Source of the DNA: Bacilli bacterium
GTDB taxonomy: Bacteria > Bacillota_I > Bacilli_A > RF39 > UBA660
NCBI GenBank assembly: GCA_017435465.1
Contig: JAFSEX010000006.1
Coordinates: 12,697 to 76,696, forward strand
Direction of reading: 5' to 3'
DNA length: 64,000 bases
The notes under the pieces are model-generated. The model ran no database searches. It was not told where the DNA came from and worked only from the letters and a program-made list of their open reading frames with translations. Below are positions 1 to 64,000 of the stretch, one piece after another; position 1 is the stretch's first letter; every line of letters begins with the position of its first letter. Made by a program: the position numbers and the translations under genes.

Positions 1-109
1 ATATGGAATTTCAAAAGGAGCTAAGCTCCTTTGCACACCGTTATTGGCTCTGTCAATAGCGTAGTGTGTTACTAAAATGGCATTTTAGTTAATTACTTCG
101 CAAAAACTC

Positions 110-138
110 TTGTACAAAGAACAAATGTTTGCTATAAT
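110..138 (+). promoter_or_regulatory. sigmaA-type promoter (TTGTAC-17 nt-TATAAT) upstream of small hydrophobic ORF
   Basis: TTGTAC at 110-115, 17-nt spacer, TATAAT at 133-138 preceded by TGC. Confidence 0.5.
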
Positions 139-201
139 CGTATATAGGAACATTTAATAGTTGGGTGGAGCCAAACTTCTTAAAAGAAGGGAGGCGAGAA
201 C

Positions 202-285
202 ATGAACAAGAAGGATTTTTTAATTCTATCTTTAGTAATAATTATCTTCCTTTTACTATTCTTACTATTTATAGTATTAATATAA
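202..285 (+). CDS. 27-aa hydrophobic peptide MNKKDFLILSLVIIIFLLLFLLFIVLI (single TM; type I toxin-like or small membrane protein)
   Basis: Strong SD GGGAGG at 189-194, 7 nt before the ATG. Has its own promoter and a 3' hairpin (292-300/313-321). Not in the ORF track because it is short. Confidence 0.4.
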   Translation: MNKKDFLILSLVIIIFLLLFLLFIVLI

Positions 286-411
286 AAGAAATCCACCTAA
301 CTCAGCTTTGATTTAGGTGGAACCAATCTAATTGGCAACACTCAACACTGCAATATTAAGTGTTCCTTTAATATTTTATGAAGATTTCTTCATCTGTATA
401 CATAATAACAT

Positions 412-439
412 AAAAACGACTTTTTGACAAGTCGTTTTA
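412..439 (-). terminator. Intrinsic terminator downstream of tRNA-Leu(CAA)
   Basis: 10-bp stem AAAACGACTT/AAGTCGTTTT with a 6-nt loop; T-run on the minus strand. Confidence 0.6.
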
Positions 440-473
440 TCTTTTGCTCGAATGGTTCGAGTAACAATCAATC

Positions 474-560
474 TGGTGCCTGTGGTCGGACTCGAACCGA
501 CACGGTATTGCTACCAATGGATTTTGAGTCCATCACGTCTACCAATTCCATCACACAGGC
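474..560 (-). tRNA. tRNA-Leu (anticodon CAA), class II with long variable arm, CCA encoded
   Basis: Reverse complement folds as a cloverleaf: acceptor GCCTGTG/CACAGGC, anticodon stem ATGGA/TCCAT with loop CTCAAAA, T-arm GGTTCGAGTCC. Confidence 0.9.
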
Positions 561-680
561 ATTACGTATTCATTATATCATACTTTTTTCACTTTTGTTA
601 AAAAATGTTAAATTTTCTTATAATAATTAGGGTAGATATATTATTTATAATTTGATAAAATTATTTATGAGGTGGGTAAT

Positions 681-1904
681 ATGAAAAAATGGTATAAATT
701 AGACAACGTAGGAAAATTTTATGCTTCAACTTCAAACTCTAAAATTCCTAAAGTTTTTAGATATTCTGCATATTTAACAGACAATATCGAAGAAAATATT
801 TTACAAGAAGCATTAAATAAAACAATAATTATTTATCCTAATTTTAGTGTTAATTTAAAAAAAGGGATTTTTTGGTATTACCTAGACGAAACAAATAAAA
901 AAAATAAAGTTACTAAAGAAAATTTGCCAATATGTTTTAAAATATATAATAATTCTGATGATTTCTTATATAGAGTTTCATATTATAAAAATAAAATAAA
1001 TATTGAAGTATCACACATTTTATCTGATGGAAGAGGAAGTGTAGAGTTTTTTAAACTATTATTAACAAATTATATATCATTAAAATACAATTTAAATACT
1101 AAACAAAAAAATAATACACAATTAGAAAAAGCAGAAGATAGTTATATAAAATATTATGAAAAAAGCAAATATAAAAGAAATAAAAATTTAAAAACTTATA
1201 TATATAAAAGGAAAAAATATAGAAATCAAACACAATATTTGGAATGTTATACAGATGTTAAAAGCATTTTAGAACTTGCTCATAAATATGATACAACCCT
1301 AACTATATTTTTGACATCAGTATTAATATATTCTTTTAGAAATGAATTAAAAGTATCAGAACTAAATAAATATATAAAAATTGATTTACCAGTTGATTTA
1401 AGAACATATTTTAATTCACATTCTTCCATGAATTTTTTTGGATTAACAACTATTACTTATAAATTTAATTCTAAAAATGTTGAATTAGAAGATATTATAA
1501 AAGATGTAAAAAAACAATTTGAACAAAAAATAATATCAAAAGAATTAGCAAAAAGAGCAAACTATATGGTGTCATTTGAAAAAAATTGGTTTTGTAGATT
1601 TGCGCCTATATTTTTAAAAAATATTGTTTTAAATTTGGCAGATAAATTAACTAATAATACTTCGACAACGTGTTTATCAAATATTGGAGTTATAAAATTA
1701 GATTCTAAAATTGAAGAAAAAATTAATTCCATTAGTGTACTTACGTCAACAAATAATTTCCAAATTACAACTTGTACTTTCAAAGATCAAATATGTATTG
1801 GTATTGCGAACACATATACTAATAATGATATTATTAAAAATTTTTGTTGTTATTTTTCACAAAATAATATTAAACTTAAAATTAATGTAAGCGAGGTCAA
1901 ATAA
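681..1904 (+). CDS. HxxxDG-motif acyltransferase (condensation / alcohol acetyltransferase-like superfamily)
   Basis: Motif SHILSDGRG (HxxxDG) about 115 aa from the N-terminus; SD GAGGTGG before ATG 681; ~407 aa. Confidence 0.6.
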   Translation: MKKWYKLDNVGKFYASTSNSKIPKVFRYSAYLTDNIEENILQEALNKTIIIYPNFSVNLKKGIFWYYLDETNKKNKVTKENLPICFKIYNNSDDFLYRVSYYKNKINIEVSHILSDGRGSVEFFKLLLTNYISLKYNLNTKQKNNTQLEKAEDSYIKYYEKSKYKRNKNLKTYIYKRKKYRNQTQYLECYTDVKSILELAHKYDTTLTIFLTSVLIYSFRNELKVSELNKYIKIDLPVDLRTYFNSHSSMNFFGLTTITYKFNSKNVELEDIIKDVKKQFEQKIISKELAKRANYMVSFEKNWFCRFAPIFLKNIVLNLADKLTNNTSTTCLSNIGVIKLDSKIEEKINSISVLTSTNNFQITTCTFKDQICIGIANTYTNNDIIKNFCCYFSQNNIKLKINVSEVK

Positions 1905-2560
1905 TGAAAAAGTGTAATAGTTGTAATATTGAATTTAGTACTAGTTCTAATTTATGTCCACTATGTCAAAATATTTTAACTGGTGAATGTAATAATTTAA
2001 TGTTTCCATCAAATATAAGATATAAAACAAATTCATTAATTTTAAAAATTGTTTTATTTTCATCAATATGTATTTTTTTAATATCAGCATTCATTGAAAT
2101 TCTTTTAACAAATAATTTGATTTATTCATCCTATGTTGGACTTGGCTTAATAACTAATTATGTTATTATGTATTTTATATTGAAAAATTATCACAATATA
2201 TATAGAATGTTTGCAAAATATGGATTAATTATTATTAGTTTATCAATTATTTGGTATTTTGTAATAAAAAGTCCAATTATAACTAATTATATTATTCCAG
2301 CAGTATGTATAGTTCAATTACTATTTAATTTTATACTTGCATTAATACTTAGAAAAAATTATTTTATTAAATATTCTAATCATATATTTATGAATATACT
2401 TTTACTTATATTACCAATAATTTTAGTTGGATTAAATTTAACAACAAATAATATAATGTCATATATTTGTTCATTATTATCCATAATATCTATTTGTGGC
2501 TTATTAATATTCTTCTATGATGATATTAAAGATGAGTTAAGTAAAATATTTAATATTTAA
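1904..2560 (+). CDS. Polytopic membrane protein with N-terminal zinc ribbon (CxxC..CxxC), DUF6320-like
   Basis: CNSCN...CPLCQ followed by ~6 hydrophobic helices; start overlaps the upstream stop (ATAATG), suggesting translational coupling. Confidence 0.55.
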   Translation: MKKCNSCNIEFSTSSNLCPLCQNILTGECNNLMFPSNIRYKTNSLILKIVLFSSICIFLISAFIEILLTNNLIYSSYVGLGLITNYVIMYFILKNYHNIYRMFAKYGLIIISLSIIWYFVIKSPIITNYIIPAVCIVQLLFNFILALILRKNYFIKYSNHIFMNILLLILPIILVGLNLTTNNIMSYICSLLSIISICGLLIFFYDDIKDELSKIFNI

Positions 2561-2614
2561 TTTACAAAATATAAAATTAAATGTACAATGAATTTAGAAA
2601 AGAGAGTGAAAAAT

Positions 2615-3250
2615 ATGAAAATAGCATTAATAAATGAAAATAGCCAAGCAAGTAAAAATAAAATAATTTATAATAGTTTAAATAAAGTTGCATCTAAATA
2701 CAATCATGAAGTATATAATTATGGAATGTATGGAATAGAAGGTGAATCAAATCTAACTTATGTTCAAGTAGGTTTACTTTCAGCAATCTTACTTAACTCA
2801 AAGGCAGTTGATTTTGTAATAACTGGTTGCGGAACAGGAGAAGGGGCAATGCTTGCCTGTAATTCTTTTCCAAATGTTTTATGCGGATTAATAGTTGATC
2901 CTACTGATGCATATTTATTTGGACAAATAAATAATGGTAATGCAATATCTATTCCATATGCGAAAGGATTTGGGTGGGGTAGTGAATTAACCCTAGAAAA
3001 TATTTTTGAAAATTTATTTAAAGAAGAGTTTGGTAATGGTTATCCAAAAGAAAGAGCAATCCTAGAACAAACCAATAAAAAAATATTAGATGATGTTAAA
3101 AAAATAACTCATAAAGACATGTTAGAAATTTTAAAAGAAATTGATCAAGATTTTCTAAAAGAAACAATTAGTGGAAAAAACTTTAAAAAATATTTTAATG
3201 AGAATTGTAAAAATAAAGAGATTTTAGAATATATCAATTCAATTATATAA
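2615..3250 (+). CDS. RpiB/LacA/LacB-family sugar-phosphate isomerase (long form)
   Basis: MKIALINE... N-terminus and ITGCGTGEG active-site-like motif; SD AGAGAGTG before ATG 2615. Confidence 0.6.
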   Translation: MKIALINENSQASKNKIIYNSLNKVASKYNHEVYNYGMYGIEGESNLTYVQVGLLSAILLNSKAVDFVITGCGTGEGAMLACNSFPNVLCGLIVDPTDAYLFGQINNGNAISIPYAKGFGWGSELTLENIFENLFKEEFGNGYPKERAILEQTNKKILDDVKKITHKDMLEILKEIDQDFLKETISGKNFKKYFNENCKNKEILEYINSII

Positions 3251-3320
3251 ACAAAAGTTTTAAATAAATTTAAAATGTAGTATAATAAAAATATATATTT
3301 AAAATAAGAAGGTGTTTTAG

Positions 3321-3896
3321 TTGAAAGATGTATTATTATATAGAATTGTCAGACCAATACTAAAATATTTTTGTAAAATATGTTATAAACCAACATATAT
3401 AGGTTTAGAAAATATTCCAAAAAATGGCGGTGTAGTACTTGCTGGTAATCATACTAATAATTTAGATTGTATATTATTGATTTCATCTACTAATAGGACA
3501 ATACATTTTCTTGCTAAAGATGAATTAATTAAAGGATTTAAAAAAATAATTTTTAAAAATATGGGTATAATACCGGTTAATAGAAAAATACATGATTCTA
3601 ATGCTTTAAAAAATTCAATAAAAATATTAAAAGAGAGAAAAGTAATTGGAATATTTCCAGAAGGAACTATCAATAGAACTAACGATATAATTATGCCTTT
3701 TAAAATCGGTGCAGTTAAAATGGCAAATGAGACTAATTCATATATAGTACCATTCACAATAAAAGGTAAATATAAATTATTTTCTAAAAATATTAAAATA
3801 GAATTTTTAAAATCATATAAACTATCTAATGACTTGGATGCAGAAAACAAAAAATTAATGAAAATAATTAGTGAAAATTTATCAAAGGAGAATTAA
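3321..3896 (+). CDS. Lysophospholipid (1-acyl-sn-glycerol-3-phosphate) acyltransferase, PlsC family
   Basis: HX4D motif NHTNNLD and FPEGT motif; TTG start after AGAAGGTG. Confidence 0.7.
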   Translation: MKDVLLYRIVRPILKYFCKICYKPTYIGLENIPKNGGVVLAGNHTNNLDCILLISSTNRTIHFLAKDELIKGFKKIIFKNMGIIPVNRKIHDSNALKNSIKILKERKVIGIFPEGTINRTNDIIMPFKIGAVKMANETNSYIVPFTIKGKYKLFSKNIKIEFLKSYKLSNDLDAENKKLMKIISENLSKEN

Positions 3897-3898
3897 TT

Positions 3899-5674
3899 AT
3901 GGGTATATTTGATATGAAATTTTTTAGATTCTTGGGTTTTAAGAAAAAGCCAAATGCTCCATGGAGTAAATATTATAAAAAAAAGGAAATGAATCTAAAT
4001 ATTCCAGATATGTCATTATATCAATATTATAAAAAACATAGTACTGAAAACTTAGAACTTAATGCTTTTGATTATTTTGGAAAAAAAATAACAAATAGAG
4101 AAGTATTAGAAAAAATAGATGTAGCATCTAAATCTTTTTTAAGTTATGGTATTAGGCGTGGAGATGTAGTAACCATTTGTATGCCAAATACTCCAGAAGG
4201 AATAATATCAGTTTTAGCTCTTAATAAAATTGGTGCAATTGCAAATATGTTACACCCATTATCAAGTGAAAATGAAATTAAAAGTACATTAAATGAAACA
4301 AATAGTGTAATGTTAATTGTGATTGATGTATCTTATGAAAAAGTAAAAAAAATAATTAATGATACTGAAGTATATAAAGTAATTGTTGTAAAAGCAAATA
4401 ATTCAATGCCATTATTAATGAATATTGGTTATGAGATAATAAGAGGAAGAAAAACTAAAGTTTCCAAAAATGATAACAAATATATTCTATGGAAAGATTT
4501 TATAAATAATGGAAAAAATTGTAAAATGAATAATTTTAATTATGATTGTAAAAAAGATGATCCGGCAGTAATGCTTCATAGTGGAGGAACAACTGGAAAT
4601 CCTAAAGCAATTGTATTATCCAATGGTAATTTTATGACGTTAGTAGAACAAGCAAAAGTTGTTTTTAAAGATTTAAGAAAAAAAGATAAATGTTTATCAA
4701 TAATGCCAATATTTCATGGATTTGGACTTGGAGTATGTATATATACGCCACTATGTTTAGGTGTGGAATGTATATTGATTCCACAGTTTAAAGCACAAGA
4801 ATTTGGGAATATTTTAAATAAACATAAACCAGAGTTTGTAATTGGAGTACCAACATTATTTGAAGCAATGTTAAAAACTCCTAAAGAAAAAGCAGATAGA
4901 TTTAATATGAATTATCTTAAATATGCAATATCTGGTGGGGATTCCTTAAAAAAATCTTTAGAAAAAAATATAAATGATTTTTTTAGGGAACATGGTTCAA
5001 ATGTCAGTATTATTCAAGGATATGGAATGAGTGAGTGTTTAGCAGCAGTATGTCTAGATTTTAAAAATAATCCAAAAAGTGGTTCAATTGGAATTCCTTT
5101 TCCTGGATGTTATATTGGAATATTTTCTCCTGAAGATAGGGAAGTTCCATATGGAAGTGAAGGAGAAATATGTATAAGTGGTCCAAATGTAATGTTAGGA
5201 TATTATAACAATGAAAAAGAAACTAACCTTGCTTTACATATACACGATGATGGAAATGTGTGGTTACACTCGGGTGATTTAGGTGTAATGGATAAAGATG
5301 GATTTATTCGATATACAAGTAGATTAAAAAGATTAATTGTATCAAGCGGATACAATGTTTATCCAAATCAAATTGAAGCTGTTTTAGAAAAACATGAGGC
5401 AGTAATGATAAGTAGTGTAATTGCAGTTCCACACAAATATAAAGGTGAAGTTGCTAAAGCATTTATTGTTTTGAATAAAGGATATAAAGAAAATGATAAA
5501 TTAATAGATGAATTAAAAGAATTATGCAAAAAGAACCTTCCTAAATATTCATTACCTGTAGAATATGAATTTAGAAAATCTCTACCCAGAACCATTGTTG
5601 GTAAAGTGGATTTTAGAAAGTTGCAAATAGAAAATAATGAAAAAAGAATGAGTGAGTTAAATGAAAAGAAGTAA
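3899..5674 (+). CDS. AMP-dependent acyl-CoA synthetase / long-chain fatty acid-CoA ligase
   Basis: Adenylate-forming motifs HSGGTTGNPKA, GYGMSE, SGDLG and a C-terminal PRTIVGKVDFRKL. Confidence 0.8.
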   Translation: MGIFDMKFFRFLGFKKKPNAPWSKYYKKKEMNLNIPDMSLYQYYKKHSTENLELNAFDYFGKKITNREVLEKIDVASKSFLSYGIRRGDVVTICMPNTPEGIISVLALNKIGAIANMLHPLSSENEIKSTLNETNSVMLIVIDVSYEKVKKIINDTEVYKVIVVKANNSMPLLMNIGYEIIRGRKTKVSKNDNKYILWKDFINNGKNCKMNNFNYDCKKDDPAVMLHSGGTTGNPKAIVLSNGNFMTLVEQAKVVFKDLRKKDKCLSIMPIFHGFGLGVCIYTPLCLGVECILIPQFKAQEFGNILNKHKPEFVIGVPTLFEAMLKTPKEKADRFNMNYLKYAISGGDSLKKSLEKNINDFFREHGSNVSIIQGYGMSECLAAVCLDFKNNPKSGSIGIPFPGCYIGIFSPEDREVPYGSEGEICISGPNVMLGYYNNEKETNLALHIHDDGNVWLHSGDLGVMDKDGFIRYTSRLKRLIVSSGYNVYPNQIEAVLEKHEAVMISSVIAVPHKYKGEVAKAFIVLNKGYKENDKLIDELKELCKKNLPKYSLPVEYEFRKSLPRTIVGKVDFRKLQIENNEKRMSELNEKK

Positions 5675-6263
5675 AAAAATAAGTGGTGAATTTGGTTATA
5701 AATTACTTACCCCAATAATGAGAGTATTATTTAGATTATATTATAATCCTAAAATAATAAATAAAGACGTGATACCTAAAAAAGGTCCAATATTAATTGC
5801 CGGGAATCATAAACACGTATATGATCAATGCCTAACGATAATGGCTACAAAAAGAGTAATTCATTATATGGCGAAAAAAGAATATTTTGATGGAAAAATG
5901 GCATGGTTTTTCAAATTTGTTGGATGCATTTCTGTAAATAGACAAATCAAAGATACAAAAGCTAAAGAACAAGCACTTGAAGTATTAAAAAATGATGGTG
6001 CAATAGGATTGTTTCCAGAAGGAACAAGAAATAAAACAAAAGATTTTCTATTACCATTTAAATTTGGAACAGTATCAATGGCACAAAAAACTAATGCTAC
6101 TATCATACCATTTGGATTAACAGGTGATTATAAATTTAGAAGTAAAAATCTAACTATTAGATATGGCAAACCTTTTAAAGTTGGAGATATGAGTTTAGAA
6201 GAAGCTAATGAAAAACTATATAAAGAAGTAGAAAAATTAATGAAAGAAAATCTTAAAAATTAA
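5661..6263 (+). CDS. Second PlsC-family acyltransferase
   Basis: HX4D motif NHKHVYD and FPEGTRNK; overlaps the upstream gene by 14 nt. Confidence 0.7.
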   Translation: MKRSKKISGEFGYKLLTPIMRVLFRLYYNPKIINKDVIPKKGPILIAGNHKHVYDQCLTIMATKRVIHYMAKKEYFDGKMAWFFKFVGCISVNRQIKDTKAKEQALEVLKNDGAIGLFPEGTRNKTKDFLLPFKFGTVSMAQKTNATIIPFGLTGDYKFRSKNLTIRYGKPFKVGDMSLEEANEKLYKEVEKLMKENLKN

Positions 6264-6315
6264 AATTTTTCCTTACATTAAAAGAAACAAAAATGTTATA
6301 ATATTATTAACAACG

Positions 6316-6360
6316 AGTAGCTATCAATGGCGTAAGTCCAGTTGAATAGTTACTTTTTTT
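6316..6360 (+). terminator. Hairpin plus T7 tract between the plsC-like gene and the carD-like gene
   Basis: AGTAGCTATCAA...TTGAATAGTTACT imperfect stem followed by TTTTTTT; lies directly before the SD AGGAGGG of the next gene. Confidence 0.55.
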
Positions 6361-6376
6361 ATAGGAGGGAAAATTT

Positions 6377-6880
6377 ATGTTTAAGGAAAATGATTATGTA
6401 GTATATAAAAGAAATGTATGTAGAGTTAAAGAAATAAAAACTAATCATTATCAAGGAAAAGATTATTATATTTTATCTCCTATTGATGATGATACTTTAA
6501 TAATTGATATTCCAAAAGAAAATAAATTGGGATTTTTAAGGCCTATTATGAGTAGAGATGATGCAATAAAATTAATTGAAAAAATTAAAGATATTGATAT
6601 TATCGAAACTAATGAAAAAATTATTGAAATGGAATATAAAAAATTAATGAAAAGCAATAAAATGGAAGATTTAATAAAAATTATCAAAACATCATATATA
6701 AGAAATGATAATAGATTAAAAAATGGTAAAAAGATTGCTGAAAAAGATGATATATATTTTAAAATTGCTGAAAATATTTTATACAATGAACTATCTATAA
6801 GTTTAAATTTATCATTTGATGAAACAAAAAAATATGTAATTGATAAAGTAAAAGAATTATTAGGTGATGAGCGTGAATAA
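6377..6880 (+). CDS. CarD/CdnL-family RNA polymerase-binding regulator
   Basis: N-terminus MFKENDYVVYKRNVCRVKEI...YYIL resembles the CarD_TRCF Tudor-like domain; ~167 aa. Confidence 0.6.
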   Translation: MFKENDYVVYKRNVCRVKEIKTNHYQGKDYYILSPIDDDTLIIDIPKENKLGFLRPIMSRDDAIKLIEKIKDIDIIETNEKIIEMEYKKLMKSNKMEDLIKIIKTSYIRNDNRLKNGKKIAEKDDIYFKIAENILYNELSISLNLSFDETKKYVIDKVKELLGDERE

Positions 6881-7103
6881 AAATTATATAAAAAATTTAG
6901 ATAATAATATTGAAACTTTATGTTTAGAAATTGAAATAATTGATAAATTACATAAATTAGGTTTAAATACAATTAATGATTTATGGAAAAGTAAAAGAAT
7001 TTATTTAAAAGAAAATGGATTAACAGATAATGAAATAAATCAAATTAAAATTAAATTACAACTTTTAAGCATTGATTTAAATAAAAAAGTCTATACACAA
7101 TAA
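6864..7103 (+). CDS. Small helix-hairpin-helix protein, RpoA alpha-CTD-like
   Basis: LEIEIIDKLHKLGLNTINDLW... resembles the alpha-CTD HhH; overlaps carD-like by 17 nt. Confidence 0.35.
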   Translation: MMSVNKNYIKNLDNNIETLCLEIEIIDKLHKLGLNTINDLWKSKRIYLKENGLTDNEINQIKIKLQLLSIDLNKKVYTQ

Positions 7104-7151
7104 TTACATTAATTCATAAATATTACACATAATATTTATGGAGGTGAAATA

Positions 7152-7541
7152 ATGAGATTAGTTCCAAGAAATGATATATTTAGTTCATTAGATTTATTTG
7201 ATGATTCATTATTTAATAATCATAATATGATGAGATCAGATATTTATGAAAAAGATAATAATTATGTTATGGAAATAGACCTACCAGGATTAAAAAAAGA
7301 AAATATAAATATTGATTATAACAATGGTTATTTAATTATTAGTGCATCAAAAGAATCTAATAATGAAGAGAATAGTAAATATATAAAAAAAGAAAGATTT
7401 TATGGTAAATATACTAGATCATTTTATATTGGTGAATTTGATGAAAATGAAATTAAAGCTAGTTATAATGATGGGACATTAATTATAAATTATCCAAAAG
7501 AAAAACAAAAAGATGCTAAAAAACAAATTAATATTGATTAA
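7152..7541 (+). CDS. Hsp20/alpha-crystallin small heat-shock protein
   Basis: DIYEKDNNYVMEIDLPGLKKENINIDY...GTLIINYPK is the typical ACD pattern; SD GGAGGTG. Confidence 0.85.
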   Translation: MRLVPRNDIFSSLDLFDDSLFNNHNMMRSDIYEKDNNYVMEIDLPGLKKENINIDYNNGYLIISASKESNNEENSKYIKKERFYGKYTRSFYIGEFDENEIKASYNDGTLIINYPKEKQKDAKKQINID

Positions 7542-7563
7542 GAGTATATCTCTTAATTTTTTT
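7538..7563 (+). terminator. Intrinsic terminator after hsp20
   Basis: TTAAGAG/CTCTTAA stem followed by a T-run. Confidence 0.6.
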
Positions 7564-7596
7564 ATTATATAATTATCATGGTGGATGGTGGTAAAA

Positions 7597-8310
7597 ATGT
7601 TTAATAAAGATAATTGGAATAAAGAAGAGTATAATAAATTAATAAATTATTTAAATAAAAATAGTGATGAAAATTATAAAATGTTTACTCAAAAATTAAT
7701 ACCTAATATTTCAGTGGATAAATTTATTGGAATTAGAATACCAATACTTAGAAAGATTGCAAAACAAATTTCTAAAGGGAATTATATTGGATTTTTGAAT
7801 ATTAATAAAAATAATTATTTTGAAGAAACTATGTTAGAAGGATTGGTTATTAGTAATATTAAAGATAATTTTGAATTTGAAAAATATCTAAAAAGTTTTA
7901 TACCTAAAATAGATAATTGGTCAATATGTGATTCTTTTTGTAATAGTTTAAAAATAGTTAACACCAATAAAGAATATTATTTTAAGTTTTTTAAACAATA
8001 TATAAATAATAATAAAGAATATGAAACAAGGTGTGCATTAATAATATTTTTAAATTATTATATTGAAGACAATTATATTAATGAAATATTTGAAATTGTT
8101 AATAATATCAATAGTAATTACTATTATACTAACATGGCAATAGCTTGGTTACTTAGTATATGTTATATAAAATATCCTAATAAAACCTTGTTTTTTCTTA
8201 AAAATAGTAATTTAGATGTTTTTACTTATAATAAAACATTTCAAAAAATTATTGAATCTAATAGAGTTTCAATAGAAATTAAAAATACTTTACGTAAACT
8301 TAAAAAATAA
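7597..8310 (+). CDS. DNA alkylation repair protein (AlkC/AlkD-like HEAT repeat)
   Basis: Pattern IGIRIPILRKIAKQI ... NWSICDSFC is typical of the family. Confidence 0.65.
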   Translation: MFNKDNWNKEEYNKLINYLNKNSDENYKMFTQKLIPNISVDKFIGIRIPILRKIAKQISKGNYIGFLNINKNNYFEETMLEGLVISNIKDNFEFEKYLKSFIPKIDNWSICDSFCNSLKIVNTNKEYYFKFFKQYINNNKEYETRCALIIFLNYYIEDNYINEIFEIVNNINSNYYYTNMAIAWLLSICYIKYPNKTLFFLKNSNLDVFTYNKTFQKIIESNRVSIEIKNTLRKLKK

Positions 8311-8365
8311 ATATATGATTTATAAATTAAAAATGATATAATGATAATATAGAGGAGTGGTTAAA

Positions 8366-8959
8366 ATGGATGAACGTGAATATCAAATTTTGGAAAAACT
8401 AGTACATGAAGGATATGTTATTAAAGCAGAGAGGCATCAAGGAAATGGAGCAAATAGATATACTTTTACAATGAAGCCTGCAAAAGATCAAAATATCGCT
8501 AATAAATATAAATTTGATGTATATCATGCATATGAAGCTGCGATTGATAAAATGGATAAATTAGTTTTAACTCAAAAACTGATGAAAAAAGAGAATAGAA
8601 TCAAAAAATTTAAAATAGCTACATCGGCAGCAGTAATAACTACTTTAATTGCAGGATATAGTGTTGTAATGTATAAAAGAAATAGTTATCGTGATTCTGT
8701 AATGAAAGAAGTTAATAGTCGAGTAGAACAATTAGAATCAGAATTACCACCAAATATGGATGTTTCTTTTTCAACACGTCAAAGTATATATAATGACGTA
8801 ATAAACGAAAGAAAAGAAAATTTACAAATTGTTGATACTGCAATCGAAGAATCAAAAAAAAATAATAATGAAGAAGTTGAAAAATTAAAAGAGGAAAGAG
8901 ATAAATTAATTAAATCATATTACAATGATTATTCTGAAGAAAACGCTAAATCTAAGTAG
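8366..8959 (+). CDS. Hypothetical single-pass membrane protein with coiled-coil C-terminus
   Basis: SD AGAGGAG before ATG 8366; TM segment ATSAAVITTLIAGYSVVMY. Confidence 0.5.
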   Translation: MDEREYQILEKLVHEGYVIKAERHQGNGANRYTFTMKPAKDQNIANKYKFDVYHAYEAAIDKMDKLVLTQKLMKKENRIKKFKIATSAAVITTLIAGYSVVMYKRNSYRDSVMKEVNSRVEQLESELPPNMDVSFSTRQSIYNDVINERKENLQIVDTAIEESKKNNNEEVEKLKEERDKLIKSYYNDYSEENAKSK

Positions 8960-8967
8960 CGTTTTTT
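8941..8967 (+). terminator. Intrinsic terminator
   Basis: AAACGCTA/TAGCGTTT stem followed by a T-run, overlapping the stop codon. Confidence 0.6.
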
Positions 8968-9060
8968 GATTTTTAAAATATTAAATATTCAAATTTATAA
9001 AATCTATATTTATACATATTTTAACAATTGTGTTATAATGATATAACAAGGGTGATATAC

Positions 9061-11271
9061 ATGAATTACATTAAAGGAAATTTTAGAAAATATATATACA
9101 ATTCAGGAAAAGGATTTATAGTTGGAATCTTTAAAGTAAAAGAAACTAATGATGAAGAATTAAAGGATTACGTTAATAAAACAATTACTTTTTCAGGAAA
9201 TTTTTTAGATTTAAATATGGATGATTTATATATATTTTATGGCGAAGGAGTAAAACATCCTAAATATGGATTTCAATATTCAGTAAACAATTATGAAAGA
9301 GTTAAACCAGAAGAAAAAGATGGAATAATTGAATTTTTATGTAGTGATTTATTTAATGGAATAGGTGAAAAAACAGCTAAGGCAATTGTTGAAACATTAG
9401 GAGATAGAACTCTAGATTTAATAGTTGAAAATAAAGATAATTTACTTTTAGTTCCTAAATTAAAACAAAAGAAAATAGATGAAATATATAATACATTAAT
9501 GAAATATAATGAAAGTCATAATACAATTGTATATTTAACAAATTTAGGATTTTCAATGAAAGATGCATTAAATATATATAATGAATATAAAGGACAAACT
9601 ATTTCAAATATTGAATATAATATATATATGCTTGCTGAAGATATTGAAAATATTAATTTTGAAAAACTAGATGAGATTGCAACTAATTTAAATTATGATA
9701 AAAATGATGAAAGAAGAATAGAAGCTTGTATTATATATATTATGAAGAAAATTTTATTTGAAACTGGAGATACATATTTAACAAAAGAAAAAATAATAGA
9801 AGCTACTATTAGATATTTAAAAATTAATGAAGATATTGAAATGAATTTAATAAATTTAAATAAAAATAACAAAATAATAATAGAAGATAATAAATATTAT
9901 TTGGAAGATGTATATAAAGCAGAAAAAAACATTGCAGATACATTATATTATTTATCAAATTTAGATAGTAAACCAATTAAAAATTTTGAAAAACATATTA
10001 ATAATTTAGAAATGTGTAATGGAATTAAATATAATGATCAACAAATAGAAGCAATAAAAAAAGCATTAGAAAAAAATTTACTTATAATAACTGGTGGACC
10101 AGGAACTGGAAAAACTACAATTATAAAAGCAATTGTACAAGTATATAAAGAAATGAATAAATATAGTTATGATGAATTAGTTGAAAAAATTGCTCTTTTG
10201 GCACCAACTGGTAGAGCATCAAAAAGGATGAGTGAAGCAACAACACTTCCTGCATCTACAATCCATAGATTTTTAAGATGGAATAAAGATACTAATGAGT
10301 TTTCAATTAATGAATATAATAAAGATTTTAGTGAATTTATAATAATAGACGAAGTAAGTATGATAGATAATAGTTTATTTGATAGTTTGCTTAAAGGATT
10401 AACTAGAAATGTAAAAATCTTACTAGTTGGTGATTATAATCAGTTACCTAGTGTTGGATCTGGACAAGTTTTGAAAGATTTAATTGAAAGTGATATGATT
10501 GATACTGTACATCTAGATTTACTTTATAGACAAAATGAAAATTCATATATAGTTAATTTAGCTCATGAAATTAAAAATAATGATTTATCATTAAGTTTTT
10601 TAGATAAAAAAGATGACTATGCTTTTATAGAGTGTTCAAGTCATTCAATTACACATAATATATTAGAAATAATTAAAAAGGCAATCAACAAGGGATTTAC
10701 AGATAAAGATATACAAGTTTTAGTTCCAATGTATAAAGGTTTAAATGGAATAGATAAATTAAATGTTGAATTACAAGAAATATTTAATCCTAGTGATTTA
10801 GAAAAAAAAGAAGTTACTTTTGGTGATGTAATTTTTAGGGAAAATGATAAAATTTTGCAACTTACAAATATGCCAGATGATAATGTTTTTAATGGTGATA
10901 TTGGTACAATCTGTATGATTAAAAATTCTCATGAATCAAAAAGTAAGAAAAATGAGATTTATGTAGATTACGATGGGAATATTGTTAAATATGAACCTAA
11001 AGATTTTATTAATATAAAACATGGATATGCGATAAGTATACATAAAGCTCAAGGTAGTGAATTTAAAATGGTCATTATGCCAATAGAAAATGCGTATATT
11101 CGAATGCTATATAAAAAATTAATATATACTGGAATTACACGTGCTAAAAACAGTTTAATATTAGTTGGTAGTTCAAATACTTTTAGTTATGCAGTTAGCA
11201 ATGATAATGTTTATGATAGAAATACTACTTTAAAAAATTTTTTACTAAAAAAAATAGGTATAATAAATTAA
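9061..11271 (+). CDS. recD2: SF1B ATP-dependent RecD-like DNA helicase RecD2
   Basis: Walker A GGPGTGKTT, DEVSM, GDYNQLPSVG, HKAQGSEF; N-terminal HhH region; SD GGGTGA before ATG 9061. Confidence 0.9.
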   Translation: MNYIKGNFRKYIYNSGKGFIVGIFKVKETNDEELKDYVNKTITFSGNFLDLNMDDLYIFYGEGVKHPKYGFQYSVNNYERVKPEEKDGIIEFLCSDLFNGIGEKTAKAIVETLGDRTLDLIVENKDNLLLVPKLKQKKIDEIYNTLMKYNESHNTIVYLTNLGFSMKDALNIYNEYKGQTISNIEYNIYMLAEDIENINFEKLDEIATNLNYDKNDERRIEACIIYIMKKILFETGDTYLTKEKIIEATIRYLKINEDIEMNLINLNKNNKIIIEDNKYYLEDVYKAEKNIADTLYYLSNLDSKPIKNFEKHINNLEMCNGIKYNDQQIEAIKKALEKNLLIITGGPGTGKTTIIKAIVQVYKEMNKYSYDELVEKIALLAPTGRASKRMSEATTLPASTIHRFLRWNKDTNEFSINEYNKDFSEFIIIDEVSMIDNSLFDSLLKGLTRNVKILLVGDYNQLPSVGSGQVLKDLIESDMIDTVHLDLLYRQNENSYIVNLAHEIKNNDLSLSFLDKKDDYAFIECSSHSITHNILEIIKKAINKGFTDKDIQVLVPMYKGLNGIDKLNVELQEIFNPSDLEKKEVTFGDVIFRENDKILQLTNMPDDNVFNGDIGTICMIKNSHESKSKKNEIYVDYDGNIVKYEPKDFINIKHGYAISIHKAQGSEFKMVIMPIENAYIRMLYKKLIYTGITRAKNSLILVGSSNTFSYAVSNDNVYDRNTTLKNFLLKKIGIIN

Positions 11272-11337
11272 ATATTACTCACAATATAAATGCATATATA
11301 ATATGCATACATATAACTAGCTAAGAGGTGATAAATA

Positions 11338-11481
11338 ATGACAAAGAAAATATTAGGTTTTATGGCTTTAGGATTTGGTGCTTATCTTGCATATCAAAAT
11401 ATGGATAAAATAAAAGAAATGACAAATAGTGTAGCACACATGATGAATAAAGAATATAAGGAGCTAGAAGATATGTTATAA
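11338..11481 (+). CDS. 47-aa small membrane-associated protein (MTKKILGFMALGFGAYLAYQ...)
   Basis: SD AAGAGGTG 8 nt before the ATG; followed by a terminator. Confidence 0.45.
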   Translation: MTKKILGFMALGFGAYLAYQNMDKIKEMTNSVAHMMNKEYKELEDML

Positions 11482-11509
11482 AAACCCTAAACCTATAGGG
11501 TTTTTATTT
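11481..11509 (+). terminator. Intrinsic terminator
   Basis: AAAACCCT/AGGGTTTT stem followed by a T-run. Confidence 0.65.
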
Positions 11510-11523
11510 TTAGGAGAGATATT

Positions 11524-12471
11524 ATGGAATACATATTATTTTTAATAAGTTGTATAATTATTATAAAAGCATCAGACATATTAGTAGACAGTGCATCTTC
11601 ACTTGCAATAAAACTAAAAGTTCCAAAATCATTAATAGCTCTTACCATAGTTGCATTTGGTACATGTGCTCCAGAAGTTGGAATATCATTTAGTAGTATT
11701 TTAAGACATAATTATAGTATGGCAATTGCAAATGTAGTAGGAAGTTGTATAGTAAATATTTTGTTTATTATTGGACTAGCATCTTTTTTACATCCAATAA
11801 AATTAAGACGTGCTACTACAAAAAGAGAATTACCGTTATTAGTTTTAATTACAGCTGTATTTTCATGTGTAATATTAGATGATATGTTAGTTATTAACAA
11901 ACAAAATATATTGTCTAGATCAGATGGAATAGTATTATTAATTTTATTTTTAATATTTATATTATATCTAATTGGTATGGCTAGAACTAATAAAAAAGAT
12001 GAAGAGGAAAATAAAGCAAAATATGGAACGATCAAATCAATATCCTATTTAATATTTAGTATTATATTAATTGTATTTAGTAGTGATTTACTAGTAGATA
12101 ATGCAGTTAAGATTGCTGAAAATTTAAGTGTTAGTCATAAAATAATTACTATGTTAATAGTAGTAATTGGAACGTCACTTCCTGAACTTGTTATGACAAT
12201 TAGAGCAAGTAAAAAAGAAGAATATGAACTTGCAATTGGAAATATAGTTGGTACTAATATATTCAATATATGTATTGTACTTGGACTTCCTGTTGTATTG
12301 TTTGGTGGAATTAAAGTAGTTGATTTTAATATAATTGATATGCTAACTGTAATGTTATCTTCAATAATTTTATATATTTTTTCAAAAAGTGAAAGAAAGA
12401 TATCTAGAATAGAAGGATTTTCAATGTTATTAATTTTTATAATTTATTATATATATGTTTTATTCATATAA
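11524..12471 (+). CDS. Ca2+/Na+ antiporter, CaCA (YrbG) family
   Basis: Two alpha-repeat regions (GTCAPE and GTSLPEL motifs), ~10 TM segments. Confidence 0.8.
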   Translation: MEYILFLISCIIIIKASDILVDSASSLAIKLKVPKSLIALTIVAFGTCAPEVGISFSSILRHNYSMAIANVVGSCIVNILFIIGLASFLHPIKLRRATTKRELPLLVLITAVFSCVILDDMLVINKQNILSRSDGIVLLILFLIFILYLIGMARTNKKDEEENKAKYGTIKSISYLIFSIILIVFSSDLLVDNAVKIAENLSVSHKIITMLIVVIGTSLPELVMTIRASKKEEYELAIGNIVGTNIFNICIVLGLPVVLFGGIKVVDFNIIDMLTVMLSSIILYIFSKSERKISRIEGFSMLLIFIIYYIYVLFI

Positions 12472-12488
12472 AAAAAATAACTATTTAG

Positions 12489-13235
12489 TTATCTTTTTTT
12501 ATATGAGTTCAATATTTGTAAATTTTTAATATATTCAATATCATTTTTAGACAAAGAAAATGAATTATTTATATTTTTCATGTTGAATTCATCTAAATTA
12601 TTTAATGATTCCAAATAATTTAATAGCTTAGTACTATCTTTTTCATTAGATAATTTAAAATTTAATACGCCATCTAATTCTTCAACATATTTTTCTTTAT
12701 AAAAATTCAATGTAGTTTCTTTATCGGTAATTAATAATTCAATATTATTTTCTCTATCACTAGCATTAATCATTTTTTGAAATATTTCAAAAACATCTTT
12801 ATATTCATTATTACATATTTGTCCACTACATAAAATCATTGAATTTTTAAGTAATTTAAAAAATATATTTCTTAAATTAACTTCGTCAAGTATAAAATAA
12901 TTTAGAATAAGTATATTTTCATTTTTAGATAACTCTATTGATATTTTATCACCAATCTTACTATTTAAAATTATTTCAGATACATTAGCAAACATATCAA
13001 ATTGTTGTTCATTTATTTCAAAGGTAATATATGATTGAGGATATAGAATTGAATCATTTTCATGCCCAATGCAACATGCTCTAGTCATAATATTATTTGA
13101 ATAACAATAATTTAACAAATCTTCTAAAGATTTGTTCCCCTCTGAAAATCTTAATGCAAATTTATTAGGATTTTTCATTATTTCCTTTTTTGAAAAACAT
13201 CTTTCTCTATTAATCATAAATATTACTCCAATCAT
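12489..13235 (-). CDS. Hypothetical protein
   Basis: Long ORF with no recognisable motifs; start codon uncertain. Confidence 0.45.
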   Translation of the reverse strand: MIGVIFMINRERCFSKKEIMKNPNKFALRFSEGNKSLEDLLNYCYSNNIMTRACCIGHENDSILYPQSYITFEINEQQFDMFANVSEIILNSKIGDKISIELSKNENILILNYFILDEVNLRNIFFKLLKNSMILCSGQICNNEYKDVFEIFQKMINASDRENNIELLITDKETTLNFYKEKYVEELDGVLNFKLSNEKDSTKLLNYLESLNNLDEFNMKNINNSFSLSKNDIEYIKNLQILNSYKKR

Positions 13236-13323
13236 TTATATTATATATTATTTAAAAAAAAATTACAAAAGAATAATATATATGTTAAAATAATAAATGT
13301 ATTAAGATGGAGTAGCATTAAGT

Positions 13324-13830
13324 ATGGTAGAAATAGTTAAACAAAATTTTAAAGAAAATAAGAAAATTTTTTGTGAAATGGAACGAATATTAAAAAATGA
13401 ATTAGAAAAAAGTGTAGTGATTTCTCATGTTGGTTCAACAGCTATACCTAAAATATATGGTAAAAATATTATAGATATTCTTGTTGGGGTAGAAAATACA
13501 AAAATATTTAAGGATGTATCAAGTAAATTAAAAGAATTGGGATATTATCCAAGTGATAAATCTAAAACAATTGAATATCAATTTTTTGCCTCAAAAAAAG
13601 AAGAAACTAAATCAGGAGATATTCATATACATCTTGGTATAATTAATACAAATAGATACAACGAATTTCTTTTGTTAAGAGACTATTTATTAGATAATCC
13701 TAATGTTGCAAAAGAATATTCTGATTATAAAAAGAAAATTTTAAAGTTAGAAAGTGCTGAAAGAAGTCAATATAGAAATATCAAAAGTATATATGTATCC
13801 AATTTAATAGAAAGAGCAAAAAATAGATAA
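13324..13830 (+). CDS. GrpB-family protein (UPF0157)
   Basis: HVGSTAIP...ILV ... HIHL pattern typical of the GrpB nucleotidyltransferase-like fold. Confidence 0.65.
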   Translation: MVEIVKQNFKENKKIFCEMERILKNELEKSVVISHVGSTAIPKIYGKNIIDILVGVENTKIFKDVSSKLKELGYYPSDKSKTIEYQFFASKKEETKSGDIHIHLGIINTNRYNEFLLLRDYLLDNPNVAKEYSDYKKKILKLESAERSQYRNIKSIYVSNLIERAKNR

Positions 13831-13835
13831 ATATA

Positions 13836-13864
13836 TTGACAAAAATAAAATAGTAGATTATATT
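13836..13864 (+). promoter_or_regulatory. sigmaA promoter TTGACA-17 nt-TATATT driving the leader/attenuator
   Basis: Consensus -35 at 13836-13841, 17-nt spacer, -10 at 13859-13864. Confidence 0.6.
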
Positions 13865-13885
13865 TATGGTGTAAATCAAAAGAAA

Positions 13886-14026
13886 GGAGTGTGATTAATA
13901 TGAAAAATATAATAAATAATTTACAAAATAAAATAATTAATAGTGTAGGATTAATCACAACTCCTAATTTTTAATAGTATCAAAATATTTCTTTTTGTGA
14001 TTAATCCTGCATTATGCAGGATTTTT
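13886..14026 (+). promoter_or_regulatory. Transcription attenuator with mutually exclusive helices A:B, B:C and C:D (terminator)
   Basis: A 13886-13899 pairs with B 13950-13964 (14 bp, one bulge). B' 13947-13959 pairs perfectly with C 13996-14008 (13 bp). Terminator stem 14003-14011/14015-14023 is followed by a T-tract. Confidence 0.6.
13900..13974 (+). CDS. 24-codon leader peptide MKNIINNLQNKIINSVGLITTPNF
   Basis: SD AAGGAG at 13884-13889; the ORF's 3' end covers attenuator segment B. Confidence 0.5.
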   Translation: MKNIINNLQNKIINSVGLITTPNF

Positions 14027-14049
14027 AATTTATGAAAAGAGGTATAAAA

Positions 14050-14805
14050 ATGATAATGAAATTAAATATTAATGATAGAGCAGCTCTTGCTATTAAAAAT
14101 GGTACAAAGAAAATTGAAATAAGAGCAAACAAAATAAATTCAAAATGTGATTACAGTATTTTAAAAGAAAATGATATTATAAAATTTAAAAGTGATAATT
14201 TAGATATATTTTATGTGAGAATTAAAGAAGTAAATCATTATAATACATTAGAAGAATTATTTACTTTAGAAGGAACAAGATATACAACATCATCTACAAA
14301 TGATTATAATGAAGCAATAAAAAGTATAAATAATTTAGATGGATATTATGAAAGTATTAAAATAAATGGAGTATATGCTATACACATAGAATATTTATAT
14401 AGTGAGAATACTGTTTGGGAAGAACTATATGAAAAAGCAAAAAAAGTAAGAAATCCAAGGGAAGTATCAGGAATGATAAGTGCAGGTAGTGTAGGCGCAG
14501 CTATACTTACTAAAAATCATAATATTTATACTGGCGTATGTATTGATACTGCATCAACACTAGGTATGTGTGCAGAAAGAAACGCTATTGCTAATATGAT
14601 AACTAATAATGAAAATGAAATAATAAAACTTGTATGTGTCGATTCTAAGGGTAACATAGGTTTTCCATGTGGTGCATGTAGAGAGTATTTAATGCAATTA
14701 GATAAGAATAGTAAAAATATTGAAATTTTAAAAGATTTAAAAACTAAAGAATTTATTAAATTAGAAGAATTAATTCCTAATTGGTGGGGTTACGATAGGG
14801 TATAA
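14050..14805 (+). CDS. ASCH domain fused to a cytidine/blasticidin-S deaminase-like zinc deaminase
   Basis: N-terminal ASCH-like KLNINDRAALAIKNGTKKIEIR. C-terminal CDA motifs VGAAILTK, CAERNAI, PCGACRE, EELIP. SD AAAAGAGG before ATG 14050. Confidence 0.7.
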   Translation: MIMKLNINDRAALAIKNGTKKIEIRANKINSKCDYSILKENDIIKFKSDNLDIFYVRIKEVNHYNTLEELFTLEGTRYTTSSTNDYNEAIKSINNLDGYYESIKINGVYAIHIEYLYSENTVWEELYEKAKKVRNPREVSGMISAGSVGAAILTKNHNIYTGVCIDTASTLGMCAERNAIANMITNNENEIIKLVCVDSKGNIGFPCGACREYLMQLDKNSKNIEILKDLKTKEFIKLEELIPNWWGYDRV

Positions 14806-14816
14806 GGAGAAGTGTT

Positions 14817-15425
14817 ATGAATTTTATAGGAAGTAAAACAATAGAAACAGAAAGATTAATATTAAAAAGTTCTAAAATGGCAGAACAAAAAAAATTGTAT
14901 GAAATTTTAATGAATCCAGAAGTAAATAAATGGTATTTAACATCCGGTAAGAAACATGCAAATGATTCTAACTATTGGACTTGGGAAATTCAAGAAAAAT
15001 TTTACAAATCAAAAGTTGATAAAGCAAATAATTCTGATGTTTTTGGTTGGAGTATATTTTTAAAATCTGAATATTCAAATAGTAATACTGAAGAAATAAT
15101 TGGGCAAGTAACTGCACAAGAAAATGGTAGTGATTTAACTATTCGTGATGTTGGATGGTATATAGATCCTAAATACCAAGGTATGGGATATGCAACTGAA
15201 GCGGCTAAGGCTATGATTAAATATATGTTTGAATTGGTTGAGATTGAAAAAATAATATCAGGAGCTGTTAAAGATAATATTGGTTCATGTAAAATTTTTG
15301 AAAAATTAGGATTTATCAAAACAGGTGAAATAACACATGAATCTAAATATACCTTTTATGATGGAACACTTACATCTTCTAAATATGAAATGGATAAAAA
15401 ATTATATTTAAAAAAATGGAAATAA
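14817..15425 (+). CDS. GNAT-family N-acetyltransferase (RimJ/RimL-like)
   Basis: ETERLILK N-terminus and QGMGYATEAAKAMIKY acetyl-CoA binding motif. Confidence 0.75.
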   Translation: MNFIGSKTIETERLILKSSKMAEQKKLYEILMNPEVNKWYLTSGKKHANDSNYWTWEIQEKFYKSKVDKANNSDVFGWSIFLKSEYSNSNTEEIIGQVTAQENGSDLTIRDVGWYIDPKYQGMGYATEAAKAMIKYMFELVEIEKIISGAVKDNIGSCKIFEKLGFIKTGEITHESKYTFYDGTLTSSKYEMDKKLYLKKWK

Positions 15426-15534
15426 ATGATAACTGGAATAAAAAAAATAAAGAACGATTAAATTTTTATTATTTTAATTGTTCTTTATGATATACTTAAT
15501 TAGTAATGAAAATATAAAATAAGGAGGGTATATT

Positions 15535-16164
15535 TTGAATACAGTCATTTATTTAATTAGACATTCAGAACCATTCAAAGTACATAGAGGTATAACTAAT
15601 ACAAATGAATCAATACTAATGGAAAATGAAAAATCACCTTTAAGTATTGATGGCGAAAAATTAGCAGAAAAAATGGCATTGCTAGAAGAATTTAAAAATT
15701 TGGATATTGTTTACTCATCAAATTATGTAAGAGCAATGTCGACCGCAAAATATTTTTCAAGTGTTAATAATTTAAAAGTTAATATTGATGATAGATTTAA
15801 TGAAAGAGTTCATGGTATTAATAGTTGGAATGAATTGCCTAATGATTTTGAAATGAAACAATTTGAAGATGAAGATTACAAGATAGGTTTTGGTGAATCT
15901 CAAAAGGAAGTTCGAAATCGTATGTATGAATCATTAATAGAAGTTATAAATAAAAATCATGGTAAAAAAATTGCAATAATATCTCACTCAACTGCTATTG
16001 CATTTTTATTAAAAAATTGGTGTAAAGTTTATTATAATAAAGCATATACATTTGAAAATAAAATTTTCTTTGATGGTAAATGGAAATATTTAGAAACATT
16101 TAAACTAATATTTAACGAAAATAATGAGTTAGTAAATATCATAAATATTAATTTAAATAATTGA
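15535..16164 (+). CDS. Histidine phosphatase (phosphoglycerate mutase-like) family protein
   Basis: IYLIRHSE catalytic RH motif and a downstream SHS motif; TTG start after AAGGAGGG. Confidence 0.7.
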   Translation: MNTVIYLIRHSEPFKVHRGITNTNESILMENEKSPLSIDGEKLAEKMALLEEFKNLDIVYSSNYVRAMSTAKYFSSVNNLKVNIDDRFNERVHGINSWNELPNDFEMKQFEDEDYKIGFGESQKEVRNRMYESLIEVINKNHGKKIAIISHSTAIAFLLKNWCKVYYNKAYTFENKIFFDGKWKYLETFKLIFNENNELVNIININLNN

Positions 16165-16193
16165 GTATATAGTAAATACTATATGCTTTTTTT
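16164..16193 (+). terminator. Intrinsic terminator
   Basis: AGTATATAGTA/TACTATATGCT stem followed by T6. Confidence 0.65.
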
Positions 16194-16222
16194 AATTATT
16201 AGTTTTTTTTGCATATAATTAA

Positions 16223-17866
16223 ATGGGTGATAATATGTTTCATAAGCAAATAGATAAAAAAATAAAAATAGTTTTAATAATAATATTTTTTCTATTCATT
16301 GTAATCATATGTAAAGTAGGATACATACAATTATTTCAATATAAAAAACTTAATAAACTGGCAAGTGATTTATGGAGTAGAAATCTACCAATTGAAGCTA
16401 ATAGGGGTAAAATATATGATAGAAATGGAGTAGTACTTGCAGATAATCTTACAACAACTTCATTAGTATTAATTCCAAATCAAATAAAGGATAAAGATAG
16501 AGTTAGCCAAGATTTAGCAAATATTTTAGGAGTTACTAAAGAAGAAATGGATAAGCATGTTAAAAAAAGTACATCTATTGAAAGAGTACATCCTGAAGGT
16601 AGAAGATTATCTTATGAAATTGCAGATAAAATAAATAGTTTAAATTATGATGGAGTATATTTGGTTAAAGAATCTAAAAGATTTTATCCAAATCAAAGTT
16701 ATTTATCACACGTTCTTGGTTTTGTTGGAATAGATAATCAAGGTCTTAGCGGACTTGAATTAGAATATGACGAATATTTAAAAGGTGAGAGTGGCGCGAT
16801 AAAATATTTTTCAGATGCAAAAGGTAATAGACTTGAGATGTCTGAAGTATATCAAAAACCACAAGATGGAATGAATATGATGCTTACTATTGATTATAAT
16901 ATACAAACTTCAATTGAAAGAGAACTTGATAATGTAGTTGAAAAATATAATCCCGAACAAGCATTAGTACTTGCAATGAATCCAAATACGGGAGAAATTT
17001 TAGGTATGAGTTCTAGACCTACTTTTGATCCTAATAATTATCAAAATTATTCTCTAGAAGAAACAAGTAGAAACTTACCAATTTGGGCAACATATGAACC
17101 GGGTTCAACATTTAAAATTATTACTCTTGCTAGTGCATTAAATGAAGGTAAAGTAGATTTAAAAGAAGAACACTTTCATGATGGTGGGAGTGTAAATGTT
17201 GAAGGAGCTAGAATAAAATGCTGGAAAGCAGGAGGACATGGTTCTCAAACATTTATGCAGGTTGTTCAAAATTCTTGCAACCCCGGTTTTGTTGAACTTG
17301 GTCAAAGACTTGGAAAAGATACACTTTTTGGTTATATAAATAAATTTGGTTTTGGTAAAAAAACTGGAGTAGATTTAAATGGTGAATCAACAGGAATTAT
17401 GTTTCCGATGGATAGAGTAGGTCCTGTTGAACTTGCTACTACTGCATTTGGCCAAGGTGTGTCAGTAACTCCAATACAACAAGTGGTTGCAGTTAGTGCA
17501 GCAATAAATGGTGGTAAATTAGTAACTCCTTATATTGTTAAAGGTTTTATGGAACCCGAAACAAATACTATTATTGAAGAACGTACTCCACAAATTAAAA
17601 GTGAAGTAATTACTGAAGAAACAAGTGCTTTAGTTAGGGAAGCTTTAGAAAATGTAGTATCCCTTGGAACTGGTAGAAATGCATATATAGATGGATATAG
17701 AGTGGGTGGTAAAACAGGTACTGCACAAAAAGTTCAAAATGGAAGATATTTAGTTGGCAACTATATAGTTTCTTTTATAAGTTTTTTACCTGCTGATGAT
17801 CCTGAAATTGTTTTATATGTTGCGGTTGATAATCCAAAAGGTGTTACTCAATATGGGGGTACTGTA
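16223..17866 (+). CDS. spoVD: 5' segment of split class-B penicillin-binding protein (SpoVD-like): PBP dimerisation and transpeptidase domains
   Basis: Motifs STFK, SCN, KTGTAQ. Homology ends at ...QYGGTV (17866). The observed ORF reads on into element DNA for 24 more codons to the stop at 17941. The start may be ATG 16235. Confidence 0.8.
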
Positions 17867-17968
17867 CACGCTCTCTTAAGTGAAAACAAAGATAAACCCT
17901 TATTTTATAAGGGATTAAGGCATATACTGAAACGTTTTTAATATACAAAATTGAAAGGTTGAGGTAAG

Positions 17969-18190
17969 ATGAAAAAATTAGAGAACTTAAGATTTGTTTT
18001 AACTGATGAGATGAATAAAATGTTTATTGAGGTACTAATAATCAAGCAAAGATTAGAAGAAGATATCACACTAAAAGAACAGATGGCTCTAGAAAAGGAG
18101 CTCAAGATTTTAACTAGTAAGTTCATCAAAGAATTTAGAAAAAATAATGTAGAACAAATCAAAGAGTACAAAGAACTTGTAAATCAGTAG
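17969..18190 (+). CDS. Element ORF, 73-aa coiled-coil hypothetical
   Basis: SD GGTTGAGG before the ATG; terminator follows. Confidence 0.5.
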   Translation: MKKLENLRFVLTDEMNKMFIEVLIIKQRLEEDITLKEQMALEKELKILTSKFIKEFRKNNVEQIKEYKELVNQ

Positions 18191-18212
18191 AGAGCACTTG
18201 CTCTCTTTTTTT
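18189..18212 (+). terminator. Intrinsic terminator inside the element
   Basis: AGAGAGCA/TGCTCTCT stem followed by T7. Confidence 0.7.
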
Positions 18213-18337
18213 GATACCAAACAAAAAGCGAACATCAAAACTCTTAAAAATGTGTTATAATATCTATCAATTAAATTATCTTTTTGTTAAGATAAGTTTA
18301 CTTCATGAAGTTAAACCAAAAGAAAGGAGTTATAGAT

Positions 18338-18811
18338 ATGTTAATATATGGATACAAAGGTGATAAATGTTTAAAGAGTGATAATTGTGATGATTATACT
18401 AGCAAAAATCTAATAGCAATTAAAAATTATAACGAAGATTTATACAAAAATATCAATTCATATGGAGTATACACTGTATTAAGACACGTGTATCACACGT
18501 ATAATACTCTAGGTAAGTTTAATAATTCTTTAGTAAATACTTATGAAGTAAATGATAGTTATATAAAAAGTATAGAGTTTGTTAAAAATTACTTGGAGAA
18601 TAATTTAGATATAGAAAATAGTTTTGATAGTAAATGTAGAAATATATACGACCATTTAAGAATATGGTACAAAAGACTTGTTAATAATCCTAATTGTTTA
18701 GATGAAATTAAATGGGAAGTAGCAAAAACTATGAAATACTATGAAAAACAAGAAATCTTTAGAAAAGCAAGTATTAACTTAAAACGAAATTATCAAGATT
18801 TTGTTGTATAA
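18338..18811 (+). CDS. Element ORF, hypothetical (~157 aa)
   Basis: SD AAAGGAG before ATG 18338 (the ORF track extends to 18305). Confidence 0.5.
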   Translation: MLIYGYKGDKCLKSDNCDDYTSKNLIAIKNYNEDLYKNINSYGVYTVLRHVYHTYNTLGKFNNSLVNTYEVNDSYIKSIEFVKNYLENNLDIENSFDSKCRNIYDHLRIWYKRLVNNPNCLDEIKWEVAKTMKYYEKQEIFRKASINLKRNYQDFVV

Positions 18812-18837
18812 CTCCTTTAACAATATGAGGAGGAATA

Positions 18838-19134
18838 ATGAAAGATTATGAAAATAAAAAATTATCTTTAATGGAAGATAAAAATGATTTATATCAAAAA
18901 CAAGCACAAGAATATTTAAAAAAGAGGGTTATAAAATCTGCTTTAGATACTTACACAGGAACTAAAGTAGAAGATAAAGAAGTTAGAAAGTTTGTAACAT
19001 ACTTAGATAGATTTGTAAGACAAACTACTTCTAAAAATGATATTAACTATAGAATATCAAGTCTATATAACTATATTGTAAGCAAATATAGTGATTATAT
19101 GGAAATAAATCAAATAGTACTAGATGAAAACTAA
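18838..19134 (+). CDS. Element ORF, hypothetical 98 aa
   Basis: SD GAGGAGG before the ATG. Confidence 0.5.
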   Translation: MKDYENKKLSLMEDKNDLYQKQAQEYLKKRVIKSALDTYTGTKVEDKEVRKFVTYLDRFVRQTTSKNDINYRISSLYNYIVSKYSDYMEINQIVLDEN

Positions 19135-19200
19135 TTCATAACTAGTACTAGAGTACTCCTATACACAAAAGAAAGGAGGATTAAATTAAGACTAAACTTA

Positions 19201-19237
19201 GAATAGACTTACATTATGTCTATTCTTTATTTTTTTA
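19201..19237 (+). terminator. Intrinsic terminator inside the element
   Basis: AGAATAGAC/GTCTATTCT stem followed by a T-rich tract. Confidence 0.65.
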
Positions 19238-19380
19238 TATAATATATTTATTATTATATATACTAGAGTATATAATTGTATTTTCTTTATTAGTTATATA
19301 CTATTACGTATATTAAATAAAATATATATAATAATTATATTTAATAAATAATATATATCTTAAATATAATGGAACTTAGA

Positions 19381-27331: not shown

Positions 27332-28051
27332 ATGGGAATATTTGATTTATTTACCACAGCTAAAGAAAAGGCCACAAAAGATATATTAGGCAAAAAACCA
27401 CAACTACTTATGCACACATCATCTATTTTCCCAGATAAAATACATTCAATAAGACCATCATTTAATAAAGATACAAATACTAGTACTGTATTTGCAACAG
27501 ACAATGAAAAAATTGCGGCATTATATACTTTACAACCATTTTATTCTTTTAAATTTGGCAAAGATGAGATAGGAGTAATTATTTTAGGAAATCATCATGA
27601 TTTACTGAAAATAGATAGTAAAATAGCTTATACATATTTTGTTGATTCATCAAGTTTTAATCCAATTGTAGGTGAAGATGGATCGTTTAATCATGAATGG
27701 ATTAGTACAAATGAAGTCCCTATAAAAAAAGATGTACCAGCAAGAAAAATAGTATTCAATGATGTTCTAAGAAGTGGAATTCAAGTATTTTGGGTTAATA
27801 ATATTACAACTCTATTAGAAATAGATAAACAACTTTTAGCAGAAAATATAGTTACAGGAAATCAAAAGTTAGAATATTTAATTAATCAAACCAATTGGAA
27901 ACCAGATAAAGTAATGTATATGAATGCTTTTAGAAAAATATGTCCAGCAATACAAACAGATAGTGGATGGATGGTTAATTATAATAATGGACAACAAGTT
28001 AGTCAACCACAAGTTGTGGAACAACAAAATACTACGGGTATGAGAAGATAA
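27332..28051 (+). CDS. Hypothetical protein (~239 aa)
   Basis: SD GAAGGTG before ATG 27332; terminator follows. Confidence 0.5.
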   Translation: MGIFDLFTTAKEKATKDILGKKPQLLMHTSSIFPDKIHSIRPSFNKDTNTSTVFATDNEKIAALYTLQPFYSFKFGKDEIGVIILGNHHDLLKIDSKIAYTYFVDSSSFNPIVGEDGSFNHEWISTNEVPIKKDVPARKIVFNDVLRSGIQVFWVNNITTLLEIDKQLLAENIVTGNQKLEYLINQTNWKPDKVMYMNAFRKICPAIQTDSGWMVNYNNGQQVSQPQVVEQQNTTGMRR

Positions 28052-28054
28052 ATT

Positions 28055-28079
28055 AAACAGTGAGTAATCACTGTTTTTA
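28055..28079 (+). terminator. Intrinsic terminator
   Basis: AAACAGTGA/TCACTGTTT stem followed by a T-run. Confidence 0.7.
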
Positions 28080-28190
28080 TTTTGCAAAAATAGTAGTGTA
28101 AACTTTACAAAAATATATTGAAAAAAGATATTAAATATAGTATTATAATGGTGAGCAGTGGTTGAATGTGGTGAAAAGTGGGGTGAAATT

Positions 28191-28628
28191 ATGTTAATGG
28201 GTGAATATCATCATAATATTGATGAAAAGGGAAGATTAATTATTCCATCTAAGTTTCGTTATGAACTTGGTGAAAAATTTATTGTAACTAGGGGTCTAGA
28301 TGGGTGTTTATTCGTATATCCAATAACAGAGTGGAACAAGGTAGTTGACAAACTTAAAACCTTACCTTTTACCAAAAAAGATGCACGTGCGTTTTTAAGA
28401 TTCTTTTTATCAGGAGCCACTGAATGTATATTCGACCGACAAGGTAGAATAAGTATTGCGTCTCCATTAATCGATTATGCAAATCTTGAAAAAGAATGTA
28501 TAATAATTGGAGTAAATGATCGCTTAGAAATTTGGTCAAAAAATAATTGGGAAAAATTCTTTAGTCAAAATGAAGAAAATCTTTCGGATATAGCTGAAGA
28601 CTTATTTGAGGTAGATATTAATATATGA
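28191..28628 (+). CDS. mraZ: Transcriptional regulator MraZ
   Basis: [23 protein letters not shown] and a second SpoVT/AbrB-like repeat DRQGRISI. Confidence 0.9.
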
Positions 28629-29548
28629 AACATATAAGTGTATTATTAAATGAGTCAATTGAAGGATTAAATATCCGTGAAGATGGAATTTATGTTGATT
28701 GCACCTTAGGATATGCTGGACATAGTAGTAAAATTTTATCGCGAATAACAAGGGGTTGTCTTTTCGCCTTTGATCAAGATATTAATGCGGTTAATTATAG
28801 CAATAATCTATTAAGCAAAATTGGTAATAATTACGAAATAATAAATACTAATTTTGTAAATTTAAAGAAATCTTTACTTGAAAGAAATATACATAGTGTA
28901 GATGGAATTTTGTTTGATCTTGGAGTATCAAGTCCACAGTTGGACGAGAAAGAACGTGGATTTAGTTACCATAATGATGCACCGCTAGATATGCGTATGG
29001 ACTTATCTAGTGACTTTAGTGCAAAAGATGTAGTTAATTCATATTCAGAACAAGAATTATCTGATATATTCTTCAAATATGGTGAAGAAAAATATTCAAG
29101 ATCAGTAGCAAAAAAAATTATTGAATATAGAAAGAATAAAAAAATCGAAAATACTTTGGAACTTGTAGAAATAATTAAAAGTGCGGTTCCTGAAAAGTAT
29201 AAAAGGGAGACTCATCCTGCCAAAAAAATATTTCAAGCAATACGTATTGAAGTTAATAAAGAATTAAACGTTTTTGAAAATGCTTTAAAAGATGCGATTG
29301 ATATGTTAAATCCTGGTGGAAGAGTATGTGTTATAACATTTCATTCATTAGAAGATAGAATATGTAAAAGAATATTTAAAGAATATAGTGATATAGATCC
29401 TAAAGTAAAAGGACTACCTATAATTCCAGATGAGTATAAACCAAAATTAAAATTAATTTCAAAAAAAGCAATAGAACCCTCGCGCGAAGAATTAGTATAT
29501 AATAATAGAAGCAGAAGTGCTAAACTAAGAATTGCAGAAAAATTATAA
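28625..29548 (+). CDS. rsmH: 16S rRNA (cytosine1402-N4)-methyltransferase RsmH
   Basis: [36 protein letters not shown] motifs. Confidence 0.9.
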
Positions 29549-29557
29549 TAAAAAGGA

Positions 29558-29863
29558 ATGAATAAAATGGGAAGAAAAAAAGTGATAAAAAGAAAACCAT
29601 CAAAATTTGCAAAATTAATTTATACACTAGCAATTATATTGGTAGTAAGTTTCCCTGTGGTTAGTATAGCAAGTAAAGCTTTTGTTTCTAAATTAAATAT
29701 TGATGTTGAAAAATTAAAAAAAGAAGTAGAAAAACATGAAAAAACAAATCAAAGTTTAACAATGAAAATTAATGAACTTGCCTCATTAGAAAATATACAA
29801 GAGGTTGCAAAAGAATACGGATTAGAGTATAATAATGATAATATTAAAGTAGTTATGAAATAG
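29558..29863 (+). CDS. ftsL: Cell division protein FtsL
   Basis: Small bitopic protein with a coiled coil, in the conserved position after rsmH; the start may be ATG 29567. Confidence 0.7.
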   Translation: MNKMGRKKVIKRKPSKFAKLIYTLAIILVVSFPVVSIASKAFVSKLNIDVEKLKKEVEKHEKTNQSLTMKINELASLENIQEVAKEYGLEYNNDNIKVVMK

Positions 29864-29881
29864 CTGGTAGGTGAGTCATGT

Positions 29882-32008
29882 ATGAAAAAAAGAGAAACCA
29901 ATACAAATAAAGTAGTAATAAATAAGTTTGTATTTAGTGTTTGTCTTTTTTTGTTACTTGGAATTATTGTAAGGGTTTGTTATCTTGGATTATCACCTAC
30001 AATAGATGGCATTGATACTAAAAAAATGGCCCAAAATCGTAATACAAAAAAAGAAATAATAAAAGCAAACAGAGGAACAATTTTTGATTCTGCTGGTGAG
30101 ATTTTAGCACAAAATGTATCTTCATATACTGTAATAGCTTATTTAGACGGATCAAGAAGTAAGGATCAAGATACTCCTAAACATGTTATTGATATTGAAA
30201 ATACTGCAAAACAGTTATCACCATTAATAAATATGAGTGAAGAGGAATTGATTAAATTATTAAGCAAAGATTTATATCAAGTTGAACTTGGACCAGGAGG
30301 TAGAGGAATTACCGAAATCAAAAAAGAAGAAATAGAAAATCTTGGTTTACCTGGAATAGATTTTATCCAAGATTATAAAAGATATTATCCAAATGGAGAT
30401 TTTGCCTCATATTTAATTGGATATGCTAAAAAAGATGAAGATGGAAATTTTATTGGTGAAATGGGTATTGAACAACATTTTGATGAAGAACTTAGTGGGA
30501 CTAATGGATATTTAGAATATCAAAAAGATTTAATGGGATATAAAATTCCTAACACACCGGAGGTTAAAAATAATCCTGAAAATGGAAATGATATATATTT
30601 GACAATCGATTCTAGTATTCAATTATTTGTAGAACAAGCTTTAATCGATATGAAAAACGATGATGTTTTTGAATGGGCAACAGTTACGATAGCGGACGCT
30701 AATACAGGAAAAATACTTGCAACATCATCAACCCCATCATTTGATCCTAATATAAAAAATATGACTTCGTATTTAAATCCTTTAACCTCATATGTTTTTG
30801 AACCTGGTTCAACTATGAAAATATATACATATATGGCAGCACTAGAAAAAGGTACATATGATGGAAGTAAAACATTCTTGTCTGGTAAAAAGGTCATTGA
30901 ACCAGATACTGTAAATGACTGGAATGATGGTAAAGGTTGGGGTACAATCACTTATGACCAAGGTTTTGCACTATCTTCAAATACAGGTATTGCTAATATG
31001 TTAGAAACTATGATTGATAAAAATGATTTAAAAGAATATTTTACAAAAATGGGATTTGGTAAGAAAACCGGAATAGAATTACCAAAAGAATTAGCAGGTA
31101 AAATTAGTTTTAAATATCCTATTGAAATAGCAAATGCTGGATTTGGACAAGGTATTACAACCACACCAATCCAACATATTCAAGCACTTACTTCAATTGC
31201 GAATGATGGTATAATGTTACAACCATATATTATTGATAAAATAGTTAATTCTGATACAGGAGAAGTAATTGTTAAAAATTCTAAAGAAGAACTTGGTAGA
31301 GTATCTAGTAAATCTACTGTTGATTATATTAAAAATTTAATGTATAACGTTGTACATAATGATTCTAGTTCAGGTACAGGGTATTCATACAAAATAGAGG
31401 GTTATGATTTAATTGGTAAAACAGGTACCGCACAAGTATTCGATGAAAATGGTAAATATTCAGAAGATACAACTATTAGAAGTTTTGAAGGAATGTTTCC
31501 TAAAGATAATCCAGAAGTAATAGTTTATGCAGCAGTAAAAGGTAGTAAGAAAAGTGCACCTTTAGCAACTGCAGTAAAAACAATACTTCAAGATACTGCT
31601 AAACATTTAAATATTAAATCACATGAAAATATCAATTATGATAATAATTTTAAAATATTTGATATGCCAAACGTAGTTAATAAAAGTGTTGAAAATGCAT
31701 CAAGAATTGTTACTGAAGAAGGTGGATTACCAACAATACTTGGTAATGGAACTAAAGTAATTAGTCAATATCCTAAAAAGGGAACACAAGTTAGTACTTA
31801 TGATAAAATTTTCTTATTAACAGAAGGTGAAATTACTTTACCAAATATAATGGGATATTCTAAAAGAGATGTTACTACATTATGTAATATATTAAATCTT
31901 AAATGTAATATTAATGGTAATGGATATGTTACTAATTATCTAGAAGCTTTAGAAAATGATGAAAAAATTATAAATATTGAACTAATAGAAAAGTATGCAA
32001 GTGGATAA
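29882..32008 (+). CDS. pbpB: Division class-B PBP (PBP2B/FtsI-type) with two C-terminal PASTA domains
   Basis: STMK, SSN, KTGTAQ motifs; two PASTA-like repeats (MPNVVNKSV..., LPNIMGYSKRDV...); dcw cluster position. Confidence 0.85.
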   Translation: MKKRETNTNKVVINKFVFSVCLFLLLGIIVRVCYLGLSPTIDGIDTKKMAQNRNTKKEIIKANRGTIFDSAGEILAQNVSSYTVIAYLDGSRSKDQDTPKHVIDIENTAKQLSPLINMSEEELIKLLSKDLYQVELGPGGRGITEIKKEEIENLGLPGIDFIQDYKRYYPNGDFASYLIGYAKKDEDGNFIGEMGIEQHFDEELSGTNGYLEYQKDLMGYKIPNTPEVKNNPENGNDIYLTIDSSIQLFVEQALIDMKNDDVFEWATVTIADANTGKILATSSTPSFDPNIKNMTSYLNPLTSYVFEPGSTMKIYTYMAALEKGTYDGSKTFLSGKKVIEPDTVNDWNDGKGWGTITYDQGFALSSNTGIANMLETMIDKNDLKEYFTKMGFGKKTGIELPKELAGKISFKYPIEIANAGFGQGITTTPIQHIQALTSIANDGIMLQPYIIDKIVNSDTGEVIVKNSKEELGRVSSKSTVDYIKNLMYNVVHNDSSSGTGYSYKIEGYDLIGKTGTAQVFDENGKYSEDTTIRSFEGMFPKDNPEVIVYAAVKGSKKSAPLATAVKTILQDTAKHLNIKSHENINYDNNFKIFDMPNVVNKSVENASRIVTEEGGLPTILGNGTKVISQYPKKGTQVSTYDKIFLLTEGEITLPNIMGYSKRDVTTLCNILNLKCNINGNGYVTNYLEALENDEKIINIELIEKYASG

Positions 32009-32065
32009 ATAACATATTTTATATTGACTTTAATATAATTAATTATAAAAAAGTTAAAAAAATGC

Positions 32066-32094
32066 TTGCATTCTTTTTTGTTTTTTGATATTAT
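32066..32094 (+). promoter_or_regulatory. sigmaA promoter TTGCAT-17 nt-TATTAT upstream of tRNA-Ala
   Basis: -35 at 32066-32071, -10 at 32089-32094. Confidence 0.5.
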
Positions 32095-32123
32095 GTATAT
32101 GTTGTTTGAAAACGAACACATCT

Positions 32124-32200
32124 GGGGAATTAGCTCAGTTGGCTAGAGCACCACGCTTGCACCGTGGGGGTCAAGGGTTCGAGTCCCTTATTCTCCACCA
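32124..32200 (+). tRNA. tRNA-Ala (anticodon TGC), CCA encoded
   Basis: GGGGAAT/ATTCTCC acceptor with the G3:U70 identity pair; anticodon loop CTTGCAC; T-arm GGTTCGAGTCC. Confidence 0.9.
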
Positions 32201-32270
32201 ATTTTTTTTTGTAAAAAATCCCTTTATGGGTGTTTTTTAATATTATAATGAGACTGAAAGGCGGATATTT

Positions 32271-32738
32271 ATGTCAAACAAGACTATATATTTAACAGAT
32301 GAAGGATTACAAGAATTAGTTAGTGAATTAGATTATTTAAAAATGGAAAAGAGACCTGAAATTATTCAAGCATTAAAAGAAGCTAGGGCACTAGGTGATT
32401 TGAGTGAAAATGCAGAATATGATGCTGCAAGAAACGAACAAGCCGTAGTAGAAGGTAGGATTAAAGAATTAGAAATAATGGTAGAAAACGTAGAAATCAT
32501 TAGTGGAACTACTGATGGTAAAGTAACTTTAGGTTCTACTGTAACAATAAATTATGTCGATGATGATGAAGAGGAAGAATATATGATTGTTGGTAGTCAA
32601 GAATCTGACCCATTCAATAATAAAATTTCTAATGAGTCACCACTTGCTATGGCACTTATGCACCATCAATCAGGAGATACTGTTACTGTAGATAGTCCTA
32701 AGGGAAAATATGATGTTAAAATTATAGATGTTAAATAA
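32271..32738 (+). CDS. greA: Transcription elongation factor GreA
   Basis: LT.EG...L..EL..L...RPEI...L.EAR..GDLSENAEYDAA pattern. Confidence 0.9.
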   Translation: MSNKTIYLTDEGLQELVSELDYLKMEKRPEIIQALKEARALGDLSENAEYDAARNEQAVVEGRIKELEIMVENVEIISGTTDGKVTLGSTVTINYVDDDEEEEYMIVGSQESDPFNNKISNESPLAMALMHHQSGDTVTVDSPKGKYDVKIIDVK

Positions 32739-32854
32739 GTAAGAAAAAACTTGCTTATTTTTTTATATAATAGTGTCAAACGGTATCAAATTGTATTGAC
32801 TTTGCTTATTAAAAACTGTAAAATTAATTATAGAATAATAAGGAGAGGATTTTT

Positions 32855-33283
32855 ATGATGGAAGAAATGCCAAAGAAAAAAGGTTCATCAAATGAATTAA
32901 CTAAAAAAGGAAAAATTATCTTATCTATAATAGTAGGAGTTTTAGCAATAATAATATTTATTTTAATATTTGTTGCAAACAAGGGATTAGATGCTGAATT
33001 AATTATAAATGCTTATCCAACGAAGGAAAGTATTAATTCGTATACATATAATGCAGGGAACAACGCCAGCATGAATATTAAAATTAATGGTACAGTGAAT
33101 TTAAAATATTCCTACAGTGATGGTGAAGACTATGGTGTTAAATGGATTATTTCAGATGAAAATATCGCTAAAGTTGAAGATGGGAAATTAGTTAGTCAGA
33201 AAGCTGGTACAGTAACAATTTATGCTGTTTCTCCAAAAGATAAGAATGTTAAATCTAATGAAGTAATTCTAACTTTTAAATAG
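32855..33283 (+). CDS. Membrane-anchored protein with a bacterial Ig-like (Big_2) domain
   Basis: N-terminal TM segment; VKWIISDENIAKVEDGKLVSQKAGTVTIYAVS is typical Big_2. Confidence 0.65.
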   Translation: MMEEMPKKKGSSNELTKKGKIILSIIVGVLAIIIFILIFVANKGLDAELIINAYPTKESINSYTYNAGNNASMNIKINGTVNLKYSYSDGEDYGVKWIISDENIAKVEDGKLVSQKAGTVTIYAVSPKDKNVKSNEVILTFK

Positions 33284-33295
33284 GAGGCATAATAT

Positions 33296-33835
33296 ATGAA
33301 TTTATTTGAAATTTTGACTGATACTACTGATTTTTGTCAGAGCGCAGCTGGATATAAAATTTTTGGCTTTATTGGGCATATAATAAATATTATTCAAATA
33401 GCGATTCCAGTACTAATAATAGTAATGGGGACTATAGATTTGGTTAAAGCTGTAGTTGCTCAGAAACCAGATGAAATGAAAAAGGCGCAATCTATTTTGA
33501 TTAAAAGATTAATAATTGGTGTAGTAATTTTCTTTGTACCAATGATTGTTAAATTCTTAATTGGAATGGTTGATGGTAATAATGATAATGCTTGTATTGA
33601 TTGTTTAAATACACCTGGACAATGCATGGAAAAAGCTGAAACTATGAGTAAAAATAGTGGAAATACCACAGATGGTGGAAATAATAATGATAGTTCAAGC
33701 ATAGAAACTGGTGAACCACAAACTGAAGAAGAAGCTAAAGATATATGTAAAAAATGTGAAGAAAAAGGCAGTACCTGTGCAACATCGTTAAGTGGTAATA
33801 AATATTGTGATGACGGTACACCATACGAAGAATAG
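33296..33835 (+). CDS. Two-TM protein resembling TrbC/VirB2-type pilin-like proteins, with a Cys-rich acidic C-terminal tail
   Basis: TM1, then GTIDLVKAVVAQKPDEMKKAQSILIKRL, then TM2; tail has CIDC...C...CKKC...C...C. Confidence 0.35.
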   Translation: MNLFEILTDTTDFCQSAAGYKIFGFIGHIINIIQIAIPVLIIVMGTIDLVKAVVAQKPDEMKKAQSILIKRLIIGVVIFFVPMIVKFLIGMVDGNNDNACIDCLNTPGQCMEKAETMSKNSGNTTDGGNNNDSSSIETGEPQTEEEAKDICKKCEEKGSTCATSLSGNKYCDDGTPYEE

Positions 33836-33856
33836 TTGAAAGTGAGAGTGAATAGT

Positions 33857-35806
33857 ATGAAAAAATATAAAAATATTTTATTAACATTGCTTATATCGTT
33901 AGGTATTGTTTTACAAATACCTAACGTATATGCTGAAGATGAAACTGATGAAGAAACAGAAGTGGTTGATGTAAGTGAAGTTGACTTATCAAGAATAAAT
34001 ATAGATGATGAATTTAGTGTAGAACATGCAGATAATACATATGTTTATCGTGTTAGTGAAATGGATACTGATAAAATATATATTCAAAAAAGTAATAAAT
34101 TAGATATAGAACATTTTGAAGTTAACGTATATGAAGAAGGTTCTAATGAAGTACTTACTAGCAGAAAATTTGTTAAACTTGAAGATTTATGTAATGAAGG
34201 ATATGCTGAAACTGAGGATGGTGATGACATTAATTTATGTCAAGCCACAAAATATGAAATAAAAAAGAAAAGTGGTCGCGATAGTGTAATTAGTATAAGC
34301 AGACAATATACTAATACTATAAGTGATACAGTCAAAAAAGTTGAAAACGGCAAAACAACTTATGAAGGTATTAACAGAGAAGTTCATTATATTACTGAAA
34401 CAAAATTGGGAACTGATGAATTTGAGTCAAAATTATATTTATCAGACGGTTCTGATGAAGAATTTGATCTTGATGAAATTGATTGTAATGGTACTAATGA
34501 AATATGTTATACATTTGGTGGTAGTGAATCAAAAAACGATAATTTAAGTAAAAAAGGTGTATTGACTGGTGATGTTGAAACATTAGTTGATGAAAATGGA
34601 GATATTTATGTTTCACTTAGATTTTTATCTGAAGCATTAGGTGCTAGAGTAGATTGGTTGCCACAAGAAGATAAAGATTATGATAAAGTGTTAATTAGAT
34701 TTTATGAAGATGAAGAATATTGTAAAGAATTAAATGTTGAATTTGATATAGAGAATGCTAATTTTGAGAAAATGTATACAATATTTAAAAATGCTTTAAG
34801 TGGTTCAAAAGATATATCGTTTAATTTAAAATATACATATTGGGACGGATCTGATACTGAAGAAGAAAAAATAGAATGGAAAAAATTGTTTTTAGGTGGA
34901 TATGCAGCAAATAATGGTTATGTATATTGGGATTATGAACAAAAGAAAATATTATTTCAATATGATGCAAGCAAGTCAGATGAAACATTAAATGTAGATT
35001 TTCAAGAAATATGTCCTAGTGAAAATTATGATAGTAATGGTCAATTGACAACATTAGATGAGTGCATGGAAGTAATGGGAATAATTAGATATTATGGTGT
35101 TCCTATTCCGATAGAATTATTACGTGAAGAAAATGATACATGTGATTTTTATGATGATAATGATGAAGATACCTATGAAGGTGATACAAGTGATTACGAT
35201 TATGATGATGAAGATGAGGACAACGAAGATGAAGAAGATAGTGATGTAGTATACCTAATTGGAGATGTTCATGTTGCAAATATTGAAGAAATGTATTCAG
35301 ATGAAGATATTGAATATATAAATGTTTCTGAACTAAGTAAATTTGAAAAGAAATTGAATTCTTTAAGTGATAACTTAGATGAAGAAACCAATTATACATT
35401 TATATTCAATATTGGAAATACAGAAATAGAAAAAGAAAAATCATTGGAAGAACTTAATAAAGGTTCAGTTAATAATGTCAGAAAAAGTTTAAAAGCCTTA
35501 GCTGGAGATTATGCTGAGGTGTATGCTGATTTCTATGAAACTATTGAAGAAAATAATATAAATGCTGAATTATATATTATTCCAAATACGCCAATTAAAA
35601 ATGAAAAAACAGATGATAATTTTACCGAAAATTTTTGGGACTATTTAAAAAGCGAATTGCGTGATAATGATATATATAGTTATTTTAATATTATAGATAT
35701 TAAAAATATTGATTTTGAATATAGCGGCAATAATGATTTGGAATATACTGATGAGGTATATGAAGAATTGTTTGATGAAATTGATGATGAAATTGGCTTA
35801 AAATAG
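33857..35806 (+). CDS. Secreted, highly acidic protein with a copper-amine-oxidase-N-terminal-like domain
   Basis: Signal peptide MKKYKNILLTLLISLGIVLQIPNVYA; DIYVSLRFLSEALGARVDW motif; D/E-rich run DDNDEDTYEGDTSDYDYDDEDEDNEDEEDSD. Confidence 0.6.
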   Translation: MKKYKNILLTLLISLGIVLQIPNVYAEDETDEETEVVDVSEVDLSRINIDDEFSVEHADNTYVYRVSEMDTDKIYIQKSNKLDIEHFEVNVYEEGSNEVLTSRKFVKLEDLCNEGYAETEDGDDINLCQATKYEIKKKSGRDSVISISRQYTNTISDTVKKVENGKTTYEGINREVHYITETKLGTDEFESKLYLSDGSDEEFDLDEIDCNGTNEICYTFGGSESKNDNLSKKGVLTGDVETLVDENGDIYVSLRFLSEALGARVDWLPQEDKDYDKVLIRFYEDEEYCKELNVEFDIENANFEKMYTIFKNALSGSKDISFNLKYTYWDGSDTEEEKIEWKKLFLGGYAANNGYVYWDYEQKKILFQYDASKSDETLNVDFQEICPSENYDSNGQLTTLDECMEVMGIIRYYGVPIPIELLREENDTCDFYDDNDEDTYEGDTSDYDYDDEDEDNEDEEDSDVVYLIGDVHVANIEEMYSDEDIEYINVSELSKFEKKLNSLSDNLDEETNYTFIFNIGNTEIEKEKSLEELNKGSVNNVRKSLKALAGDYAEVYADFYETIEENNINAELYIIPNTPIKNEKTDDNFTENFWDYLKSELRDNDIYSYFNIIDIKNIDFEYSGNNDLEYTDEVYEELFDEIDDEIGLK

Positions 35807-35916
35807 ATAAAAGTGTAAATGATTGTAAAATATCAATAATTTTATTAATAAAATTATTGATATTTTTATATAAAAATGTTAATATTTAATTAAGAATAGG
35901 AAAGGATTGATAAAAT

Positions 35917-37308
35917 ATGAAAAATAAAAAAATTTTATGTTCATTATTAGCAATATTTACAATGTTTTTTATGGTAGGAGAAGTAAGTGCAATATCATTT
36001 AATGATGCAACAATTGCAAATAAAGCAGCTATTACTAGTGCTCTTACTAATAACAAAAAAGGCAATCTAAGTTATTATATTTCAAGTACTTATGATAATG
36101 GTGCATATTTAAGAGAAAATCCTAATTTTGGAAAATATTCAAATGAAGATGATGCGAAACATGGTTCAATAAATATTTTTGGATATGATGGTACAAGAGT
36201 ATATGAAATATCATCTATTAATAATATTAATAGTGCACAAAATATTTCCGGAATATTCCCAGTATTTTATATCGGTAATGGTGAAACGTTAGATGCTACA
36301 GCAACGTTATATAATGACTATAAATATTTGAGTGAATCAAGTGGTGTTTTAACTGGAACTAGTGATGGTATAACTGTAACTGTTACTCCAAGTTTTGTGC
36401 ATGGAAATCAATATATTATGTTAACATATACTGCAAAAAATACAAGTGGGGCAACTAAGAATGTATCAATGGCTGGTTATAGTGATTTACAACTTGATGG
36501 AGTAGATAATGTAGCTTTAACTCCTGAAACTAATATTGGAGGAAAAGGTGCCAAAGGTTTCTCAATGTCAGTTAAAACTTCAACAAATGCAAATAGAAAT
36601 TTATATGTTATAACTGATGATTTTGGTGGTATCATAAATAATGATGATGTTAATTATTGGATTGGAAATAAAAATTATACTGTTGTAAACAATGAATATT
36701 CACAAGCATTTAAAAAATCTACTGGATTTGATAGCACAGTAACAGAAAAAAATACCGCTATGGCATTTTCTTGGAATAATATCGAAATTGCTAATAATGA
36801 AACAGTTACTAGAACAGTTTTAATTGGCTTAGGTGATATTACTTACAGTCCAACTATTGATGTGAACGGTGAGAGTGAATATAATTTAGATAATGTTAAA
36901 AATGTTAATGTAAACATTAAATATAATATACCTACTGATGGTAATGCATATAAATTATATTATAAATTAAATGATGGGGATATTGTTACTGTTAATGATG
37001 TTGATTTAACAAAAGTAGTTGATGCAACTAAAGTATTGGATTTAATAAATGACGAAAATCTTAATAAATGTGGAGACAATACTTTAACTGCTTGGATTGG
37101 ACCATCAACCGATTCAAGTTTATCACGTGCTGTTGTAAAGGATGAACATAAATTTAAAGTTACTGCTGCAAGTTGTATACCTGAAAAGCAAGAGGAAAAT
37201 CCGCAATCTGGTGTTAACACTAATTACTTAATTCTTGGATTAATTCTTGTTGGTGGAATTGGCGTATACGTTTATGGTAGAAAACATAATAAGTTCCCAC
37301 AAGTATAA
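35917..37308 (+). CDS. Cell-wall-anchored surface protein with an NPQSG sorting signal
   Basis: Signal peptide ...MVGEVSA. C-terminus is NPQSG, then a hydrophobic helix, then the GRKHNK positive tail. Confidence 0.7.
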   Translation: MKNKKILCSLLAIFTMFFMVGEVSAISFNDATIANKAAITSALTNNKKGNLSYYISSTYDNGAYLRENPNFGKYSNEDDAKHGSINIFGYDGTRVYEISSINNINSAQNISGIFPVFYIGNGETLDATATLYNDYKYLSESSGVLTGTSDGITVTVTPSFVHGNQYIMLTYTAKNTSGATKNVSMAGYSDLQLDGVDNVALTPETNIGGKGAKGFSMSVKTSTNANRNLYVITDDFGGIINNDDVNYWIGNKNYTVVNNEYSQAFKKSTGFDSTVTEKNTAMAFSWNNIEIANNETVTRTVLIGLGDITYSPTIDVNGESEYNLDNVKNVNVNIKYNIPTDGNAYKLYYKLNDGDIVTVNDVDLTKVVDATKVLDLINDENLNKCGDNTLTAWIGPSTDSSLSRAVVKDEHKFKVTAASCIPEKQEENPQSGVNTNYLILGLILVGGIGVYVYGRKHNKFPQV

Positions 37309-37321
37309 TTAAATAAAAAAT

Positions 37322-37350
37322 AATCTACACAATAAAATGTGTAGATTTTT
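37322..37350 (+). terminator. Intrinsic terminator
   Basis: AATCTACACA/TGTGTAGATT stem followed by a T-run. Confidence 0.7.
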
Positions 37351-37388
37351 AATATATTTAAAAAGATAAGTTGATTTTCATCTTATCT

Positions 37389-39014
37389 TTATTTAATTAA
37401 TTTAGCATGTACTACTAATCTTTTAGTACCTTTTTCAGCACATGTAGATAATGTCAATATCTTATCATCACTTGTTACATTAATTCCAAAATCATACACA
37501 CTCATAGATTTTCTTTGATCTAAGAAATCTTGATGTATTTTTTTAGTACTAAATCTTGTATATAAATAATCACTTGTAGGTTCCGATATATATATTGAGA
37601 ATATTTGCCATTTCATTTGTTCATTAGGAGTATTAAATGTAATAATATGATTATTAGAATTATTTAACCATTTTTCTTTTAATAAATTGTGTAGAGTAGT
37701 AAACATTAAAGTTCCTTTTCTTAAATTATGTCCATATATAATAGTATTACTACTTAATTCATCAATATTATTTCTATAATCCATATATATCCAACCAATA
37801 CCATTAGTTTTTTTATAGAATGTATGATTTAAATAATATTGATTATTGTCAGCTTGTACAACTGGATAGTTAATACTTGTATTGTTAACCTTTAACCATC
37901 CAACAGTATCAGGATTTATTGATTTTAATTTATCGTAATCTTCAGTTAAAGGATCACTTTTTTCTACTTCTTCTGTATTAACCTCTTCCTCAATATCTTC
38001 ATTAACTATTGGTTCTTCATTAACTTCTTGTTTTGGTTCATCTTGTATATTATTATTAGCAAGTTCTTGAAGTTCGTTTACCGTTTTAGAAGCAGAGTAA
38101 TTATAATATAATTGATATCCAAGTAATCCTAAAGCTAAAGCTATTAAAATACAACCACATACCTTTAAATAGCTTATGTTCCATTGTTTAACATATTTTT
38201 CATTTTTATATTCATTTGAGTATTTAATGCGTATACTAATATTGTTACTTTTCTTTAATTTCTTATTTAAAACTTTTAAATAAGGTATAGATTCTTCTAC
38301 ATTAGAAAAATTTTTATTATCCGTATAAATAGATATTTTTATATTTCTAACATTGTTTTCCTTTAATATTTCAACAATTTTTTTTATATCACCAATAAAA
38401 TAATATTTAATAATAATATTTTTTAGTTTTCGATTTATTTTACAAAATGTTTCAAAATCACCAATATCATCATCATTCATAAGCTTTTCAAAACAAATTG
38501 TATCTTTATAATATATACTACTAAAAGTAGTTAACTTATTGTTTGAAATAAAATTACTTACTGAGAATATTTCGCATCTCAAATCTATTTTTATATTATT
38601 ATTTTGATTTATTTTCTCAAACATGAATTCAGGCATATCATAACAATTTATATAAGTTAAATTATTATTATTTGATAATTTATCACATAAATCAAAATTT
38701 AATTTTTCATTAGGTGTTATATATATATTGGTTAAGTCTTTTATGTTTTCAATAATATCTAGAGTTAAATCAATTAATTCATAATCATTAATAACAATAG
38801 AGTGTAGGTGCTTTTCAGCAATTATTCCTTTTAAGAAGTAGGATATAATATCTTTATTGTTTCTCATATATTTTTCATTAAATACTAAATTACTATTATC
38901 AATAATATTAGTATAATCACTTATATCAATAAATTCTGGATCTTCTATTTTATAAGAGAATATTATACTACTATCATCTGTAGTAACAACAATCTTTTTG
39001 ATATATATCACCAC
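37389..39014 (-). CDS. Class B sortase with an unusual ~280-aa N-terminal cytoplasmic (LRR-like) domain
   Basis: C-terminal 230 aa carry SrtB hallmarks: GWLKV..T.INYPVVQ..DN.YYL, IIYGHN, LTLSTC. A TM segment lies at ~aa 285-305. The start codon is uncertain (GTG). Confidence 0.75.
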   Translation of the reverse strand: MVIYIKKIVVTTDDSSIIFSYKIEDPEFIDISDYTNIIDNSNLVFNEKYMRNNKDIISYFLKGIIAEKHLHSIVINDYELIDLTLDIIENIKDLTNIYITPNEKLNFDLCDKLSNNNNLTYINCYDMPEFMFEKINQNNNIKIDLRCEIFSVSNFISNNKLTTFSSIYYKDTICFEKLMNDDDIGDFETFCKINRKLKNIIIKYYFIGDIKKIVEILKENNVRNIKISIYTDNKNFSNVEESIPYLKVLNKKLKKSNNISIRIKYSNEYKNEKYVKQWNISYLKVCGCILIALALGLLGYQLYYNYSASKTVNELQELANNNIQDEPKQEVNEEPIVNEDIEEEVNTEEVEKSDPLTEDYDKLKSINPDTVGWLKVNNTSINYPVVQADNNQYYLNHTFYKKTNGIGWIYMDYRNNIDELSSNTIIYGHNLRKGTLMFTTLHNLLKEKWLNNSNNHIITFNTPNEQMKWQIFSIYISEPTSDYLYTRFSTKKIHQDFLDQRKSMSVYDFGINVTSDDKILTLSTCAEKGTKRLVVHAKLIK

Positions 39015-39160
39015 CTAACTACTATATACTATTAATATAATAACATATTTTATAAAAAAAATCACTATTATTGTCGAAATTTGTAACTTGATTATTTTAG
39101 TTCTTGATTATTATTTTGAGTTATTATATAATAATGTGGTAAATGAGGAGGAATTATAAA

Positions 39161-40420
39161 ATGGCTAAAGAAAAAAAAGCAAACAATATACATGAAATAA
39201 GTGTAAAAATTGAAGGAAAAGAATGGGAAGATGCTTTAACTAAAGCATTTGAAAAAGCAAATAAAAACGCTAAAATCGATGGTTTTAGACCTGGTAAAGC
39301 TCCAAGACATATTTTTGAAAAGAAATATGGTAAAGAATCTTTATATATGGATGCGGTTGATTTAGTATTACAAGATAAATATACTAAAGTAATTGAAGAT
39401 TCTAAATTAGAACCAGTTGTTCAACCTAAAGTTGATATTAAAAGTATCGATGAAAATGGTGTAGAATTAATTTTTGTTATTACTACTAAACCGGAAGTTA
39501 AATTAGGGAAATATAAAGATTTAGGAATTAAAAAAGATGTAGTTAAAGTAACTAAAAAAGAAGTAGAAGAAAGATTAGAAGAACTACAAAAACAATATGC
39601 TGAAATCGTTGTAAAAGACGGAGCAATTGAAGAAGGAGATACTGCTATTATTGATTTTGATGGATATTTAGATGGTGTTCAATTTGAAGGTGGAAAAGGA
39701 GAAAACTATCCACTAGGAATTGGTAGTCATACATTTATTCCAGGATTTGAAGAACAATTAGTTGGAATGAAGAGTGAAGAAGAAAAAGACATCAATGTTA
39801 CTTTCCCAGAAGACTATCCAGCTGAAAACTTAAAAGGAAAAGAAGTAGTATTCAAGGTTAAAGTTCACGAAGTTAAAACAAAAGTATTACCTGAGTTAGA
39901 CGAAGAATTTTTCTTAGATTTAGGTATGGATGATGTTAAAAATAAAGAAGAATTATTAAATAAATTAGAAGAAGAAATTAAAGCACATAAAGAATATGAT
40001 GCTGAAAACAGACATGTAGATGAAGCATTAGAAATGGTTGCTAAAGAAACTGAAGTTGATATTCCAGTTGAATTTGTAGATGCTGAAGTTGAAAGAATGT
40101 TTAATCAATTTGAACAAAATATTGCAATGCAAGGATTAAAAGTTGATCAATACTGTGAATTTTTAAAAACTGATATTGAAACTATTAAAAATCAAATGAG
40201 AGAAGAAGCAGAAAAAAGAGTTAAATATAGATTTGTATTAGAACAAATTGCTGAAGTAGAAAAAATAGAAATTTCTGATGATGAAGCTAATGCTGAAGCT
40301 GAAGAAATGGCTAAAAGATACGAAATGACAACTGAAGAACTTCTTAAAGCATTTGGTGGACTAGATATGATTAAATATGATTTACAAATGAAAAAAGCAA
40401 TCGAAATTATTACAAAATAA
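39161..40420 (+). CDS. tig: Trigger factor
   Basis: GFRPGKAP ribosome-binding signature, FKBP-type PPIase core (IDFDGYLDGVQFEGG), SD GAGGAGG. Confidence 0.9.
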   Translation: MAKEKKANNIHEISVKIEGKEWEDALTKAFEKANKNAKIDGFRPGKAPRHIFEKKYGKESLYMDAVDLVLQDKYTKVIEDSKLEPVVQPKVDIKSIDENGVELIFVITTKPEVKLGKYKDLGIKKDVVKVTKKEVEERLEELQKQYAEIVVKDGAIEEGDTAIIDFDGYLDGVQFEGGKGENYPLGIGSHTFIPGFEEQLVGMKSEEEKDINVTFPEDYPAENLKGKEVVFKVKVHEVKTKVLPELDEEFFLDLGMDDVKNKEELLNKLEEEIKAHKEYDAENRHVDEALEMVAKETEVDIPVEFVDAEVERMFNQFEQNIAMQGLKVDQYCEFLKTDIETIKNQMREEAEKRVKYRFVLEQIAEVEKIEISDDEANAEAEEMAKRYEMTTEELLKAFGGLDMIKYDLQMKKAIEIITK

Positions 40421-40447
40421 AAGAGCTTATTTATAAAGCTCTTTTCT
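40420..40447. terminator. Bidirectional hairpin between tig and the convergent lipoprotein gene
   Basis: AAGAGCTT/AAGCTCTT stem flanked by A- and T-runs. Confidence 0.6.
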
Positions 40448-41290
40448 TATTTTCTCAATGTTTGCTTTCATTATGGATATATAATCTAATTCATTTTTTC
40501 TATCTTCTTCACTAAGAATAGATAGGCTATGTAATGATACGGTTTCTACATCAGTTGAATCAAGTATACTTTGAATTGTTGAATTTACTTCCTCATTATC
40601 CTTAATAAATATATATTGAATAGTTCCATTTTTAATCAAGTTTTTAGCATCACTAATTATTTTTGCGTTCAAGTTTTCATTTTCTTCTAAAGATATAACA
40701 TTAAAACCATACTTTTCTAAAAATTTAAATACATCATCAGAAACAACGATTGATTTATTTGAAGCATTTTCAATAGCTTCTTTAAACTCAACATCAAGTG
40801 CTGAAACTTGAATGTTTAATTTATCATAGTTTTTTTCAATTTCTCCCATAAGATATGGATCATCTACATATTCATTAAATCCAGATTTTATATTTTGAGC
40901 AAGCATTAAGAAATTAAATGGATCTAACCATAATTCTTCAACATGATATGTATAATCCATACCTTTTGCGGCATCAATTATTTTAATATTTTTATTAATA
41001 TTTAATAATTCAATCGCATAATCCGGTTCGTTACTTGTACCATTATAAATAAACAAATCATTATTACTAAAATCATTTAATTGTTTTTTAGTTAATTTAT
41101 AATTTTCTAAACTAATTTCATCTGGATAAATACTTCCAACACCTTCTGCATGATCACCATATAAAACACTAGTGATATACTCAATAGGGTAAACAGTGGT
41201 TTTAATTTTTATGTCTTCCATATTATCAGATTTAAAACACCCTGTCATAAAACAACAACACAATAAAATACCTAAAATTTTCTTTTTCAT
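40427..41290 (-). CDS. Metal (Zn/Mn) ABC-transporter substrate-binding lipoprotein, ZnuA/TroA-like
   Basis: Lipobox [10 protein letters not shown]; size and layout fit cluster-9 SBPs. No cognate permease or ATPase in the window. Confidence 0.5.
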
Positions 41291-41511
41291 TTTTGCCTCC
41301 TAATTTCTGGTACCGGATCATATCCATAAGTTCCCCACGGGTTACATTTAAATATTCTTTTAATTGTTAAAAAAGAACCTTTAATACTCCCATATTTTTT
41401 TATAGCTTCAATTCCATAATTAGAGCAAGTAGGAATATGTCTACAAGAATTATGCCATGGTCCGGGTACCTTTTGATAAATTTTTATACAACCAATTAAA
41501 ATATGTTTCAT
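41287..41511 (-). CDS. yidD: Membrane protein insertion efficiency factor YidD
   Basis: IKIYQK....[17 protein letters not shown]...G..L...RI.KCNPW. Confidence 0.85.
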
Positions 41512-41609
41512 TAAACCACCTTACATTCATTTTACTATTTTTTTTGATAGTTTTAAATATAATTTGCTAAAAAAGTTATTTTAATATATAATTAATATAG
41601 GTGGTTGAC

Positions 41610-42278
41610 ATGAATTTTTTAAAAAAGTTTAATATAATTCCCAAAAATATAGAATATTATAATATTGCTTTTACACATACTTCATATTCTTATGAAAATA
41701 ATTTAAGTTATAATTATGAACGTTTAGAATTTTTAGGAGATGCGGTATTAGAATTAGTTATTACTGATTATCTATATAATAATATGAATGCCCTAGAAGG
41801 TGAAATGACTAAACTTAGGGCAAGTTATGTATGTGAAAACGCTTTATATGAATACGCAAAAGAAATAGAATTAAGTACATTTATTAAAGTTGGACATGGT
41901 GAAAAAATGTCTGGTGGTCAAAATAAAAAGACAATAATGGCTGATGTTTTTGAAGCATTAATTGGTGCGATATATCTAGATTTAGGATATGTTAAGGCAA
42001 AACATTTTATTGATAGTGTAGTTTTACCACATATTCAAAACAATGAAAATAACGACTTTTTAAGGGATTATAAATCAGAATTACAAGAATTAGTTCAAAC
42101 AAATAAAAAATCTGTTACATATGAAGTAGTAGGAGAGTCAGGACCTGCACATAATAAAACATTTGAAGTTATTGCGATGGTTGAAGGAATAGTTTTTGGT
42201 AAAGCAAAAGCAAAATCTAAAAAAGAAGCTGAACAAATGGCTGCAAAAGTAGCACTTGAAAAACAAGTAAATAACTAA
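41610..42278 (+). CDS. rnc: Ribonuclease III
   Basis: ERLEFLGDAVLELV signature and a C-terminal dsRBD (GPAHNKTFEV...SKKEAEQMAA). Confidence 0.9.
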   Translation: MNFLKKFNIIPKNIEYYNIAFTHTSYSYENNLSYNYERLEFLGDAVLELVITDYLYNNMNALEGEMTKLRASYVCENALYEYAKEIELSTFIKVGHGEKMSGGQNKKTIMADVFEALIGAIYLDLGYVKAKHFIDSVVLPHIQNNENNDFLRDYKSELQELVQTNKKSVTYEVVGESGPAHNKTFEVIAMVEGIVFGKAKAKSKKEAEQMAAKVALEKQVNN

Positions 42279-42362
42279 AAATTGAAAAATTTATAAATTA
42301 GATAAGAAATAATAATAGAAAAAGAAAAAAATCTATAATTGTTTTTAAATATGTAAAAATAT

Positions 42363-43472
42363 CTATTGTTTTTTAGCAATAGATATTTTATTATTTTTTA
42401 ATCTAATAAAGATTAGTATAGGAATAATAATAAGGGAAATTAAAATTATATATGAATAATTATTAATAATTAAATTTTTAAATTCAATTGAATTAGATAA
42501 AAGAATACTAGATAATAAAAATAATATTATAGAGAATAGAATAGTAATGAATTTGTTACTTTTCTTTTTATATATTTTAAATGTCGAACTTACATATTTT
42601 TTCAAAAAATATAAAGTTATAACAATAAATACAAAGGCTTCAAATATCCAACTTATTGATAAAATGTTTTCTACACGTTCAAAAAAATGAAAATATTCTA
42701 TTTGCTTTAATACAACATAAGTTGGATATTCAAATATATCAGTTATACTACCAAGTATTCCAATAGTAGAAAATAAAGTTAAAAAAGTAATACCTAAAGA
42801 ACTAATATATCCTAGTATTATACTCTTAGTATAATTTTTTTCTTTAATAATTATTTTATGGGGAATAATACTAAGCATAAAAATTGGTGTTACACTAAAC
42901 AAAATATAATTGTATGAAGAAGACAATACTTTATCAATAGAAATATGAAACAATGGCTTAAAATTATTTATATCAATATAATATATTAAAGAAATTAAAC
43001 TAATAACAAATAAACTTAATATTGATATACATAAAATTTGAGAAGTTCTACATATAGTTTCAATTCCCTTAACTGCACAATAAGTACAAACTATAACAAA
43101 TAAAAAACTAACTGGAACAATAGGAATTCCTACACTATAATTTGTAAAAATAAAAGTGCATATATTAAGTAAAATAATCGCACTAGATATAATAACTCCT
43201 AAAACAATTATCAAATTAATGAGATTTCCATATATTTTCCCAAACATTTTAAGGTTTAATTCAATAATATTTAACTTATTATCATATTTAGTAATATAAA
43301 TATACATTAAAATTAAAAATATCGAAATAGTAGACCCTAATATTAAAGGCATCCAAATATTTTGTTTACTAGTTTTAAGAAGATATTGTGTAATAGGAAA
43401 TAAAGATGCCCTAGAAAGTAAAAAGGTTAAAACTCCTATTTGAAGAGAACTTATTTTCTTAGTATCTGTCAT
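42363..43472 (-). CDS. Spore germinant receptor B subunit (GerAB/GerKB family permease-like)
   Basis: ~10-TM protein starting ...ISSLQIGVLTFLL, in an operon with the A and C subunits. Confidence 0.75.
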   Translation of the reverse strand: MTDTKKISSLQIGVLTFLLSRASLFPITQYLLKTSKQNIWMPLILGSTISIFLILMYIYITKYDNKLNIIELNLKMFGKIYGNLINLIIVLGVIISSAIILLNICTFIFTNYSVGIPIVPVSFLFVIVCTYCAVKGIETICRTSQILCISILSLFVISLISLIYYIDINNFKPLFHISIDKVLSSSYNYILFSVTPIFMLSIIPHKIIIKEKNYTKSIILGYISSLGITFLTLFSTIGILGSITDIFEYPTYVVLKQIEYFHFFERVENILSISWIFEAFVFIVITLYFLKKYVSSTFKIYKKKSNKFITILFSIILFLLSSILLSNSIEFKNLIINNYSYIILISLIIIPILIFIRLKNNKISIAKKQ

Positions 43473-43476
43473 GTTT

Positions 43477-44586
43477 TCACCTCACAGTTTTTAGAATACT
43501 ACCTTCATTATTTAATTTAATATTTATGTTAGTTTCAATTTCTAAACTAGGATAAATTTTATTATTCCAATTATTTTCTATAGCTTTAAAATAACTATAA
43601 TTATTTTGATATAGTAATCTACCAAAACCAAATATGTCACTTTTAAAATCTTCTTTAGTAACACTAATAACTTTTTCAATATACTTATTTATTTCATTTT
43701 TAACTTCAGTTCTAACTTTATCTAAATCATTAATTCCATCTTTACAATTAACTTCTGTAATCAAAGCATCTACATCTATATCCAAATAAATTATAGGTTT
43801 ATTGTTTTCAAATTTATTACTCATTGTAGTCTTAGAATTAGTAATATTAATACCAATATAACTATTTCCATCACATTTATAATTAATATTAGCATTTTTA
43901 ATATTATCTATAATAAAATTATAACCAATATTTTCATCATCGTTTAAATAACCAACTAACTTTTCATTTTTAAAAACCGCAATATGATTAATAGATAAAT
44001 TATCTTCATTAATACTAATCGCACTTAAAACAGGATTTTTACCGTGAGTATTTAAATCAGACATAAATTTAGTAAATTTTATATTTACGCTATCTCCTTG
44101 AACATTTGAAGACACTTCAACACTACCAAGTATATTTCCTGTAGGGTAAGTTGTATTACTTTCTAACTTTTTTAATGTATCTTCAATTTTATTATCTTTT
44201 GAAACTAACATAGTAAAGTTTTTACTAACATCACTATTCCTTAAAAAATAATCTGTTATATAATTTATGTTATCTTTAGCTAAATTTTCACTAACTAAAA
44301 CAAGACTTAAATGTCCCAAATATAATTTCTTAGAAGTTTTAACAAAAAAATTATTTAAAGCTTCAGAAATATTATTTCCATAAGTAGTATAAACTAAGCT
44401 TTGTTCCATATTTTCTTGATCGTTTTCTTCCTTTTTACTAGTATTTAAAATTTGAATAGAAACTACATATTTATTGTCTTGAATATCAATTCCCATAGAA
44501 TTTACAATAGATAAATTATTTATTTCTTGATTACTTTGACATCCACATAAAAATAAAGTTATTAATAAAATTATATATTTTTTCAT
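43477..44586 (-). CDS. Spore germinant receptor C subunit lipoprotein (Ger(x)C family)
   Basis: Lipobox LFLCGC, typical size, operon context. Confidence 0.75.
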   Translation of the reverse strand: MKKYIILLITLFLCGCQSNQEINNLSIVNSMGIDIQDNKYVVSIQILNTSKKEENDQENMEQSLVYTTYGNNISEALNNFFVKTSKKLYLGHLSLVLVSENLAKDNINYITDYFLRNSDVSKNFTMLVSKDNKIEDTLKKLESNTTYPTGNILGSVEVSSNVQGDSVNIKFTKFMSDLNTHGKNPVLSAISINEDNLSINHIAVFKNEKLVGYLNDDENIGYNFIIDNIKNANINYKCDGNSYIGINITNSKTTMSNKFENNKPIIYLDIDVDALITEVNCKDGINDLDKVRTEVKNEINKYIEKVISVTKEDFKSDIFGFGRLLYQNNYSYFKAIENNWNNKIYPSLEIETNINIKLNNEGSILKTVR

Positions 44587-46067
44587 TCATTATCACCTGG
44601 TTTTTCCTTTTTAAAACGAATTATATTTTTTTTCGCAGTTATAGGATTACGTTTAAATAATTTATCCTTTGATAATCTTATAATTGAATCCTTTTGACTA
44701 GTTAAATTAAAGGGTGCAAAAGGGAACATAAAAGGTTTTCCAAAAGATTTAATACTAGTTATTTTTATAATAAAATATATACCAATTAAAATAATTCCAT
44801 ATAGACCAAAGAAGGATGCCGCAATTAAAAATAATATTCTCCAAGTACGTATCGCATTTACAACATCAATTGAAGAAAAAACTAAACTAGAAATTGCGGT
44901 AATAGAAATTACAATTACCATAATAGGAGATACAATTCCTGCAGATACAGCAGCATCTCCTAAAACAATACCACCCAAAATAGATACCGCACTACCACCA
45001 ACACTAGGAAGTCTAATATCACTTTCTCTTAAGATTTCAAATGTAATCATCATAATTAATGCTTCAATAAAACCTGGAAAAGGAACACCTTGCCTTTGAG
45101 TTGCGAAATTCATAAGCAAGCCTGTAGGAATAGAAGAATAGTTATGCGTGGTTACCGCAACATAATAAGCAGGGGTAATAATAGAAATAATAAAAGCTAA
45201 AACTCTCACAATACGTATAAATGTAATATTAGAAGCTTTTTGATAATAATCTTCAGAAGTATGGAAATAATCTATAAAGAAAGTGGGAATAATAAGTACA
45301 AAAGGCGTATTATCAACTAAAATTACAATTTTACCTTCAAGTAGTGCCATACTAGCTTTATCTGGTCTTTCAGTACTCATTAAAGTAGGGAAGTTAGATT
45401 TATTATCATCTTCAATTAATTCTCTTAAATACCCACTATCTATAATTGCATCAATATCTATATTTTCAATTTTTTTAATTATCTCATTTACTAGTGTTTC
45501 TTCTGCAATATCTTTAATATAAGCAATTCCAACTTTAGTAATGCTCCTTCTACCCACATTAACTTCATGAACCCATAATTTAGGATCTTTTATTCTTCTT
45601 CTAATTAATCCTAAATTTAAAATAAAGTTTTCAGTAAAACCGTCTTTTGGACCTCTTACAATAGCTTCAGAAGTTGCCTCACTAACACCCCTTGATAAAT
45701 TACGTCTAGTTTCAACTGCAATTGCTTCTTTAGGTCCATCCATAATAACAATTCCAAAACCATTAAATAAATAATATAATAAATCTTCATACGACTCAAA
45801 TTTTTTCATACTTGCGCCCGCAATTGAATTAAACATGACATCAAGTATATTTTTAGAATTTATCTTTTTATCATACAGAATTTTTTTCTCAACTGTTTTT
45901 AAAATAAAATTATTAATTTGCTCACTATCTGATATAGTTTCTATATAAATAGTTGCCATATAAGTATTAGAAATTCTAATTTCTTTGATAGTTATATCTG
46001 GACTATTTCCTGTTAATTTTTTAATTTTATCAATAATTGTTTTAATGTTTTTATCCAATTTAGTCAT
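44583..46067 (-). CDS. Spore germinant receptor A subunit (GerAA/GerKA family)
   Basis: Soluble N-terminal domain plus a C-terminal TM bundle, motif RGPKDGFTE; SD GTGGTGA before ATG (complement 46065-67). Confidence 0.8.
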   Translation of the reverse strand: MTKLDKNIKTIIDKIKKLTGNSPDITIKEIRISNTYMATIYIETISDSEQINNFILKTVEKKILYDKKINSKNILDVMFNSIAGASMKKFESYEDLLYYLFNGFGIVIMDGPKEAIAVETRRNLSRGVSEATSEAIVRGPKDGFTENFILNLGLIRRRIKDPKLWVHEVNVGRRSITKVGIAYIKDIAEETLVNEIIKKIENIDIDAIIDSGYLRELIEDDNKSNFPTLMSTERPDKASMALLEGKIVILVDNTPFVLIIPTFFIDYFHTSEDYYQKASNITFIRIVRVLAFIISIITPAYYVAVTTHNYSSIPTGLLMNFATQRQGVPFPGFIEALIMMITFEILRESDIRLPSVGGSAVSILGGIVLGDAAVSAGIVSPIMVIVISITAISSLVFSSIDVVNAIRTWRILFLIAASFFGLYGIILIGIYFIIKITSIKSFGKPFMFPFAPFNLTSQKDSIIRLSKDKLFKRNPITAKKNIIRFKKEKPGDNE

Positions 46068-46182
46068 ATAATCACCACACTTATTTACAATTAGTTTTAA
46101 CAAATATTAAATAAATATAATAATTATCTTGTATTAATTTTATTTTTAAGATATTATAAAATTAGTATAGGAGTAGTGAATT

Positions 46183-47271
46183 ATGAAGAATGTATTTAAC
46201 AAAGTTAAAGAATTAGTTATGAAAAATAAAGAAATTAGCATTTTGGTATTATTAGTTATAATTATTGGTGGTGGATTTGCTATAAAAACAATTTTCTTTG
46301 ATAAAAAAGAAACTAAAAATGAAGAAAAAGTTGAAGAAAAAAAAGAAGAGAAAGAAGAAATAGTAGAACCCGTAAAAAAATTACAAATTATTGATTTAGA
46401 TTCAACTACTAGACCTGTTGGTGTTATGTATGATAATGTAAAGGCTGCACTCCCACAAGCTGGACTTAATGATGCGTATTTAGTTTATGAAATTATTGTT
46501 GAAGGTGGATTTACAAGATTATTTGCATTATTTAAGGATTCTAATACTGAAATGATTGGACCAGTTAGAAGTTTAAGACATTACTATATTGATTATGCAT
46601 TAGAAAATAATGCAGTACTTGCACATTTTGGACAAAGTCCTAAAGCTGAATCAGATTTAAGTGCTTTAGGAATAAATAATTTAAATGGAATGATAAATCC
46701 AGGGAGTATGTACTGGAGAGACAGCAAGGTTACAAAAGCTCCGCATAATGCATTTACTTCAATGACAAATATAAGAACACAAATGGAAAAGTTGGGATAT
46801 AATAAGGAAGTCACTGATACACTTTTAAATTATAGTGTAGATGAAATTGATTTAAGTTTAATGGAAGGAGCAGTAGTCGCAAACAATATAGAAATTCCAT
46901 ATTCTTATTCACATAAAACAACTTATGAATATGACATAGTTAATAAGGTATATAAAAGAAGTATGAATGGTAATGCTCATGTTGATAGAATTACTGGGGT
47001 ACAATATACTGTAAAAAATATAATTGTATATAATGTTAAAAACTATAATTTACCTGATGTTGAAAATAAAGGTAGACAAGATTTATCAAATATAGGAACA
47101 GGACTTGGGTATTATATTAGTAATGGATATGCGGTTCCAATAACATATGAAAAAACAAGTAGAGCTGGTAAAACAGTTTATAAATATATGAATGGTGAAG
47201 AAATCAATGTTAATGATGGTAATACATATATTCAAATTCAACCATCAAATAAAGTAACCGTAATACAATAA
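46183..47271 (+). CDS. DUF3048 (YerB-like) exported protein
   Basis: N-terminal TM segment, then RPVGVMYDN...QAGLNDAYLVYEIIVEGGFTRLFALF, typical of DUF3048. Confidence 0.65.
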   Translation: MKNVFNKVKELVMKNKEISILVLLVIIIGGGFAIKTIFFDKKETKNEEKVEEKKEEKEEIVEPVKKLQIIDLDSTTRPVGVMYDNVKAALPQAGLNDAYLVYEIIVEGGFTRLFALFKDSNTEMIGPVRSLRHYYIDYALENNAVLAHFGQSPKAESDLSALGINNLNGMINPGSMYWRDSKVTKAPHNAFTSMTNIRTQMEKLGYNKEVTDTLLNYSVDEIDLSLMEGAVVANNIEIPYSYSHKTTYEYDIVNKVYKRSMNGNAHVDRITGVQYTVKNIIVYNVKNYNLPDVENKGRQDLSNIGTGLGYYISNGYAVPITYEKTSRAGKTVYKYMNGEEINVNDGNTYIQIQPSNKVTVIQ

Positions 47272-47291
47272 AAGACAGAAAATTCTGTCTT

Positions 47292-48173
47292 TTATTTATT
47301 ATAAATTCTATAAAAATTGATTGATGGTTTATTAAATAATCTAAATGGATATGTTGTAGTACCAAGTCCATATGATACATAAAGATCAGTATTATTAATT
47401 TTGTAATGACTATTTGGATATTTTTTAGCATCCTTAACTTTCATCATAGGTCCAAAATAAGGTAATCTAATTTGTCCACCATGAGAATGACCAGCAAGTG
47501 CTAAATCCATAGATTGATATTCTAATACATTATCAATATTATCTGGTTCATGCATTAACATAAGTCTAAAAATATCTTTATTATTAGTTTCAATATTAAA
47601 ATATTCTAAAGTTTTTTCATAATCAATATTAGTTTTAATACTACTACTTAATCCACCAATATAAATGAAATCTTTTTTCTCATTATATATTAAATCATAA
47701 CCATTTTCTAAAATATAAAAATCACTATTTTCCATTATTTCTAAAAATGAATCAGAACTATAATCATGATTACCCTTAACAGAATATTTACCATATTTAG
47801 AATCTATTTTTTTTAATGTTTTGGAAATATCATTAATCATTTTATTAGTAATATCAATATCTTTATCAATTAAATCCCCAGTAAATACTACAATATCAGG
47901 ATTAATTAAATTAATTTTTTCTACAACTCTTTCTAACTTATTTTTATTTATTGTTTTTCCATAATGAATATCACTTAAATGTACAACTTTTAAACCATTA
48001 AATGATTCAGGTAATGTTTCCTTTACAACTTTTATTTCATTTACGATTAATCCACTTGTACTTATAAATCTTGCCCAAATAAATACACAACCTATTAAAG
48101 CAATAATAGTTAAAACTATTAACAAAAATAATTTTAATTTACTTATTTTATACTTGTCGCTACGTTTTCTCAT
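47292..48173 (-). CDS. Membrane-anchored metallophosphoesterase (YkuE-like)
   Basis: HLSDIHYG, GDLID, GNHD, GHSHGGQ motifs. Confidence 0.8.
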   Translation of the reverse strand: MRKRSDKYKISKLKLFLLIVLTIIALIGCVFIWARFISTSGLIVNEIKVVKETLPESFNGLKVVHLSDIHYGKTINKNKLERVVEKINLINPDIVVFTGDLIDKDIDITNKMINDISKTLKKIDSKYGKYSVKGNHDYSSDSFLEIMENSDFYILENGYDLIYNEKKDFIYIGGLSSSIKTNIDYEKTLEYFNIETNNKDIFRLMLMHEPDNIDNVLEYQSMDLALAGHSHGGQIRLPYFGPMMKVKDAKKYPNSHYKINNTDLYVSYGLGTTTYPFRLFNKPSINFYRIYNK

Positions 48174-48865
48174 ATAATACCATTTACTTTCAATTGAATA
48201 AGAACAAGTAAGGTATTATGGAAAAAATGAATGAAAATAGGACACCAAATATTATCAGTTTTAACATACATTAGTGCAAACATGGATCCTAAAAAGCCAT
48301 ATGGAAGTAAATATAAGTATTCTAACCCAGAAGCAGTCCCAAGAACATGCATTAATCCAAATATTAGTCCACTAACAATTATAAAAACATATTTATTTTT
48401 ACAAAAATCTCTTATAACTTTTCTAAATAACATTTCTTCTTGAAAAGGAGCAAGTATACATGCAGAAATAAATGTATAAAGTGGTGCTTCAATAAGTAAA
48501 TTTCTAACACTTTCTTCATTTCCAGCAAGTCCTAGTTTTAGACCATATTGTAAAAATAAATTTATTAGAACCATCCCAATTACGCCAATTGTATAATAAT
48601 TAATTATATAATCTAAATATGATTTATATTCTTTTTTTATTTTTTTTAAATCCTTAAATAAATCTTTTCTATAAACCATAATCAATATAATAGGAAATAC
48701 TAAAGATATTCCAAGAGATATAAGTGTTTTATTACTACTCGATAAAGATTCGACATCTAATCCTAACGCTATTAAAAGTAAAAGTATTAAATCACTAATT
48801 AAAAACATTAAAATAAACATTATACTACCAATAATTTGTTTTTTATATTTTTTTAAATGTTTCAT
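48170..48865 (-). CDS. CPBP-family intramembrane glutamic endopeptidase (CAAX protease-like)
   Basis: EEMLFRKV and HFFHN motifs, multi-TM. Confidence 0.75.
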   Translation of the reverse strand: MKHLKKYKKQIIGSIMFILMFLISDLILLLLIALGLDVESLSSSNKTLISLGISLVFPIILIMVYRKDLFKDLKKIKKEYKSYLDYIINYYTIGVIGMVLINLFLQYGLKLGLAGNEESVRNLLIEAPLYTFISACILAPFQEEMLFRKVIRDFCKNKYVFIIVSGLIFGLMHVLGTASGLEYLYLLPYGFLGSMFALMYVKTDNIWCPIFIHFFHNTLLVLIQLKVNGII

Positions 48866-48995
48866 ATTTTCAACACCTTTCTATTATTGATTATAACATT
48901 AACTAATATTCATGTAAACAATTGAAATTTTATTTATTGCGAAAATAATGTTTGTAGTGTATAATAAATGGACTTATGTTTTTTTGGGTGATTTT

Positions 48996-50999
48996 ATGAG
49001 AGAGGTATTTATTAAATATTTAAATAAAAATAATTTTAACAAAGTGATTTTTGAATACATTTTAAAAGATTTAAAAAGCGAAAGACAAATAGATCTTTTA
49101 GAAAAAGTAATTTTAAAATATCCTAATCTAGAGCTTACAAATTTAAATCTTGAATTATTTAATGAAAAATATATTGATTGTTTTGGAATGGATTTTTTAA
49201 GTAAAAATATTACAACACTCAAAAAAATATATTTAGATTATGGTTTAAAAGATGAAGATATAAAAAAAAGGCTTTTTATTATAAGTGATTTAAATATACC
49301 TTTTGATAATATTAATCCAAAATTATTACTAAGTACGATAATTAATGATAATAATATTATAGAAATTTCTGAATTCTTGAATGATAAATTATTTTCATAT
49401 TTTATATGTAATTGTTGTTTAGATGATGAAAAATATCTTAATATAATTTTAAAGTGTATTGATAAAAATAGTGATTATTATAAATTAATTATTATTATTT
49501 TGAATAGGTTTGAACAAAGAGAATATAATAAATTCGAAAAAATATTATTTAATAATAATATTAGTGATTATATAAACTTTTTTCAAAATATTGAAATGTC
49601 ATGGTTTAATATAAAAACTAAATTTGATGAAGTTTTAAAAATATTTGAAAATAATAAAAATTTATTTAATGAAATCAATAAATTAGAAAATAAAAAATGT
49701 ATTAAAGAAAAATTAAAAATATATTTTTATGATAATTCTATTAAGATTAATAGTATTGAAGAATTAAATAAAATTGGAATTTTAAGATATAAAAATTTTA
49801 GAGATAAAATTATTAATATTAATAATATTGATGAAATTAAAAATTTATTTGTAAAGTGTTACTTTAATTTGGATATTACTAAATTTGAATCAATAATTAA
49901 GAATGTTGAAGAAAATATTAGTGATGGTTTAATTTTGAATGATTATAATATGTATATCTTTAGAATATTAAAATATTTTGTTTCTTCGAATAAAAAGGAA
50001 ATATTATTAATTTTATTTGATGATTTATTTGAAACTCCAAATATTTATGAATATATACAAAGATTAGATGAAATACAAAAAAAATATTGTTTCAATGATA
50101 TATCAAATTCTTTAACTAAAGTGGGTAATGAATCCAAAATTATAGAATTTAATGGACAAGATTTTAATTTTTTAGTTCATAAAATTAAAGGCTATGGGAA
50201 TCGTCATTTAGCTAATAAATTATATGATGATCCTAGTTTATGGGATAAAAATTATATTGAAGATTCCTATATATCAACAAGTATGATAACAAATAATTAT
50301 TTTGGTTGTGTACCTGGAAATGGATATATATTAGCTTTTAACAATATTGAAGCGTCTGATATACTGGATATTGGATGTGAAGATATATCATATTCAATAA
50401 AATATTACAAAAATAATATTAAGTTACCTAAATCTAGAATAATGACTGGCAAGAATTTAATTAAGAATAGTAGAAAAGCATATAATGAAGTTGTAATAAA
50501 AAGATTTAAGAATAATAAAGCTATTATGCCTAGTGGAGTAGTTGCTTTTGATAAAGTCACAGAAAAAGATGTTAATGTTGCCAAACATTTTAATGTTCCA
50601 ATATATTTAATTAATAGAAAAAAATATTTGTCAAAAATGATAGAAGAATGTAATTATTATTTTAATATCGGTGATTATGATAACTATTGTAATTATAGAA
50701 CTAAAATAGCATTAAGTTTTTCTGATAATAATAAAATAATGAAAGAACATTTTAATATAGATAAATTAAACGAAAATACTAATTTAATTATTGAACAAAT
50801 ATTTAATGATTTGAAAGTTGAAAATAATATTAAAAAAAGAAAAAGGTTAATAAATAGTTTAAAAAATATGATAAAAGTGAATTATAAAATAAATTCAATT
50901 ATGAAATACTATGATATAACTTATAAAAATTACACAGTTGATGAAAAAACTATTGAAAAAAGATTGAATCTTTATTTAGATACTCAAAAATCAATTTAA
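48996..50999 (+). CDS. Large hypothetical protein (~667 aa), no recognisable domain
   Basis: Long uninterrupted ORF; SD GGGTGA before ATG 48996. Confidence 0.5.
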   Translation: MREVFIKYLNKNNFNKVIFEYILKDLKSERQIDLLEKVILKYPNLELTNLNLELFNEKYIDCFGMDFLSKNITTLKKIYLDYGLKDEDIKKRLFIISDLNIPFDNINPKLLLSTIINDNNIIEISEFLNDKLFSYFICNCCLDDEKYLNIILKCIDKNSDYYKLIIIILNRFEQREYNKFEKILFNNNISDYINFFQNIEMSWFNIKTKFDEVLKIFENNKNLFNEINKLENKKCIKEKLKIYFYDNSIKINSIEELNKIGILRYKNFRDKIININNIDEIKNLFVKCYFNLDITKFESIIKNVEENISDGLILNDYNMYIFRILKYFVSSNKKEILLILFDDLFETPNIYEYIQRLDEIQKKYCFNDISNSLTKVGNESKIIEFNGQDFNFLVHKIKGYGNRHLANKLYDDPSLWDKNYIEDSYISTSMITNNYFGCVPGNGYILAFNNIEASDILDIGCEDISYSIKYYKNNIKLPKSRIMTGKNLIKNSRKAYNEVVIKRFKNNKAIMPSGVVAFDKVTEKDVNVAKHFNVPIYLINRKKYLSKMIEECNYYFNIGDYDNYCNYRTKIALSFSDNNKIMKEHFNIDKLNENTNLIIEQIFNDLKVENNIKKRKRLINSLKNMIKVNYKINSIMKYYDITYKNYTVDEKTIEKRLNLYLDTQKSI

Positions 51000-51078
51000 A
51001 AATTATACAAATATTGAATTTATAGTTTTTGCTATTTATTTCTCTTTATGATATTTTATACAAAAGGAGAAATAGTAT

Positions 51079-51432
51079 ATGAAAAAGGAACAATGTTATA
51101 AAAAAATAAAAATTAATTCTAAAACAGCATTTATATTTATTAATGATTCTAAAAAAGATAATTTATTTAACAATACTATTATTGATAATAAAGATATTAT
51201 AATTATAAATATTAATAATTATTTTAGTAGAAAAAAATCAAATATTGTTAATATAAATGAAAATGTAATTTATAATTTAAATATTTATAATGATTTAAAA
51301 AATATAAAAGAAAAAAAAGTCTATGAATTAACTGAATTTGATAGAATGATAATCCTATTTACTTCTTGTGATATGGAAATTATAAGTAGTTATATAATTA
51401 ATAATTTCGAAACTTTAAATTTGATAACATAA
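51079..51432 (+). CDS. Hypothetical protein, 117 aa
   Basis: SD AAGGAG before the ATG. Confidence 0.45.
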   Translation: MKKEQCYKKIKINSKTAFIFINDSKKDNLFNNTIIDNKDIIIININNYFSRKKSNIVNINENVIYNLNIYNDLKNIKEKKVYELTEFDRMIILFTSCDMEIISSYIINNFETLNLIT

Positions 51433-51486
51433 ATGTATTTATGTTATTTTCTTTAAATGATATAATTGAACAAAGGGTGTGATAAC

Positions 51487-53682
51487 TTGATAGTAAGTGT
51501 ATTAACTAGTATAGGTGTTGAAGCTTTAAATAAAACTTTTTCTTACGTTGTTCCAGAGCATTTAAAAGAAAAAGCAAAAGTAGGATGTAGAGTATTAATA
51601 CCATTTGGTCCACAAAGATTAGAAGGCTTTATTTTAAAAATAGACAATAAAAGTGTTGATGAATTTGAATATAAACTAAAAAATATAATAGATGTAGTAG
51701 ATGATTTTCCTGTATTAAATAATGAATTATTAAACCTTGGTGAATATATTAGTAAAACTACATTTTGTACATTAATTAATGCATATCAAGTAATGTTACC
51801 AACTGCTTTAAAAGCTAAAGAAAAAAATAATATTTCAATAAAAACTAAAAGTTATATTAGTCTAAATCAAAAAATTAATATTATAAAAGAATATATAAAT
51901 AATAATCAAAGAAGTAAAAGACAAATTGAACTTTTAGAATCTTTATTAAAAAATGATAAATTAGAAAAAAGTTTATTTGATTCAGCCGTAGTTAAAACAT
52001 TAGTAGAAAAAGACTTGATCAAAGTCATTATAGAAGAAGTATATAGATTTAAGAATAATGTTATAAAAGAAAATAAAAAAATTGTTTTAACAGAAAAACA
52101 ACAAGAAATAGCAAATGAAATAATTGATAATTTAAATAACGATATAACTTATTTATTATATGGTGTTACTGGAAGCGGAAAAACTGAAGTATATATTGAA
52201 GTTATAAAGAAAGTTATTGAAGATAACAAACAAGTTATTATGCTTGTACCAGAAATTAGTTTAACTCCTCAAATGGTAAATAGATTTACTAATGTATTTG
52301 GTGATAAGATCGCTGTATTACATAGTGGTTTATCAAATGGAGAAAAATACGATGAATATAGAAAAATATTAAATGATGAAGTTGATATAGTAATAGGAGC
52401 CAGAAGTGCGATATTTGCACCATTTAAAAAACTAGGGGCGATTATTATAGATGAAGAACATACTTCTTCATATAAACAAGATAATCATCCAAGATATCAT
52501 GCGATTGATATTGCGAAAGTTAGAAGTAAAACGCATAGTTGTCCACTAATTTTAGGAAGTGCGACACCATCTCTAGAAAGTTATGCAAGAGCTAAAAAAG
52601 GAGTATATAAATTATTAGAGCTTAAAACTAGAGTAGGTAAAAGTAAACTACCTATTGTAAAAATAGTTGATATGAAAGATGAAATAAAACAAGGCAATTC
52701 TACATTTTCAAAAGAATTAAGTAAAGATATTAAAGATAGACTAGAAAAAGGTGAACAAATAATTTTATTATTAAATAGGAGAGGATATTCAACTTTTGTA
52801 ACATGTAAAGATTGTGGTTTTACTCATAAATGTCCAAATTGTGATATATCTTTAACTTATCATAAAACAACAAATACAATGAGATGTCATTATTGTGGAT
52901 ATGGAGATAAGATGTTATATACATGCCCAGAATGTGGTGGAAGAGAATTAAAAAACTTAGGTACAGGTACTCAAAAAATTGAAGAAGAATTAAATCTTTT
53001 ATATCCTAATGCAAGAATAATTAGAATGGATGTAGATACTACTAGTAAAAAAGGTAGCCATGAAAAAATAATAAATGATTTTAAACAAGAAAAATATGAT
53101 ATTTTACTTGGAACTCAAATGATTGCGAAAGGATTAGATTTTCCAAAAGTCACTTTAGTTGGTGTAATTAATGCAGATACATCACTAAATATTCCAGATT
53201 TTAGAAGTGGCGAGCGAACATTCGAATTATTAAGTCAAGTTGCAGGTCGTGCTGGAAGAAGTGATATGGAAGGTAAAGTAGTAATTCAAACATACAATCC
53301 AGAGCATTACAGCATCAATTATACAAGAAGTCATGATTATGAAGCTTTTTATCAAAGGGAAATGTTTATTAGAAAGCAAATGAGTTATCCTCCTTATTAC
53401 TATATTACATTAGTTAGAATACTTTCAAAAGATTATGTAAAGGGAATGGAAGAAAGTAGAAAAATAAGTGATTATTTAAAAAAACATTTAAATAATGATA
53501 CAATTGTACTAGGACCAACAACTTCAATTATGTATAAAATAAATAATGTATATCGTTATCAATGTATTATAAAATACAAAAAGGATGACAAACTAAATGA
53601 TACATTAATTAAAATAATAAATCATTATAAAATCAATAAAAATATAAATGTAGAAATAGATAATAACCCTAATAAACTATAA
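51487..53682 (+). CDS. priA: Primosomal replication-restart helicase PriA
   Basis: Walker A GVTGSGKTE, DEEH, double zinc ribbon CKDCGF..CPNC...CHYCG...CPECG. Probable TTG start after GGGTGTGA. Confidence 0.9.
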   Translation: MIVSVLTSIGVEALNKTFSYVVPEHLKEKAKVGCRVLIPFGPQRLEGFILKIDNKSVDEFEYKLKNIIDVVDDFPVLNNELLNLGEYISKTTFCTLINAYQVMLPTALKAKEKNNISIKTKSYISLNQKINIIKEYINNNQRSKRQIELLESLLKNDKLEKSLFDSAVVKTLVEKDLIKVIIEEVYRFKNNVIKENKKIVLTEKQQEIANEIIDNLNNDITYLLYGVTGSGKTEVYIEVIKKVIEDNKQVIMLVPEISLTPQMVNRFTNVFGDKIAVLHSGLSNGEKYDEYRKILNDEVDIVIGARSAIFAPFKKLGAIIIDEEHTSSYKQDNHPRYHAIDIAKVRSKTHSCPLILGSATPSLESYARAKKGVYKLLELKTRVGKSKLPIVKIVDMKDEIKQGNSTFSKELSKDIKDRLEKGEQIILLLNRRGYSTFVTCKDCGFTHKCPNCDISLTYHKTTNTMRCHYCGYGDKMLYTCPECGGRELKNLGTGTQKIEEELNLLYPNARIIRMDVDTTSKKGSHEKIINDFKQEKYDILLGTQMIAKGLDFPKVTLVGVINADTSLNIPDFRSGERTFELLSQVAGRAGRSDMEGKVVIQTYNPEHYSINYTRSHDYEAFYQREMFIRKQMSYPPYYYITLVRILSKDYVKGMEESRKISDYLKKHLNNDTIVLGPTTSIMYKINNVYRYQCIIKYKKDDKLNDTLIKIINHYKINKNINVEIDNNPNKL

Positions 53683-53814
53683 ATAATATTAAAAAGTGAG
53701 TTATCTATATACAAAGAGAATGATTTTTTTCATTTTCTTTTTTCTTTTTTACCAAAAATTACCATTTTTTGGTAAAATAAAAGTAGACTATATGTAAATT
53801 AAGGAGTGATTGGG

Positions 53815-54042
53815 ATGCCAACTGAATTTATCTTATATAATGTTGACGAAAAAGATTTATATAAAAATAAGAGTAAAGAAGAGAAAGAAACAATGTTATA
53901 TGACATGGTACAAAATGCTTTAGAAATAGGAATTAAACCAACTGCCAGAATGTTTAATACATATCCTGCAACTGTAAGAAAGTGGGTTAATAAATATAAA
54001 GAAGGTGGAAAAGAAGCATTAAAATTTAAGAATAAATCATAA
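53815..54042 (+). CDS. Stand-alone transposase-type HTH protein (75 aa)
   Basis: ARMFNTYPATVRKWVNKYKEGGKEAL resembles IS-element OrfA/HTH domains; no catalytic domain follows. Confidence 0.4.
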   Translation: MPTEFILYNVDEKDLYKNKSKEEKETMLYDMVQNALEIGIKPTARMFNTYPATVRKWVNKYKEGGKEALKFKNKS

Positions 54043-54073
54043 TTTTAAAAACTATACTTTAATGGTGATATAT

Positions 54074-54823
54074 ATGAATAATATAACAGTACCATTAATT
54101 TTAACAACAATATCTGGATTGTCTACAATGCTTGGTTCGATAATAATTTTCACATCAAAAAAAGTAAATAACACTATATTAATATCTGCTTTAAGTTTTG
54201 CTGCAAGTATTATGTTAGGTGTATCAATAACTGATTTAATTCCAACTGGATATTCTTATCTTATAAAACAATACAGTTTAATATTTATTATTTTATTAAT
54301 TCTTTTAGGTGCATTATTTACTTATCTAATTGATCAATATATTCCAGAAAGTAGTGATGTTACTACTAATAAAAAACTTTATAAGATAGGACTGTTCTCC
54401 GCAATTGCGATATGCTTTCATAATATACCAGAAGGTATTATAACTTTCATATCTTCGTATAAAGATATAACTTTAGGAATATCTTTAACTATAGCAATTG
54501 CGCTTCATAATATACCGGAGGGTATATCTATATCTTTACCAATATATTATAGTACTAAATCAAAAATTAAAGCATTACTATATACTTTTATCTCAGGAAT
54601 ATCTGAGCCTATAGGTGGATTATTAATATATTTAATTTTTAGAAATTATATAAGTGATACAATATTAAATTCTATATTACTTTTTGTAGGGGGAATGATG
54701 AGTTATATATCATTAATAAAATTATTACCTGAAGCCATAAAATATAAAAGATATAGGATTATATCTATATCTTTTGTATTTGGAATCTTATTATTACTTA
54801 TTAACCATCATTATTTTGGATAA
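54074..54823 (+). CDS. ZIP-family divalent metal transporter (ZupT-like)
   Basis: Two HNIPEG motifs, ~8 TM segments. Confidence 0.8.
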   Translation: MNNITVPLILTTISGLSTMLGSIIIFTSKKVNNTILISALSFAASIMLGVSITDLIPTGYSYLIKQYSLIFIILLILLGALFTYLIDQYIPESSDVTTNKKLYKIGLFSAIAICFHNIPEGIITFISSYKDITLGISLTIAIALHNIPEGISISLPIYYSTKSKIKALLYTFISGISEPIGGLLIYLIFRNYISDTILNSILLFVGGMMSYISLIKLLPEAIKYKRYRIISISFVFGILLLLINHHYFG

Positions 54824-55513
54824 TTATTCATATTTTATTAAACTTTCTAACATATCATAATTATTTTTATAATTATTTAACAATTTTGTATAATGTAATT
54901 TATATATATATTCTACATCTTTATCTATTGGATCTACTAATTCATATATTTCAAACTTAAAGAACGATGTATAAAATATTTCGCGTAATATATTTAGTAT
55001 TTTATCTATATCTTTTTCTTTAATATTATCTAAATTCGTTAAATCAATATCTATCTTTTCTTCTTTTAAAATATCTTCAAATATATTTTTACAATATTTA
55101 AGATTAAAAACAAAATTAGATATCATTATCTTTTTAAAATTTAAATTATATTCATCAATATATTCATTACTTCCCCAAGCATGTTTTAGTAATAAAACAT
55201 TACTATATTTTGATGAAATAAATTTTTCTAGTATTGAATTAAATTTAACATTATCTAAAAAATAAAATTGCCATTTAGCAAATGTAATAAATTGATTTAA
55301 TAATGTGATAAATTGTTTCTCTTTATTAAGATAACAGTTCCCATTATTAAATTTTTTGTTTGTTCTTACTTTTCCTTTTAGTAAACTTTTAATTAAATAA
55401 TCTAATGTGTTATTATTTAATAAGTTATAAATAATACAAGCATTTTCAATTTTTTCATTATATAAAATTTTTTTAATTTTTGATTTTCTATATTTTAATA
55501 ATAACTTTTTCAT
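54824..55513 (-). CDS. Hypothetical protein, 229 aa
   Basis: Long ORF, no motifs recognised. Confidence 0.45.
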   Translation of the reverse strand: MKKLLLKYRKSKIKKILYNEKIENACIIYNLLNNNTLDYLIKSLLKGKVRTNKKFNNGNCYLNKEKQFITLLNQFITFAKWQFYFLDNVKFNSILEKFISSKYSNVLLLKHAWGSNEYIDEYNLNFKKIMISNFVFNLKYCKNIFEDILKEEKIDIDLTNLDNIKEKDIDKILNILREIFYTSFFKFEIYELVDPIDKDVEYIYKLHYTKLLNNYKNNYDMLESLIKYE

Positions 55514-55670
55514 GATATTTAGTCCTCTCTAAGGTTGAAAACACATAAATAAAATAGTATTTTATTTTTTTTGTACTTGTATTATATATTATAAATTAGG
55601 GGTAATGCAAGTATCTTATTTGAAATCACTATATTTTGTACAATTTTAATATAAGGTTTGGTGATGTAGT

Positions 55671-55910
55671 ATGATAAAAATGAACATTAATGAATTATTA
55701 GAAAAAAATGGAAAATCCAAATATTGGTTATGTCAAAATATGAATATAACAACTAGAAATTTAAATAGAATTATTAGAGGAGAGACAACTTCAATATCTT
55801 TTAAATATATAGAAAAACTTTGTGAATTGTTAAAGTGTACTCCTAATGATTTATTTGAAATTAAGTATTCTTCTAATATAATAAATAAAAATACAAAGAT
55901 AGAAGTATAA
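55671..55910 (+). CDS. XRE-family HTH transcriptional regulator
   Basis: KSKYWLCQNMNITTRNLNRII.G....ISFKYIEKLCELLKCTPNDLF. Confidence 0.7.
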   Translation: MIKMNINELLEKNGKSKYWLCQNMNITTRNLNRIIRGETTSISFKYIEKLCELLKCTPNDLFEIKYSSNIINKNTKIEV

Positions 55911-55936
55911 AAATAGAAAAGATAATTATTTCTTTT

Positions 55937-57652
55937 CTATTTTTTGATTTTTGTTTTATTTTTCTTTGCATTTTCTTTTAGATATTTATGTAAAAGTACA
56001 AATTTATTATTTTCTTCAATATTATTAATTTGTGTAGTAATTTTGATATTAGAATTGTTATTTATTACTGAATTGCCTGATTTATCAAATGTTGTTAATA
56101 TAGTTTGGGAATTTTCATTTATTTTTTTTATAAAATCAGTAATTGTATTTAATCCATCTGCACATTTTTTAAAATTTAAATTTAAATTTAAGAGTATATT
56201 AATTTTATCTATATCTTTTTCATCAATTCGAATATTATAAGTATAATATAATCCATTGTATTCATCTTTATGCGTTTTGTAACTTATTTTTATAGAGTAC
56301 TCTTTTCTGTTGGAAGGGTTTTCTTTTATGTTATTTAAAATTTCAAGTTTTTTTATAAAATCATAAGCAGCGTTTATTTTTTCCTTAGCGTATTTCAAAT
56401 CAATAATTGATTCAGTATTTAATAAATTTTTAATATTTCTTTCTTTTTTATCCAAACTATGATAATTTTCTTTATCTAAAATATTTGATAGTTTGTCTAA
56501 AATATTAAAAAACTCTTGTTTTAAACTTGCATCTTTGTCTTTAACTAAATTTTCTATAGTTTTGATTTCATCTTTTGATAGAGTAGAAAGAGCATTATCT
56601 ATTTGGCTTTTACTGTGATGGGAGAAAAAAGTATAAATATATTTTTTGATGTATAACCACATTTTCCCCTTATTTAATAAATGTCTCTTTTTCATTTGTT
56701 TACTATATTCTTCTTTTTCAGTATTTAAAATCTCATATTCTATATGATTATGATAAACACTATTATACAATTCAATAAATTGTTTATTAACTTTAAGTTT
56801 TTTTACAACAGATTTATGAATACAATTAATTGACTGTGGTGATACATTGAATAATTTAGCAGTTACGCGTTTTGATTTAAAAACATTATCAAATAATCCA
56901 CATCTTACTATTATATATTGTTTTTGTCTTTCGGTTAAATTACTATTGTTAATAATTGGAAATAAGTCATGTTCTTCTTTTAATAAAATTATTTCTGGAT
57001 TATATTTATCATTAGGTACAATTTCACCTAATTCTGAATTGTCTTCTAAATTTATATTTAAACTAATACTATTATTTATGGGTTCTATTGTTTCACTATT
57101 TGTGATATCTAATTCATCGCAAATTTTTTCTATATTTGAATCTTTTAAAATTTGATTTTTATAATATTTAATCATTCTAATCGATTGATTAGATGTCATA
57201 TGTTTAGTTATTTGTTTATTACTATTTTTTTCTATAAAACTATTAATATAATAATTAACATAACAATTAATTTGAAAAGTAAAATTATTTTTATTTGAAT
57301 TATTTAAACTATTTACAGCCTTAATTAATCCAATATTACCTTCTTGAATTAAATCTTCTAAATTTATTCCGTTACCAATATAACCAAGAGCGACTAAAAA
57401 TACATAATATAATTTACTATTTATTAAAATTTGTTTTGCCTCTTTATTACCATTTAAATATTCAGTAATATATTTTTGTTGTTCTTCCACTGAAAGTTTT
57501 GGATATTTTTTTACTTCTTCAAAATAATCATTAACTTTACTTGTACAAAAAGTTGTATTTCTTTTATTAATTATTATTTCATTTTGAGTTGAATCTTTAC
57601 CATAATATTCTTTAACTAAAGTTTCTATGTTTAAATTATCATATATAGCCAT
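55937..57652 (-). CDS. Sigma-70 family factor (regions 2-4) fused to a ~280-aa C-terminal extension of unknown function
   Basis: Region 2 DLIQEGNIGLIKAVNS; region 4 LTERQKQYIIVRCGL...RVTAKLFNVSPQSINCIHKSVVKKL; then ~280 further residues, Lys/Asn-rich and coiled-coil-like. Confidence 0.65.
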   Translation of the reverse strand: MAIYDNLNIETLVKEYYGKDSTQNEIIINKRNTTFCTSKVNDYFEEVKKYPKLSVEEQQKYITEYLNGNKEAKQILINSKLYYVFLVALGYIGNGINLEDLIQEGNIGLIKAVNSLNNSNKNNFTFQINCYVNYYINSFIEKNSNKQITKHMTSNQSIRMIKYYKNQILKDSNIEKICDELDITNSETIEPINNSISLNINLEDNSELGEIVPNDKYNPEIILLKEEHDLFPIINNSNLTERQKQYIIVRCGLFDNVFKSKRVTAKLFNVSPQSINCIHKSVVKKLKVNKQFIELYNSVYHNHIEYEILNTEKEEYSKQMKKRHLLNKGKMWLYIKKYIYTFFSHHSKSQIDNALSTLSKDEIKTIENLVKDKDASLKQEFFNILDKLSNILDKENYHSLDKKERNIKNLLNTESIIDLKYAKEKINAAYDFIKKLEILNNIKENPSNRKEYSIKISYKTHKDEYNGLYYTYNIRIDEKDIDKINILLNLNLNFKKCADGLNTITDFIKKINENSQTILTTFDKSGNSVINNNSNIKITTQINNIEENNKFVLLHKYLKENAKKNKTKIKK

Positions 57653-57712
57653 TTAAAATCCCCCTTTGTTAAATGTTGAGTATTATATCATATATTTAAA
57701 AAATTTCAAAAT

Positions 57713-58852
57713 TTATTCTTTCTTAATTATTACTTTAGAACTTATTTCAGATTCTGTGTATTTATCATTATTGATAGAATAAACATGGGCAAGTTTAAGT
57801 TCTAAATTTCTATATTTTTCATTAAAATCACTAAATTTAGTTATTATTGGAATATTAATTTTTGATTTTAATTTATTTAAATGTTGTTTGCCTTTATTAT
57901 TCATTCCTAAAATTCTTATATATTCTATATTATTATCTGTATCCATTTTTTTATAGTTTGTTAAAATATGACATAACATTCTAGAAAGTTTATTATATGT
58001 ATATCTTTTTGTTTTTAAATTCATTATTAATTCTTCATAACTATTAGATTTATATATAAATTTTTTAATTCTTTTATCTATACCTTCATCAACAGTTAAA
58101 TATTCATCTAAATTATTAATGTTGGAAATTATATTATATTTTAAGTAGTTATAATAATCACTAATAAATAGTGATTTTTTATTTAAATATTTATATGTTA
58201 TTTTTGGAATGTATTTTTCTATTTCAATATTATCTTTCAATTTATTTCTAATATTTGAAGCACTAATTATATCTTCATCATTATCTAAATCATGATAATC
58301 ATTAGTTCTTTTTATAGATATTGGTTTAATATTATAATTATTTTTAATTATTTCTCTTACATAACTAAGACCTAAAATATCATTTGGAGTATTTATTTCA
58401 GTTCCAGTTAGTTTTTTTAATGCTTGAGATAGGGCGGTAGGGTAGTTAAAGCCTTTATCTAATAAATTCTTAATTATATTTTGATATTCTTTATTGTTTA
58501 ATTGAATATTTGCAAGTTCTACCATGGAAGTAATATCATCTGATTCACTACCAAATACTAAAGTATTTACTTTTAAAGTATTTAAAATTTCTATTGCGCC
58601 ACGAGCAAATATATCTGCACTCTGCGTAGCAAAATTAAAGGGTAGCTCAACTATTAAGTCTATACCCGCTTCTAATGCAATTCTAGTTTTGTCATATTTG
58701 TTAATTATACTTATTTCACCACGTTGTAAAAAGTTTCCACTAAGTACTAAAACAACATTGTGATTAGGAAACATTTCTTTCACCTTATTGAGGTGATATA
58801 AATGTCCATTATGAAATGGGTTATATTCAGCAATTATTCCAACACTTTTCAT
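57713..58852 (-). CDS. tmcAL: tRNA(Met) cytidine acetate ligase TmcAL (YlbM/UPF0348 nucleotidyltransferase)
   Basis: MKSVGIIAEYNPFHNGHLYHLNKVKE HIGH-type N-terminus and typical length. Confidence 0.8.
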   Translation of the reverse strand: MKSVGIIAEYNPFHNGHLYHLNKVKEMFPNHNVVLVLSGNFLQRGEISIINKYDKTRIALEAGIDLIVELPFNFATQSADIFARGAIEILNTLKVNTLVFGSESDDITSMVELANIQLNNKEYQNIIKNLLDKGFNYPTALSQALKKLTGTEINTPNDILGLSYVREIIKNNYNIKPISIKRTNDYHDLDNDEDIISASNIRNKLKDNIEIEKYIPKITYKYLNKKSLFISDYYNYLKYNIISNINNLDEYLTVDEGIDKRIKKFIYKSNSYEELIMNLKTKRYTYNKLSRMLCHILTNYKKMDTDNNIEYIRILGMNNKGKQHLNKLKSKINIPIITKFSDFNEKYRNLELKLAHVYSINNDKYTESEISSKVIIKKE

Positions 58853-58965
58853 ATTAACTCCTTCTTCCGTGAATAATATTCTACTATAAATTTAAAAAAA
58901 ATTCAAAAAAATTGAATAAATTTATTGCGCTCATCAAAATAATATGTTATTATGGATGAGTAAAC

Positions 58966-59042
58966 GGACCCTTAGCTCAGTTGGTTAGAGCTATCGGCTC
59001 ATAACCGATCGGTCGTAGGTTCGAGTCCTACAGGGTCCACCA
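58966..59042 (+). tRNA. tRNA with CAT anticodon; sequence type resembles tRNA-Ile2 (lysidine-modified) rather than initiator or elongator Met
   Basis: GGACCCT/AGGGTCC acceptor, anticodon loop CTCATAA, T-arm GGTTCGAGTCC. The Ile2 assignment rests on recalled similarity to the Bacillus tRNA-Ile(CAU). Confidence 0.85.
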
Positions 59043-59046
59043 CTTT

Positions 59047-59131
59047 GCGGATGTGGCGGAATTGGCAGACGCACTAGACTTAGGATCTAGCGGAGCAATC
59101 CATGGGGGTTCAAGTCCCTTCATCCGCACCA
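59047..59131 (+). tRNA. tRNA-Leu (anticodon TAG), class II
   Basis: GCGGATG/CATCCGC acceptor, anticodon stem CTAGA/TCTAG with loop CTTAGGA, long variable arm. Confidence 0.9.
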
Positions 59132-59269
59132 ACTTATTATAGGGCAATGGCTCTTTTTTTTTGTGCCTACGACCGATCGTTTTTTAAAAAAATTTGAAAT
59201 TTTTTCAATTAAAAAAAGAAAATGTCAATATTTCGCTGTATTATATAGTGAAAGGAAAAATAAAAATAT

Positions 59270-60037
59270 ATGAATGAAAATTTTGAAAATTTAATCGAGA
59301 AATTTAAAGTAATTGCAAGAAAACGATGGATAAAAGGTGTTACAAAAGGATATGGAAATGTTGGGTTGACCTTTGAAAATGAATTGGGCAAAAAAATAGA
59401 TACTAATTACACACCTGATTATAAAAATATAGAAATAAAATCAACAACTAGGTTTAGCAGATTTCCTATTTCATTATTTTCAATAGCACTTGATGGTCCA
59501 ACTGATAAAGAAATAATACGTCTTAATGAAACTTATGGAAAAAATGATAAAGATTTTCCTGATAAAAAAATATTATTTGAAAAAATAAAAGTTAATGAAC
59601 AACAAGAATCAAACAAAAACTACCTTTTTAGTTTTTTGATAAAAGAAAATAAATTATATTTGCAAATTTATGATAAAAATAAAAATTTAATTGAGCAAGA
59701 AGCATATATATATCTTGATAATATCAAAAAACATGTGTTAACAAAACTTAACAATTTTGCAATTATTAAAGCCAGTAAGAAAAAAATAGATGGAATAGAA
59801 TATTTCAGATATTATCAAATCACTTTATATACTCTTAAAAGTTTTAAAATATTTATAGATTTATTACAAAAAGGAAAAATCGAAATTTTTTTAGTTTCTA
59901 GAATGCAAAAATCAGGTACATATGTAGGTAGATATCGTAATAAAAATTTGGTTTTCCAAATAAAAAAACAAAATATAAGTGAATTGTTTAATCAAATTTA
60001 TACATACAATTATGATGACAAAAATAATCAAAATTAA
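59270..60037 (+). CDS. MutH/Sau3AI/MvaI-BcnI-like PD-(D/E)xK endonuclease-fold protein (orphan; no methyltransferase nearby)
   Basis: KGYGNVGLTFENELGKKIDTNYTPDYKNIEIKS matches the G.G..G...E..LG....N..PD....E(I/L)K signature of that family (from memory). Confidence 0.45.
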   Translation: MNENFENLIEKFKVIARKRWIKGVTKGYGNVGLTFENELGKKIDTNYTPDYKNIEIKSTTRFSRFPISLFSIALDGPTDKEIIRLNETYGKNDKDFPDKKILFEKIKVNEQQESNKNYLFSFLIKENKLYLQIYDKNKNLIEQEAYIYLDNIKKHVLTKLNNFAIIKASKKKIDGIEYFRYYQITLYTLKSFKIFIDLLQKGKIEIFLVSRMQKSGTYVGRYRNKNLVFQIKKQNISELFNQIYTYNYDDKNNQN

Positions 60038-60107
60038 TTTTTTTGGGAACAATATGAAAAAATAACATAAATTAACATTTTCTTTAATATAATATCTTGG
60101 TGATGGA

Positions 60108-60719
60108 ATGTTAAAAGAAGATAAATTGAATTATGGTTACTCTGAATTAGAACCATATATAGATACACATACTCTTGGATTGCATTACAATAAACATTAT
60201 TTAAATTATTTGAATAATCTAAATAAAATATTAAATAAATATCAAATTCAATATGTAGCCAAAAATAATTTAGATGGAGTTTTGAGTGCAATTAATAAAA
60301 TGGAACAAAACGATACATACGATGCATTATTTAATTTAGGCGGAGTTATAAATCATGAAATATACTTTGATAGTATAAGTCCAAATAAAAATAATAAATT
60401 AGTTGGCAAAATAAAAGATGATATTGAAAAAAAATATGGTAATCATAATAATTTTAAAAAAGAAATATTAAATTGTGTAAAAACATTACAAGGTTCAGGA
60501 TATACATATTTAGTAAAAGATAGAAATAATGAATTACAAATTTTAAATTTTCCTAATCAAGCTATTCCGGAGTTTTATGGATATAAACCAATAATGAATA
60601 TTGATTTATGGGAACATGCATATTATATTAATTATAAAAATAACAAAGAAGAATATATAAACAATTTTTTTGATATCCTTGATTGGAATAAAATAAACAA
60701 AAGATATGAATCAATATAG
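60108..60719 (+). CDS. sodA: Fe/Mn superoxide dismutase
   Basis: LHYNKHYLNYLNNLN (His26/His30/Tyr34 equivalents), GGVINHEIYF, DLWEHAYYINYKN. Confidence 0.85.
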   Translation: MLKEDKLNYGYSELEPYIDTHTLGLHYNKHYLNYLNNLNKILNKYQIQYVAKNNLDGVLSAINKMEQNDTYDALFNLGGVINHEIYFDSISPNKNNKLVGKIKDDIEKKYGNHNNFKKEILNCVKTLQGSGYTYLVKDRNNELQILNFPNQAIPEFYGYKPIMNIDLWEHAYYINYKNNKEEYINNFFDILDWNKINKRYESI

Positions 60720-60792
60720 TTTCATATTTTTTTCTTTACAAATATTTATTTTATTATTATACTTAATATATAAAATAAAGGAGGAATGTATT

Positions 60793-61701
60793 ATGAATAA
60801 AGTAGTAATAATTGGTTGTGGAAATGTTGGAATGAGTTATGCATATTCTTTGTTAAATCAAAGAACTAAGGTAGAAGAATTAGTTTTAATTGATATTAAT
60901 AAAGAAAGAACAGAAGGGGAAGCTATGGATTTAAATCATGGTCTTGCTTTTGCTCCATCAAAAATAAATATAAAATCTGGTAATTATAATGATTGTAATG
61001 ATGCAGACATAATATGTATATGTGCAGGTAAAAATCAAGAAGTAGGGGAAACTAGACTAGATTTAATTAAAAAGAATTATGATGTATTTAAAAGTATAAT
61101 TGAACAAATTAATCAGACAAATTTTGATGGTATATATTTTATTGCGACTAATCCAGTAGATATAATGACACATGTAACTATGAAATTATCAAAAAAAGAA
61201 CCATCTAAAGTTATTGGAAGTGGTACTATGTTAGATACCGCACGTCTTCGTTATCTAGTTGGTGATGAATTAAAAATTAATCCTAAAAACGTACATGCTT
61301 ATGTAATTGGGGAACATGGTGATAGTGAATTCGTCCCTTGGAATAGTGCAATTGTCGGCCTTAGAGGAGTAACAGAATATATAAATAGTGAGAGATTAGA
61401 TGATATTGCTTTAGATGTTAAAAATGCAGCATATGAAATAATTAATAGAAAAGGTGCAACATATTATGGAATTGGTATGTGTTTAACACGTCTTACTAAT
61501 GCGGTATTAGATAATGACAATTCAATACTTACAGTATCTGTGTATGATGAAAAAACAGATCTTTATTACGGAATGCCTGCGGTAGTAGATAAAAAAGGAA
61601 TAAGAGAAGTTGTATACCTTAAATTAACTGATGAAGAACAGGAAAAATTAGATAATAGTATAGAAGTTTTAAAAGAATATAAAAACACATTATATAATTA
61701 A
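60793..61701 (+). CDS. ldh: L-lactate dehydrogenase
   Basis: KVVIIGCGNVGMSYAY Rossmann motif, GEHGDSEF catalytic His loop; SD AAGGAGG before ATG 60793. Confidence 0.9.
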   Translation: MNKVVIIGCGNVGMSYAYSLLNQRTKVEELVLIDINKERTEGEAMDLNHGLAFAPSKINIKSGNYNDCNDADIICICAGKNQEVGETRLDLIKKNYDVFKSIIEQINQTNFDGIYFIATNPVDIMTHVTMKLSKKEPSKVIGSGTMLDTARLRYLVGDELKINPKNVHAYVIGEHGDSEFVPWNSAIVGLRGVTEYINSERLDDIALDVKNAAYEIINRKGATYYGIGMCLTRLTNAVLDNDNSILTVSVYDEKTDLYYGMPAVVDKKGIREVVYLKLTDEEQEKLDNSIEVLKEYKNTLYN

Positions 61702-62345
61702 TGGAAAATATAAGTATTATTAAACCTAAATTTCCCGTTAAACTAGAATTTAGTGATAATTTAAAAACTCTAATTTCTTCATCGGAAGAAATTAATGGAT
61801 ACATATTTGAAAATCAAAATATAGAAGATATTAAAAAAGATTTTTTAGAAATAAATAATTGTATTTTTAAAAACTGTACATTTCAAAATATTAAAATTGA
61901 TAGATTTAGTTTAATGGATGTAATATTTGAAAATTGTGATTTATCTAATTTTAAATTTAGTGATAATGGAATACATAGAGTAGAATTTAAAAATTGTAAG
62001 TTAGTAGGCAGTGATTATTCAGGAAGTATTTTAAATAATGTTTTATTTTCTTCATGTAATTGTACTTATATTAATTTATCATTTTCAAGATTTAAAAATA
62101 TTTTAATTAATGAATGTAATTTTACTGGTGGAAGTATAATTTCTTCAAAATTGGAAAACACATATTTTGAAAATTCTAAACTAGTTAGTGTAGAGCTAGG
62201 TAACACCCCTTTAAAAAATATTGATTTAAGCACTTGTGACATAGATGGAATAATGATAACTAGCAATGAGTTAAAAGGCGTAATAGTGAATATGAATCAA
62301 GCTTTATCATTATCTAAAATATTAGGAATTATTATTAAAGAGTAA
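61701..62345 (+). CDS. Pentapeptide-repeat protein
   Basis: Tandem A(D/N)LXX-like repeats (FENCDLSNFKFSDNGIHRVEFKNCKLVGSDYSGSIL...). Confidence 0.7.
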   Translation: MENISIIKPKFPVKLEFSDNLKTLISSSEEINGYIFENQNIEDIKKDFLEINNCIFKNCTFQNIKIDRFSLMDVIFENCDLSNFKFSDNGIHRVEFKNCKLVGSDYSGSILNNVLFSSCNCTYINLSFSRFKNILINECNFTGGSIISSKLENTYFENSKLVSVELGNTPLKNIDLSTCDIDGIMITSNELKGVIVNMNQALSLSKILGIIIKE

Positions 62346-62486
62346 TAATTCTTTTATTATTTATTAGATATAAATGAAATTTATATCAAGTATTTATAAT
62401 AATTATTTTACTTATACCAAGAAATGTGCTAAAATGTATTTAATTTTAGATATATTTTAATTGTTTTAGAAAGGGAATTATTTATT

Positions 62487-63404
62487 ATGGATAAGAATGT
62501 AGATTTAAATTTATACTCAACTTTCATAAAAGTATATGAGCTTAAAAACATTTCAAAAGCTGCTGAATCACTCTATGTATCGCAACCTTCGATAAGTCAT
62601 AATATAAAAGAGTTAGAAAATCAACTAGGAATTAAATTATTTTATAGAAATTCTAAGGGCGTGGAACCAACTCCGGAAGCTAAAAAATTGTATTATTATG
62701 TTTCAAATGCATTTAATACAATACGTACAGGTGAACAAATACTTACAGATTTTAGTGATTTAAAAACTGGTACAATAAAAATTGGCGTGCCTACGCATAT
62801 AGGTACATGTTTTCTTACACAATATATAGAAAACTTTAATAGAATGTATCCTGGTATAAAATTTGAAATAGTTAATTTATCAACTTCAAATATGATTTAT
62901 ATGCTTGAAACAAGAAATCTAGACCTAATTGTTGATAGTCTACCAATAGACTCAAATAGATTTAAACTTGATGTATGTAATTTAGTAACTCTTGATAACT
63001 GTTTCGTGGCTAGTAAAAAATATTTTGGATATTTGCAAAAAAATATAAAAATAGAAGATTTAGATAAACTTCCATTTATTGCTCCTTATAAAATTTCTTC
63101 AGCTAGAAAAGAATTAGATTCATATCTTAAAAAACAAGGCGTAAAAATAAAATCAATTATTGATTGTTGGACAACCGAAATGATGCTGGACTTTGTAAAA
63201 CGCGGTATGGGTGTTGGTTATTTTATAAAAGTTTTTGCTGAAAACTATGCTTGTAATGATGAATTTATTTCTTTTGATTTTGATAATTCTCTTCCTAAAG
63301 TACAAGTTTGTATCGCATATATTTCTGAATTTCAAACATATGCATCAAAAGAATTTATAAATTATTTAAAAGAAAACGTTAATAATGAAGAAACAAAAAA
63401 TTAA
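62487..63404 (+). CDS. LysR-family transcriptional regulator
   Basis: N-terminal wHTH FIKVYELKNISKAAESLYVSQPSISHNIKELENQLGIKLF plus a substrate-binding domain. Confidence 0.85.
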   Translation: MDKNVDLNLYSTFIKVYELKNISKAAESLYVSQPSISHNIKELENQLGIKLFYRNSKGVEPTPEAKKLYYYVSNAFNTIRTGEQILTDFSDLKTGTIKIGVPTHIGTCFLTQYIENFNRMYPGIKFEIVNLSTSNMIYMLETRNLDLIVDSLPIDSNRFKLDVCNLVTLDNCFVASKKYFGYLQKNIKIEDLDKLPFIAPYKISSARKELDSYLKKQGVKIKSIIDCWTTEMMLDFVKRGMGVGYFIKVFAENYACNDEFISFDFDNSLPKVQVCIAYISEFQTYASKEFINYLKENVNNEETKN

Positions 63405-63623
63405 TAGGTATAATTTTATTTTATATCTATTATTTTTTTTATTTATGAAATAAATTTTGAAATGGTAAATATTTTTAAAATCATAATTTATTAAAATAAA
63501 TATTTGAAAGATTAAAAAAATTAATAATGTGTTTTTTTTAAATTAGTTATATAAAAAATAAGTATTGGACTTATTAAAATACCTATAATATACTAAAATT
63601 ACAAATACAAAAAGGAGGGATTT

Positions 63624-64000
63624 ATGGTAACTATTAATGATTTACTTGAAAAAGTAAAAACTTATAATTATGATGAAATAGACATGATAAAAAAAGCTTA
63701 TTATTATGCAGAATATATGCATAATAACCAAATTAGGGAAAGTGGAGAGCCTTATATTACTCATCCTTTGAATGTTGCATGTATTTTGTCAGAAATGCAC
63801 GCTGATAGTGATACAATATGTGCAGCACTCCTACACGATATTTTAGAAGACACCAAAGCAACAAAAAAAGAGATTACAGAATTGTTTAATAAGGATATCG
63901 CAAATTTAGTAGATGGAGTAACCAAATTAAAAAAGATGAATTTTTCTTCTAAACAAGAACAAAATTTAGCTAATACAAGAAAAATAATTACTAGTGTTAG
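63624..64000 (+). CDS. relA: RelA/SpoT-family bifunctional (p)ppGpp synthetase/hydrolase, 5' part (runs off the window)
   Basis: HD-domain motifs SGEPYITHPLNVA and LLHDILEDT; SD AAGGAGGG. Confidence 0.85.
   Translation, partial: MVTINDLLEKVKTYNYDEIDMIKKAYYYAEYMHNNQIRESGEPYITHPLNVACILSEMHADSDTICAALLHDILEDTKATKKEITELFNKDIANLVDGVTKLKKMNFSSKQEQNLANTRKIITSV

Follow-up and report, generated by a model that had tools for sequence, protein, structure and literature searches.

A conserved leader RNA with mutually exclusive helices, a putative start-arrest attenuator of an ASCH-deaminase operon in gut Bacilli

The leader of Bacillus subtilis vmlR is a ribosome-mediated attenuator which senses arrested initiating ribosomes, and defects in ribosome assembly induce it as well (PMC9226507). 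Leaders of this type are also known from Listeria, at lmo0919/hflXr (PMC6310831). Further leader-peptide attenuators are found in front of tlrB (yxjB, PMC6851288) and bmrCD (PMC4191407).

We analysed a stretch of 64,000 nucleotides from a Bacilli bacterium, contig JAFSEX010000006.1 (the window), in which a leader precedes a gene coding for an ASCH-deaminase protein. Among the described systems, vmlR appears to be closest to this leader in its logic. It is probable, at roughly 0.6, that the leader is a ribosome-dependent attenuator, switched on by a ribosome held at the start or first codons and controlling the ASCH-deaminase operon. The leader family is undescribed, no paper on it having been found in the literature, while the type of mechanism is already known.

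An earlier reading made from the sequence alone had placed a consensus sigmaA promoter, a strong Shine-Dalgarno (SD) sequence and a 24-codon leader ORF upstream of the gene. All three were recovered:

13836..13864, + strand: promoter, with -35 TTGACA at 13836-41, a 17-nt spacer and -10 TATATT at 13859-64 (11/12 match)
13881..13889, + strand: leader SD AGAAAGGAG, followed by 10 nt and then ATG 13900
13900..13974, + strand: leader ORF MKNIINNLQNKIINSVGLITTPNF, from ATG 13900 to TAA 13972-74, 24 codons plus stop

The promoter is the top promoter-like site within 13000-16400 (score 11/12), and the transcript probably starts at about G13871. In homologues, the -10 element (TATATT or TATAAT) ends exactly 6 nt 5' of GTAAAT in 50 of 58 distinct upstream regions, and a -35 element (TTTACA, TTGACA or TTGACT) is located 17 nt upstream in 47 of the 58. 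The leader SD, which we take to be a 9-nt complement of the conserved 16S rRNA 3' end, is near-invariant as GAAAGGAG, where 7 of 8 columns are without any change across 42 leaders.

Folding had been proposed by the sequence-only reading as a check of the leader region. None of 200 shuffled versions of the region folded as well as the original (z -3.64, or z -5.3 when extended to 14080), and the minimum free energy (MFE) fold of the leader consists of A:B and the terminator, where the segments are as follows:

13870..13876, + strand: 5' arm of helix P0, UGUAAAU, at or adjoining the transcript 5' end and pairing with 13919-25
13885..13899, + strand: segment A, 5' strand of the anti-antiterminator, covering the leader SD and the SD-AUG spacer, 15 bp with B
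13919..13925, + strand: 3' arm of helix P0, AUUUACA, in leader codons 7-9 (N-L-Q)
13940..13959, + strand: segment B', 5' strand of the antiterminator, 20 bp with C
13950..13965, + strand: segment B, 3' strand of the anti-antiterminator, AUUAAUCACAACUCCU, anti-SD-like, in codons 17-22
13985..14000, + strand: 5' strand of helix F, a pyrimidine-rich spacer immediately 5' of C and partly within it, with complementarity to the ribosome-binding site of the deaminase
13996..14015, + strand: segment C, 3' strand of the antiterminator, extending over the terminator 5' arm and loop as far as the first base of its 3' arm
14003..14031, + strand: intrinsic terminator, a 9-bp stem 14003-11/14015-23 with loop UUA, then UUUAAUUU
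14030..14045, + strand: 3' strand of helix F, holding the deaminase SD AAGAGG at 14037-42

The A:B helix, first given as 14 bp plus a bulge, in fact comprises 15 bp (13885-99 with 13950-65) and a single bulged A. The pairing of B' and C had been described as perfect over 13 bp; all 13 pairs stand, but the true length is 20 bp including two G.U pairs (13940-59 with 13996-14015). The 9-bp terminator hairpin with its T-tract, overlapping C, is present at 14003-11/14015-23 as claimed, and it is the sole terminator-like site in 13000-16400 (3.4 kb, where 0.3 would be expected). The helices exclude each other, as B':C and the terminator share 14003-15, and A:B and B' share 13950-59. An unguided repeat search recovered these pairings together with a direct repeat, TGTGATTAAT, common to A and C.

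Helix F wraps the terminator and is found in the MFE fold of the read-through RNA. The duplex has an energy of -13.5 kcal/mol (z -3.9, reached by 1/1000 shuffles), and the deaminase SD is unpaired with a probability of 0.00-0.06 in the full-length RNA at equilibrium. An additional candidate, helix E (AAAAGAAA at 13878-85 with UUUCUUUU at 13988-95), has a mean z of only -1.0 and is broken in the closest relative by a change from AAAGAAA to AACGAAA. It was therefore dropped in favour of helix F. P0, helix F, the 20-bp length of the antiterminator and the ASCH domain had been absent from the list of the sequence-only reading.

The same leader was found at more than 110 loci of uncultured, very AT-rich gut Bacilli. 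Covariation in orthologous leaders had also been proposed as a check, and all helices covary. The off-state helices are 93% paired in 42 distinct leaders, compared with 36-46% when the partners were slid, and 10 pairs are changed on both sides (0/500 shuffles). In these 42 leaders A:B is 94% paired, with G.U and compensatory changes, and 90-93% of the P0 cells are paired; P0 also has the compensatory variants GTAAAC:GTTTAC (L040), GTAACA:TGTTAC (L055) and GTAATT:AATTAC (L060 and L079). The terminator is 93% paired with 6 of its 9 pairs changed on both sides. For the antiterminator, 14 pairs are changed on both sides versus 6.4 in shuffles (0/500), and its core columns are 83-100% paired. RNAalifold predicts A:B and the terminator without guidance. 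Furthermore, B', C and the terminator 3' arm (D) covary three ways, being AGGAUU / AAUCCU / AGGAUU in the window, AGAAUU / AAUUCU / AGAAUU in the majority type and GGGUU.. / AACUCUCU / AGAGAGUU in L104. Helix F has a mean z of -1.72 in homologues (45 distinct spacer/RBS pairs), shows class-specific covariation and is kept in most classes. Judged by this comparison, the leader is a real and widely conserved RNA switch, and the mutually exclusive terminator, antiterminator and anti-antiterminator helices that had been proposed are conserved with compensatory changes.

A covariance model (R1) was searched against the window and 152 loci; it found the leader just once in the window and yielded no additional copy that was convincing. 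In a search with Rfam 15 only tRNAs were found in the window, and the leader was without a relevant match even at E up to 10. The best local Rfam scores at the leader were 14-23 bits against cut-offs of 45-100 (Phe_leader, 14.9 bits against 55).

The lack of an Rfam match at this level also bears on the idea of a switch made of RNA only, in which a metabolite, protein or tRNA would act as on a riboswitch, or RNA polymerase pausing would be sensitive to UTP/CTP as in pyrBI, and the ORF would be incidental. This would suit a regulated enzyme that acts on pyrimidines, the T-rich tract 5' of C and a peptide that is poorly conserved outside the paired regions. However, the four helices, the SD, the ATG and helix F account for most conserved columns, which leaves little resembling a ligand pocket, whereas the invariant SD/ATG spacing and the frame bias would be left unexplained. 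The leader also precedes genes unrelated to pyrimidines, and a ribosome blocking the terminator in the style of pyrBI is impossible in the window because the leader ORF ends before C. We consider a switch of this kind highly improbable.

The leader ORF, for its part, appears to have the traits of a translated ORF across homologues. Homologous leaders were extracted by requiring an ATG 5-12 nt after GGAG, and 77 distinct leaders were retained. The GGAG-to-ATG spacing is 9-12 nt in 77/77 of these, the extraction itself having demanded such an ATG. A single leader was seen without an ATG (L043), in which the terminator is degraded and the gene copy has diverged. There are 10 distinct ATG-to-B lengths among the leaders, 8 in one frame and 2 in a second, while the frame that would place a TAA inside B is used by 0 of the 10, i.e. 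the ORF is open through B. In the closest relative all 8 substitutions fall within the unpaired part, and the ORF is still open. Outside the paired segments the leader peptides diverge freely.

It had been suggested that the leader senses the supply of Asn, Ile or Lys. This would be classical amino-acid attenuation, where a scarce charged tRNA stalls the leader ribosome. The window leader does consist of 25% Asn and 21% Ile, versus 9% and 11% in the long ORFs of the window; most leaders begin with MKN, and codons 2-4 (K, N, I/L) sit where a stall would mask A. But tandem regulatory codons are absent, as is any conserved codon run, and the Asn and Ile positions are unconserved, a 94%-identical relative having MKKTISNLQNKKIN. 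Other classes of leader begin with MQN, MNR, MVR, MYM, MFK or MKL, and the regulated genes are unconnected with the supply of these amino acids. The genome has 24% G+C, and in the unpaired part of the ORF A+T reaches 91%; this composition alone yields AAT, ATA and AAA codons. The suggestion was not borne out, and we regard amino-acid sensing as very unlikely.

The influence of the ribosome was modelled using masks, i.e. equilibrium folding with an assumed footprint from -12 to +14 and with pseudoknots excluded. In the window leader, the antiterminator has a probability of 1.0, 0.98, 0.70 and 0.63 with the P-site at codons 1-4, and of 0.01 or less at codons 5-24 and without a ribosome. The terminator probability is 0.98-0.99 at all codons 5-24. 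An antiterminator window at early codons was also seen in 9 of 12 other leaders tested. In L104 and L141 the terminator wins at every mask position, and leaders of the L034 type adopt the antiterminator as their MFE fold even when no ribosome is present. In the full-length RNA with a ribosome on the start, equilibrium prefers the terminator together with helix F, with an antiterminator probability of 0.07, and induction would therefore have to be kinetic. The distance from ATG to B ranges from 27 to 54 nt among the leaders, and A always adjoins the ATG, so that a start-proximal ribosome is the sole geometry common to all variants. The earlier proposal that ribosome position selects the fold is thus retained on the basis of masked folding, but the decisive site is P-site codons 1-4, where A is masked, and not the last codons of the ORF.

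A late stall is the obvious variant of this switch. The ribosome would then stop around the conserved ...LITTPN codons over B, dependent on a drug and the nascent peptide as in erm/cat systems. The majority-type leader has a second antiterminator window at P-site codons 16-20, as such a stall would require, and 69 of the 77 distinct leaders retain an in-frame (E/G/D)-L-I-T motif. In the window, however, the terminator prevails throughout codons 5-24 as given above. Eight leaders read the same nucleotides in a different frame (..RFNH..), the residues following LIT vary (TTPN, LCFI, ISPS, LSLT, SLL, NS*, VCD*), and the stop codon shifts between 7 and 31 nt past the B core. The conservation of LIT is explained by RNA pairing, since the nucleotides coding for it, UUAAUCAC, have to pair with A. 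A late stall is in our estimate unlikely.

For the arrest at the start codon region that we prefer, what was computed covers the sequence elements, how they are conserved and covary, and which fold is thermodynamically preferred under masks; from this we infer translation of the ORF, the position of the stall in vivo, the inducer and the relief of helix F. Without a ribosome, A would pair with B, so that C could combine with D into the terminator and transcription would end at about 14025-30. In normal translation, the ribosome would cross B to a stop a few codons further on; B' would be covered when C emerges, and the terminator would form. A ribosome detained at the start codon or within the first 3-4 codons or so would mask A and never reach B, and the 20 bp of B':C could form. 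This would block the terminator and let RNA polymerase enter the operon. In the terminator conformation, the spacer before C would pair with the deaminase SD in helix F, and transcripts that had leaked through would be poorly translated as this SD is buried. The antiterminator takes part of the spacer and crosses helix F topologically, and should therefore free the deaminase SD. The natural signal would most likely be an arrest of initiating or early-elongating ribosomes, caused above all by inhibitors acting from the first peptide bond.

Behind the leader there are two genes:

14050..14805, + strand: protein of 251 aa with an ASCH domain (residues ~7-115) and a tetrameric-type cytidine-deaminase-fold domain (~127-250), from Pfam PF04266 and PF00383 and PDB matches
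14817..15425, + strand: GNAT acetyltransferase (Acetyltransf_3), 12 nt past the deaminase stop

Comparison with homologues makes ATG 14050 the most likely start of the deaminase gene, as it gives 251 aa, which is also the usual length among 2132 homologues. K20, E23, R25 and the zinc motif CAE / PCGAC are invariant. An exact database look-up of the window's own protein was without a match, and the nearest relative, from two JGI metagenomes, is 94% identical. No description of the ASCH-deaminase fusion was found in the literature searched.

The deaminase domain had been likened to blasticidin-S deaminase. Its zinc motif CAE...PCGAC is common to tetrameric cytidine deaminases and blasticidin-S deaminase, but the domain is closer to the former, with PDB matches at E 1e-10 to 2e-6 versus 5e-5 to 6e-4. 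Stand-alone relatives are named cytidine deaminase by NCBI, and the NCBIfam cytidine deaminase cut-offs are missed (NF004064, 73.0 against 74; TIGR01354, 68.2 against 113.65). In B. subtilis CDA the ribose is contacted by an Asn and a Glu, which in the alignment correspond to Cys and Asp in the ASCH-deaminase protein.

The N-terminal domain scores 21.6 bits with Pfam ASCH (cut-off 21.2) and has a profile match to PF0455 (1s04) at E 1.8e-6, where kkiEgR is aligned with krvEiR. The octapeptide G-x-K-x-x-E-x-R reads GTKKIEIR, and its K, E and R are common to the ASCH amidohydrolases (YqfB; the TthASCH/EOLA1 'GKER' type), so the domain would fit the GKER type. Catalytic roles of the octapeptide Lys, Glu(/Thr) and Arg have been described, and this domain class deacetylates N4-acetylcytidine from RNA turnover (PMC6972931; bioRxiv 10.64898/2026.02.27.708502).

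The GNAT gene is probably co-transcribed with the deaminase gene. There is no terminator-like site from the deaminase through the GNAT up to 16400, and in 36 homologous loci the same GNAT follows downstream in the same orientation, either immediately or with inserted genes in between. Elsewhere, the leader precedes stand-alone deaminases, two GNATs, an APH-type kinase fusion, a protein of unknown family, an RsgA GTPase and a transglutaminase-like protein. In front of the stand-alone deaminases (L055, L079, L083, L117) a hairpin at the SD/start replaces the terminator. SD accessibility under ribosome masks was inconsistent in the translational-type leaders (these four and L060), and the MFE fold of L055 already consists of the B:C hairpin.

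The finding of one leader before unrelated genes favours translation state, possibly perturbed by antibiotics, over a single metabolite as the sensed signal. None of the regulated or neighbouring enzymes matched curated resistance families at cut-off, and the link to antibiotics is therefore circumstantial. The same occupancy mechanism might instead respond to general translation status, such as a slowing of initiation or early elongation in stationary phase, ribosome assembly defects, (p)ppGpp or cold. The diversity of the regulated genes, including that of the ribosome-assembly GTPase RsgA, speaks for this, as does the result with the resistance families. vmlR is likewise induced by assembly defects (PMC9226507), and N4-acetylcytidine deacetylation by ASCH would be a housekeeping or salvage role (PMC6972931; bioRxiv 10.64898/2026.02.27.708502). 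On the other hand, the deaminase, the GNATs and the APH-like kinase resemble enzymes that modify small molecules, and the sequence offers nothing that separates this reading from the antibiotic one. We hold it to be rather unlikely.

With the proposed start-arrest attenuator, a well-supported, as yet uncurated cis-regulatory RNA family is added, whose hosts are abundant uncultured gut Bacilli with almost uncharted regulation. One sensor with two outputs (terminator or SD hairpin) and several unrelated genes would illustrate modular attenuator evolution. The leader flags the ASCH-deaminase and neighbouring GNAT/kinase cassettes as wanted upon a block of translation initiation, which is a lead to their function. 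These so far anonymous enzymes may form a reservoir of inducible drug-modifying activities in the gut, or else serve to salvage N4-acetylcytidine. A more speculative and rather doubtful extension is that the leader, as a portable start-arrest sensor, marks a hitherto unrecognised inducible drug-response regulon with several small-molecule-modifying enzymes, and that the ASCH-deaminase is a two-step inactivator of cytosine-nucleoside peptidyl-transferase inhibitors. ASCH would then remove the N4-acyl group, as on amicetin-type compounds, followed by deamination of the cytosine that those drugs need for mimicking the tRNA CCA end (cf. blasticidin-S deaminase). If true, this would establish a resistance enzyme of a new class, paired with a matching sensor.

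Compared with known systems, the leader has the four-segment logic (1:2, 2:3, 3:4) of the E. coli trp/his/phe attenuators and the same three outcomes of no, full or stalled translation. Unlike in these, segment 1 is the ribosome-binding site and not a run of regulatory codons, and tandem cognate codons are absent; Rfam leader models of this kind do not match the leader.

In ermC/cat-86, ermK, tlrB, msrD and bmrCD, as is modelled here, a stalled ribosome on a short ORF redirects RNA folding, and tlrB also combines transcriptional and translational layers. An SD/start hairpin resembling that of erm/cat is found in the L055, L079, L083 and L117 leaders. Sequestration of the SD alone, without a terminator, does not describe the window leader, which has a terminator. 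In all the attenuators named, ribosomes stall at particular motifs within the peptide (e.g. RYR in TlrB), whereas here no peptide motif is conserved beyond the demands of RNA pairing and the modelled inducing site is the start codon region. The erm/cat-type stalling first suggested is therefore an approximate likeness only, the closest logic being arrest at initiation as in vmlR (PMC9226507).

No sequence relationship with vmlR was found. The vmlR uORF is a tripeptide, while the uORF here spans 15-26 codons and in every case extends across the 3' strand of the anti-antiterminator, the 5' strand of which is, unlike in vmlR, the very strong SD of the leader itself. The TTNTTT element of vmlR for NusG pausing is not clearly present: TTNTTT occurs between B and C in 50 of 60 spacers versus 35.8 expected from shuffles of these T-rich spacers, and the T-rich tract before C is more readily accounted for as the strand of helix F that pairs with the SD. 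vmlR codes for an ABCF factor, and the genes regulated here for putative small-molecule-modifying enzymes. In both leaders the uORF lies close to the promoter and within an anti-antiterminator, the antiterminator and the intrinsic terminator are mutually exclusive, and an extra hairpin sequesters the SD of the regulated gene (helix F here). Finally, induction by a ribosome held at the uORF start is common to both, here as judged by modelling, where A reaches position -1 of the ATG and a mask at codon 1 gives an antiterminator probability of 1.0.

The sequence-only reading had claimed a sigmaA-type promoter, a Shine-Dalgarno (SD) sequence, a 24-codon ORF and a terminator, together with A:B and perfect 13-bp B':C pairings. 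All were located where claimed, and P0 and helix F are added in the following list.

Elements of the leader
13836, +: promoter TTGACA, 17-nt spacer, TATATT (13864); top promoter-like site within 3.4 kb
13870-76 with 13919-25: P0, UGUAAAU (first transcript bases) with AUUUACA (codons 7-9); 90-93% paired in homologues
13881-89, +: leader SD AGAAAGGAG
13900 to 13972-74, +: leader ORF, 24 codons, ATG to TAA
13885-99 with 13950-65: A:B helix, anti-antiterminator, 15 bp with one bulge
13940-59 with 13996-14015: B':C helix, antiterminator, perfect over 13 bp and 20 bp long in all, two of the pairs being G.U
14003-11 with 14015-23: terminator, 9-bp hairpin (C:D) and T tract; sole terminator-like site in 13000-16400, 0.3 expected by chance
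13985-14000 with 14030-45: helix F, pairing the pyrimidine-rich spacer and enclosing the terminator hairpin; seen in RNA extended past the terminator

The same pairings were recovered by a separate repeat search of the window sequence, which also gave a 10-nt direct repeat TGTGATTAAT common to A and C. Folding of the leader region, a check that the earlier reading had proposed, gives A:B plus the terminator as the minimum free energy (MFE) fold (z -3.64), and none of 200 shuffles folds as well. We put the probability that the switch exists at about 0.9.

The downstream protein has 2132 database relatives. A homologous leader was fetched via this protein in 40 genome loci, and 72 further metagenome loci were found with a pattern derived from segments A and B. 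The hosts of the fetched loci are uncultured, very AT-rich gut Bacilli, with records including 'Clostridium sp. CAG:914', 'Firmicutes bacterium CAG:460' and Candidatus Onthocola; the G+C content of the window is 23.9%. Covariation, also among the proposed checks, was evaluated on 42 distinct leaders aligned by MAFFT without regard to structure. Pairing in the helices of the off state (P0, A:B and C:D) is 93.1% versus 36-46% with slid partners, and ten of their pairs are changed on both sides. The antiterminator has 14 such pairs, with a core 83-100% paired, and in both cases 0 of 500 shuffles reach the observed number. The A:B core and the terminator are also predicted by RNAalifold without structure input. 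B', C and D vary in concert, reading AGGAUU / AAUCCU / AGGAUU in the window and AGAAUU / AAUUCU / AGAAUU in the majority, and yet other sequences in loci L104, L141 and L115. The promoter keeps its place: of 58 upstream regions, 50 have a -10 hexamer whose end is 6 nt ahead of GTAAAT, and 47 have a -35 hexamer 17 nt farther upstream. By these comparisons the leader is conserved, and its arrangement is not due to chance. No Rfam family matches it, the sole Rfam matches in the window being four tRNA genes (477-560 (-); 32124-32197, 58966-59128 (+)), and no paper describing the leader was found in the literature.

Independent compensatory variants of P0 are GTAAAC:GTTTAC, GTAACA:TGTTAC and GTAATT:AATTAC, with G.U pairs in GTAAGT types. 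Since P0 crosses A:B, it would either stabilise the 5' terminus as a stem or belong to an off state with a pseudoknot.

In the 42-leader alignment GAAAGGAG is near-invariant (seven of eight columns invariant). The leader ATG lies outside every helix and 9-12 nt after GGAG in all leaders kept, the extraction itself having demanded such an ATG. The distance from ATG to B takes ten values, from 27 to 54 nt; at eight of these lengths UUA-AUC-AC over B is read as Leu-Ile-Thr and at two in the +1 frame; the frame placing UAA inside B occurs at none. The ORF invariably spans B, with its stop 7-31 nt beyond and nearly always before C, L040 being an exception. The leader of the closest relative, whose protein is 94% identical, has eight substitutions in the ORF, all within its unpaired part and most of them changing the amino acid, and the sole helix change is A-U to G.U. 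Translation of the ORF can be argued from such comparison, by which selection maintains an open frame of the right extent but does not act on the peptide sequence beyond the RNA-pairing constraint. Sensing of Asn/Ile/Lys supply, suggested earlier, is not borne out: the residues are not conserved in position, and the composition is explained by the 91% A+T of the unconstrained ORF part.

A degraded copy (L043:2791-2944; 43 bits versus 80-160 in the others) has a mutated terminator and is the sole leader seen without an ATG after the SD; its deaminase is diverged, matching only from residue 16, at 66% identity, and the locus is possibly decaying. In L132:5611-5732 the leader is intact to B and continues into unrelated GC-richer sequence (CCTTTACCTCAGACGGGGTTTCTCTGCG), lengthening the ORF to 42 codons; an insertion or a chimeric assembly may account for this.

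RNA up to the terminator end was folded with a 27-nt ribosome mask at each P-site codon. The antiterminator probability in the window is 1.0, 0.98, 0.70 and 0.63 for masks at codons 1-4, and at most 0.01 for codons 5-24 and without a ribosome. The earlier proposal that ribosome position selects the fold thus holds in masked folding, but the decisive site is codons 1-4 and not the last leader codons. The early-codon window is also found in nine of 12 other leaders tested. L104 and L141 show no switching at any mask position, the antiterminator is already the MFE fold in the L034 type, and the majority type has an additional antiterminator window at codons 16-20.

Segment A is the leader's own ribosome binding site (RBS) and is therefore masked only by a ribosome at or near the start. 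As A always abuts the ATG and the distance from there to B varies two-fold, a start-proximal ribosome is the sole geometry common to all variants. Without a ribosome, A:B and the terminator would form (off). During normal translation a ribosome would lie over B as C emerges, again giving the terminator (off); the ORF would have to reach through B for this reason, as the very strong SD would otherwise hold A occupied. A ribosome arrested at the start would mask A and leave B free for the antiterminator (on). AGAAAGGAG-U-GUGAU is complementary to nearly all of the conserved 3' end of 16S rRNA (GAUCACCUCCUUUCU), and on that reading B (AUCAC-AA-CUCCU) would be an internal anti-SD mimic, rivalling the ribosome for A. 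Dependence of the switch on the ribosome is likely, and a start-proximal stall is moderately favoured.

Helix F buries the deaminase SD (unpaired probability 0.00-0.06 in the extended RNA). Its duplex of -13.5 kcal/mol (z -3.9) is equalled by one of 1000 shuffles, and for the spacer/RBS duplex in homologues z averages -1.72 (45 distinct pairs). The strands vary by leader class (AAUAUUCUUUU:AGGAGGAUAUU; UUCUAUCUUUA:AAAGGUAGG; GUUGUCCUG:AGGAGAACAG), and the helix is absent or weak where the leader serves other genes (L104, L115, L141, L102). The otherwise puzzling conservation of the spacer is explained by its being a strand of F. In the off fold, helix F would keep RNA that has been read through locked against translation; the antiterminator takes 13996-14000 and crosses the remainder of F, which should open the deaminase SD. 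In folding without pseudoknots, terminator and F are more stable at equilibrium even with a start-bound ribosome, so relief of F would be kinetic.

Leaders before stand-alone deaminases (among them L055, L057, L060, L079, L083 and L117) retain P0, A, B and C, with a short hairpin at the gene SD or start in place of the terminator; these would be a translational-attenuation version. Eight of these leaders read B in the other frame. A natural deletion is seen in L004:2096-2155, running from the leader ATG to ...AATAATGCAGAATT and then directly to a T tract, with the deaminase RBS next. The terminator hairpin is missing from this copy, which matches the covariance model only at model positions 37-74. 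It looks like recombination between the B' and D direct repeats (TGCAGAATT) with loss of B, spacer and C, and the copy should be constitutive.

Genes around the leader
12489-13235, -: 248-aa ORF, no Pfam match, between the Na/Ca exchanger gene (11524-12471) and the GrpB gene (13324-13830)
14050-14805, +: ASCH and cytidine-deaminase-fold fusion protein; most likely start ATG 14050
14817-15425, +: GNAT, starting 12 nt past the deaminase stop
15535-16164, +: histidine phosphatase
16223-17941, +: penicillin-binding-protein-like ORF

L153, the closest relative, has a NUDIX gene and not GrpB before the leader. No terminator-like site follows the deaminase in window positions 14806-16400, and as the next genes share its strand, more than two genes may be transcribed together.

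The deaminase domain carries a CAE...PCGAC zinc motif. A resemblance to blasticidin-S deaminases had been proposed, but these match less well (3oj6, 5e-5; 1wn5, 2.5e-4) than tetrameric cytidine deaminases (1jtk, E 1e-10). The domain misses the NCBIfam cytidine deaminase cut-offs, one narrowly and the other widely; stand-alone relatives are named cytidine deaminase by NCBI. B. subtilis CDA contacts ribose through the Asn and Glu of its 'CNIENAAY' stretch; the aligned residues here are Cys and Asp. The ASCH domain is nearest to Pyrococcus PF0455/PH0355 (E 1.8e-6) and keeps the octapeptide G-x-K-x-x-E-x-R with K20, E23 and R25 invariant, by which it is of the 'GKER' type. ASCH proteins of this type deacetylate N4-acetylcytidine (bioRxiv 10.64898/2026.02.27.708502; YqfB, PMC6972931). 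With an N4-acyl-cytosine amidohydrolase and a cytosine deaminase joined in one protein, the two are suggested to act in succession on a single substrate. Its role could be N4-acetylcytidine salvage or, speculatively, inactivation of cytosine-nucleoside antibiotics.

The leader precedes ASCH-deaminase genes at most loci. Other copies stand before stand-alone deaminases, two different GNATs or a fusion of an APH-family kinase with a transglutaminase-like domain; an RsgA GTPase, a DUF553 protein and a 210-aa protein that fits no known family also occur behind the leader. Such unlike enzymes behind a common sensor argue for a signal concerning translation and not a single metabolite. Antibiotics are a possible natural inducer, at somewhat less than even odds. 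Initiation arrest from a non-antibiotic cause is a serious alternative, as no regulated or cassette enzyme reaches a cut-off of the curated resistance families.

The genes that follow the deaminase form a variable cassette of GNATs, a second ASCH protein, a YfcE phosphodiesterase, a P-loop kinase and a GNAT-transglutaminase-ASCH fusion. Gene content between the deaminase and the conserved GNAT varies by genome (L009:3769-6169, L051:3166-5846) and includes a small second ASCH-like protein, extra GNATs and the fusion (486 aa); the interval resembles a cassette of small-enzyme genes that has been shuffled. In L021:197-1632 a 184-aa DUF553/transglutaminase-like gene and a GNAT fragment are inserted between leader and ASCH-deaminase. 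The same domain is fused to the APH kinase behind the leader copy in L141, and to GNAT and ASCH in L051.

The mechanism class is well known from trp, erm/cat, tlrB, bmrCD, msrD and vmlR. Of these, vmlR is a described precedent for a leader sensing ribosome arrest at the start: under lincomycin or retapamulin the initiating ribosome is arrested on a uORF that lies within the anti-antiterminator, and a hairpin that sequesters the SD forms a second layer (PMC9226507). Distinctive of the present leader are a sensor strand that is its own strong RBS, a long uORF obliged to cover the partner strand, and interchangeable outputs.
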